A stretch of 64,000 nucleotides of DNA from Antedon mediterranea (Eukaryota > Animalia > Echinodermata): contig NC_092678.1 in the NCBI RefSeq assembly GCF_964355755.1, positions 9,856,352 to 9,920,351 of the forward strand, in the 5' to 3' direction. A program made the translations under genes and the position numbers. Shown piece by piece: positions 1 through 64,000 of this stretch. The notes under the pieces are model-generated. The model searched no databases. It was not told where the DNA came from and saw nothing but the letters and a program-made list of their open reading frames with translations. Positions within the stretch are counted from its first letter, which is position 1; each line of letters starts with the position of its first letter.

Positions 1-3000
1 AAATCACAAAATGGTCTAAAACGTCTCAAAATGCGATTTGAAGGTATTCTGAGCACTTTGGTGTTTTTGTGTGAAAAGTTTTAACGAAATGCTCAAAATT
101 GTCTAAAACGGTTTCTAATGTGATTTTAAGCACTTTGATGTTTTTGTAAAACCAAGTTTCATCGAAATGCACAAAATGGTCTAAAACGTCTCCAAATGCG
201 ATTTAAAGCTATTCTAGACACTTTGATGTTTTGTGTGAAAAAGTTTTCTCGAAATGCTCAAAATGGTCTAAAACGTTTTCCAATTCCATATTAAGCTATT
301 TTGTGCAATTTGATGTTTTTGTGTATCCAAGTTTCATCGAAATGAACAAAATGGTCTAAAACGTTTTTAAATACGATATTAAGCTGTTTTGTGCACTTTG
401 ATGATTTGTGTGAAAAGTTTTAACGAAATGCTCAAAATAGTCTAAAACGGTTTCTAATGTGATTTTAAGCACTTTGATGTTTTTGTGTAACCAAGTTTTT
501 TCGGAAATCACAAAATGGTCTAAAACGTCTCCAAATGCGATTTGAAGCTTTTCTAAGCACTTTGGTGTTTTTATGTTAACAAGTTTTTTCGAAAATCACA
601 AAATGGTCTAAAACGTCTCAAAATGCGATTTGAAGGTAATCTGAGCACTTTGGTGTTTTTGTGTGAAAAGTTTTAACGAAATGCTCAAAATGGTCTAAAA
701 CGGTTTCTAATGTGATTTTAACCACTTTGATGTTTTTGTGTAACCAAGTTCTTTTCGAAAATCACAAAATGGTCTAAAACGTCTCCAAATGCGATTTGAA
801 GCTCTTCTGTACACTTTGATGTTTTGTGTGAAAAAGTTTTGTCGAAATGCTCAAAATGGTCTAAAACGTTTTTAAATACGAAATTAAGCTGTTTTGTGCA
901 CTTTGATGATTTGTGTGAAAAGTTTTAACGAAATGCTCAAAATAGTCTATAACGGTTTCTAATGTGATTTTAAGCACTTTGATGTTTTTGTGTAACCAAG
1001 TTTTTTCGGAAATCACAAAATGGTCTAAAACGTCTCCAAATGCGATTTGAAGCTTTTCTAAGCACTTTGGTGTTTTTATGTTAACAAGTTTTTTCGAAAA
1101 TCACAAAATTGTCTAAAACGTCTCAAAATGCGATTTGAAGGTATTCTGAGCACTTTGGTGTTTTTGTGTGAAAAAAGTTTTGTCGAAATGCTCAAAATGG
1201 TCTAAAACGTTTTTAAAACGATATTAAGCTATTTTGTGCTCTTTGATGTTTTTGTGTAACCAAGTTTTATCGAAATGAACAAAATGGTCTAAAACGTCTC
1301 CAAATGCGATTTGAAGCTTTTCCAAGCACTTTGCTGTTTTTATATTAAGTTTTTTCGAAAATCACAAAATGGTCTAAAACGTCTCTAAATGCGATTTGAA
1401 GGTATTCTGAGCAATTTGGTGTTTTTGTGTGAAAAGTTTTAACGAAATGCTCAAAATTGTCTAAAACGGTTTCTAATGTGATTTTAAGCACTTTGATGTT
1501 TTTGTAAAACCAAGTTTCATCGAAATGCACAAAATGGTCTAAAACGTCTCCAAATGCGATTTGAAGCTATTCTGTACACTTTGATGTTTTGTGTGAAAAA
1601 AGTTTTGTCGAAATGCTCAAAATGGTCTAAAACGTTTTTAAAACGATATTAAGCTATTTTGTGCTCTTTGATGTTTTTGTGTAACCAAGTTTTATCGAAA
1701 TGAACAAAATGGTCTAAAACGTCTCCAAATGCGATTTGAAGCTTTTCCAAGCACTTTGCTGTTTTTATATTAAGTTTTTTCGAAAATCACAAAATGGTCT
1801 AAAACGTCTCTAAATGCGATTTGAAGGTATTCTGAGCAATTTGGTGTTTTTGTGTGAAAAGTTTTAACGAAATGCTCAAAATTGTCTAAAACGGTTTCTA
1901 ATGTGATTTTAAGCACTTTGATGTTTTTGTAAAACCAAGTTTCATCGAAATGCACAAAATGGTCTAAAACGTCTCCAAATGCGATTTGAAGCTATTCTGT
2001 ACACTTTGATGTTTTGTGTGAAAAAAGTTTTGTCGAAATGCTCAAAATGGTCTAAAACGTTTTTAAAACGATATTAAGCTATTTTGTGCTCTTTGATGTT
2101 TTTGTGTAACCAAGTTTTATCGAAATGAACAAAATGGTCTAAAACGTCTCCAAATGCGATTTGAAGCTTTTCCAAGCACTTTGCTGTTTTTATGTTAACA
2201 GGTTTTTTCGAAAATCACAAAATGGTCTAAAACGTCTCAAAATGCGATTTGAAGGTATTCTGAGCACTTTGGTGTTTTTGTGTGAAAAGTTTTAACGAAA
2301 TGCTCAAAATTGTCTAAAACGGTTTCTAATGTGATTTTAAGCACTTTGATGTTTTTGTAAAACCAAGTTTCATCGAAATGCACAAAATGGTCTAAAATGT
2401 CTCCAAATGCGATTTGAAGCTTTTCCAAGCACTTTGCTGTTTTTATGTTAACAAGCTTTTTCGAAAATCACAAAATGGTCTAAAACGTCTCCAAATGTGA
2501 TTTGAAGATATTCTGAGCACTTTGGTGTTTTTATGTTAAAAAGTTTTTTCGAAAATCACAAAATGGTCTAAAACGTCTCCAAATGCGATTTGAAGATATT
2601 CTGAGCACTTTGGTGTTTTTATGTTAAAAAGTTTTTTCGAAAATCACAAAATGGTCTAAAACGTCTCCAAATGCGATTTGAAGCTATTCTGTACACTTTG
2701 ATGTTTTGTGTGAAAAAGTTTTGTCGAAATGCTCAAAATGGTTTAAAACGTTTTTAAAACGATATTAAGCTATTTTGTGCTCTTTGATGTTTTTGTATAA
2801 CCAAGTTTCATCGAAATGCACAAAATGGTCTAAAACGTCTCCAAATACGATTTGAAGCTTTTCCAAGCACTTTGCTGTTTTTATGTTAACAAGTTTTTTC
2901 GAAAATCACAAAATTGTCTAAAACGTCTCAAAATGCGATTTGAAGGTATTCTGAGCACTTTGGTGTTTTTGTGTGAAAAGTTTTAACGAAAAGCTCAAAA

Positions 3001-6000
3001 TGGTCTAAAACGGTTCTAATGTGATTTTAAGCACTTTGATGTTTTTGTACAACCAAGTTTCATCGAAATGCTCAAAATGGTCTAAAACGTTTTTAAAACG
3101 ATATTAAGCTATTTTGTGCTCTTTGATGTTTTTGTGTAACCAAGTTTTTTTCGAAAATCACAAAATGGTCTAAAACGTCTCCAAATGCGATTTGAAGCTT
3201 TTCTAAGCACTTTGGTGTTTTTATGTTAACAAGTTTTTTCGAAAATCGCAAAATGGTCTAAAACGTCTCAAAATGCGATTTGAAGGTATTCTGAGCACTT
3301 TGGTGTTTTTGTGTGAAAAGTTTTAACGAAATGCTCAAAATGGTCTAAAACGGTTTCTAATGTGATTTTAACCACTTTGATGTTTTTGTGTAACCAAGTT
3401 CTTTTCGAAAATCACAAAATGGTCTAAAACGTCTCAAAATGCGATTTGAAGCTTTTCTAAGCACTTTGGTGTTTTTATGTTAACAAGTTTTTTCGAAAAT
3501 CACAAAATGGTCTAAAACGTCTCAAAATGCGATTTGAAGGTATTCTGAGCACTTTGGTGTTTTTGTGTGAAAAGTTTTAACGAAATGCTCAAAATGGTCT
3601 AAAACGGTTTCTAATGTGATTTTAACCACTTTGATGTTTTTGTGTAACCAAGTTTTTTCGAAAATCACAAAATGGTCTAAAACGTCTCCAAATGCGATTT
3701 GAAGCTTTTCTAAGCACTTTGGTGTTTTTATGTTAACAAGTTTTTTCGAAAATCACAAAATGGTCTAAAACGTCTCCAAATGCGATTTGAAGCTATTCTG
3801 TACACTTTGATGTTTTGTGTGAAAAAAGTTTTGTCGAAATGCTCAAAATGGTCTAAAACGTTTTTAAAACGATATTAAGCTATTTTGTGCTCTTTGATGT
3901 TTTTGTGTAACCAAGTTTTATCGAAATGAACAAAATGTTCTAAAACGTCTCCAAATGCGATTTGAAGCTTTTCCAAGCACTTTGCTGTTTTTATGTTAAG
4001 TTTTTTCGAAAATCACAAAATGGTCTAAAACGTCTCTAAATGCGATTTGAAGGTATTCTGAGCACTTTGGTGTTTTTGTGTGAAAAGTTTTAACGAAATG
4101 CTCAAAATTGTCTAAAACGGTTTCTAATGTGATTTTAAGCACTTTGATGTTTTTGTAAAACCAAGTTTCATCGAAATGCACAAAATGGTCTAAAACGTCT
4201 CCAAATGCGATTTGAAGATATTCTGAGGACTTTGGTGTTTTTATGTTAAAAAGTTTTTTCGAAAATCACAAAATGGTCTAAAACGTCTCCAAATGCGATT
4301 TGAAGATATTCTGAGCACTTTGGTGTTTTTATGTTAAAAAGTTTTTTCGAAAATCACAAAATGGTCTAAAACGTCTCCAAATGCGATTTGAAGGTCTTCT
4401 GTACACTTTGATGTTTTGTGTGAAAAAGTTTTTTCAAAATGCTCAAAATGGTCTAAAACGTTTTTAAAACGATATTAAGCTATTTTGTGCTCTTTGATGT
4501 TTTTGTATAACCAAGTTTTTTCGAAAATCACAAAATGGTCTAAAACGTCTCCAAATGCGATTTGAAGCTTTTCCAAGCACTTTGCTGTTTTTATGTTAAC
4601 AAGTTTTTTCGAAAATCACAAAATGGTCTAAAACGTCTCAAAATACGATATTAAGCTGTTTTGTGCACTTTGATGATTTGTGTGAAAAGTTTTAACGAAA
4701 TGCTCAAAATGGTCTAAAACGGTTTCTAATGTGATTTTAAGCACTTTGATGTTTTTATGTAGCCAAGTTTTTTCGAAAATCACAAAATGGTCAAAAACGT
4801 CTCCAAATGTGATTTGAAGCTTTTCTAAGCACTTTGGTTTTTTTATGTTAACAAGTTTTTTCGAAAATCACAAAATGGTCTAAAACGTCTTCAAATGCGA
4901 TTTGAAGATATTCTGAGCACTTTGGTGTTTTTCTGTTAACAATTTTTTTCGAAAATCATAAAATGGTCTAAAACGTCTCCAAATGCGATTTGAAGCTATT
5001 CTGTACACTTTGATGTTTTGTGTGAAAAGTTTTGTCGAAATGCTCAAAATGGTCTAAAACGTTTTTAAAACGATATTAAGCTATTTTGTGCTCTTTGATG
5101 TCTTTGTGTAACCAAGTTTCATCGAAATGAACAAAATGGTCTAAAACGTCTCCAAATGCGATTTGAAGCTTTTCTAAGCACTTTGGTGTTTTTATGTTAA
5201 CAAGTTTTTTCGAAAATCACAAAATGGTCTAAAACGTCTCCAAATGCGATTTGAAGCTTTTCTAAGCACTTTGGTGTTTTTATGTTAACAAGTTTTTTCG
5301 AAAATCACAAAATGGTCTAAAACGTCTCAAAATGCGATTTGAAGGTATTCTGAGCACTTTGGTGTTTTTGTGTGAAAAGTTTTAACGAAATGCTCAAAAT
5401 GGTCTAAAACGGTTTCTAATGTCATTTTAACCACTTTGATGTTTTTGTGTAACCAAGTTCTTTTCGAAAATCACAAAATGGTCTAAAACGTCTCCAAATG
5501 CGATTTGAAGCTCTTCTGTACACTTTGATGTTTTGTGTGAAAAAGTTTTGTCGAAATGCTCAAAATGGTCTAAAACGTTTTTAAATACGATATTAAGCTG
5601 TTTTGTGCACTTTGATGATTTGTGTGAAAAGTTTTAACGAAATTCTCAAAATAGTCTATAACGGTTTCTAATGTGATTTTAAGCACTTTGATGTTTTTGT
5701 GTAATCAAGTTTTTTTGGAAATCACAAAATGGTCTAAAACGTCTCCAAATGCGATTTGAAGCTTTTCTAAGCACTTTGGTGTTTTTATGTTAACAAGTTT
5801 TTTCGAAAATCACAAAATGGTCTAAAACGTCTCAAAATGCGATTTGAAGGTATTCTGAGCACTTTGGTGTTTTTGTGTGAAAAGTTTTAACGAAATGCTC
5901 AAAATGGTCTAAAACGGTTTCTAATGTGATTTTAACCACTTTGATGTTTTTGTGTAACCAAGTTTTTTCGAAAATCACAAAATGGTCTAAAACGTCTCCA

Positions 6001-9000
6001 AATGCGATTTGAAGCTATTCTGTACACTTTGATGTTTTGTGTGAAAAAAGTTTTGTCGAAATGCTCAAAATGGTCTAAAACGTTTTTAAAACGATATTAA
6101 GCTATTTTATGCTCTTTGATGTTTTTGTGTAACCAAGTTTTTTCGAAAATCACAAAATTGTCTAAAACGTCTCCGAATGCGATTTGAAGCTCTTCTGTAC
6201 ACTTTGATGTTTTGTGTGAAAAAGTTTTCTCGAAATGCTAAAAATGGTATAAAAACGTTTTCCAATACCATATTAAGCTATTTTGTGCAATTTGATGTTT
6301 TTGTGTAACCAAGTTTTTTCGAAAATCACAAAATTGTCTAAAACGTCTCCGAATGCGATTTGAAGCTCTTCTGTACACTTTGATGTTTTGTGTGAAAAAG
6401 TTTTTTCGAAATGCTAAAAATGGTCTAAAACGTTTTCCAATACCATATTAAGCTATTTTGTGCAATTTGATGTTTTTGTGTAACAAAGTTTTTTCGAAAA
6501 TCACAAAATGGTCTAAAACGTCTCCAAATGCGATTTGAAGATATTCTGAGCACTTTGGTGTTTTTATGTTAAAAAGTTTTTTGGAAAATCACAAAATGGT
6601 CTAAAACGACTCCAAATGCGATTTGAAGCTATCCTGTACACTTTGATGTTTTGTGTGAAAAAGTTTTGTCGAAATGCTCAAAATGATCTAAAACGTTTTT
6701 AAAACGATATTAAGCTATTTTGTGCTCTTTGATGTTTTTGTGTATCCAAGTTTCATCGAAATGAACAAAATGGTCTAAAACGTCTCCAAATGCGATTTGA
6801 AAGTATTCTGAGCACTTTGGTGTTTTTGTGTGAAAAGTTTTAACGAAATGCTCAAAATGGTCTAAAACGGTTTCTAATGTGATTTTAACCACTTTGATGT
6901 TTTTGTGTAACCAAGTTCTTTTCGAAAATCACAAAATGGTCTAAAACGTCTCCAAATGCGATTTGAAGCTTTTCTAAGCACTTTGGTGTTTTTATGTTAA
7001 AAAGTTTTTTCGAAAATCACAAAATGGTCTAAAACGTCTCCAAATGCGATTTGAAGCTCTTCTTTACACTTTGATGTTTTGTGTGAAAAAGTTTTGTCGA
7101 AATGCTCAAAATGGTCTAAAACGTTTTTAAATACGATATTAAGCTGTTTTGTGCACTTTGATGATTTGTGTGAAAAGTTTTAACGAAATGTTCAAAATAG
7201 TCTAAAACGGTTTCTAATGTGATTTTAAGCACTTTGATGTTTTTGTGTAACCAAGTTTTTTCGGAAATCACAAAATGGTCTAAAACGTCTCAAAATGCGA
7301 TTTGAAGCTTTTCTAAGCACTTTGGTGTTTTTATGTTAACAAGTTTTTTCGAAAATCACAAAATGGTCTAAAATTTCTCAAAATGCGATTGAAGGTATTC
7401 TGAGCACTTTGGTGTTTTTGTGTGAAAAGTTTTAACGAAATGCTCAAAATGGTCTAAAACGGTTCTAATGTGATTTTAAGCACTTTGATGTTTTTGTATA
7501 ACCAAGTTTCATCGAAATGCTCAAAATGATGTAAAACGTTTTTAAAACGATATTAAGCTATTTTGTGCTCTTTGATGTTTTTGTGTAACCAAGTTTTTTC
7601 GAAAATCACAAAATGGTCTAAAACGTCTCCAAATGCGATTTGAAGCTTTTCTAAGCACTTTGGTGTTTTTATGTTAACAAGTTTTTTCGAAAATCACAAA
7701 ATGGTCTAAAACGTCTCAAAATGCGATTTGAAGGTATTCTGAGCACTTTGGTGTTTTTGTGTGAAAAGTTTTAACGAAATGCTCAAAATGGTCTAAAACG
7801 GTTTCTAATGTGATTTTAACCACTTTGATGTTTTTGTGTAACCAAGTTTTTTCGAAACTCACAAAATGGTCTAAAACGTCTCCAAATGCGATTTGAAGCT
7901 TTTCTAAGCACTTTGGTGTTTTTATGTTAACAAGTTTTTTCGAAAATCACAAAATGGTCTAAAACGTCTCAAATAGCGATTTGAAGCTATTCTGTACACT
8001 TTGATGTTTTGTGTGAAAAAAGTTTTGTCGAAATGCTCAAAATGGTCTAAAACGTTTTTAAAACGATATTAAGCTATTTTATGCTCTTTGATGTTTTTGT
8101 GTAACCAAGTTTTTTCGAAAATCACAAAATTGTCTAAAACGTCTCCGAATGCGATTTGAAGCTCTTCTGTACACTTTGATGTTTTGTGTGAAAAAGTTTT
8201 CTCGAAATGCTAAAAATGGTATAAAAACGTTTTCCAATACCATATTAAGCTATTTTGTGCAATTTGATGTTTTTGTGTAACCAAGTTTTTTCGAAAATCA
8301 CAAAATTGTCTAAAACGTCTCCGAATGCGATTTGAAGCTCTTCTGTACACTTTGATGTTTTGTGTGAAAAAGTTTTTTCGAAATGCTAAAAATGGTCTAA
8401 AACGTTTTCCAATACCATATTAAGCTATTTTGTGCAATTTGATGTTTTTGTGTAACAAAGTTTTTTCGAAAATCACAAAATGGTCTAAAACGTCTCCAAA
8501 TGCGATTTGAAGATATTCTGAGCACTTTGGTGTTTTTATGTTAAAAAGTTTTTTGGAAAATCACAAAATGGTCTAAAACGACTCCAAATGCGATTTGAAG
8601 CTATCCTGTACACTTTGATGTTTTGTGTGAAAAAGTTTTGTCGAAATGCTCAAAATGGTCTAAAACGTTTTTAAATACGATATTAAGCTGTTTTGTGCAC
8701 TTTGATGATTTGTGTGAAAAGTTTTAACGAAATGTTCAAAATAGTCTAAAACGGTTTCTAATGTGATTTTAAGCACTTTGATGTTTTTGTGTAACCAAGT
8801 TTTTTCGGAAATCACAAAATGGTCTAAAACGTCTCAAAATGCGATTTGAAGCTTTTCTAAGCACTTTGGTGTTTTTATGTTAACAAGTTTTTTCGAAAAT
8901 CACAAAATGGTCTAAAACGTCTCAAAATGCGATTGAAGGTATTCTGAGCACTTTGGTGTTTTTGTGTGAAAAGTTTTAACGAAATGCTCAAAATGGTCTA

Positions 9001-12000
9001 AAACGGTTCTAATGTGATTTTAAGCACTTTGATGTTTTTGTATAACCAAGTTTCATCGAAATGCTCAAAATGATGTAAAACGTTTTTAAAACGATATTAA
9101 GCTATTTTGTGCTCTTTGATGTTTTTGTGTAACCAAGTTTTTTCGAAAATCACAAAATGGTCTAAAACGTCTCCAAATGCGATTTGAAGCTTTTCTAAGC
9201 ACTTTGGTGTTTTTATGTTAACAAGTTTTTTCGAAAATCACAAAATGGTCTAAAACGTCTCAAAATGCGATTTGAAGGTATTCTGAGCACTTTGGTGTTT
9301 TTGTGTGAAAAGTTTTAACGAAATGCTCAAAATGGTCTAAAACGGTTTCTAATGTGATTTTAACCACTTTGATGTTTTTGTGTAACCAAGTTTTTTCGAA
9401 AATCACAAAATGGTCTAAAACGTCTCCAAATGCGATTTGAAGCTTTTCTAAGCACTTTGGTGTTTTTATGTTAACAAGTTTTTTCGAAAATCACAAAATG
9501 GTCTAAAACGTCTCAAATAGCGATTTGAAGCTATTCTGTACACTTTGATGTTTTGTGTGAAAAAAGTTTTGTCGAAATGCTCAAAATGGTCTAAAACGTT
9601 TTTAAAACGATATTAAGCTATTTTGTGCTCTTTGATGTTTTTGTGTAACCAAGTTTTATCGAAATGAACAAAATGGTCTAAAACGTCTCCAAATGCGATT
9701 TGAAGCTTTTCCAAGCACTTTGCTGTTTTTATGTTAACAAGTTTTTTCGAAAATCACAAAATGGTCTAAAACATCTCCAAATGCGATTTGAAGATATTCT
9801 GAGCACTTTGGTGTTTTTATGTTAAAAAGTTTTTTCGAAAATCACAAAATGGTCTAGAACGTCTCCAAATGCGATTTGAAGCTCTTCTGTACACTTTGAT
9901 GTTTTGTGTGAAAAAGTTTTGTCAAAATGCTCAAAATGGTCTAAAACGTTTTTAAAACGATATTAAGCTATTTTGTGCTCTTTGATGTTTTTGTATAACC
10001 AAGTTTTTTCGAAAATCACAAAATGGTCTAAAACGTCTCCAAATGCGATTTGAAAATATTCTGAGCACTTTGGTGTTTTTATGTTAAAAAGTTTTTTCGA
10101 AAATCACAAAATGGTCTAAAACGTCTCCAAATGCGATTTGAAGATATTCTGAGCACTTTGGTGTTTTTATGTTAAAAAGTTTTTTCGAAAATCACAAAAT
10201 GGTCTAAAACGTCTCCAAATGCGATTTGAAGCTATTCTATACACTTTGATGTTTTGTGTTAAAAAGTTTTGTCGAAATGCTCAAAATGGTTTAAAACGTT
10301 TTTAAAACGATATTAAGCTATTTTGTGCTCTTTGATGTTTTTGTGTAACCAAGTTTCATCGAAATGAACAAAATGGTCTAAAACGTCTCCAAATGCGATT
10401 TGAAGCTTTTCCAAGCACTTTGCTGTTTTTATGTTAACAAGTTTTTTCGAAAATCACAAAATTGTCTAAAACGTCTCAAAATGCGATTTGAAGGTATTCT
10501 GAGCACTTTGGTGTTTTTGTGTGAAAAGTTTTAACGAAAAGCTCAAAATGGTCTAAAACGGTTCTAATGTGATTTTAAGCACTTTGATGTTTTTGTACAA
10601 CCAAGTTTCATCGAAATGCTCAAAATGGTCTAAAACGTTTTTAAAACGATATTAAGCTATTTTGTGCTCTTTGATGTTTTTGTGTAACCAAGTTTTTTCG
10701 AAAATCACAAAATGGTCTAAAACGTCTCCAAATGCGATTTGAAGCTTTTCTAAGCACTTTGGTGTTTTTATGTTAACAAGTTTTTTCGAAAATCACAAAA
10801 TGGTCTAAAACGTCTCAAAATGCGATTTGAAGGTATTCTGAGCACTTTGGTGTTTTTGTGTGAAAAGTTTTAACGAAATGCTCAAAATGGTCTAAAACGG
10901 TTTCTAATGTGATTTTAACCACTTTGATGTTTTTGTGTAACCAAGTTTTTTCGAAAATCACAAAATGGTCTAAAACGTCTCCAAATGCGATTTGAAGCTT
11001 TTCTAAGCACTTTGGTGTTTTTATGTTAACAAGTTTTTTCGAAAATCACAAAATGGTCTAAAACGTCTCCAAATGCGATTTGAAGATATTCTGAGCACTT
11101 TGGTGTTTTTCTGTTAAAAAGTAATTTCGAAAATCACAAAATGGTCTAAAACGTCTCCAAATGCAATTTGAAGCTATTCTGTACACTTTGATGTTTTGTG
11201 TGAAAAAGTTTTGTCAAAATGCTCAAAATGGTCTAAAACGTTTTTAAAACGATATTAAGCTATTTTGTGCTCTTTGATGTTTTTGTATAACCAAGTTTTT
11301 TCGAAAATCACAAAATGGTCTAAAACGTCTCCAAATGCGATTTGAAGCTTTTCTAAACACTTTGGTGTTTTTATGTTAACAAGTTTTTTCGAAAATCACA
11401 AAATGGTCTAAAACGTCTCCAAATCCGATTTGAAGCTATTCTGTACACTTTGATGTTTTGTGTGAAAAAGTTTTGTCGAAATGCTCAAAATGGTCTAAAA
11501 CGTTTTTAAAACGATATTAAGCTATTTTGTGCTCTTTGATGTTTTTGTGTAACCAAGTTTCATCGATATGAACAAAATGGTCTAAAACGTCTCAAAATGC
11601 GATTTGAAGGTATTCTGAGCACTTTGGTGTTTTTGGGTGAAAAGTTTTAACGAAATGCTCAAAATGGTCTAAAACGGTTTCTAATGTGATTTTAAGCACT
11701 TTGAAGTATTTGTAAAAACAAGTTTCATCGAAATGCACAAAATAGTCTAAAACGTCTCCAAATGCGATTTGAAGCTTTTCTAAGCACTTTGGTGTTTTTA
11801 TGTTAACAAGTTTTTTCGAAAATCACAAAATGGTCTAAAACGTCTCCAAATGCGATTTGAAGATATTCTGAGCACTTTGCTGTTTTTATGTTAACATGTT
11901 TTTTCGAAAATCACAAAATGGTCTAAAACGTCTCAAAATGCTATTTGAAGGTATTCTGAGCACTTTGGTGTTTTTGTGTGAAAAGTTTTAACGAAATGCT

Positions 12001-12120
12001 CAAAATGGTCTAAAACGGTTCTAATGTGATTTTAAACACTTTGATGTTTTGTGTGAAAAAGTTTTGTCAAAATGCTCAAAATGGTCTAAAACGTTTTTAA
12101 AACGATATTAAGCTATTTTG
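1..12120. repeat. AT-rich tandem satellite array, left arm (~86-88 bp monomers plus a 77-78 bp variant)
   Basis: The anchor AAAATGGTCTAAAACG and its variants recur at 11, 98, 176, 263, 351, 437, 515 and 603 (spacings 87, 78, 87, 88, 86, 78, 88) and continue in one orientation up to the element junction. Confidence 0.98.
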
Positions 12121-12263
12121 ACACATGTGAGCCCGATAAACAAAAACCAAGGAAACGAGTATTGGTTGAAAAGTTATTTAATATGAATGGCAAGTCATCG
12201 TTGCAACATGCACGTAAAAGGAGAACATAAAAAAGGAACATTGGGATGCTCTGAAAGGGCCAA
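12121..12263 (-). repeat. Split direct repeat B2 (3' terminus)
   Basis: Copy of B1 at the left satellite junction. Confidence 0.95.
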
Positions 12264-12321
12264 AACACATGTCTCAAAATCGTAATTGAAAAAAAACAAA
12301 AGATAGGGAGTGGAGGGAGGG

Positions 12322-12448
12322 AAATAAAAATTATTTTACTTAGCCAAAATCTGGCGTGGTAATCTGTTGACAGCGTGAGGTGAAGAGGATGAGATGCTCA
12401 CGCTGTCAAAAGATGATTGCGAGGGCGCCCCGCAATCACGTGATTTTG
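12322..12448 (-). repeat. Split direct repeat A2
   Basis: 127-bp copy of A1 that directly abuts B1 through ATTTTG (12443-12448). Confidence 0.95.
12443..12448. other. Predicted recombination core ATTTTG at the B1/A2 (circle-junction) boundary
   Basis: The same hexamer is at the left end (12115-12120), at the right end (18969-18974) and as a single copy at the empty paralogous site (60091-60096). Confidence 0.85.
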
Positions 12449-12590
12449 ACACATGTGAGCCCGATAAACAAAAACCAAGGAAACGAGTATTGGTTGAAAA
12501 GTTATTTAATATGAATGGCAAGTCATCGTTGCAACATGCACGTAAAAGGAGAACATAAAAAGGAACATTGGGATGCTCTGAAAGGGCCAA
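12449..12590 (-). repeat. Split direct repeat B1
   Basis: ACACATGTGAGCCCGATAAAC...CTGAAAGGGCCAA matches 12121-12263 except for one homopolymer length (A5 versus A6). Confidence 0.95.
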
Positions 12591-12689
12591 CACAGGTGGC
12601 AACGAAGGGGCCAACGAAGCAGCCCAAATTAAGTGCAGGTAGAATCGATGACAAGCCATTCAGATCAAACCGAAACAATGAAGCATGAT

Positions 12690-13234
12690 GGTGCAACATA
12701 TGTTGACACCCAGAACGTATAGAAACTATCTACATAGTCTACCTGGAGCAACATGTGTTGACTCCAGTACATGTTTAAACATTTTGATTAGGTAGGCAGT
12801 GCAACCAAATGTTGACATGGAAAAACGTATAGAAACAATCAACATCAGTCTGCCTGGGGCAACATGTGTTGACTCCAGTACGCGTTTGAATTGAGTTTAA
12901 TAAACGGTGCAACCACGTTGACACCAAAAAGATATAAATAACTTATGAGTCTACCTGGAGCAACATGCGTTGACTCCAGTCGTGTTTAAACATTTTAATT
13001 AGGTAGGCAGTGCAACCAAATGTTGACACCGAAAAACGTATAGAAACAATCAACATCAGTCTGCCTGGGGCAACATGTGTTGACTCCAGTACGCGTTTGA
13101 ATTGAGTTTAGTAAACGGTGCAACCACGTTGACACCAAAAAGATATAAATAACTTATGAGTCTACCTGGAGCAATGTGTTGACTCCGATTGAACATATGA
13201 TTGTAATTTGGCGGTGCAACCTATGCTGACACCG
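12690..13234. repeat. Array of 11 alternating bulged-hairpin repeats with ~25-35 nt spacers in the 3' non-coding region of the element
   Basis: GGTG-CAAC-N3-5-GTTG-A-CACC type at 12690, 12798, 12906, 13009, 13117 and 13213. (CT)GGRG-CAAC-ATGY-GTTG-A-CTCC(AG) type at 12745, 12856, 12957, 13067 and 13168. Period 45-58 bp, with a recent 211-bp duplication. Confidence 0.9.
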
Positions 13235-13357
13235 AAAGAAAACACAAATGAAATAAGTAAAACAATAAACTGAAAAAATAAGTATCAACTTCGTTTAAGC
13301 TTGATGCTTAATACCCAGTCATGCTTAGGAAATATGCCAACCAGCCAGCACCCATGT

Positions 13358-14248
13358 TTACAACGCTGTATTTGACAAAGTTATGTGGTTCGGTCTGATG
13401 TACCGCTTGAAAGCACTACTCGACCATCGTCCAAAAATCATAATGTCTTGGTGAGAGTGTCCCAGTTGGTGAAGGTCAGTAGCTCGACCGATTCTGAAAG
13501 AATGAGTGTTAAACTGTGTATGTTCCAGACTGGCACGCCGAGCTAATTGTTTTAGCGACGAGGAAAACATTTTTCTATTCACCGGTGTTCCATTTTCAAG
13601 CAGGAAGAACGGGCCTGCCTTCAGTGGTCGCATCTTGACGTAGCGTTGCAATGCTCTCACTGGGCATATGGGACTTCCAGATTTTTGGTGCAAGACGAAA
13701 GGAGGTGACGAACGCTTAGAGTGTTTGAAAGATTTGAAGTTTATTTGCACTTTAGTGGCATGTACTGTGATATCAGTTAGCATTAGTGTGTGTTCTGCGG
13801 CCTTGGAGACTACTGCTTCACTGGCTCTGAGGCATGCGAAGTAACATATTATGAACAAGGCTCTGTAGAGAATAAATTCGTATTTGGATTTCATGCTACC
13901 TCGCATATGTCCAATTAGCGTTACAAGAATGTCGGAGGTGACCAGCAGTCTGATCGGTTTGGATGGAGAGTTCGTTTTTTGTTTTGTTACTCCTCTGCAT
14001 AAAATGCTGACTGCTGGATTTGTGGTGGGGTCTTCCATAAATGATGCCCTGTGCACGAATGACACTGCGCTAAGGTAGTTTCGAATCGTGGAAATCGCCA
14101 GTGCATTTTTAGTCAGCTTACTTACATAGAGAACAATTGTCTGTGGAGTCGCTGGTAGCGGAAGGCTTAGTGATTTCCTGAATTGGTTAAAATGGTGCCA
14201 TTTGCTTTTATAGTTACTAGCGGTTCCTTTGCTTAATGAGTTCCACAT
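13358..14248 (-). CDS. Tyrosine recombinase, 296 aa
   Basis: N-terminal core-binding helices (STIRNYLSAVSFVH). Catalytic set: R (ACLRASE), K (KSFKH), HxxR (HSFRIG), W (GRW) and Y (FKRYIR). Confidence 0.96.
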   Translation of the reverse strand: MWNSLSKGTASNYKSKWHHFNQFRKSLSLPLPATPQTIVLYVSKLTKNALAISTIRNYLSAVSFVHRASFMEDPTTNPAVSILCRGVTKQKTNSPSKPIRLLVTSDILVTLIGHMRGSMKSKYEFILYRALFIICYFACLRASEAVVSKAAEHTLMLTDITVHATKVQINFKSFKHSKRSSPPFVLHQKSGSPICPVRALQRYVKMRPLKAGPFFLLENGTPVNRKMFSSSLKQLARRASLEHTQFNTHSFRIGRATDLHQLGHSHQDIMIFGRWSSSAFKRYIRPNHITLSNTAL

Positions 14249-16230
14249 TAGCTCTCGTGTGAGGGTCTTGAGTTGTTTAGTGGTTCGAAGTTGATTGGTT
14301 GTAAGTGCTTTGGTATCTTTAGCGGTGTGCGGTTCATACTGTGCTCCTTTAGCATGGCCTCCGTTTCCTGAAAACGAGAAAGAGCGTCACATATCTTGTT
14401 TTGCTTACCAGGGATGTGCCTAGCTGTAAACTGAATGTTGTTTAGTAGTAACAAAAGGACGATAGCGCGAACCACTATCATGACCTTTTCGTTTGATGAC
14501 GATTTCTTGTTAAGCACATATACATCAGCTAGGTTATCACAGTGGAAAACTACATGGGTGTTGGCTAGCTGTTTTGCAAAAATCGAAAGCATGACATAGA
14601 TTGGGTAAATTTCGAGAACCATGATGTCGAACATTTTCCAAGATTCCGGCCAGCGGCCTTGAATCCAGAACTTTTGGAAGGTCGCACCAAATGCGGTTTT
14701 TGAGGCATCAGAGTAGAAATGTAAACGCTGCGAGTCAAATTTTTGAGGGGGTGAAAAAATGGTAACGCCATTGTGTTTGCTAAGAAAGTCGGCCCAGATT
14801 TGGAGATCCTCCTTTGCAGAGTCAGAAAGGTGAATATTTGAAAATGGGTTAGTTAGACCGGCCGTCAGGGCATATAGCCTTCTTAGGAACGCCCGTCCAG
14901 ATGGTATAACGCAGGTGGCAAATTGTAGCTTTCCAATTAGAGATTGGAGGGCTCTCAAAGTAGTTGACTGAAGTGTGAGGAAGTTTTGAACTTCAACGGA
15001 GTAGCGTAATAATTTTTCAGGTGGGAGCCTGGCTTCCATTTTTTGTGAATCAAGTTCAATACCAAGAAAAGAAATTGTGGTGGTGGGCGAAATTGTTTTG
15101 TGCGGTGCTAGAGGTATGCCTACGCGGTCAGCAAGCGCCTTGAATGTTTTCAAAGATTTCGCACACAGTTGTTGTGTGTCTTCAATAAAGAGGAAGTCAT
15201 CTAACATTTTCACGTTATTGGGCCGTTGTAACTTTTTTGTAAGGATATATTTCACTCCGTCCGAAAACTTATTGAATATTTGACACGAAGATCCGCCGCC
15301 CTGGGGAAGCATTTTATCGTAGTAAAACTGGCCTAACCACGTGAAACCCGTGAGGTGGTATTGAGTGGGGTGTAAAGGTATTAGTCTGTATGCGTCACTG
15401 ATGTCCGTCTTAGCCATGAATGCCGGGTAATTGCGTTTGTTTATTATGTCAATTGCGTTGGCAATTGTTTCGTAATTAACTGTTTTAGAAATCTCAGGGA
15501 TGTTGTAATTGACAGAGTTTGTGTCGTAGGGATAAGATAGGTTGTGGAGGATACGAAATTTTCCGGGTACGGATTTTTCTCTTAGGTTAAGGGGTGATGC
15601 TTTAAAATGGTCAAATGGTGGGTGGGTAAATGGTCCAGCTATGCGTCCCAGAGATATCTCTTTTGTCAGTTTTTTGGAGAAGGTGTCGGGGTTGTTGATG
15701 ATAGCTGGGGAGTTATTTGCTGTAAAAGCAGCCTCAGGTCCGTTAAATTCAAGGTAGAAACCATGAGTGAAACCTTGGGTTAAGTAAGCGTGGTGTTTGA
15801 AACCAGATAGGAGTGCACTTAATCTAGAAGGAATTATTGGAGAAAGCAGAACATCGCTATTTTTTTGCTTGTGGGGGCCCTGATGATTGGCGAGTTTGGA
15901 GTGGTGGATGGGGCTCAGAGAGTGGGCGGTTTGCGCCGCGAATAGGTTGTTGAAAGCTGTTTTGTTGGTTTTGTTGGTAAGTTTGCTGACCGTATGCCTG
16001 TCGGTTGGTGAAGTTGTTTTGGTGCGATGGTGTTCGGTTACATCTGTGGATTGGATGGGGTCCCGAGCACTGAAAACAGGAGTGGCGATATTGACAGTTT
16101 GTCTGGGCACATCTAGTGAATCGGTTATGATAGGAGATACAGAAGCCGAGTGGGATACGAAAATTGTTCCGAAACCGAGTGGACGCTCTACGGCTGGATG
16201 GGTTAGAGGTTTGTGGTGTGCTCGTTGCAT
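14248..16230 (-). CDS. pol: Reverse transcriptase / RNase H (DIRS/Ngaro type)
   Basis: RT motifs KFRILHNLSYP, AKTDISDAYRLIP, MLPQG and KMLDDFL. RNase H motifs FYSDASK, VLEIYPI, HCDN and HIPGKQNKICDALSR. First ATG at 16230 (16233 is TTG). The true start is uncertain because the N-terminus overlaps gag by ~375 nt. Confidence 0.95.
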   Translation of the reverse strand: MQRAHHKPLTHPAVERPLGFGTIFVSHSASVSPIITDSLDVPRQTVNIATPVFSARDPIQSTDVTEHHRTKTTSPTDRHTVSKLTNKTNKTAFNNLFAAQTAHSLSPIHHSKLANHQGPHKQKNSDVLLSPIIPSRLSALLSGFKHHAYLTQGFTHGFYLEFNGPEAAFTANNSPAIINNPDTFSKKLTKEISLGRIAGPFTHPPFDHFKASPLNLREKSVPGKFRILHNLSYPYDTNSVNYNIPEISKTVNYETIANAIDIINKRNYPAFMAKTDISDAYRLIPLHPTQYHLTGFTWLGQFYYDKMLPQGGGSSCQIFNKFSDGVKYILTKKLQRPNNVKMLDDFLFIEDTQQLCAKSLKTFKALADRVGIPLAPHKTISPTTTISFLGIELDSQKMEARLPPEKLLRYSVEVQNFLTLQSTTLRALQSLIGKLQFATCVIPSGRAFLRRLYALTAGLTNPFSNIHLSDSAKEDLQIWADFLSKHNGVTIFSPPQKFDSQRLHFYSDASKTAFGATFQKFWIQGRWPESWKMFDIMVLEIYPIYVMLSIFAKQLANTHVVFHCDNLADVYVLNKKSSSNEKVMIVVRAIVLLLLLNNIQFTARHIPGKQNKICDALSRFQETEAMLKEHSMNRTPLKIPKHLQPINFEPLNNSRPSHES

Positions 16231-17002
16231 CAAGTTTATGAAGGAGGTCGGCTCGAACCGACGACCAGGAGCAAAGTGTGTACTCCCTAGCCATTCGAAA
16301 TTGTCGGTCGTAAAAGTACCATGAATTTGGATGAGTGCGCATGAGGTCTTTAATATACTTAAAATAAGTAAAGATGTCCTGCGTGTGTTGCGGGTGTTTA
16401 CTCAAATAAATTGTCGCGAAGTCGCAAAAGGCCTGATGCCAGTTGTGTTCGTTTAAGATGCGGCGTTTGGGCTTAGGCACAAGTTCGAATGTACCAGTGT
16501 ACGTTAGCGTGAATGTTTCCGCTGCGCTGTTTGAGTCGAGCAGGTCGTGCAGCTCGATGAATTTGTGGGAGATTATTTTCTCCTTAAGTTTTTCTGAGAC
16601 AATTGCCCCGGCCTTAATCCCACCGGAAAACTCCAAGGGATTTGAGATTGCGCTGCCTTCGGCTAATTTAAAAGGACTATTTAGCTTGTCTTGGTCCTCA
16701 AACGCAAACATTGACGAGGTAGATGGACTGTGGGCTTCGGCATTGTTGGCTGGCGGGATGGTGTCTCCGTGTAAAGGATTTGGCTGGGGGGTTTCAGAAA
16801 GAGGGTTGCCGGGAGGTTCGTCCTGATTGTTCGGCTTACCGGCCCTAATCTCAGCCACGGAAGTTACAAGGGTTTCGACAATATGCCTCATGTCCTTTAG
16901 TTCTTTATTTATGTCAAGTTCAGGTACCGGCACAGGTGTAGTTTTTTTCTTTTTTGGCGCCGTCTTTTTTGGCCTCTGGCTAGTTCTTTTCCGTCCTGAC
17001 AT
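15857..17002 (-). CDS. gag: Gag-like ORF1 nucleic-acid-binding protein, ~381 aa
   Basis: ATG at 17002 (MSGRKRTSQRPKKTAPKKKK, basic and NLS-like), a putative coiled coil, a WYFYDRQFR motif, and a C-terminal CCCH plus CCHC-like zinc cluster (C-x9-C-x4-C-x3-H-S-C-x2-C-x3-H-x4-C). It precedes and overlaps the RT ORF. Confidence 0.85.
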   Translation of the reverse strand: MSGRKRTSQRPKKTAPKKKKTTPVPVPELDINKELKDMRHIVETLVTSVAEIRAGKPNNQDEPPGNPLSETPQPNPLHGDTIPPANNAEAHSPSTSSMFAFEDQDKLNSPFKLAEGSAISNPLEFSGGIKAGAIVSEKLKEKIISHKFIELHDLLDSNSAAETFTLTYTGTFELVPKPKRRILNEHNWHQAFCDFATIYLSKHPQHTQDIFTYFKYIKDLMRTHPNSWYFYDRQFRMAREYTLCSWSSVRADLLHKLDATSTPQTSNPSSRRASTRFRNNFRIPLGFCISYHNRFTRCAQTNCQYRHSCFQCSGPHPIHRCNRTPSHQNNFTNRQAYGQQTYQQNQQNSFQQPIRGANRPLSEPHPPLQTRQSSGPPQAKK

Positions 17003-17098
17003 AGTGTATCTGTAAGAAAATCTTTGTGCAATGAAGATGGGAAGAAAAGTGTGTGGACGGATATCATCAAATTGCAGGGGGCGGTGGGTTAGAGAAAG

Positions 17099-17867
17099 AA
17101 CCAGCACGATTCATTTAATGAAATGCTGTACTTAAGAGCATGAGTGATAAAACGCTGCCGTATGTGGGGGTAGGTAATGAACCAGCATAAGAAATTATGT
17201 GGTAGTAATAGGGGAACCAGCATGAGTCATATAATGAATGCTGTACTTAAGAGCGTGAGTGATAAAACGCCGCCGTATGTGGGGGTAGGTAATGAACCAG
17301 CATAAGAAATTATGTGGTGGTAGTAGGGGGACCAGCATGAGTCATATAATGAATGCTGTACTTGTGATAAGACACCGCCGTATGAGGGGGTGGGTAATGA
17401 ACCAGCATAAGAAATTATGTGGTGGTAGTAGGGGAACCAGCATGAGTCATATAATGAATGCTGTACTTAAGAGCATGAGTGATAAAACACCGCCGTATGT
17501 GGGGGTAGGTAATGAACCAGCATAAGAAATTATGTGGTGGTAGTAGGGGGACCAGCATGAGTCATATAATGAATGCTGTACTTGTGATAAAACACCGCCG
17601 TATGTGGGGGTAGGTAATGAACCAGCATAAGAAATTATGTGGTGGTAGTAGGGGGACCAGCATGAGTCATATAATGAATGCTGTACTTAAGAGCATGAGG
17701 GATAAAATACCGCCGAATGTGGGGGTGGGTAATGAACCAGCATAAGAAATTATGTGGTGGTAGTAGGGTTAATGAACTAGCATAAGTAATTATGTGGTGG
17801 TAGTAGGGAAACCAGTATGAGTCATATAATGAATGCTGTACTTAGGAGCATGAGTGATAAAACACCG
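17099..17867. repeat. Internal minisatellite with alternating 115/105-bp units (~6.5 units) between the hydrolase and gag
   Basis: The anchor TATGTGGGGGT and its variants occur at 17161, 17276, 17381, 17496, 17601 and 17716. The short units lack AAGAGCATGA. Confidence 0.95.
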
Positions 17868-17995
17868 GAATTTTCTTGAATGTAATTATAAAGGTTAAAT
17901 AGTTTCGATTAGCATGAATGGTGTCAACAATGTATTGCCTGGCAGCTTATACTAACCTTGATGAGAGGATTTTGTTTTGTTTTTTCGTTTTAATT

Positions 17996-18012
17996 ATGTA
18001 TTTATTTATTTT
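17996..18012 (-). promoter_or_regulatory. Candidate polyadenylation signals (overlapping AATAAA) downstream of the hydrolase ORF
   Basis: Plus-strand TTTATTTATT at 18001-18010 reads AATAAATAAA on the sense strand, about 80 nt after the hydrolase stop. The region is AT-rich, so this may be chance. Confidence 0.3.
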
Positions 18013-18086
18013 TCTCCAAAATCCGGTTCCGGTTTGTCCACAGTGACTGCAGTAGGGAAAATAACAGATAATAATATTGTTGTTAT

Positions 18087-18716
18087 TTAGTGGCATGATT
18101 TAGCATAAGAGGCTCCGTGCATTAAAGCAGACCTTAGGGACGCCTTATATCTTTTTCGTCCATTTGTGGAGTTGGGATGGAGACCATCATTTGACCACAG
18201 AGAAATGGGGTTTGCCCAGAAGCCGGGATGGGTATGGTAGTGAAGGCCATGAGTTTTGCGGCAGAACTCGCGTAGGAAACCGTTGAAATCGTGAATGCGC
18301 TCGTTAAACAAAGGAGGGGGGAGGTGGCCAGTGTGAGATAATCGGAACGTCTGTGAGCAGAGAGAAGTCCGAATTGGTGTCCAGATGGGAAAAATATAGG
18401 TCAAAAGAATTTCGAAGAGGTAGTTTGCCGCCGACCAAGCATCCGAATCAACGAGGTCATTCGATCCGAGGTCGATGATCAAGATATCTGGCTTGAATGT
18501 TGCCAATCGATTTACAAAATTAGTTAGGTCGTTAATCTTTAGACCGGGTACCCCCCAAAGAACAGTATTATCGTAGTGATGGCTGATTCGGAAGTCAGAC
18601 AAAGGTCGGTGTGGACCAAGTATGGAGCCGGAAGAATTACCCAAGCCGTGATGGAAAGCGAGGCTGTCGCTCAAACCGGAAACGAATGAGTGGCCTAGGA
18701 CACAACCAGACAACAT
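18087..18716 (-). CDS. SGNH/GDSL-family hydrolase (esterase-like), ~209 aa from the first ATG
   Basis: Block I VLGHSFV (GDS-like, catalytic Ser), block II WGVPG, block III IIDLGSNDL, block V NDGLHPN (DxxH). The ORF-track start at 18782 is TTG; the first ATG is at 18716 (MLSGCVLGHSF). Confidence 0.88.
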   Translation of the reverse strand: MLSGCVLGHSFVSGLSDSLAFHHGLGNSSGSILGPHRPLSDFRISHHYDNTVLWGVPGLKINDLTNFVNRLATFKPDILIIDLGSNDLVDSDAWSAANYLFEILLTYIFPIWTPIRTSLCSQTFRLSHTGHLPPPLFNERIHDFNGFLREFCRKTHGLHYHTHPGFWANPISLWSNDGLHPNSTNGRKRYKASLRSALMHGASYAKSCH

Positions 18717-18847
18717 AATTACAAAAAGTACGAAAATTCGGAAAATGGGGGTAAGATAAGGTGTGAGATAAATTTCAGTCAAACAATGTTGTGTGTTGGC
18801 ACAAATCCTACCAGTGTAGGAGGATAAAAGGGACTGGTAAAATGTAA

Positions 18848-18974
18848 AAATAAAAATTATTTTACTTAGCCAAAATCTGGCGTGGTAATCTGTTGACAGC
18901 GTGAGGTGAAGAGGATGAGATGCTCACGCTGTCAAAAGATGATTGCGAGGGCGCCCCGCAATCACGTGATTTTG
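18848..18974 (-). repeat. Split direct repeat A1 (5' terminus, 127 bp including the core)
   Basis: Identical by eye to 12322-12448 (AAATAAAAATTATTTTACTTAGCC...CGCAATCACGTGATTTTG). Confidence 0.95.
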
Positions 18975-21900
18975 TGCTCTTTGATGTTTTTGTATAACCA
19001 AGTTTTTTCGAAAATCACAAAATGGTCTAAAACGTCTCCAAATGCGATTTGAAGATATTCTGAGCACTTTGGTGTTTTTATGTTAAAAAGTTTTTTCGAA
19101 AATCACAAAATGGTCTAAAACGTCTCCAAATGCGATTTGAAGATATTCTGAGCACTTTGGTGTTTTTATGTTAAAAAGTTTTTTCGAAAATCACAAAATG
19201 GTCTAAAACGTATCCAAATGCGATTTGAAGCTATTCTATACACTTTGATGTTTTGTGTTAAAAAGTTTTGTCGAAATGCTCAAAATGGTTTAAAACGTTT
19301 TTAAAACGATATTAAGCTATTTTGTGCTCTTTGATGTTTTTGTGTAACCAAGTTTCATCGAAATGAACAAAATGGTCTAAAACGTCTCCAAATGCGATTT
19401 GAAGCTTTTCCAAGCACTTTGCTGTTTTTATGTTAACAAGTTTTTTCGAAAATCACAAAATTGTCTAAAACGTCTCAAAATGCGATTTGAAGGTATTCTG
19501 AGCACTTTGGTGTTTTTGTGTGAAAAGTTTTAACGAAAAGCTCAAAATGGTCTAAAACGGTTCTAATGTGATTTTAAGCACTTTGATGTTTTTGTACAAC
19601 CAAGTTTCATCGAAATGCTCAAAATGGTCTAAAACGTTTTTAAAACGATATTAAGCTATTTTGTGCTCTTTGATGTTTTTGTGTAACCAAGTTTTTTCGA
19701 AAATCACAAAATGGTCTAAAACGTCTCCAAATGCGATTTGAAGCTTTTCTAAACACTTTGGTGTTTTTATGTTAACAAGTTTTTTCGAAAATCACAAAAT
19801 GGTCTAAAACGTCTCAAAATGCGATTTGAAGGTATTCTGAGCACTTTGGTGTTTTTGTGTGAAAAGTTTTAACGAAATGCTCAAAATGGTCTAAAACGGT
19901 TTCTAATGTGATTTTAACCACTTTGATGTTTTTGTGTAACCAAGTTCTTTTCGAAAATCACAAAATGGTCTAAAACGTCTCCAAATGCGATTTGAAGCTT
20001 TTCTAAGCACTTTGCTGTTTTTATGTTAAAAAGTTTTTTCGAAAATCACAAAATGGTCTAAAACGTCTCCAAATGCGATTTGAAGATATTCTGAGCACTT
20101 TGGTGTTTTTATGTTAAAAAGTTTTTTCGAAAATCACAAAATGGTCTAAAACGTCTCCAAATGCGATTTGAAGATATTCTGAGCACTTTGGTGTTTTTAT
20201 GTTAAAAAGTTTTTTCGAAAATCACAAAATGGTCTAAAACGTCTCCAAATGCGATTTGAAGCTATTCTGTACACTTTGATGTTTTGTGTGAAAAAGTTTT
20301 GTCGAAATGCTCAAAATGGTCTAAAACGTTTTTAAAACGATATTAAGCTATTTTGTGCTCTTTGATGTTTTTGTGTAACCAAGTTTTATCGAAATGAACA
20401 AAATGGTCTAAAACGTCTCCAAATGCGATTTGAAGCTTTTCCAAGCACTTTGCTGTTTTTATGTTAACAAGCTTTTTCGAAAATCACAAAATGGTCTAAA
20501 ACGTCTCCAAATGCGATTTGAAGATATTCTGAGCACTTTGGTGTTTTTATGTTAAAAAGTTTTTTCGAAAATCACAAAATGGTCTAAAACGTCTCCAAAT
20601 GCGATTTGAAGATATTCTGAGCACTTTGGTGTTTTTATGTTAAAAAGTTTTTTCGAAAATCACAAAATGGTCTAAAACGTCTCCAAATGCGATTTGAAGC
20701 TATTCTGTACACTTTGATGTTTTGTGTGAAAAAGTTTTGTCGAAATGCTCAAAATGGTCTAAAACGTTTTTAAAACGATATTAAGCTATTTTGTGCTCTT
20801 TGATGTTTTTGTGTAACCAAGTTTTATCGAAATGAACAAAATGGTCTAAAACGTCTCCAAATGCGATTTGAAGCTTTTCCAAGCACTTTGCTGTTTTTAT
20901 GTTAACAAGTTTTTTCGAAAATCACAAAATGGTCTAAAACGTCTCAAAATGCGATTTAAAGGTATTCTGAGCACTTTGGTGTTTTTGTGTGAAAAGTTTT
21001 AACGAAATGCTCAAAATTGTCTAAAACGGTTTCTAATGTGATTTTAAGCACTTTGATGTTTTTGTAAAACCAAGTTTCATCGAAATGAACAAAATGGTCT
21101 AAATTGTCTCCAAATGCGATTTGAAGCTTTTCCAAGCACTTTGCTGTTTTTATGTTAACAAGCTTTTTCGAAAATCACAAAATGGTCTAAAACGTCTCCA
21201 AATGCGATTTGAAGATATTCTGAGCACTTTGGTGTTTTTATGTTAAAAAGTTTTTTCGAAAATCACAAAATGGTCTAAAACGTCTCCAAATGCGATTTGA
21301 AGCTCTTCTGTACACTTTGATGTTTTGTGTGAAAAAGTTTAGTCGAAATGCTCAAAATGGTCTAAAACGTTTTTAAAACGATATTAAGCTATTTTGTGCT
21401 CTTTGATGTTTTTGTGTAACCAAGTTTCATCGAAAATCACAAAATGGTCTAAAACGTCTCCAAATGCGATTTGAAGATATTCTGAGCACTTTGGTGTTTT
21501 TATGTTAACAAGTTTTTTCGAAAATCACAAAATGGTCTAAAACGTCTCCAAATGCGATTTGAAGATATTCTGAGCACTTTGGTGTTTTTATGTTAAAAAG
21601 TTTTTTCGAAAATCACAAAATGGTCTAAAACGTCTCCAAATGCGATTTGAAGCTATTCTATACACTTTGATGTTTTGTGTTAAAAAGTTTTGTCGAAATG
21701 CTCAAAATGGTTTAAAACGTTTTTAAAACGATATTAAGCTATTTTGTGCTCTTTGATGTTTTTGTGTAACCAAGTTTCATCGAATTGAACAAAATGGTCT
21801 AAAACGTCTCCAAATGCGATTTGAAGCTTTTCCAAGCACTTTGCTGTTTTTATGTTAACAAGTTTTTTCGAAAATCACAAAATTGTCTAAAACGTCTCAA

Positions 21901-24900
21901 AATGCGATTTGAAGGTATTCTGAGCACTTTGGTGTTTTTGTGTGAAAAGTTTTAACGAAAAGCTCAAAATGGTCTAAAACGGTTCAAATGTGATTTTAAG
22001 CACTTTGATGTTTTTGTACAACCAAGTTTCATCGAAATGCTCAAAATGGTCTAAAACGTTTTTAAAACGATATTAAGCTATTTTGTGCTCTTTGATGTTT
22101 TTGCGTTACCAAGTTTTTTCGAAAATCACAAAATGGTCTAAAACGTCTCCAAATGCGATTTGAAGCTTTTCTAAGCACTTTGGTGTTTTTATGTTAACAA
22201 GTTTTTTCGAAAATCACAAAATGGTCTAAAACGTCTCAAAATGCGATTTGAAGGTATTCTGAGCACTTTGGTGTTTTTGTGTGAAAAGTTTTAACGAAAT
22301 GCTCAAAATGGTCTAAAACGGTTTCTAATTTGATTTTAACCACTTTGATGTTTTTGTGTAACCAAGTTCTTTTCGAAAATCACAAAATGGTCTAAAACGT
22401 CTCCAAATGCGATTTGAAGCTTTTCTAAGCACTTTGGTGTTTTTATGTTAACAAGTTTTTTCGAAAATCACAAAATGGTCTAAAACGTCTCAAAATGCGA
22501 TTTGAAGGTATTCTGAGCACTTTGGTGTTTTTGTGTGAAAAGTTTTAACGAAATGCTCAAAATGGTCTAAAACGGTTTCTAATGTTATTTTAACAACTTT
22601 GATGTTTTTGTGTAACCAAGTTTTTTCGAAAATCACAAAATGGTCTAAAACGTCTCCAAATGCGATTTGAAGATATTCTGAGCACTTTGGTGTTTTTATG
22701 TTAAAAAGTTTTTTCGAAAATCACAAAATGGTCTAAAACGTCTCCAAATGCGATTTGAAGATATTCTGAGCACTTTGGTGTTTTTATGTTAAAAAGTTTT
22801 TTCGAAAATCACAAAATGGTCTAAAACGTCTCCAAATGCGATTTGAAGCTATTCTGTACACTTTGATGTTTTGTGTGAAAAAGTTTTGTCGAAATGCTCA
22901 AAATGGTCTAAAACGTTTTTAAAACGATATTAAGCTATTTTGTGCTCTTTGATGTTTTTGTGTAACCAAGTTTTATCGAAATGAACAAAATGGTCTAAAA
23001 CGTCTCCAAATGCGATTTGAAGCTTTTCCAAGCACTTTGCTGTTTTTATGTTAACAAGCTTTTTCGAAAATCACAAAATGGTCTAAAACGTCTCCAAATG
23101 CGATTTGAAGATATTCTGAGCACTTTGGTGTTTTTATGTTAAAAAGTTTTTTCGAAAATCACAAAATGGTCTAAAACGTCTCCAAATGCGATTTGAAGAT
23201 ATTCTGAGCACTTTGGTGTTTTTATGTTAAAAAGTTTTTTCGAAAATCACAAAATGGTCTAAAACGTCTCCAAATGCGATTTGAAGCTATTCTGTACACT
23301 TTGATGTTTTGTGTGAAAAAGTTTTGTCGAAATGCTCAAAATGGTCTAAAACGTTTTTAAAACGATATTAAGCTATTTTGTGCTCTTTGATGTTTTTGTG
23401 TAACCAAGTTTTATCGAAATGAACAAAATGGTCTAAAACGTCTCCAAATGCGATTTGAAGCTTTTCCAAGCACTTTGCTGTTTTTATGTTAACAAGTTTT
23501 TTCGAAAATCACAAAATGGTCTAAAACGTCTCAAAATGCGATTTAAAGGTATTCTGAGCACTTTGGTGTTTTTGTGTGAAAAGTTTTAACGAAATGCTCA
23601 AAATTGTCTAAAACGGTTTCTAATGTGATTTTAAGCACTTTGATGTTTTTGTAAAACCAAGTTTCATCGAAATGAACAAAATGGTCTAAATTGTCTCCAA
23701 ATGCGATTTGAAGCTTTTCCAAGCACTTTGCTGTTTTTATGTTAACAAGCTTTTTCGAAAATCACAAAATGGTCTAAAACGTCTCCAAATGCGATTTGAA
23801 GATATTCTGAGCACTTTGGTGTTTTTATGTTAAAAAGTTTTTTCGAAAATCACAAAATGGTCTAAAACGTCTCCAAATGCGATTTGAAGCTCTTCTGTAC
23901 ACTTTGATGTTTTGTGTGAAAAAGTTTAGTCGAAATGCTCAAAATGGTCTAAAACGTTTTTAAAACGATATTAAGCTATTTTGTGCTCTTTGATGTTTTT
24001 GTGTAACCAAGTTTCATCGAAAATCACAAAATGGTCTAAAACGTCTCCAAATGCGATTTGAAGATATTCTGAGCACTTTGGTGTTTTTATGTTAACAAGT
24101 TTTTTCGAAAATCACAAAATGGTCTAAAACGTCTCCAAATGCGATTTGAAGATATTCTGAGCACTTTGGTGTTTTTATGTTAAAAAGTTTTTTCGAAAAT
24201 CACAAAATGGTCTAAAACGTCTCCAAATGCGATTTGAAGCTATTCTATACACTTTGATGTTTTGTGTTAAAAAGTTTTGTCGAAATGCTCAAAATGGTTT
24301 AAAACGTTTTTAAAACGATATTAAGCTATTTTGTGCTCTTTGATGTTTTTGTGTAACCAAGTTTCATCGAAATGAACAAAATGGTCTAAAACGTCTCCAA
24401 ATGCGATTTGAAGCTTTTCCAAGCACTTTGCTGTTTTTATGTTAACAAGTTTTTTCGAAAATCACAAAATTGTCTAAAACGTCTCAAAATGCGATTTGAA
24501 GGTATTCTGAGCACTTTGGTGTTTTTGTGTGAAAAGTTTTAACGAAAAGCTCAAAATGGTCTAAAACGGTTCTAATGTGATTTTAAGCACTTTGATGTTT
24601 TTGTACAACCAAGTTTCATCGAAATGCTCAAAATGGTCTAAAACGTTTTTAAAACGATATTAAGCTATTTTGTGCTCTTTGATGTTTTTGCGTTACCAAA
24701 TTTTTTCGAAAATCACAAAATGGTCTAAAACGTCTCCAAATGCGATTTGAAGCTTTTCTAAGCACTTTGGTGTTTTTATGTTAACAAGTTTTTTCGAAAA
24801 TCACAAAATGGTCTAAAACGTCTCAAAATGCGATTTGAAGGTATTCTGAGCACTTTGGTGTTTTTGTGTGAAAAGTTTTAACGAAATGCTCAAAATGGTC

Positions 24901-27900
24901 TAAAACGGTTTCTAATTTGATTTTAACCACTTTGATGTTTTTGTGTAACCAAGTTCTTTTCGAAAATCACAAAATGGTCTAAAACGTCTCCAAATGCGAT
25001 TTGAAGCTTTTCTAAGCACTTTGGTGTTTTTATGTTAACAAGTTTTTTCGAAAATCACAAAATGGTCTAAAACGTCTCAAAATGCGATTTGAAGGTATTC
25101 TGAGCACTTTGGTGTTTTTGTGTGAAAAGTTTTAACGAAATGCTCAAAATGGTCTAAAACGGTTTCTAATGTTATTTTAACAACTTTGATGTTTTTGTGT
25201 AACCAAGTTTTTTCGAAAATCACAAAATGGTCTAAAACGTCTCCAAATGCGATTTGAAGCTTTTCTAAGCACTTTGGTGTTTTTATGTTAACAAGTTTTT
25301 TCGAAAATCACAAAATGGTCTAAAACGTCTCCAAATGCGATTTGAAGATATTCTGAGCACTTTGGTGTTTTTCTGTTAAAAAGTATTTTCGAAAATCACA
25401 AAATGGTCTAAAACGTCTCCAAATGCAATTTGAAGCTATTCTGTACACTTTGATGTTTTGTGTGAAAAAGTTTTGTCAAAATGCTCAAAATGGTCTAAAA
25501 CGTTTTTAAAACGATATTAAGCTATTTTGTGCTCTTTGATGTTTTTGTATAACCAAGTTTTTTCGAAAATCACAAAATGGTCTAAAACGTCTCCAAATGC
25601 GATTTGAAGCTTTTCTAAACACTTTGGTGTTTTTATGTTAACAAGTTTTTTCGAAAATCACAAAATGGTCTAAAACGTCTCCAAATCCGATTTGAAGCTA
25701 TTCTGTACACTTTGATGTTTTGTGTGAAAAAGTTTTGTCGAAATGCTCAAAATGGTCTAAAACGTTTTTAAAATGATATTAAGCTATTTTGTGCTCTTTG
25801 ATGTTTTTGTGTAACCAAGTTTCATCGATATGAACAAAATGGTCTAAAACGTCTCAAAATGCGATTTGAAGGTATTCTGAGCACTTTGGTGTTTTTGGGT
25901 GAAAAGTTTTAACGAAATGCTCAAAATGGTCTAAAACGGTTTCTAATGTGATTTTAAGCACTTTGAAGTATTTGTAAAAACAAGTTTCATCGAAATGCAC
26001 AAAATAGTCTAAAACGTCTCCAAATTCGATTTGAAGCTTTTCTAAGCACTTTGGTGTTTTTATGTTAACAAGTTTTTTCGAAAATCACAAAATGGTCTAA
26101 AACGTCTCCAAATGCGATTTGAAGATATTCTGAGCACTTTGGTGTTTTTATGTTAAAAAGTATTTTCGAAAATCACAAAATGGTCTAAAACGTCTCCAAA
26201 TGCGATTTGAAGCTCTTCTGTACACTTTGATGTTTTGTGTGAAAAAGTTTAGTCGAAATGCTCAAAATGGTCTAAAACGTTTTTAAAACGATATTAAGCT
26301 ATTTTGTGCTCTTTGATGTTTTTGTGTAACCAAGTTTCATCGAAAATCACAAAATGGTCTAAAACGTCTCCAAATGCGATTTGAAGCTTTTCCAAGCACT
26401 TTGCTGTTTTTATGTTAACAAGTTTTTTCGAAAATCACAAAATGGTCTAAAACGTCTCAAAATACGATATTAAGCTGTTTTGTGCACTTTGATGATTTGT
26501 GTGAAAAGTTTTAACGAAATGCTCAAAATGGTCTAAAACGGTTTCTAATGTGATTTTAAGCACTTTGATGTTTTTATGTAGCCAAGTTTTTTCGAAAATC
26601 ACAAAATGGTCAAAAACGTCTCCAAATGCGATTTGAAGCTTTTCTAAGCACTTTGGTGTTTTTATGTTAAGAAGTTTTTTCGAAAATCACAAAATGGTCT
26701 AAAACGTCTCCAAATGCGATTTGAAGCTTTTCCAAGCACTTTGCTGTTTTTATGTTAACAATTTTTTTCGAAAATCATAAAATGGTCTAAAACGTCTCAA
26801 AATGCGATTTGAAGGTATTCTGAGCACTTTGGTGTTTTTGTGTGAAAAGTTTTAACGAAATGCTCAAAATGGTCTAAAACGGTTCTAATGTGATTTTAAG
26901 CACTTTGATGTTTTTGTATAACCAAGTTTCATCGAAATGCACAAAATGGTCTAAAACGTCTCCAAATGCGATTTAAAGCTATTCTAGACACTTTGATGTT
27001 TTGTGTGAAAAATTTTCTCGAAATGCTCAAAATGGTCTAAAACGTTTTCCAATACCATATTAAGCTATTTTGTGCAATTTGATGTTTTTGTGTAACCAAG
27101 TTTTTTGAAATGCGATTTGAAGATATTCTGAGGACTTTGGTGTTTTTATGTTAAAAAGTTTTTTCGAAAATCACAAAATGGTCTAAAACGTCTCCAAATG
27201 CGATTTGAAGATATTCTGAGCACTTTGGTGTTTTTATGTTAAAAAGTTTTTTGGAAAATCACAAAATGGTCTAAAACGACTCCAAATGCGATTTGAAGCT
27301 ATCCTGTACACTTTGATGTTTTGTGTGAAAAAGTTTTGTCGAAATGCTCAAAATGATCTAAAACGTTTTTAAAACGATATTAAGCTATTTTGTGCTCTTT
27401 GATGTTTTTGTGTATCCAAGTTTCATCGAAATGAACAAAATGGTCTAAAACGTCTCCAAATGCGATTTGAAAGTATTCTGAGCACTTTGGTGTTTTTGTG
27501 TGAAAAGTTTTAACGAAATGCTCAAAATGGTCTAAAACGGTTTCTAATGTGATTTTAACCACTTTGATGTTTTTGTGTAACCAAGTTCTTTTCGAAAATC
27601 ACAAAATGGTCTAAAACGTCTCCAAATGCGATTTGAAGCTTTTCTAAGCACTTTGGTGTTTTTATGTTAAAAAGTTTTTTCGAAAATCACAAAATGGTCT
27701 AAAACGTCTCCAAATGCGATTTGAAGCTTTTCCAAGCACTTTGCTGTTTTTATGTTAACAATTTTTTTCGAAAATCATAAAATGGTCTAAAACGTCTCAA
27801 AATGCGATTTGAAGGTATTCTGAGCACTTTGGTGTTTTTGTGTGAAAAGTTTTAACGAAATGCTCAAAATGGTCTAAAACGGTTCTAATGTGATTTTAAG

Positions 27901-30900
27901 CACTTTGATGTTTTTGTATAACCAAGTTTCATCGAAATGCACAAAATGGTCTAAAACGTCTCCAAATGCGATTTAAAGCTATTCTAGACACTTTGATGTT
28001 TTGTGTGAAAAATTTTCTCGAAATGCTCAAAATGGTCTAAAACGTTTTCCAATACCATATTAAGCTATTTTGTGCAATTTGATGTTTTTGTGTAACCAAG
28101 TTTTTTGAAATGCGATTTGAAGATATTCTGAGGACTTTGGTGTTTTTATGTTAAAAAGTTTTTTCGAAAATCACAAAATGGTCTAAAACGTCTCCAAATG
28201 CGATTTGAAGATATTCTGAGCACTTTGGTGTTTTTATGTTAAAAAGTTTTTTGGAAAATCACAAAATGGTCTAAAACGACTCCAAATGCGATTTGAAGCT
28301 ATCCTGTACACTTTGATGTTTTGTGTGAAAAAGTTTTGTCGAAATGCTCAAAATGATCTAAAACGTTTTTAAAACGATATTAAGCTATTTTGTGCTCTTT
28401 GATGTTTTTGTGTATCCAAGTTTCATCGAAATGAACAAAATGGTCTAAAACGTCTCCAAATGCGATTTGAAAGTATTCTGAGCACTTTGGTGTTTTTGTG
28501 TGAAAAGTTTTAACGAAATGCTCAAAATGGTCTAAAACGGTTTCTAATGTGATTTTAACCACTTTGATGTTTTTGTGTAACCAAGTTCTTTTCGAAAATC
28601 ACAAAATGGTCTAAAACGTCTCCAAATGCGATTTGAAGCTTTTCTAAGCACTTTGGTGTTTTTATGTTAAAAAGTTTTTTCGAAAATCACAAAATGGTCT
28701 AAAACGTCTCCAAATGCGATTTGAAGCTCTTCTGTACACTTTGATGTTTTGTGTGAAAAAGTTTTGTCGAAATGCTCAAAATGGTCTAAAACGTTTTTAA
28801 ATACGATATTAAGCTGTTTTGTGCACTTTGATGATTTGTGTGAAAAGTTTTAACGAAATGTTCAAAATAGTCTAAAACGGTTTCTAATGTGATTTTAAGC
28901 ACTTTGATGTTTTTGTGTAACCAAGTTTTTTCGGAAATCACAAAATGGTCTAAAACGTCTCAAAATGCGATTTGAAGCTTTTCTAAGCACTTTGGTGTTT
29001 TTATGTTAACAAGTTTTTTCGAAAATCACAAAATGGTCTAAAATTTCTCAAAATGCGATTGAAGGTATTCTGAGCACTTTGGTGTTTTTGTGTGAAAAGT
29101 TTTAACGAAATGCTCAAAATGGTCTAAAACGGTTCTAATGTGATTTTAAGCACTTTGATGTTTTTGTATAACCAAGTTTCATCGAAATGCTCAAAATGAT
29201 GTAAAACGTTTTTAAAACGATATTAAGCTATTTTGTGCTCTTTGATGTTTTTGTGTAACCAAGTTTTTTCGAAAATCACAAAATGGTCTAAAACGTCTCC
29301 AAATGCGATTTGAAGCTTTTCTAAGCACTTTGGTGTTTTTATGTTAACAAGTTTTTTCGAAAATCACAAAATGGTCTAAAACGTCTCAAAATGCGATTTG
29401 AAGGTATTCTGAGCACTTTGGTGTTTTTGTGTGAAAAGTTTTAACGAAATGCTCAAAATGGTCTAAAACGGTTTCTAATGTGATTTTAACCACTTTGATG
29501 TTTTTGTGTAACCAAGTTTTTTCGAAACTCACAAAATGGTCTAAAACGTCTCCAAATGCGATTTGAAGCTTTTCTAAGCACTTTGGTGTTTTTATGTTAA
29601 CAAGTTTTTTCGAAAATCACAAAATGGTCTAAAACGTCTCAAATAGCGATTTGAAGCTATTCTGTACACTTTGATGTTTTGTGTGAAAAAAGTTTTGTCG
29701 AAATGCTCAAAATGGTCTAAAACGTTTTTAAAACGATATTAAGCTATTTTATGCTCTTTGATGTTTTTGTGTAACCAAGTTTTTTCGAAAATCACAAAAT
29801 TGTCTAAAACGTCTCCGAATGCGATTTGAAGCTCTTCTGTACACTTTGATGTTTTGTGTGAAAAAGTTTTCTCGAAATGCTAAAAATGGTATAAAAACGT
29901 TTTCCAATACCATATTAAGCTATTTTGTGCAATTTGATGTTTTTGTGTAACCAAGTTTTTTCGAAAATCACAAAATTGTCTAAAACGTCTCCGAATGCGA
30001 TTTGAAGCTCTTCTGTACACTTTGATGTTTTGTGTGAAAAAGTTTTTTCGAAATGCTAAAAATGGTCTAAAACGTTTTCCAATACCATATTAAGCTATTT
30101 TGTGCAATTTGATGTTTTTGTGTAACAAAGTTTTTTCGAAAATCACAAAATGGTCTAAAACGTCTCCAAATGCGATTTGAAGATATTCTGAGCACTTTGG
30201 TGTTTTTATGTTAACAAGTTTTTTCGAAAATCACAAAATGGTCTAAAACGTCTCCAAATGCGATTTGAAGATATTCTGAGCACTTTGGTGTTTTTATGTT
30301 AAAAAGTTTTTTCGAAAATCACAAAATGGTCTAAAACGTCTCCAAATGCGATTTGAAGCTATTCTATACACTTTGATGTTTTGTGTTAAAAAGTTTTGTC
30401 GAAATGCTCAAAATGGTTTAAAACGTTTTTAAAACGATATTAAGCTATTTTGTGCTCTTTGATGTTTTTGTGTAACCAAGTTTCATCGAAATGAACAAAA
30501 TGGTCTAAAACGTCTCCAAATGCGATTTGAAGCTTTTCCAAGCACTTTGCTGTTTTTATGTTAACAAGTTTTTTCGAAAATCACAAAATTGTCTAAAACG
30601 TCTCAAAATGCGATTTGAAGGTATTCTGAGCACTTTGGTGTTTTTGTGTGAAAAGTTTTAACGAAAAGCTCAAAATGGTCTAAAACGGTTCTAATGTGAT
30701 TTTAAGCACTTTGATGTTTTTGTACAACCAAGTTTCATCGAAATGCTCAAAATGGTCTAAAACGTTTTTAAAACGATATTAAGCTATTTTGTGCTCTTTG
30801 ATGTTTTTGCGTTACCAAGTTTTTTCGAAAATCACAAAATGGTCTAAAACGTCTCCAAATGCGATTTGAAGCTTTTCTAAGCACTTTGGTGTTTTTATGT

Positions 30901-33900
30901 TAACAAGTTTTTTCGAAAATCACAAAATGGTCTAAAACGTCTCAAAATGCGATTTGAAGGTATTCTGAGCACTTTGGTGTTTTTGTGTGAAAAGTTTTAA
31001 CGAAATGCTCAAAATGGTCTAAAACGGTTTCTAATTTGATTTTAACCACTTTGATGTTTTTGTGTAACCAAGTTCTTTTCGAAAATCACAAAATGGTCTA
31101 AAACGTCTCCAAATGCGATTTGAAGCTTTTCTAAGCACTTTGGTGTTTTTATGTTAACAAGTTTTTTCGAAAATCACAAAATGGTCTAAAACGTCTCAAA
31201 ATGCGATTTGAAGGTATTCTGAGCACTTTGGTGTTTTTGTGTGAAAAGTTTTAACGAAATGCTCAAAATGGTCTAAAACGGTTTCTAATGTTATTTTAAC
31301 AACTTTGATGTTTTTGTGTAACCAAGTTTTTTCGAAAATCACAAAATGGTCTAAAACGTCTCCAAATGCGATTTGAAGCTTTTCTAAGCACTTTGGTGTT
31401 TTTATGTTAACAAGTTTTTTCGAAAATCACAAAATGGTCTAAAACGTCTCCAAATGCGATTTGAAGATATTCTGAGCACTTTGGTGTTTTTCTGTTAAAA
31501 AGTATTTTCGAAAATCACAAAATGGTCTAAAACGTCTCCAAATGCAATTTGAAGCTATTCTGTACACTTTGATGTTTTGTGTGAAAAAGTTTTGTCAAAA
31601 TGCTCAAAATGGTCTAAAACGTTTTTAAAACGATATTAAGCTATTTTGTGCTCTTTGATGTTTTTGTATAACCAAGTTTTTTCGAAAATCACAAAATGGT
31701 CTAAAACGTCTCCAAATGCGATTTGAAGCTTTTCTAAACACTTTGGTGTTTTTATGTTAACAAGTTTTTTCGAAAATCACAAAATGGTCTAAAACGTCTC
31801 CAAATCCGATTTGAAGCTATTCTGTACACTTTGATGTTTTGTGTGAAAAAGTTTTGTCGAAATGCTCAAAATGGTCTAAAACGTTTTTAAAATGATATTA
31901 AGCTATTTTGTGCTCTTTGATGTTTTTGTGTAACCAAGTTTCATCGATATGAACAAAATGGTCTAAAACGTCTCAAAATGCGATTTGAAGGTATTCTGAG
32001 CACTTTGGTGTTTTTGGGTGAAAAGTTTTAACGAAATGCTCAAAATGGTCTAAAACGGTTTCTAATGTGATTTTAAGCACTTTGAAGTATTTGTAAAAAC
32101 AAGTTTCATCGAAATGCACAAAATAGTCTAAAACGTCTCCAAATGCGATTTGAAGCTTTTCTAAGCACTTTGGTGTTTTTATGTTAACAAGTTTTTTCGA
32201 AAATCACAAAATGGTCTAAAACGTCTCAAAATGCGATTTGAAGGTATTCTGAGCACTTTGGTGTTTTTGTGTGAAAAGTTTTAACGAAATGCTCAAAATG
32301 GTCTAAAACGGTTTCTAATGTTATTTTAACAACTTTGATGTTTTTGTGTAACCAAGTTTTTTCGAAAATCACAAAATGGTCTAAAATGTCTCCAAATGCG
32401 ATTTGAAGCTTTTCCAAGCACTTTGCTGTTTTTATGTTAACAAGCTTTTTCGAAAATCACAAAATGGTCTAAAACGTCTCCAAATGTGATTTGAAGATAT
32501 TCTGAGCACTTTGGTGTTTTTATGTTAAAAAGTTTTTTCGAAAATCACAAAATGGTCTAAAACGTCTCCAAATGCGATTTGAAGATATTCTGAGCACTTT
32601 GGTGTTTTTATGTTAAAAAGTTTTTTCGAAAATCACAAAATGGTCTAAAACGTCTCCAAATGCGATTTGAAGCTATTCTGTACACTTTGATGTTTTGTGT
32701 GAAAAAGTTTTGTCGAAATGCTCAAAATGGTTTAAAACGTTTTTAAAACGATATTAAGCTATTTTGTGCTCTTTGATGTTTTTGTATAACCAAGTTTCAT
32801 CGAAATGCACAAAATGGTCTAAAACGTCTCCAAATACGATTTGAAGCTTTTCCAAGCACTTTGCTGTTTTTATGTTAACAAGTTTTTTCGAAAATCACAA
32901 AATGGTCTAAAACGTCTCAAAATGCGATTTGAAGGTATTCTGAGCACTTTGGTGTTTTTGTGTGAAAAGTTTTAACGAAAAGCTCAAAATGGTCTAAAAC
33001 GGTTCTAATGTGATTTTAAGCACTTTGATGTTTTTGTACAACCAAGTTTCATCGAAATGCTCAAAATGGTCTAAAACGTTTTTAAAACGATATTAAGCTA
33101 TTTTGTGCTCTTTGATGTTTTTGTGTAACCAAGTTTTTTTCGAAAATCACAAAATGGTCTAAAACGTCTCCAAATGCGATTTGAAGCTTTTCTAAGCACT
33201 TTGGTGTTTTTATGTTAACAAGTTTTTTCGAAAATCGCAAAATGGTCTAAAACGTCTCAAAATGCGATTTGAAGGTATTCTGAGCACTTTGGTGTTTTTG
33301 TGTGAAAAGTTTTAACGAAATGCTCAAAATGGTCTAAAACGGTTTCTAATGTGATTTTAACCACTTTGATGTTTTTGTGTAACCAAGTTCTTTTCGAAAA
33401 TCACAAAATGGTCTAAAACGTCTCCAAATGCGATTTGAAGCTTTTCTAAGCACTTTGGTGTTTTTATGTTAACAAGTTTTTTCGAAAATCACAAAATGGT
33501 CTAAAACGTCTCAAAATGCGATTTGAAGGTATTCTGAGCACTTTGGTGTTTTTGTGTGAAAAGTTTTAACGAAATGCTCAAAATGGTCTAAAACGGTTTC
33601 TAATGTGATTTTAACCACTTTGATGTTTTTGTGTAACCAAGTTTTTTCGAAAATCACAAAATGGTCTAAAACGTCTCCAAATGCGATTTGAAGCTTTTCT
33701 AAGCACTTTGGTGTTTTTATGTTAACAAGTTTTTTCGAAAATCACAAAATGGTCTAAAACGTCTCAAATAGCGATTTGAAGCTATTCTGTACACTTTGAT
33801 GTTTTGTGTGAAAAAGTTTTGTCGAAATGCTCAAAATGGTTTAAAACGTTTTTAAAACGATATTAAGCTATTTTGTGCTCTTTGATGTTTTTGTATAACC

Positions 33901-36900
33901 AAGTTTCATCGAAATGCACAAAATGGTCTAAAACGTCTCCAAATACGATTTGAAGCTTTTCCAAGCACTTTGCTGTTTTTATGTTAACAAGTTTTTTCGA
34001 AAATCACAAAATGGTCTAAAACGTCTCAAAATGCGATTTGAAGGTATTCTGAGCACTTTGGTGTTTTTGTGTGAAAAGTTTTAACGAAAAGCTCAAAATG
34101 GTCTAAAACGGTTCTAATGTGATTTTAAGCACTTTGATGTTTTTGTACAACCAAGTTTCATCGAAATGCTCAAAATGGTCTAAAACGTTTTTAAAACGAT
34201 ATTAAGCTATTTTGTGCTCTTTGATGTTTTTGTGTAACCAAGTTTTTTTCGAAAATCACAAAATGGTCTAAAACGTCTCCAAATGCGATTTGAAGCTTTT
34301 TTAAGCACTTTGGTGTTTTTATGTTAACAAGTTTTTTCGAAAATCGCAAAATGGTCTAAAACGTCTCAAAATGCGATTTGAATGTATTCTGAGCACTTTG
34401 GTGTTTTTGTGTGAAAAGTTTTAACGAAATGCTCAAAATGGTCTAAAACGGTTTCTAATGTGATTTTAACCACTTTGATGTTTTTGTGTAACCAAGTTCT
34501 TTTCGAAAATCACAAAATGGTCTAAAACGTCTCCAAATGCGATTTGAAGCTTTTCTAAGCACTTTGGTGTTTTTATGTTAACAAGTTTTTTCGAAAATCA
34601 CAAAATGGTCTAAAACGTCTCAAAATGCGATTTGAAGGTATTCTGAGCACTTTGGTGTTTTTGTGTGAAAAGTTTTAACGAAATGCTCAAAATGGTCTAA
34701 AACGGTTTCTAATGTGATTTTAACCACTTTGATGTTTTTGTGTAACCAAGTTTTTTCGAAAATCACAAAATGGTCTAAAACGTCTCCAAATGCGATTTGA
34801 AGCTTTTCTAAGCACTTTGGTGTTTTTATGTTAACAAGTTTTTTCGAAAATCACAAAATGGTCTAAAACGTCTCAAATAGCGATTTGAAGCTATTCTGTA
34901 CACTTTGATGTTTTGTGTGAAAAAAGTTTTGTCGAAATGCTCAAAATGGTCTAAAACGTTTTTAAAACGATATTAAGCTATTTTGTGCTCTTTGATGTTT
35001 TTGTGTAACCAAGTTTTATCGAAATGAACAAAATGGTCTAAAACGTCTCCAAATGCGATTTGAAGCTTTTCCAAGCACTTTGCTGTTTTTATGTTAACAA
35101 GTTTTTTCGAAAATCACAAAATGGTCTAAAACATCTCCAAATGCGATTTGAAGATATTCTGAGCACTTTGGTGTTTTTATGTTAAAAAGTTTTTTCGAAA
35201 ATCACAAAATGGTCTAGAACGTCTCCAAATGCGATTTGAAGCTCTTCTGTACACTTTGATGTTTTGTGTGAAAAAGTTTTGTCAAAATGCTCAAAATGGT
35301 CTAAAACGTTTTTAAAACGATATTAAGCTATTTTGTGCTCTTTGATGTTTTTGTATAACCAAGTTTTTTCGAAAATCACAAAATGGTCTAAAACGTCTCC
35401 AAATGCGATTTGAAGATATTCTGAGCACTTTGGTGTTTTTATGTTAAAAAGTTTTTTCGAAAATCACAAAATGGTCTAAAACGTCTCCAAATGCGATTTG
35501 AAGATATTCTGAGCACTTTGGTGTTTTTATGTTAAAAAGTTTTTTCGAAAATCACAAAATGGTCTAAAACGTCTCCAAATGCGATTTGAAGCTATTCTAT
35601 ACACTTTGATGTTTTGTGTTAAAAAGTTTTGTCGAAATGCTCAAAATGGTTTAAAACGTTTTTAAAACGATATTAAGCTATTTTGTGCTCTTTGATGTTT
35701 TTGTGTAACCAAGTTTCATCGAAATGAACAAAATGGTCTAAAACGTCTCCAAATGCGATTTGAAGCTTTTCCAAGCACTTTGCTGTTTTTATGTTAACAA
35801 GTTTTTTCGAAAATCACAAAATTGTCTAAAACGTCTCAAAATGCGATTTGAAGGTATTCTGAGCACTTTGGTGTTTTTGTGTGAAAAGTTTTAACGAAAA
35901 GCTCAAAATGGTCTAAAACGGTTCTAATGTGATTTTAAGCACTTTGATGTTTTTGTACAACCAAGTTTCATCGAATGCTCAAAATGGTCTAAAACGTTTT
36001 TAAAACGATATTAAGCTATTTTGTGCTCTTTGATGTTTTTGTGTAACCAAGTTTTTTCGAAAATCACAAAATGGTCTAAAACGTCTCCAAATGCGATTTG
36101 AAGCTTTTCTAAGCACTTTGGTGTTTTTATGTTAACAAGTTTTTTCGAAAATCACAAAATGGTCTAAAACGTCTCCAAATGCGATTTGAAGCTATTCTGT
36201 ACACTTTGATGTTTTGTGTGAAAAGTTTTAACGAAATGCTCAAAATTGTCTAAAACGGTTTCTAATGTGATTTTAAGCACTTTGATGTTTTTGTAAAACC
36301 AAGTTTCATCGAAATGCACAAAATGGTCTAAAACGTCTCCAAATGCGATTTGAAGCTTTTCCAAGCACTTTGGTGTTTTTATGTTAACAAGGTTTTTCGA
36401 AAATCACAAAATGGTCTAAAACGTCTCCAAATGCGATTTGAAGCTTTTCCAAGCACTTTGCTGTTTTTATGTTAACAAGTTTTTTCGAAAATCACAAAAT
36501 GGTCTAAAACGTCTCAAAATACGATATTAAGCTGTTTTGTGCACTTTGATGATTTGTGTGAAAAGTTTTAACGAAATGCTCAAAATGGTCTAAAACGGTT
36601 TCTAATGTGATTTTAAGCACTTTGATGTTTTTATGTAGCCAAGTTTTTTCGAAAATCACAAAATGGTCAAAAACGTCTCCAAATGCGATTTGAAGCTTTT
36701 CTAAGCACTTTGGTTTTTTTATGTTAACAAGTTTTTTCGAAAATCACAAAATGGTCTAAAACGTCTTCAAATGCGATTTGAAGATATTCTGAGCACTTTG
36801 GTGTTTTTCTGTTAAAAAGTATTTTCGAAAATCACAAAATGGCCTAAAACGTCTCCAAATGCGATTTGAAGCTATTCTGTACACTTTGATGTTTTGTGTG

Positions 36901-39900
36901 AAAAAGTTTTGTCAAAATGCTCAAAATGGTCTAAAACGTTTTTAAAACGATATTAAGCTATTTTGTGCTCTTTGATGTGTTTGTATAACCAAGTTTTTTC
37001 GAAAATCACAAAATGGTCTAAAACGTCTCCAAATGCGATTTGAAGCTTTTCCAAGCACTTTGCTGTTTTTATGTTAACAATTTTTTTCGAAAATCATAAA
37101 ATGGTCTAAAACGTCTCCAAATGCGATTTGAAGCTATTCTGTACACTTTGATGTTTTGTGTGAAAAGTTTTGTCGAAATGCTCAAAATGGTCTAAAACGT
37201 TTTTAAAACGATATTAAGCTATTTTGTGCTCTTTGATGTTTTTGTGTAACCAAGTTTCATCGAAATGAACAAAATGGTCTAAAACGTCTCCAAATGCGAT
37301 TTGAAGCTTTTCTAAGCACTTTCGTGTTTTTATGTTAACAAGTTTTTTCGAAAATCACAAAATGGTCTAAAACGTCTCCAAATGCGATTTGAAGATATTC
37401 TGAGCACTTTGCTGTTTTAATGTTAACAAGTTTTTTCGAAAATCACAAAATGGTCTAAAACGTCTCAAAATGCTATTTGAAGGTATTCTGAGCACTTTGG
37501 TGTTTTTGTGTGAAAAGTTTTAACGAAATGCTCAAAATGGTCTAAAACGGTTCTAATGTGATTTTAAGCACTTTGATGTTTTTGTATAACCAAGTTTCAT
37601 CGAAATGCTCAAAATGGTCTAAAACGTTTTTAAAACGATATTAAGCTATTTTGTGCTCTTTGATGTTTTTGTGTAACGAAGTTTCATCGAAATGAACAAA
37701 ATGGTCTAAAACGTCTCCAAATGCGATTTGAAGCTTTTCCAAGCACTTTGCTGTTTTTATGTTAACAAGTTTTTTCGAAAATCACAAAATGGCCTAAAAC
37801 GTCTCAAAATGCGATTTCAAGGTATTCTGAGCACTTTGGTGTTTTTGTGTGAAAGGTTTTAACGAAATGCTCAAAATGGTCTAAAACGGTTTCTAATGTG
37901 ATTTTAAGCACTTTGATGTTTTTGTATAACCAAGTTTCATCGAAATGCACAAAATGGTCTAAAACGTCTCCAAATGCGATTTGAAGCTTTTCTAAGCACT
38001 TTGCTGTTTTTATGTTAAAAAGTTTTTTCGAAAATCACAAAATGGTCTAAAACGTCTCCAAATGCGATTTGAAGATATTCTGAGCACTTTGGTGTTTTTA
38101 TGTTAAAAAGTTTTTTCGAAAATCACAAAATGGTCTAAAACGTCTCCAAATGCGATTTGAAGATATTCTGAGCACTTTTGTGTTTTTATGTTAAAAAGTT
38201 TTTTCGAAAATCACAAAATGGTCTAAAACGTCTCCAAATGCGATTTGAAGCTATTCTGTACACTTTGATGTTTTGTGTGAAAAAGTTTTGTCGAAATGCT
38301 CAAAATGGTCTAAAACGTTTTTAAAACGATATTAAGCTATTTTGTGCTCTTTGATGTTTTTGTGTAACCAAGTTTTATCGAAATGAACAAAATGGTCTAA
38401 AACGTCTCCAAATGCGATTTGAAGCTTTTCCAAGCACTTTGCTGTTTTTATGTTAACAAGCTTTTTCGAAAATCACAAAATGGTCTAAAACGTCTCCAAA
38501 TGCGATTTGAAGATATTCTGAGCACTTTGGTGTTTTTATGTTAAAAAGTTTTTTCGAAAATCACAAAATGGTCTAAAACGTCTCCAAATGCGATTTGAAG
38601 ATATTCTGAGCACTTTGGTGTTTTTATGTTAAAAAGTTTTTTCGAAAATCACAAAATGGTCTAAAACGTCTCCAAATGCGATTTGAAGCTATTCTGTACA
38701 CTTTGATGTTTTGTGTGAAAAAGTTTTGTCGAAATGCTCAAAATGGTCTAAAACGTTTTTAAAACGATATTAAGCTATTTTGTGCTCTTTGATGTTTTTG
38801 TGTAACCAAGTTTTATCGAAATGAACAAAATGGTCTAAAACGTCTCCAAATGCGATTTGAAGCTTTTCCAAGCACTTTGCTGTTTTTATGTTAACAAGTT
38901 TTTTCGAAAATCACAAAATGGTCTAAAACGTCTCAAAATGCGATTTGAAGGTATTCTGAGCACTTTGGTGTTTTTGTGTGAAAAGTTTTAACGAAATGCT
39001 CAAAATTGTCTAAAACGGTTTCTAATGTGATTTTAAGCACTTTGATGTTTTTGTAAAACCAAGTTTCATCGAAATGAACAAAATGGTCTAAAATGTCTCC
39101 AAATGCGATTTGAAGCTTTTCCAAGCACTTTGCTGTTTTTATGTTAACAAGCTTTTTCGAAAATCACAAAATGGTCTAAAACGTCTCCAAATGCGATTTG
39201 AAGATATTCTGAGCACTTTGGTGTTTTTATGTTAAAAAGTTTTTTCGAAAATCACAAAATGGTCTAAAACGTCTCCAAATGCGATTTGAAGCTCTTCTGT
39301 ACACTTTGATGTTTTGTGTGAAAAAGTTTAGTCGAAATGCTCAAAATGGTCTAAAACGTTTTTAAAACGATATTAAGCTATTTTGTGCTCTTTGATGTTT
39401 TTGTGTAACCAAGTTTCATCGAAAATCACAAAATGGTCTAAAACGTCTCCAAATGCGATTTGAAGATATTCTGAGCACTTTGGTGTTTTTATGTTAACAA
39501 GTTTTTTCGAAAATCACAAAATGGTCTAAAACGTCTCCAAATGCGATTTGAAGATATTCTGAGCACTTTGGTGTTTTTATGTTAAAAAGTTTTTTCGAAA
39601 ATCACAAAATGGTCTAAAACGTCTCAAAATGCGATTTGAAGGTATTCTGAGCACTTTGGTGTTTTTGTGTGAAAAGTTTTAACGAAAAGCTCAAAATGGT
39701 CTAAAACGGTTCTAATGTGATTTTAAGCACTTTGATGTTTTTGTACAACCAAGTTTCATCGAAATGCTCAAAATGGTCTAAAACGTTTTTAAAACGATAT
39801 TAAGCTATTTTGTGCTCTTTGATGTTTTTGCGTTACCAAGTTTTTTCGAAAATCACAAAATGGTCTAAAACGTCTCCAAATGCGATTTGAAGCTTTTCTA

Positions 39901-42900
39901 AGCACTTTGGTGTTTTTATATTAACAAGTTTTTTCGAAAATCACAAAATGGTCTAAAACGTCTCAAAATGCGATTTGAAGGTATTCTGAGCACTTTGGTG
40001 TTTTTGTGTGAAAAGTTTTAACGAAATGCTCAAAATGGTCTAAAACGGTTTCTAATTTGATTTTAACCACTTTGATGTTTTTGTGTAACAAAGTTCTTTT
40101 CGAAAATCACAAAATGGTCTAAAACGTCTCCAAATGCGATTTGAAGCTTTTCTAAGCACTTTGGTGTTTTTATGTTAACAAGTTTTTTCGAAAATCACAA
40201 AATGGTCTAAAACGTCTCAAAATGCGATTTGAAGGTATTCTGAGCACTTTGGTGTTTTTGTGTGAAAAGTTTTAACGAAATGCTCAAAATGGTCTAAAAC
40301 GGTTTCTAATGTGATTTTAACAACTTTGATGTTTTTGTGTAACCAAGTTTTTTCGAAAATCACAAAATGGTCTAAAACGTCTCCAAATGCGATTTGAAGC
40401 TTTTCTAAGCACTTTGGTGTTTTTATGTTAACAAGTTTTTTCGAAAATCACAAAATGGTCTAAAACGTCTCCAAATGCGATTTGAAGATATTCTGAGCAC
40501 TTTGGTGTTTTTCTGTTAAAAAGTATTTTCGAAAATCACAAAATGGTCTAAAACGTCTCCAAATGCAATTTGAAGCTATTCTGTACACTTTGATGTTTTG
40601 TGTGAAAAAGTTTTGTCAAAATGCTCAAAATGGTCTAAAACGTTTTTAAAACGATATTAAGCTATTTTGTGCTCTTTGATGTTTTTGTATAACCAAGTTT
40701 TTTCGAAAATCACAAAATGGTCTAAAACGTCTCCAAATGCGATTTGAAGCTTTTCTAAACACTTTGGTGTTTTTATGTTAACAAGTTTTTTCGAAAATCA
40801 CAAAATGGTCTAAAACGTCTCCAAATCCGATTTGAAGCTATTCTGTACACTTTGATGTTTTGTGTGAAAAAGTTTTGTCGAAATGCTCAAAATGGTCTAA
40901 AACGTTTTTAAAACGATATTAAGCTATTTTGTGCTCTTTGATGTTTTTGTGTAACCAAGTTTCATCGATATGAACAAAATTGTCTAAAACGTCTCAAAAT
41001 GCGATTTGAAGGTATTCTGAGCACTTTGGTGTTTTTGGGTGAAAAGTTTTAACGAAAAGCTCAAAATGGTCTAAAACGGTTCTAATGTGATTTTAAGCAC
41101 TTTGATGTTTTTGTACAACCAAGTTTCATCGAAATGCTCAAAATGGTCTAAAACGTTTTTAAAACGATATTAAGCTATTTTGTGCTCTTTGATGTTTTTG
41201 TGTAACCAAGTTTTTTTCGAAAATCTTAAAATGGTCTAAAACGTCTCCAAATGCGATTTGAAGCTTTTCTAAGCACTTTGGTGTTTTTATGTTAACAAGT
41301 TTTTTCGAAAATCACAAAATGGTCTAAAACGTCTCAAAATGCGATTTGAAGGTATTCTGAGCACTTTGGTGTTTTTGTGTGAAAAGTTTTAACGAAATGC
41401 TCAAAATGGTCTAAAACGGTTTCTAATGTGATTTTAACCACTTTGATGTTTTTGTGTGTAACCAAGTTCTTTTCGAAAATCACAAAATGGTCTAAAACGT
41501 CTCCAAATGCGATTTGAAGCTTTTCTAAGCACTTTGGTGTTTTTATGTTAACAAGTTTTTTCGAAAATCACAAGATGGTCTAAAACGTCTCAAAATGCGA
41601 TTTGAAGGTATTCTGAGCACTTTGGTGTTTTTGTGTGAAAAGTTTTAACGAAATGCTCAAAATGGTCTAAAACGGTTTCTAATGTGATTTTAACCACTTT
41701 GATGTTTTTGTGTAACCAAGTTTTTTCGAAAATCACAAAATGGTCTAAAACGTCTCCAAATGCGATTTGAAGCTTTTCTAAGCACTTTGGTGTTTTTATA
41801 TTAACAAGTTTTTTCGAAAATCACAAAATGGTCTAAAACGTCTCCAAATGCGATTTGAAGCTATTCTGTACACTTTGATGTTTTGTGTGAAAAAAGTTTT
41901 GTCGAAATGCTCAAAATGGTCTAAAACGTTTTTAAAACGATATTAAGCTATTTTGTGCTCTTTGATGTTTTTGTGTAACCAAGTTTTATCGAAATGAACA
42001 AAATGTTCTAAAACGTCTCCAAATGCGATTTGAAGCTTTTCCAAGCACTTTGCTGTTTTTATGTTAAGTTTTTTCGAAAATCACAAAATGGTCTAAAACG
42101 TCTCTAAATGCGATTTGAAGGTATTCTGAGCACTTTGGTGTTTTTGTGTGAAAAGTTTTAACGAAATGCTCAAAATTGTCTAAAACGGTTTCTAATGTGA
42201 TTTTAAGCACTTTGATGTTTTTGTAAAACCAAGTTTCATCGAAATGCACAAAATGGTCTAAACCGTCTCCAAATGCGATTTGAAGCTTTTCCAAGCACTT
42301 TGCTGTTTTTATGTTAACAAGCTTTTTCGAAAATCACAAAATGGTCTAAAACGTCTCCAAATGCGATTTGAAGATATTCTGAGCACTTTGGTGTTTTTAT
42401 GTTAAAAAGTTTTTTCGAAAATCACAAAATGGTCTAAAACGTCTCCAAATGCGATTTGAAGCTTTTCTAAACACTTTGGTGTTTTTATGTTAACAAGTTT
42501 TTTCGAAAATCACAAAATGGTCTAAAACGTCTCCAAATCCGATTTGAAGCTATTCTGTACACTTTGATGTTTTGTGTGAAAAAGTTTTGTCGAAATTCTC
42601 AAAATGGTCTAAAACGTTTTTAAAACGATATTAAGCTATTTTGTGCTCTTTGATGTTTTTGTGTAACCAAGTTTCATCGATATGAACAAAATGGTCTAAA
42701 ACGTCTCAAAATGCGATTTGAAGGTATTCTGAGCACTTTGGTGTTTTTGGGTGAAAAGTTTTAACGAAATGCTCAAAATGGTCTAAAACGGTTTCTAATG
42801 TGATTTTAAGCACTTTGAAGTATTTGTAAAAACAAGTTTCATCGAAATGCACAAAATGGTCTAAAACGTCTCCAAATGCGATTTGAAGCTTTTCTAAGCA

Positions 42901-45900
42901 CTTTGGTGTTTTTATGTTAACAAGTTTTTTCGAAAATCACAAAATGGTCTAAAACGTCTCCAAATGCGATTTGAAGATATTCTGAGCACTTTGGTGTTTT
43001 TATGTTTAAAAGTTTTTTCGAAAATCACAAAATGGTCTAAAACGTCTCCAAATGCGATTTGAAGCTATTCTGTACACTTTGATGTTTTGTGTGAAAAAGT
43101 TTTGTCGAAATGCTCAAAATGGTTTAAAACGTTTTTAAAACGATATTAAGCTATTTTGTGCTCTTTGATGTTTTTGTATAACCAAGTTTCATCGAAATGC
43201 ACAAAATGGTCTAAAACGTCTCCAAATACGATTTGAAGCTTTTCTAAGCACTTTATGCGATTTGAAGATATTCTGAGCACTTTGGTGTTTTTATGTTAAA
43301 AAGTTTTTTCGAAAATCACAAAATGGTCTAAAACGTCTCCAAATGCGATTTGAAGATATTCTGAGCACTTTGGTGTTTTTATGTTAAAAAGTTTTTTCGA
43401 AAATCACAAAATGGTCTAAAACGTCTCCAAATGCGATTTGAAGCTATTCTGTACACTTTGATGTTTTGTGTGAAAAAGTTTTGTCGAAATGCTCAAAATG
43501 GTCTAAAACGTTTTTAAAACGATATAAAGCTATTTTGTGCTCTTTGAGGTTTTTGTGTAACCAAGTTTTTTCGAAAATCACAAAATGGTCTAAAACGTCT
43601 CCAAATGCGATTTGAAGCTTTTCTAAGCACTTTGGTGTTTTTATGTTAACAAGTTTTTTCGAAAATCACAAAATGGTCTAAAACGTTTTAAAATGCGATT
43701 TGAAGGTATTCTGAGCACTTTGGTGTTTTTGTGTGAAAAGTTTTAACGAAATGCTCAAAATGGTCTAAAACGGTTTCTAATGTGATTTTAACCACTTTGA
43801 TGTTTTTGTGTAACCAAGTTTTTTCGAAAATCACAAAATGGTCTAAAACGTCTCCAAATGCGATTTGAAGCTTTTCTAAGCACTTTGGTGTTTTTATGTT
43901 AACAAGTTTTTTCGAAAATCACAAAATGGTCTAAAACGTCTCCAAATGCGATTTGAAGCTATTCTGTACACTTTGATGTTTTGTGTGAAAAAAGTTTTGT
44001 CGAAATGCTTAAAATGGTCTAAAACGTTTTTAAAACGATATTAAGCTATTTTGTGCTCTTTGATGTTTTTGTGTAACCAAGTTTTATCGAAATGAACAAA
44101 ATGGTCTAAAACGTCTCCAAATGCGATTTGAAGCTTTTCCAAGCACTTTGCTGTTTTTATGTTAACAGGTTTTTTCGAAAATCACAAAATGGTCTAAAAC
44201 GTCTCAAAATGCGATTTGAAGGTATTCTGAGCACTTTGGTGTTTTTGTGTGAAAAGTTTTAACGAAATGCTCAAAATTGTCTAAAACGGTTTCTAATGTG
44301 ATTTTAAGCACTTTGATGTTTTTGTAAAACCAAGTTTCATCGAAATGCACAAAATGGTCTAAAACGTCTCCAAATGCGATTTAAAGCTATTCTAGACACT
44401 TTGATGTTTTGTGTGAAAAAGTTTTCTCGAAATGCTCAAAATGGTCTAAAACGTTTTCCAATTCCATATTAAGCTATTTTGTGCAATTTGATGTTTTTGT
44501 GTATCCAAGTTTCATCGAAATGAACAAAATGGTCTAAAACGTTTTTAAATACGATATTAAGCTGTTTTGTGCACTTTGATGATTTGTGTGAAAAGTTTTA
44601 ACGAAATGCTCAAAATAGTCTAAAACGGTTTCTAATGTGATTTTAAGCACTTTGATGTTTTTGTGTAACCAAGTTTTTTCGGAAATCACAAAATGGTCTA
44701 AAACGTCTCCAAATGCGATTTGAAGCTTTTCTAAGCACTTTGGTGTTTTTATGTTAACAAGTTTTTTCGAAAATCACAAAATGGTCTAAAACGTCTCAAA
44801 ATGCGATTTGAAGGTAATCTGAGCACTTTGGTGTTTTTGTGTGAAAAGTTTTAACGAAATGCTCAAAATGGTCTAAAACGGTTTCTAATGTGATTTTAAC
44901 CACTTTGATGTTTTTGTGTAACCAAGTTCTTTTCGAAAATCACAAAATGGTCTAAAACGTCTCCAAATGCGATTTGAAGCTCTTCTGTACACTTTGATGT
45001 TTTGTGTGAAAAAGTTTTGTCGAAATGCTCAAAATGGTCTAAAACGTTTTTAAATACGAAATTAAGCTGTTTTGTGCACTTTGATGATTTGTGTGAAAAG
45101 TTTTAACGAAATGCTCAAAATAGTCTATAACGGTTTCTAATGTGATTTTAAGCACTTTGATGTTTTTGTGTAACCAAGTTTTTTCGGAAATCACAAAATG
45201 GTCTAAAACGTCTCCAAATGCGATTTGAAGCTTTTCTAAGCACTTTGGTGTTTTTATGTTAACAAGTTTTTTCGAAAATCACAAAATTGTCTAAAACGTC
45301 TCAAAATGCGATTTGAAGGTATTCTGAGCACTTTGGTGTTTTTGTGTGAAAAAAGTTTTGTCGAAATGCTCAAAATGGTCTAAAACGTTTTTAAAACGAT
45401 ATTAAGCTATTTTGTGCTCTTTGATGTTTTTGTGTAACCAAGTTTTATCGAAATGAACAAAATGGTCTAAAACGTCTCCAAATGCGATTTGAAGCTTTTC
45501 CAAGCACTTTGCTGTTTTTATATTAAGTTTTTTCGAAAATCACAAAATGGTCTAAAACGTCTCTAAATGCGATTTGAAGGTATTCTGAGCAATTTGGTGT
45601 TTTTGTGTGAAAAGTTTTAACGAAATGCTCAAAATTGTCTAAAACGGTTTCTAATGTGATTTTAAGCACTTTGATGTTTTTGTAAAACCAAGTTTCATCG
45701 AAATGCACAAAATGGTCTAAAACGTCTCCAAATGCGATTTGAAGCTATTCTGTACACTTTGATGTTTTGTGTGAAAAAAGTTTTGTCGAAATGCTCAAAA
45801 TGGTCTAAAACGTTTTTAAAACGATATTAAGCTATTTTGTGCTCTTTGATGTTTTTGTGTAACCAAGTTTTATCGAAATGAACAAAATGGTCTAAAACGT

Positions 45901-48900
45901 CTCCAAATGCGATTTGAAGCTTTTCCAAGCACTTTGCTGTTTTTATATTAAGTTTTTTCGAAAATCACAAAATGGTCTAAAACGTCTCTAAATGCGATTT
46001 GAAGGTATTCTGAGCAATTTGGTGTTTTTGTGTGAAAAGTTTTAACGAAATGCTCAAAATTGTCTAAAACGGTTTCTAATGTGATTTTAAGCACTTTGAT
46101 GTTTTTGTAAAACCAAGTTTCATCGAAATGCACAAAATGGTCTAAAACGTCTCCAAATGCGATTTGAAGCTATTCTGTACACTTTGATGTTTTGTGTGAA
46201 AAAAGTTTTGTCGAAATGCTCAAAATGGTCTAAAACGTTTTTAAAACGATATTAAGCTATTTTGTGCTCTTTGATGTTTTTGTGTAACCAAGTTTTATCG
46301 AAATGAACAAAATGGTCTAAAACGTCTCCAAATGCGATATGAAGCTTTTCCAAGCACTTTGCTGTTTTTATGTTAACAGGTTTTTTCGAAAATCACAAAA
46401 TGGTCTAAAACGTCTCAAAATGCGATTTGAAGGTATTCTGAGCACTTTGGTGTTTTTGTGTGAAAAGTTTTAACGAAATGCTCAAAATTGTCTAAAACGG
46501 TTTCTAATGTGATTTTAAGCACTTTGATGTTTTTGTAAAACCAAGTTTCATCGAAATGCACAAAATGGTCTAAAATGTCTCCAAATGCGATTTGAAGCTT
46601 TTCCAAGCACTTTGCTGTTTTTATGTTAACAAGCTTTTTCGAAAATCACAAAATGGTCTAAAACGTCTCCAAATGTGATTTGAAGATATTCTGAGCACTT
46701 TGGTGTTTTTATGTTAAAAAGTTTTTTCGAAAATCACAAAATGGTCTAAAACGTCTCCAAATGCGATTTGAAGATATTCTGAGCACTTTGGTGTTTTTAT
46801 GTTAAAAAGTTTTTTCGAAAATCACAAAATGGTCTAAAACGTCTCCAAATGCGATTTGAAGCTATTCTGTACACTTTGATGTTTTGTGTGAAAAAGTTTT
46901 GTCGAAATGCTCAAAATGGTTTAAAACGTTTTTAAAACGATATTAAGCTATTTTGTGCTCTTTGATGTTTTTGTATAACCAAGTTTCATCGAAATGCACA
47001 AAATGGTCTAAAACGTCTCCAAATACGATTTGAAGCTTTTCTAAGCACTTTTATGCGATTTGAAGATATTCTGAGCACTTTGGTGTTTTTATGTTAAAAA
47101 GTTTTTTCGAAAATCACAAAATGGTCTAAAACGTCTCCAAATGCGATTTGAAGATATTCTGAGCACTTTGGTGTTTTTATGTTAAAAAGTTTTTTCGAAA
47201 ATCACAAAATGGTCTAAAACGTCTCCAAATGCGATTTGAAGCTATTCTGTACACTTTGATATTTTGTGTGAAAAAGTTTTGTCGAAATGCTCAAAATGGT
47301 CTAAAACGTTTTTAAAACGATATAAAGCTATTTTGTGCTCTTTGAGGTTTTTGTGTAACCAAGTTTTTTCGAAAATCACAAAATGGTCTAAAACGTCTCC
47401 AAATGCGATTTGAAGCTTTTCTAAGCACTTTGGTGTTTTTATGTTAACAAGTTTTTTCGAAAATCACAAAATGGTCTAAAACGTTTTAAAATGCGATTTG
47501 AAGGTATTCTGAGCACTTTGGTGTTTTTGTGTGAAAAGTTTTAACGAAATGCTCAAAATGGTCTAAAACGGTTTCTAATGTGATTTTAACCACTTTGATG
47601 TTTTTGTGTAACCAAGTTTTTTCGAAAATCACAAAATGGTCTAAAACGTCTCCAAATGCGATTTGAAGCTTTTCTAAGAACTTTGGTGTTTTTATGTTAA
47701 CAAGTTTTTTCGAAAATCACAAAATGGTCTAAAACGTCTCCAAATGCGATTTGAAGCTATTCTGTACACTTTGATGTTTTGTGTGAAAAAAGTTTTGTCG
47801 AAATGCTTAAAATGGTCTAAAACGTTTTTAAAACGATATTAAGCTATTTTGTGCTCTTTGATGTTTTTGTGTAACCAAGTTTTATCGAAATGAACAAAAT
47901 GGTCTAAAACGTCTCCAAATGCGATTTGAAGCTTTTCCAAGCACTTTGCTGTTTTTATGTTAACAGGTTTTTTCGAAAATCACAAAATGGTCTAAAACGT
48001 CTCAAAATGCGATTTGAAGGTATTCTGAGCACTTTGGTGTTTTTGTGTGAAAAGTTTTAACGAAATGCTCAAAATTGTCTAAAACGGTTTCTAATGTGAT
48101 TTTAAGCACTTTGATGTTTTTGTAAAACCAAGTTTCATCGAAATGCACAAAATGGTCTAAAACGTCTCCAAATGCGATTTAAAGCTATTCTAGACACTTT
48201 GATGTTTTGTGTGAAAAAGTTTTCTCGAAATGCTCAAAATGGTCTAAAACGTTTTCCAATTCCATATTAAGCTATTTTGTGCAATTTGATGTTTTTGTGT
48301 ATCCAAGTTTCATCGAAATGAACAAAATGGTCTAAAACGTTTTTAAATACGATATTAAGCTGTTTTGTGCACTTTGATGATTTGTGTGAAAAGTTTTAAC
48401 GAAATGCTCAAAATAGTCTAAAACGGTTTCTAATGTGATTTTAAGCACTTTGATGTTTTTGTGTAACCAAGTTTTTTCGGAAATCACAAAATGGTCTAAA
48501 ACGTCTCCAAATGCGATTTGAAGCTTTTCTAAGCACTTTGGTGTTTTTATGTTAACAAGTTTTTTCGAAAATCACAAAATGGTCTAAAACGTCTCAAAAT
48601 GCGATTTGAAGGTAATCTGAGCACTTTGGTGTTTTTGTGTGAAAAGTTTTAACGAAATGCTCAAAATGGTCTAAAACGGTTTCTAATGTGATTTTAACCA
48701 CTTTGATGTTTTTGTGTAACCAAGTTCTTTTCGAAAATCACAAAATGGTCTAAAACGTCTCCAAATGCGATTTGAAGCTCTTCTGTACACTTTGATGTTT
48801 TGTGTGAAAAAGTTTTGTCGAAATGCTCAAAATGGTCTAAAACGTTTTTAAATACGAAATTAAGCTGTTTTGTGCACTTTGATGATTTGTGTGAAAAGTT

Positions 48901-51900
48901 TTAACGAAATGCTCAAAATAGTCTATAACGGTTTCTAATGTGATTTTAAGCACTTTGATGTTTTTGTGTAACCAAGTTTTTTCGGAAATCACAAAATGGT
49001 CTAAAACGTCTCCAAATGCGATTTGAAGCTTTTCTAAGCACTTTGGTGTTTTTATGTTAACAAGTTTTTTCGAAAATCACAAAATTGTCTAAAACGTCTC
49101 AAAATGCGATTTGAAGGTATTCTGAGCACTTTGGTGTTTTTGTGTGAAAAAAGTTTTGTCGAAATGCTCAAAATGGTCTAAAACGTTTTTAAAACGATAT
49201 TAAGCTATTTTGTGCTCTTTGATGTTTTTGTGTAACCAAGTTTTATCGAAATGAACAAAATGGTCTAAAACGTCTCCAAATGCGATTTGAAGCTTTTCCA
49301 AGCACTTTGCTGTTTTTATATTAAGTTTTTTCGAAAATCACAAAATGGTCTAAAACGTCTCTAAATGCGATTTGAAGGTATTCTGAGCAATTTGGTGTTT
49401 TTGTGTGAAAAGTTTTAACGAAATGCTCAAAATTGTCTAAAACGGTTTCTAATGTGATTTTAAGCACTTTGATGTTTTTGTAAAACCAAGTTTCATCGAA
49501 ATGCACAAAATGGTCTAAAACGTCTCCAAATGCGATTTGAAGCTATTCTGTACACTTTGATGTTTTGTGTGAAAAAAGTTTTGTCGAAATGCTCAAAATG
49601 GTCTAAAACGTTTTTAAAACGATATTAAGCTATTTTGTGCTCTTTGATGTTTTTGTGTAACCAAGTTTTATCGAAATGAACAAAATGGTCTAAAACGTCT
49701 CCAAATGCGATTTGAAGCTTTTCCAAGCACTTTGCTGTTTTTATATTAAGTTTTTTCGAAAATCACAAAATGGTCTAAAACGTCTCTAAATGCGATTTGA
49801 AGGTATTCTGAGCAATTTGGTGTTTTTGTGTGAAAAGTTTTAACGAAATGCTCAAAATTGTCTAAAACGGTTTCTAATGTGATTTTAAGCACTTTGATGT
49901 TTTTGTAAAACCAAGTTTCATCGAAATGCACAAAATGGTCTAAAACGTCTCCAAATGCGATTTGAAGCTATTCTGTACACTTTGATGTTTTGTGTGAAAA
50001 AAGTTTTGTCGAAATGCTCAAAATGGTCTAAAACGTTTTTAAAACGATATTAAGCTATTTTGTGCTCTTTGATGTTTTTGTGTAACCAAGTTTTATCGAA
50101 ATGAACAAAATGGTCTAAAACGTCTCCAAATGCGATTTGAAGCTTTTCCAAGCACTTTGCTGTTTTTATGTTAACAGGTTTTTTCGAAAATCACAAAATG
50201 GTCTAAAACGTCTCAAAATGCGATTTGAAGGTATTCTGAGCACTTTGGTGTTTTTGTGTGAAAAGTTTTAACGAAATGCTCAAAATTGTCTAAAACGGTT
50301 TCTAATGTGATTTTAAGCACTTTGATGTTTTTGTAAAACCAAGTTTCATCGAAATGCACAAAATGGTCTAAAATGTCTCCAAATGCGATTTGAAGCTTTT
50401 CCAAGCACTTTGCTGTTTTTATGTTAACAAGCTTTTTCGAAAATCACAAAATGGTCTAAAACGTCTCCAAATGTGATTTGAAGATATTCTGAGCACTTTG
50501 GTGTTTTTATGTTAAAAAGTTTTTTCGAAAATCACAAAATGGTCTAAAACGTCTCCAAATGCGATTTGAAGATATTCTGAGCACTTTGGTGTTTTTATGT
50601 TAAAAAGTTTTTTCGAAAATCACAAAATGGTCTAAAACGTCTCCAAATGCGATTTGAAGCTATTCTGTACACTTTGATGTTTTGTGTGAAAAAGTTTTGT
50701 CGAAATGCTCAAAATGGTTTAAAACGTTTTTAAAACGATATTAAGCTATTTTGTGCTCTTTGATGTTTTTGTATAACCAAGTTTCATCGAAATGCACAAA
50801 ATGGTCTAAAACGTCTCCAAATACGATTTGAAGCTTTTCCAAGCACTTTGCTGTTTTTATGTTAACAAGTTTTTTCGAAAATCACAAAATTGTCTAAAAC
50901 GTCTCAAAATGCGATTTGAAGGTATTCTGAGCACTTTGGTGTTTTTGTGTGAAAAGTTTTAACGAAAAGCTCAAAATGGTCTAAAACGGTTCTAATGTGA
51001 TTTTAAGCACTTTGATGTTTTTGTACAACCAAGTTTCATCGAAATGCTCAAAATGGTCTAAAACGTTTTTAAAACGATATTAAGCTATTTTGTGCTCTTT
51101 GATGTTTTTGTGTAACCAAGTTTTTTTCGAAAATCACAAAATGGTCTAAAACGTCTCCAAATGCGATTTGAAGCTTTTCTAAGCACTTTGGTGTTTTTAT
51201 GTTAACAAGTTTTTTCGAAAATCGCAAAATGGTCTAAAACGTCTCAAAATGCGATTTGAAGGTATTCTGAGCACTTTGGTGTTTTTGTGTGAAAAGTTTT
51301 AACGAAATGCTCAAAATGGTCTAAAACGGTTTCTAATGTGATTTTAACCACTTTGATGTTTTTGTGTAACCAAGTTCTTTTCGAAAATCACAAAATGGTC
51401 TAAAACGTCTCAAAATGCGATTTGAAGCTTTTCTAAGCACTTTGGTGTTTTTATGTTAACAAGTTTTTTCGAAAATCACAAAATGGTCTAAAACGTCTCA
51501 AAATGCGATTTGAAGGTATTCTGAGCACTTTGGTGTTTTTGTGTGAAAAGTTTTAACGAAATGCTCAAAATGGTCTAAAACGGTTTCTAATGTGATTTTA
51601 ACCACTTTGATGTTTTTGTGTAACCAAGTTTTTTCGAAAATCACAAAATGGTCTAAAACGTCTCCAAATGCGATTTGAAGCTTTTCTAAGCACTTTGGTG
51701 TTTTTATGTTAACAAGTTTTTTCGAAAATCACAAAATGGTCTAAAACGTCTCCAAATGCGATTTGAAGCTATTCTGTACACTTTGATGTTTTGTGTGAAA
51801 AAAGTTTTGTCGAAATGCTCAAAATGGTCTAAAACGTTTTTAAAACGATATTAAGCTATTTTGTGCTCTTTGATGTTTTTGTGTAACCAAGTTTTATCGA

Positions 51901-54900
51901 AATGAACAAAATGTTCTAAAACGTCTCCAAATGCGATTTGAAGCTTTTCCAAGCACTTTGCTGTTTTTATGTTAAGTTTTTTCGAAAATCACAAAATGGT
52001 CTAAAACGTCTCTAAATGCGATTTGAAGGTATTCTGAGCACTTTGGTGTTTTTGTGTGAAAAGTTTTAACGAAATGCTCAAAATTGTCTAAAACGGTTTC
52101 TAATGTGATTTTAAGCACTTTGATGTTTTTGTAAAACCAAGTTTCATCGAAATGCACAAAATGGTCTAAAACGTCTCCAAATGCGATTTGAAGATATTCT
52201 GAGGACTTTGGTGTTTTTATGTTAAAAAGTTTTTTCGAAAATCACAAAATGGTCTAAAACGTCTCCAAATGCGATTTGAAGATATTCTGAGCACTTTGGT
52301 GTTTTTATGTTAAAAAGTTTTTTCGAAAATCACAAAATGGTCTAAAACGTCTCCAAATGCGATTTGAAGGTCTTCTGTACACTTTGATGTTTTGTGTGAA
52401 AAAGTTTTTTCAAAATGCTCAAAATGGTCTAAAACGTTTTTAAAACGATATTAAGCTATTTTGTGCTCTTTGATGTTTTTGTATAACCAAGTTTTTTCGA
52501 AAATCACAAAATGGTCTAAAACGTCTCCAAATGCGATTTGAAGCTTTTCCAAGCACTTTGCTGTTTTTATGTTAACAAGTTTTTTCGAAAATCACAAAAT
52601 GGTCTAAAACGTCTCAAAATACGATATTAAGCTGTTTTGTGCACTTTGATGATTTGTGTGAAAAGTTTTAACGAAATGCTCAAAATGGTCTAAAACGGTT
52701 TCTAATGTGATTTTAAGCACTTTGATGTTTTTATGTAGCCAAGTTTTTTCGAAAATCACAAAATGGTCAAAAACGTCTCCAAATGTGATTTGAAGCTTTT
52801 CTAAGCACTTTGGTTTTTTTATGTTAACAAGTTTTTTCGAAAATCACAAAATGGTCTAAAACGTCTTCAAATGCGATTTGAAGATATTCTGAGCACTTTG
52901 GTGTTTTTCTGTTAACAATTTTTTTCGAAAATCATAAAATGGTCTAAAACGTCTCCAAATGCGATTTGAAGCTATTCTGTACACTTTGATGTTTTGTGTG
53001 AAAAGTTTTGTCGAAATGCTCAAAATGGTCTAAAACGTTTTTAAAACGATATTAAGCTATTTTGTGCTCTTTGATGTCTTTGTGTAACCAAGTTTCATCG
53101 AAATGAACAAAATGGTCTAAAACGTCTCCAAATGCGATTTGAAGCTTTTCTAAGCACTTTGGTGTTTTTATGTTAACAAGTTTTTTCGAAAATCACAAAA
53201 TGGTCTAAAACGTCTCCAAATGCGATTTGAAGCTTTTCTAAGCACTTTGGTGTTTTTATGTTAACAAGTTTTTTCGAAAATCACAAAATGGTCTAAAACG
53301 TCTCAAAATGCGATTTGAAGGTATTCTGAGCACTTTGGTGTTTTTGTGTGAAAAGTTTTAACGAAATGCTCAAAATGGTCTAAAACGGTTTCTAATGTCA
53401 TTTTAACCACTTTGATGTTTTTGTGTAACCAAGTTCTTTTCGAAAATCACAAAATGGTCTAAAACGTCTCCAAATGCGATTTGAAGCTCTTCTGTACACT
53501 TTGATGTTTTGTGTGAAAAAGTTTTGTCGAAATGCTCAAAATGGTCTAAAACGTTTTTAAATACGATATTAAGCTGTTTTGTGCACTTTGATGATTTGTG
53601 TGAAAAGTTTTAACGAAATGCTCAAAATAGTCTATAACGGTTTCTAATGTGATTTTAAGCACTTTGATGTTTTTGTGTAATCAAGTTTTTTTGGAAATCA
53701 CAAAATGGTCTAAAACGTCTCCAAATGCGATTTGAAGCTTTTCTAAGCACTTTGGTGTTTTTATGTTAACAAGTTTTTTCGAAAATCACAAAATGGTCTA
53801 AAACGTCTCAAAATGCGATTTGAAGGTATTCTGAGCACTTTGGTGTTTTTGTGTGAAAAGTTTTAACGAAATGCTCAAAATGGTCTAAAACGGTTTCTAA
53901 TGTGATTTTAACCACTTTGATGTTTTTGTGTAACCAAGTTTTTTCGAAAATCACAAAATGGTCTAAAACGTCTCCAAATGCGATTTGAAGCTATTCTGTA
54001 CACTTTGATGTTTTGTGTGAAAAAAGTTTTGTCGAAATGCTCAAAATGGTCTAAAACGTTTTTAAAACGATATTAAGCTATTTTATGCTCTTTGATGTTT
54101 TTGTGTAACCAAGTTTTTTCGAAAATCACAAAATTGTCTAAAACGTCTCCGAATGCGATTTGAAGCTCTTCTGTACACTTTGATGTTTTGTGTGAAAAAG
54201 TTTTCTCGAAATGCTAAAAATGGTATAAAAACGTTTTCCAATACCATATTAAGCTATTTTGTGCAATTTGATGTTTTTGTGTAACCAAGTTTTTTCGAAA
54301 ATCACAAAATTGTCTAAAACGTCTCCGAATGCGATTTGAAGCTCTTCTGTACACTTTGATGTTTTGTGTGAAAAAGTTTTTTCGAAATGCTAAAAATGGT
54401 CTAAAACGTTTTCCAATACCATATTAAGCTATTTTGTGCAATTTGATGTTTTTGTGTAACAAAGTTTTTTCGAAAATCACAAAATGGTCTAAAACGTCTC
54501 CAAATGCGATTTGAAGATATTCTGAGCACTTTGGTGTTTTTATGTTAAAAAGTTTTTTGGAAAATCACAAAATGGTCTAAAACGACTCCAAATGCGATTT
54601 GAAGCTATCCTGTACACTTTGATGTTTTGTGTGAAAAAGTTTTGTCGAAATGCTCAAAATGATCTAAAACGTTTTTAAAACGATATTAAGCTATTTTGTG
54701 CTCTTTGATGTTTTTGTGTATCCAAGTTTCATCGAAATGAACAAAATGGTCTAAAACGTCTCCAAATGCGATTTGAAAGTATTCTGAGCACTTTGGTGTT
54801 TTTGTGTGAAAAGTTTTAACGAAATGCTCAAAATGGTCTAAAACGGTTTCTAATGTGATTTTAACCACTTTGATGTTTTTGTGTAACCAACTTCTTTTCG

Positions 54901-57900
54901 AAAATCACAAAATGGTCTAAAACGTCTCCAAATGCGATTTGAAGCTTTTCTAAGCACTTTGGTGTTTTTATGTTAAAAAGTTTTTTCGAAAATCACAAAA
55001 TGGTCTAAAACGTCTCCAAATGCGATTTGAAGCTCTTCTGTACACTTTGATGTTTTGTGTGAAAAAGTTTTGTCGAAATGCTCAAAATGGTCTAAAACGT
55101 TTTTAAATACGATATTAAGCTGTTTTGTGCACTTTGATGATTTGTGTGAAAAGTTTTAACGAAATGTTCAAAATAGTCTAAAACGGTTTCTAATGTGATT
55201 TTAAGCACTTTGATGTTTTTGTGTAACCAAGTTTTTTCGGAAATCACAAAATGGTCTAAAACGTCTCAAAATGCGATTTGAAGCTTTTCTAAGCACTTTG
55301 GTGTTTTTATGTTAACAAGTTTTTTCGAAAATCACAAAATGGTCTAAAATTTCTCAAAATGCGATTGAAGGTATTCTGAGCACTTTGGTGTTTTTGTGTG
55401 AAAAGTTTTAACGAAATGCTCAAAATGGTCTAAAACGGTTCTAATGTGATTTTAAGCACTTTGATGTTTTTGTATAACCAAGTTTCATCGAAATGCTCAA
55501 AATGATGTAAAACGTTTTTAAAACGATATTAAGCTATTTTGTGCTCTTTGATGTTTTTGTGTAACCAAGTTTTTTCGAAAATCACAAAATGGTCTAAAAC
55601 GTCTCCAAATGCGATTTGAAGCTTTTCTAAGCACTTTGGTGTTTTTATGTTAACAAGTTTTTTCGAAAATCACAAAATGGTCTAAAACGTCTCAAAATGC
55701 GATTTGAAGGTATTCTGAGCACTTTGGTGTTTTTGTGTGAAAAGTTTTAACGAAATGCTCAAAATGGTCTAAAACGGTTTCTAATGTGATTTTAACCACT
55801 TTGATGTTTTTGTGTAACCAAGTTTTTTCGAAACTCACAAAATGGTCTAAAACGTCTCCAAATGCGATTTGAAGCTTTTCTAAGCACTTTGGTGTTTTTA
55901 TGTTAACAAGTTTTTTCGAAAATCACAAAATGGTCTAAAACGTCTCAAATAGCGATTTGAAGCTATTCTGTACACTTTGATGTTTTGTGTGAAAAAAGTT
56001 TTGTCGAAATGCTCAAAATGGTCTAAAACGTTTTTAAAACGATATTAAGCTATTTTATGCTCTTTGATGTTTTTGTGTAACCAAGTTTTTTCGAAAATCA
56101 CAAAATTGTCTAAAACGTCTCCGAATGCGATTTGAAGCTCTTCTGTACACTTTGATGTTTTGTGTGAAAAAGTTTTCTCGAAATGCTAAAAATGGTATAA
56201 AAACGTTTTCCAATACCATATTAAGCTATTTTGTGCAATTTGATGTTTTTGTGTAACCAAGTTTTTTCGAAAATCACAAAATTGTCTAAAACGTCTCCGA
56301 ATGCGATTTGAAGCTCTTCTGTACACTTTGATGTTTTGTGTGAAAAAGTTTTTTCGAAATGCTAAAAATGGTCTAAAACGTTTTCCAATACCATATTAAG
56401 CTATTTTGTGCAATTTGATGTTTTTGTGTAACAAAGTTTTTTCGAAAATCACAAAATGGTCTAAAACGTCTCCAAATGCGATTTGAAGATATTCTGAGCA
56501 CTTTGGTGTTTTTATGTTAAAAAGTTTTTTGGAAAATCACAAAATGGTCTAAAACGACTCCAAATGCGATTTGAAGCTATCCTGTACACTTTGATGTTTT
56601 GTGTGAAAAAGTTTTGTCGAAATGCTCAAAATGGTCTAAAACGTTTTTAAATACGATATTAAGCTGTTTTGTGCACTTTGATGATTTGTGTGAAAAGTTT
56701 TAACGAAATGTTCAAAATAGTCTAAAACGGTTTCTAATGTGATTTTAAGCACTTTGATGTTTTTGTGTAACCAAGTTTTTTCGGAAATCACAAAATGGTC
56801 TAAAACGTCTCAAAATGCGATTTGAAGCTTTTCTAAGCACTTTGGTGTTTTTATGTTAACAAGTTTTTTCGAAAATCACAAAATGGTCTAAAACGTCTCA
56901 AAATGCGATTGAAGGTATTCTGAGCACTTTGGTGTTTTTGTGTGAAAAGTTTTAACGAAATGCTCAAAATGGTCTAAAACGGTTCTAATGTGATTTTAAG
57001 CACTTTGATGTTTTTGTATAACCAAGTTTCATCGAAATGCTCAAAATGATGTAAAACGTTTTTAAAACGATATTAAGCTATTTTGTGCTCTTTGATGTTT
57101 TTGTGTAACCAAGTTTTTTCGAAAATCACAAAATGGTCTAAAACGTCTCCAAATGCGATTTGAAGCTTTTCTAAGCACTTTGGTGTTTTTATGTTAACAA
57201 GTTTTTTCGAAAATCACAAAATGGTCTAAAACGTCTCAAAATGCGATTTGAAGGTATTCTGAGCACTTTGGTGTTTTTGTGTGAAAAGTTTTAACGAAAT
57301 GCTCAAAATGGTCTAAAACGGTTTCTAATGTGATTTTAACCACTTTGATGTTTTTGTGTAACCAAGTTTTTTCGAAAATCACAAAATGGTCTAAAACGTC
57401 TCCAAATGCGATTTGAAGCTTTTCTAAGCACTTTGGTGTTTTTATGTTAACAAGTTTTTTCGAAAATCACAAAATGGTCTAAAACGTCTCAAATAGCGAT
57501 TTGAAGCTATTCTGTACACTTTGATGTTTTGTGTGAAAAAAGTTTTGTCGAAATGCTCAAAATGGTCTAAAACGTTTTTAAAACGATATTAAGCTATTTT
57601 GTGCTCTTTGATGTTTTTGTGTAACCAAGTTTTATCGAAATGAACAAAATGGTCTAAAACGTCTCCAAATGCGATTTGAAGCTTTTCCAAGCACTTTGCT
57701 GTTTTTATGTTAACAAGTTTTTTCGAAAATCACAAAATGGTCTAAAACATCTCCAAATGCGATTTGAAGATATTCTGAGCACTTTGGTGTTTTTATGTTA
57801 AAAAGTTTTTTCGAAAATCACAAAATGGTCTAGAACGTCTCCAAATGCGATTTGAAGCTCTTCTGTACACTTTGATGTTTTGTGTGAAAAAGTTTTGTCA

Positions 57901-60900
57901 AAATGCTCAAAATGGTCTAAAACGTTTTTAAAACGATATTAAGCTATTTTGTGCTCTTTGATGTTTTTGTATAACCAAGTTTTTTCGAAAATCACAAAAT
58001 GGTCTAAAACGTCTCCAAATGCGATTTGAAAATATTCTGAGCACTTTGGTGTTTTTATGTTAAAAAGTTTTTTCGAAAATCACAAAATGGTCTAAAACGT
58101 CTCCAAATGCGATTTGAAGATATTCTGAGCACTTTGGTGTTTTTATGTTAAAAAGTTTTTTCGAAAATCACAAAATGGTCTAAAACGTCTCCAAATGCGA
58201 TTTGAAGCTATTCTATACACTTTGATGTTTTGTGTTAAAAAGTTTTGTCGAAATGCTCAAAATGGTTTAAAACGTTTTTAAAACGATATTAAGCTATTTT
58301 GTGCTCTTTGATGTTTTTGTGTAACCAAGTTTCATCGAAATGAACAAAATGGTCTAAAACGTCTCCAAATGCGATTTGAAGCTTTTCCAAGCACTTTGCT
58401 GTTTTTATGTTAACAAGTTTTTTCGAAAATCACAAAATTGTCTAAAACGTCTCAAAATGCGATTTGAAGGTATTCTGAGCACTTTGGTGTTTTTGTGTGA
58501 AAAGTTTTAACGAAAAGCTCAAAATGGTCTAAAACGGTTCTAATGTGATTTTAAGCACTTTGATGTTTTTGTACAACCAAGTTTCATCGAAATGCTCAAA
58601 ATGGTCTAAAACGTTTTTAAAACGATATTAAGCTATTTTGTGCTCTTTGATGTTTTTGTGTAACCAAGTTTTTTCGAAAATCACAAAATGGTCTAAAACG
58701 TCTCCAAATGCGATTTGAAGCTTTTCTAAGCACTTTGGTGTTTTTATGTTAACAAGTTTTTTCGAAAATCACAAAATGGTCTAAAACGTCTCAAAATGCG
58801 ATTTGAAGGTATTCTGAGCACTTTGGTGTTTTTGTGTGAAAAGTTTTAACGAAATGCTCAAAATGGTCTAAAACGGTTTCTAATGTGATTTTAACCACTT
58901 TGATGTTTTTGTGTAACCAAGTTTTTTCGAAAATCACAAAATGGTCTAAAACGTCTCCAAATGCGATTTGAAGCTTTTCTAAGCACTTTGGTGTTTTTAT
59001 GTTAACAAGTTTTTTCGAAAATCACAAAATGGTCTAAAACGTCTCCAAATGCGATTTGAAGATATTCTGAGCACTTTGGTGTTTTTCTGTTAAAAAGTAA
59101 TTTCGAAAATCACAAAATGGTCTAAAACGTCTCCAAATGCAATTTGAAGCTATTCTGTACACTTTGATGTTTTGTGTGAAAAAGTTTTGTCAAAATGCTC
59201 AAAATGGTCTAAAACGTTTTTAAAACGATATTAAGCTATTTTGTGCTCTTTGATGTTTTTGTATAACCAAGTTTTTTCGAAAATCACAAAATGGTCTAAA
59301 ACGTCTCCAAATGCGATTTGAAGCTTTTCTAAACACTTTGGTGTTTTTATGTTAACAAGTTTTTTCGAAAATCACAAAATGGTCTAAAACGTCTCCAAAT
59401 CCGATTTGAAGCTATTCTGTACACTTTGATGTTTTGTGTGAAAAAGTTTTGTCGAAATGCTCAAAATGGTCTAAAACGTTTTTAAAACGATATTAAGCTA
59501 TTTTGTGCTCTTTGATGTTTTTGTGTAACCAAGTTTCATCGATATGAACAAAATGGTCTTAAACGTCTCAAAATGCGATTTGAAGGTATTCTGAGCACTT
59601 TGGTGTTTTTGGGTGAAAAGTTTTAACGAAATGCTCAAAATGGTCTAAAACGGTTTCTAATGTGATTTTAAGCACTTTGAAGTATTTGTAAAAACAAGTT
59701 TCATCGAAATGCACAAAATAGTCTAAAACGTCTCCAAATGCGATTTGAAGCTTTTCTAAGCACTTTGGTGTTTTTATGTTAACAAGTTTTTTCGAAAATC
59801 ACAAAATGGTCTAAAACGTCTCCAAATGCGATTTGAAGATATTCTGAGCACTTTGCTGTTTTTATGTTAACATGTTTTTTCGAAAATCACAAAATGGTCT
59901 AAAACGTCTCAAAATGCTATTTGAAGGTATTCTGAGCACTTTGGTGTTTTTGTGTGAAAAGTTTTAACGAAATGCTCAAAATGGTCTAAAACGGTTCTAA
60001 TGTGATTTTAAACACTTTGATGTTTTGTGTGAAAAAGTTTTGTCAAAATGCTCAAAATGGTCTAAAACGTTTTTAAAACGATATTAAGCTATTTTGTGCT
60101 CTTTGATGTTTTTGTATAACCAAGTTTTTTCGAAAATCACAAAATGGTCTAAAACGTCTCCAAATGCGATTTGAAGCTTTTCCAAGCACTTTGCTGTTTT
60201 TATGTTAACAAGTTTTTTCGAAAATCACAAAATGGTCTAAAACGTCTCAAAATACGATATTAAGCTGTTTTGTGCACTTTGATGATTTGTGTGAAAAGTT
60301 TTAACGAAATGCTCAAAATGGTCTAAAACGGTTTCTAATGTGATTTTAAGCACTTTGATGTTTTTATGTAGCCAAGTTTTTTCGAAAATCACAAAATGGT
60401 CAAAAACGTCTCCAAATGTGATTTGAAGCTTTTCTAAGCACTTTGGTTTTTTTATGTTAACAAGTTTTTTCGAAAATCACAAAATGGTCTAAAACGTCTT
60501 CAAATGCGATTTGAAGATATTCTGAGCACTTTGGTGTTTTTCTGTTAACAATTTTTTTCGAAAATCATAAAATGGTCTAAAACGTCTCCAAATGCGATTT
60601 GAAGCTATTCTGTACACTTTGATGTTTTGTGTGAAAAGTTTTGTCGAAATGCTCAAAATGGTCTAAAACGTTTTTAAAACGATATTAAGCTATTTTGTGC
60701 TCTTTGATGTCTTTGTGTAACCAAGTTTCATCGAAATGAACAAAATGGTCTAAAACGTCTCCAAATGCGATTTGAAGCTTTTCTAAGCACTTTGGTGTTT
60801 TTATGTTAACAAGTTTTTTCGAAAATCACAAAATGGTCTAAAACGTCTCCAAATGCGATTTGAAGCTTTTCTAAGCACTTTGGTGTTTTTATGTTAACAA

Positions 60901-63900
60901 GTTTTTTCGAAAATCACAAAATGGTCTAAAACGTCTCAAAATGCGATTTGAAGGTATTCTGAGCACTTTGGTGTTTTTGTGTGAAAAGTTTTAACGAAAT
61001 GCTCAAAATGGTCTAAAACGGTTTCTAATGTCATTTTAACCACTTTGATGTTTTTGTGTAACCAAGTTCTTTTCGAAAATCACAAAATGGTCTAAAACGT
61101 CTCCAAATGCGATTTGAAGCTCTTCTGTACACTTTGATGTTTTGTGTGAAAAAGTTTTGTCGAAATGCTCAAAATGGTCTAAAACGTTTTTAAATACGAT
61201 ATTAAGCTGTTTTGTGCACTTTGATGATTTGTGTGAAAAGTTTTAACGAAATGCTCAAAATAGTCTATAACGGTTTCTAATGTGATTTTAAGCACTTTGA
61301 TGTTTTTGTGTAATCAAGTTTTTTTGGAAATCACAAAATGGTCTAAAACGTCTCCAAATGCGATTTGAAGCTTTTCTAAGCACTTTGGTGTTTTTATGTT
61401 AACAAGTTTTTTCGAAAATCACAAAATGGTCTAAAACGTCTCAAAATGCGATTTGAAGGTATTCTGAGCACTTTGGTGTTTTTGTGTGAAAAGTTTTAAC
61501 GAAATGCTCAAAATGGTCTAAAACGGTTTCTAATGTGATTTTAACCACTTTGATGTTTTTGTGTAACCAAGTTTTTTCGAAAATCACAAAATGGTCTAAA
61601 ACGTCTCCAAATGCGATTTGAAGCTATTCTGTACACTTTGATGTTTTGTGTGAAAAAAGTTTTGTCGAAATGCTCAAAATGGTCTAAAACGTTTTTAAAA
61701 CGATATTAAGCTATTTTATGCTCTTTGATGTTTTTGTGTAACCAAGTTTTTTCGAAAATCACAAAATTGTCTAAAACGTCTCCGAATGCGATTTGAAGCT
61801 CTTCTGTACACTTTGATGTTTTGTGTGAAAAAGTTTTCTCGAAATGCTAAAAATGGTATAAAAACGTTTTCCAATACCATATTAAGCTATTTTGTGCAAT
61901 TTGATGTTTTTGTGTAACCAAGTTTTTTCGAAAATCACAAAATTGTCTAAAACGTCTCCGAATGCGATTTGAAGCTCTTCTGTACACTTTGATGTTTTGT
62001 GTGAAAAAGTTTTTTCGAAATGCTAAAAATGGTCTAAAACGTTTTCCAATACCATATTAAGCTATTTTGTGCAATTTGATGTTTTTGTGTAACAAAGTTT
62101 TTTCGAAAATCACAAAATGGTCTAAAACGTCTCCAAATGCGATTTGAAGATATTCTGAGCACTTTGGTGTTTTTATGTTAAAAAGTTTTTTGGAAAATCA
62201 CAAAATGGTCTAAAACGACTCCAAATGCGATTTGAAGCTATCCTGTACACTTTGATGTTTTGTGTGAAAAAGTTTTGTCGAAATGCTCAAAATGATCTAA
62301 AACGTTTTTAAAACGATATTAAGCTATTTTGTGCTCTTTGATGTTTTTGTGTATCCAAGTTTCATCGAAATGAACAAAATGGTCTAAAACGTCTCCAAAT
62401 GCGATTTGAAAGTATTCTGAGCACTTTGGTGTTTTTGTGTGAAAAGTTTTAACGAAATGCTCAAAATGGTCTAAAACGGTTTCTAATGTGATTTTAACCA
62501 CTTTGATGTTTTTGTGTAACCAACTTCTTTTCGAAAATCACAAAATGGTCTAAAACGTCTCCAAATGCGATTTGAAGCTTTTCTAAGCACTTTGGTGTTT
62601 TTATGTTAAAAAGTTTTTTCGAAAATCACAAAATGGTCTAAAACGTCTCCAAATGCGATTTGAAGCTCTTCTGTACACTTTGATGTTTTGTGTGAAAAAG
62701 TTTTGTCGAAATGCTCAAAATGGTCTAAAACGTTTTTAAATACGATATTAAGCTGTTTTGTGCACTTTGATGATTTGTGTGAAAAGTTTTAACGAAATGT
62801 TCAAAATAGTCTAAAACGGTTTCTAATGTGATTTTAAGCACTTTGATGTTTTTGTGTAACCAAGTTTTTTCGGAAATCACAAAATGGTCTAAAACGTCTC
62901 AAAATGCGATTTGAAGCTTTTCTAAGCACTTTGGTGTTTTTATGTTAACAAGTTTTTTCGAAAATCACAAAATGGTCTAAAATTTCTCAAAATGCGATTG
63001 AAGGTATTCTGAGCACTTTGGTGTTTTTGTGTGAAAAGTTTTAACGAAATGCTCAAAATGGTCTAAAACGGTTCTAATGTGATTTTAAGCACTTTGATGT
63101 TTTTGTATAACCAAGTTTCATCGAAATGCTCAAAATGATGTAAAACGTTTTTAAAACGATATTAAGCTATTTTGTGCTCTTTGATGTTTTTGTGTAACCA
63201 AGTTTTTTCGAAAATCACAAAATGGTCTAAAACGTCTCCAAATGCGATTTGAAGCTTTTCTAAGCACTTTGGTGTTTTTATGTTAACAAGTTTTTTCGAA
63301 AATCACAAAATGGTCTAAAACGTCTCAAAATGCGATTTGAAGGTATTCTGAGCACTTTGGTGTTTTTGTGTGAAAAGTTTTAACGAAATGCTCAAAATGG
63401 TCTAAAACGGTTTCTAATGTGATTTTAACCACTTTGATGTTTTTGTGTAACCAAGTTTTTTCGAAACTCACAAAATGGTCTAAAACGTCTCCAAATGCGA
63501 TTTGAAGCTTTTCTAAGCACTTTGGTGTTTTTATGTTAACAAGTTTTTTCGAAAATCACAAAATGGTCTAAAACGTCTCAAATAGCGATTTGAAGCTATT
63601 CTGTACACTTTGATGTTTTGTGTGAAAAAAGTTTTGTCGAAATGCTCAAAATGGTCTAAAACGTTTTTAAAACGATATTAAGCTATTTTATGCTCTTTGA
63701 TGTTTTTGTGTAACCAAGTTTTTTCGAAAATCACAAAATTGTCTAAAACGTCTCCGAATGCGATTTGAAGCTCTTCTGTACACTTTGATGTTTTGTGTGA
63801 AAAAGTTTTCTCGAAATGCTAAAAATGGTATAAAAACGTTTTCCAATACCATATTAAGCTATTTTGTGCAATTTGATGTTTTTGTGTAACCAAGTTTTTT

Positions 63901-64000
63901 CGAAAATCACAAAATTGTCTAAAACGTCTCCGAATGCGATTTGAAGCTCTTCTGTACACTTTGATGTTTTGTGTGAAAAAGTTTTTTCGAAATGCTAAAA
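18969..64000. repeat. AT-rich tandem satellite array, right arm (same family and orientation)
   Basis: The satellite resumes at ATTTTG-TGCTCTTTGATG (18969 onward), completing the monomer interrupted at 12120. The same monomer classes continue to the end of the window. Confidence 0.98.
47977..60096 (+). repeat. Near-identical duplicate of window positions 1-12120 (offset 47976)
   Basis: ORF-track markers shift by exactly 47976 (1345>49321, 2237>50213, 3996>51972, 6710>54686). Rare variants such as AAGTAATTTCG and TTAACATGTT are shared. Only a few substitutions were noticed (e.g. 6915 G versus 54891 C). Confidence 0.9.

Follow-up and report, generated by a model that had tools for sequence, protein, structure and literature searches.

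Arrays of bulged hairpins beside the tyrosine recombinase gene of an Ngaro retrotransposon of Antedon mediterranea and its relatives

Introduction

The window analysed here, a 64-kb stretch of DNA from the echinoderm Antedon mediterranea, holds a run of regularly spaced palindromes beside the tyrosine recombinase (YR) gene of a retroelement, and this raises the question of whether they are a by-product of tandem duplication or a structure that selection has kept. The sequence-only reading of the locus considered them to be a structure-selected module of the retroelement and offered three functions, namely multivalent binding sites for Gag or reverse transcriptase (RT), a precursor of ~50-nt small RNAs, and recombinase-binding hairpins on the cDNA. 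We examined the array itself, its other copies and the corresponding interval in related families, and weighed these and other explanations against the results.

Results

The array lies in an ordinary Ngaro element

The window is filled by an 88-bp satellite (31% GC), into which an element on the minus strand is inserted at 12115-18974. Self-comparison of the element gave the repeat order A1-ORFs-B1-A2-B2, with split direct repeats (Table 1). The gag, RT/RNase H (RT/RH) and YR reading frames overlap on one strand and a Pfam scan of the four long ORFs detected no methyltransferase domain, both being Ngaro traits. Here gag was assigned by its position and zinc finger, the RNase H label is presumed from architecture and recall rather than a profile match, and the YR shares 99% identity with a protein labelled Antedon mediterranea. 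The flanks of the element rebuild the commonest satellite site around a common ATTTTG core, and this fits recombinase integration without target duplication, again an Ngaro trait. The element may belong to a satellite-targeted family, judging from a single copy and a target site that is present 87 times in the window.

Table 1. Features of the element, in window coordinates
Feature	Position	Strand	Remarks
B2, split direct repeat, element 3' end	12115..12267	-	98.7% identical to B1 over 153 bp
A2, split direct repeat	12322..12448	-	ATTTTG core at B1/A2 junction, 12443-12448, common to satellite target
B1, split direct repeat	12443..12594	-	Contains ATTAAA, candidate poly(A) signal
Array of 11 bulged hairpins, between YR and B1	12690..13233	-	Period 45-58 bp, two alternating types
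YR ORF, open	13358..14386	-	PF00589, E 1.6e-06
RT/RNase H ORF, open, overlaps gag and YR	14248..16401	-	PF00078, E 7.7e-12
Gag-like ORF, C-terminal tandem CCCH + CCHC zinc finger	15857..17110	-	Candidate hairpin reader
Second tandem array, between hydrolase and gag	17098..17867	-	Periods 105/115/220, 89-95% identical copies
SGNH/GDSL hydrolase ORF, upstream of gag	18087..18923	-	PF13472, E 3.4e-09
A1, split direct repeat	18848..18974	-	127 bp, identical to A2

Ngaro elements, a superfamily of DIRS-order tyrosine-recombinase retrotransposons, are described in 10.1101/2021.08.05.455354, PMC8547959 and PMC3783388 as having an SGNH hydrolase in addition to split direct repeats and the gag, RT/RH and YR genes, and the window element is the same in its A1-[ORFs]-B1-A2-B2 order and in all four genes. 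It is thus an intact, ordinary member of this superfamily. It differs from amphibian Ngaro elements, whose hydrolase follows YR according to 10.1101/2021.08.05.455354, in having the hydrolase upstream of gag. Among the relatives described below, the upstream position was also seen in L004, L017, L027, L046, L057 and L077-L080, and a hydrolase directly after YR in L015, L050 and, by eye, L026; the hairpin detector gave no convincing array after YR in these last three.

Other repeats and hairpins were observed within the element. The A repeats hold two strong hairpins, one a 13-bp stem with a 17-nt loop and the other a 12-bp stem adjoining the junction. Units of the second tandem array contain three weak hairpins, mostly better folded on the plus strand, with no covariation seen, and this array looks like a recent ordinary expansion; short tandem repeats occupy the hydrolase-gag interval of L009 and L017 as well. 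Behind the hydrolase ORF, a sequence at 17918-17940 resembles the array unit in part and in inverted orientation; its lower stem is poor, the covariance model did not find it, and the likeness is probably due to chance.

Eleven bulged hairpins in two alternating types

The units start at 12690, 12745, 12798, 12856, 12906, 12957, 13009, 13067, 13117, 13168 and 13213. On the plus strand the unit reads stem4-CAAC-loop-GTTG-A-stem4, which on the sense strand becomes a lower stem of 4-6 bp, an unpaired U on the 5' side, a CAAC/GUUG upper stem and a loop of 3-5 nt. The earlier description of eleven palindromic units every 45-58 bp, adjoining YR, was confirmed, with the strict stem4-stem4-bulge pattern found in nine hairpins within 12660-13270, whereas 500 shuffles had 0.75 on average and never more than 4. 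Likewise, the GGTG/CACC and GGAG/CTCC types do alternate strictly through all 11 units. In the alignment of these units 88.8% of 89 cells are paired, and the covariation score of 0.20 (0.12 shuffled) was reached by 2/500 shuffles. However, only 2/10 pairs changed on both sides, a count that 363/500 shuffles also reached, and covariation inside the window is modest.

The build that had been thought near-universal holds in general, with two exceptions: unit 3 reads AGTG...CATG, so that its lower stem is broken in the window copy, and the upper stem of unit 10 has only 3 bp. Unit 3 had been read as AGTG/CACC, forming a G-U pair on the sense RNA, which is incorrect; the window's letter at 12819 in this unit is absent from all contigs of four runs that were aligned to it, although contigs of unit 7 may lie there. 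GGGG/CTCC, previously counted as a single deviation, occurs in both unit 4 and unit 8, gives A-C mismatches on the sense strand and is common to contigs of runs X2 and X6.

TRF recognises the array as a plain tandem repeat (periods 110 and 211). It has a ~105-bp dimer and a 211-bp higher-order repeat, and it grew by tandem duplication of the ~105-bp dimer. A separate observation concerns the spacers, where the end of an odd spacer can pair with the end of the next even spacer (12737-12744/12790-12797 and 12949-12956/13001-13008; 8 bp on the plus strand, one wobble); a variant spacer keeps 7 bp of this pairing, which is possibly a higher-order fold.

Stems outlast spacers

We compared stems and spacers over 16 non-independent unit pairs, leaving out four recent-duplicate pairs. 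Stems were identical at 250/272 positions (92%) and spacers at 355/544 (65%; shuffled about 50%), so that hairpins and spacers have not diverged equally. Spacers after odd units are 69-81% alike and those after even units, apart from recent duplicates, 48-66% alike (shuffles about 50%). The view that spacers have diverged far more than hairpins is therefore upheld, but not their division into several distinct families, since they are homologous within each class.

These values bear on the proposal that the array is CRISPR-like or a precursor of guide or small RNAs. It does have a repeat-spacer look, and other copies supplied one new spacer variant. However, spacers of a guide array should be unique and derived from, or matching, targets, whereas these are diverged duplicates of each other, as the odd class makes clear. 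Furthermore, when they were compared with the satellite and with the remainder of the element, within the window, the longest exact matches were at chance level in 11/12 tests, the exception being an A-rich 12-mer reached by 3/200 shuffles. We consider a CRISPR-like, guide or small-RNA precursor array scarcely credible here.

Contigs of other runs contain one further spacer type, an altered unit order and some pairing defects, including changed bulge letters, one broken closing pair and one degenerate GGAG/CATC unit. Of 34 classified substitutions in these contigs, 24 fell in spacers, seven in stems, two in the bulge and one in a loop. Neutral tandem expansion of a unit that chanced to hold a hairpin would accommodate such variation in order and content, including the variants that break pairing, as well as the tandem-repeat nature of the array and the presence of a second, ordinary tandem array in the same element. 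Neutral drift does not, however, spare stems over spacers.

Analogous arrays in related families

A YR-alignment search of metagenomes yielded at least 371 confirmed loci, of which the best 80 were used. Grouped at 85% YR identity, these make up 54 families in addition to the window, and their YRs are 26-43% identical to that of the window. A blind detector for same-tip hairpins after YR was applied to families with at least 200 nt, 18 shorter families being dropped. At least three such hairpins were detected in 9/37 families with the window included (8/36 without), compared with 0/35 coding controls and 0/111 shuffles, and at least two in 20/37 families, compared with 6/35 and 9/111, respectively. 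The blind detector found fewer than three in the other 28/37 families, examples being L037 and L070, which have a zinc-finger Gag and in which it detected no array. Six of the eight relatives with arrays fall within one clade, here called type 2 (SH-aLRT 99), in a quick YR-only tree, which was built without named reference elements and with L032, L061, L066, L074 and L075 left out.

The type-2 clade keeps the bulge and a GC-ANGG-GC tip. This pattern has 41 sites in the 27.9 kb of 3' DNA, compared with 12 in the 203 kb of other sequence; it and the other tip patterns were picked by eye after the sequences were viewed. Two near-duplicates among the 42 units were set aside, and in the remaining 40 units 85.7% of cells are paired, and 60 cells changed on both sides compared with 20.4 in shuffles (0/500 reaching this number; the control ignores relatedness). 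By eye, three hairpins of L001 combine a U bulge, 4 bp and a 4-nt loop and show a compensatory change, reproducing the window's geometry in a different sequence, while bulged repeats were also seen in L002, L003, L011, L013, L030 and L034, and other repeated tips in L007, L012, L017, L019 and L078. Hairpin geometry thus recurs among families and the sequence is family-specific. The bulge letter is family-uniform in 38/40 units (shuffled mean 29.2; 0/5000) and the loop in 34/40 (0/5000 shuffles), with the flanks of the hairpins only 57% identical within families. Family-uniform tips can also come from within-family duplication, and a tip-uniformity test that excludes such duplication gave only 4/6. 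In L007, L009 and L080 the family's own hairpin is repeated in a second non-coding interval, which in L007 and L009 follows the hydrolase ORF; the covariance model found no second-interval copy in the window.

This model, made from the window units, matched only the window, with nothing under E 1 in 54 loci, and so the arrays may not be homologous. CAAC/GUUG tips occur in the window, L003 and L078, but we do not claim their homology, as the model matches the window only and the three are scattered on the tree. Of 67 pattern matches to YR relatives in viral contigs none was confirmed, and a two-hairpin pattern had no match in viral contigs or genome contigs. Rfam likewise gave no match at gathering score in the element, with two weak snoRNA matches outside the array (E 0.92 and 3.5), and none in the 20 of the 80 relatives' loci that were scanned.

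Taken with stems that outlast spacers, analogous arrays with clear covariation in related families bear out the idea of a structure-selected module, and the array is very probably a selected RNA structure. The expectation that related families would have an array with covariation was only partly borne out, as several families are without one. Neutral tandem expansion does not account for distant families having covarying arrays in the same place; it is already largely disfavoured, and we consider it very unlikely.

In the type-2 clade a second conserved element follows downstream of the array, as does an AATAAA plus hairpin in L027 and L047. This second element, GGGTGGGG(C/T)...GCCC(T/A/G)CACC with an inner hairpin, is found 30-770 nt after the YR stop in L024, L027, L035, L039, L047, L048, L057, L072 and L077, has no Rfam match in the scanned loci and is possibly a pseudoknot or multi-stem RNA. 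A further motif, CTCACT(A/T)(C/T)GTGA, sits in a larger stem 19-84 nt after the YR stop in L004, L011, L013 and L014, and is similar to the TCACGTGA palindrome that adjoins the junction core of the window. In L080, positions 1258-10988 hold two tandem copies of a 6089-bp element that are 99.97% identical, either as a true tandem or a collapsed assembly.

Strand preference of the hairpins

The window was said to leave the functional strand undecided, and our energies agree, as neither strand is favoured by its units (mean difference 0.03 kcal/mol). Folding of the whole array is dominated by pairing between units, with z -2.4 for the sense and -4.2 for the plus strand, so that the sense strand is not favoured here either. 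Among relatives, the two pairs under the type-2 bulge are, on the sense strand, 43 Watson-Crick, 25 G-U, 0 A-C and two other in 35 distinct units. As the 25 G-U pairs become A-C mismatches on the antisense, type-2 hairpins point to the element RNA and not to cDNA. Furthermore, the sense strand folds better in 21/25 loci, using hand-picked motifs and with nine loci from one clade. With ATTAAA in the window's B1/B2 as poly(A) candidates downstream, the array likely sits in the 3' UTR, judging from the order of these signals.

The strand also matters for the proposal that the units are attC-like, that is, hairpins on single-stranded cDNA bound by YR. Integron attC hairpins have an extrahelical base and lie close to the gene of a tyrosine recombinase, and the same is true of the window array, whose units fold about equally well on both strands. 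DIRS-1 also produces single-stranded cDNA, which is antisense according to PMC7192593, and in combination with the sense G-U bias of relatives this disfavours cDNA hairpins, by inference from those relatives. In addition, about 240 bp separate the array from the crossover core, which is at the B1/A2 junction, and there is no sign of cassettes or of cassette-like spacer acquisition. We do not place the array among integron attC sites, and regard recombinase-binding hairpins on cDNA as highly improbable.

Candidate readers of the hairpins

The C-terminal tandem CCCH + CCHC finger of Gag has cysteines and histidines that are at least 90% conserved in 24 sequences. Its best PDB sequence match is the CCCH finger of tristetraprolin, which is RNA-binding, at E 0.0028 (above E 0.001). 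Pfam gave no match for the window Gag and no Gag relatives were found among longer proteins. For a structure model of Gag (pLDDT 83), no match in Foldseek reached E 0.001; the fold searches, with a best Z of 5.0 and no capsid fold recognised, were uninformative. The RT of DIRS-1 acts in trans, as stated in PMC7192593, and an RNA recognition signal in cis would therefore be expected. Uniform family-specific tips, second-interval copies, the conserved finger and a trans-acting RT together favour an element-encoded reader, with Gag the first candidate, over a host protein, RT or YR. We put the chance that Gag reads the hairpins at about even, as a prediction from sequence features, and of the three functions first proposed for the array, multivalent protein binding on the element RNA fits best.

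A host RNA-binding protein might instead read the hairpins, or they might protect the RNA, with effects on translation, localisation (for example in the germ line) or decay. Such mRNA control would fit the probable 3' UTR position upstream of candidate poly(A) signals and the repeated hairpin after the hydrolase ORF in L007 and L009, and all of the structure evidence applies to it equally. However, a fixed host reader should favour one tip, whereas tips differ among families, even on contigs sharing an assembly prefix (L002, L009, L010 and L017), although assemblies may hold more than one host. A host reader or a protective role therefore appears unlikely.

Hepadnavirus epsilon is a bulged stem-loop for RT recruitment and priming, and by analogy the hairpins could recruit RT or set priming near the 3' end. 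The array is indeed near the 3' repeats, and in PMC7192593 the primer of DIRS-order elements is given as unknown and a 3' hairpin is suggested for this purpose. Against this, one site suffices for priming, a one-base bulge offers little template, priming within the array would lose B1-A2-B2, and the extra hairpin copies of L007, L009 and L080 lie far from the 3' end. A role in RT recruitment or priming is in our judgement quite unlikely.

Discussion

The hairpin array is a real, structure-selected and lineage-wide feature that has apparently gone undescribed so far. The sequence-only reading knew of no such array in Ngaro elements, and we too found no description of a structured hairpin array in an Ngaro/DIRS tail in full-text literature searches, although these repeats may be mentioned in the founding papers by Goodwin and Poulter, in Repbase reports or in supplements. 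A term look-up in the available text of PMC7192593, 10.1101/2021.08.05.455354, PMC6681497, PMC3783388, PMC8547959, PMC6281560, PMC5633606, PMC3266345 and PMC4157794 gave no hairpin arrays.

Several stem-loops sharing a motif on variable stems, as in a packaging array, are present here, and by analogy the array may work like multiple packaging signals. The MS2 TR hairpin and other packaging signals of ssRNA viruses, as presented in PMC6281560, share with the Ngaro arrays several stem-loops, a 5' bulged base, a recognition tip and variable stems, and the bulge, 2 bp and tetraloop of the type-2 hairpin can be likened to MS2 TR in particular. The Ngaro hairpins differ in being clustered in a 3' non-coding array of a retrotransposon, with no sequence relation to the viral signals and a Gag role that is predicted. 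A second comparison is with Psi of retroviruses and LTR elements. The stem-loops of Psi are read by Gag zinc knuckles; they are situated in the 5' leader and comprise a small number of distinct hairpins, whereas the Ngaro signal would consist of as many as 11 like units arrayed at the 3' end, with a finger of the CCCH + CCHC type. Both systems have a zinc-finger Gag (CH-box, PMC6681497) and a structured cis signal on the element RNA.

Our preferred explanation, which we hold at even chances and which relies on sequence comparison, is that the array may be a multivalent, family-specific RNA tag read by Gag for packaging or RNP selection. The array would be transcribed as part of the element's 3' UTR and its bulged hairpins would fold on the element's own sense RNA, where the zinc fingers of the element's Gag would bind the bulge and tip at many sites per RNA; this reading by Gag would then select the tagged RNA for particle assembly and copying. 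More tentatively, and with the balance of our judgement somewhat against it, there could be a co-evolving RNA address code in which each Ngaro family has an array of bulged hairpins of its own and only the Gag zinc finger of that family reads it.

As the hairpin is compact, repeated and family-specific and the candidate reader domain is small, the proposal is directly testable with synthetic RNA and a ~45-residue peptide. YR relatives number in the thousands (2,786 clusters at E 1e-30 or better), enough for large-scale mapping of any hairpin-finger code, from which new RNA tags might be obtained. If the address code is true, the missing RNA-selection signal of the DIRS order would be identified, and these families would constitute a natural library of orthogonal hairpin-protein pairs, like the MS2/PP7 tags but eukaryotic.
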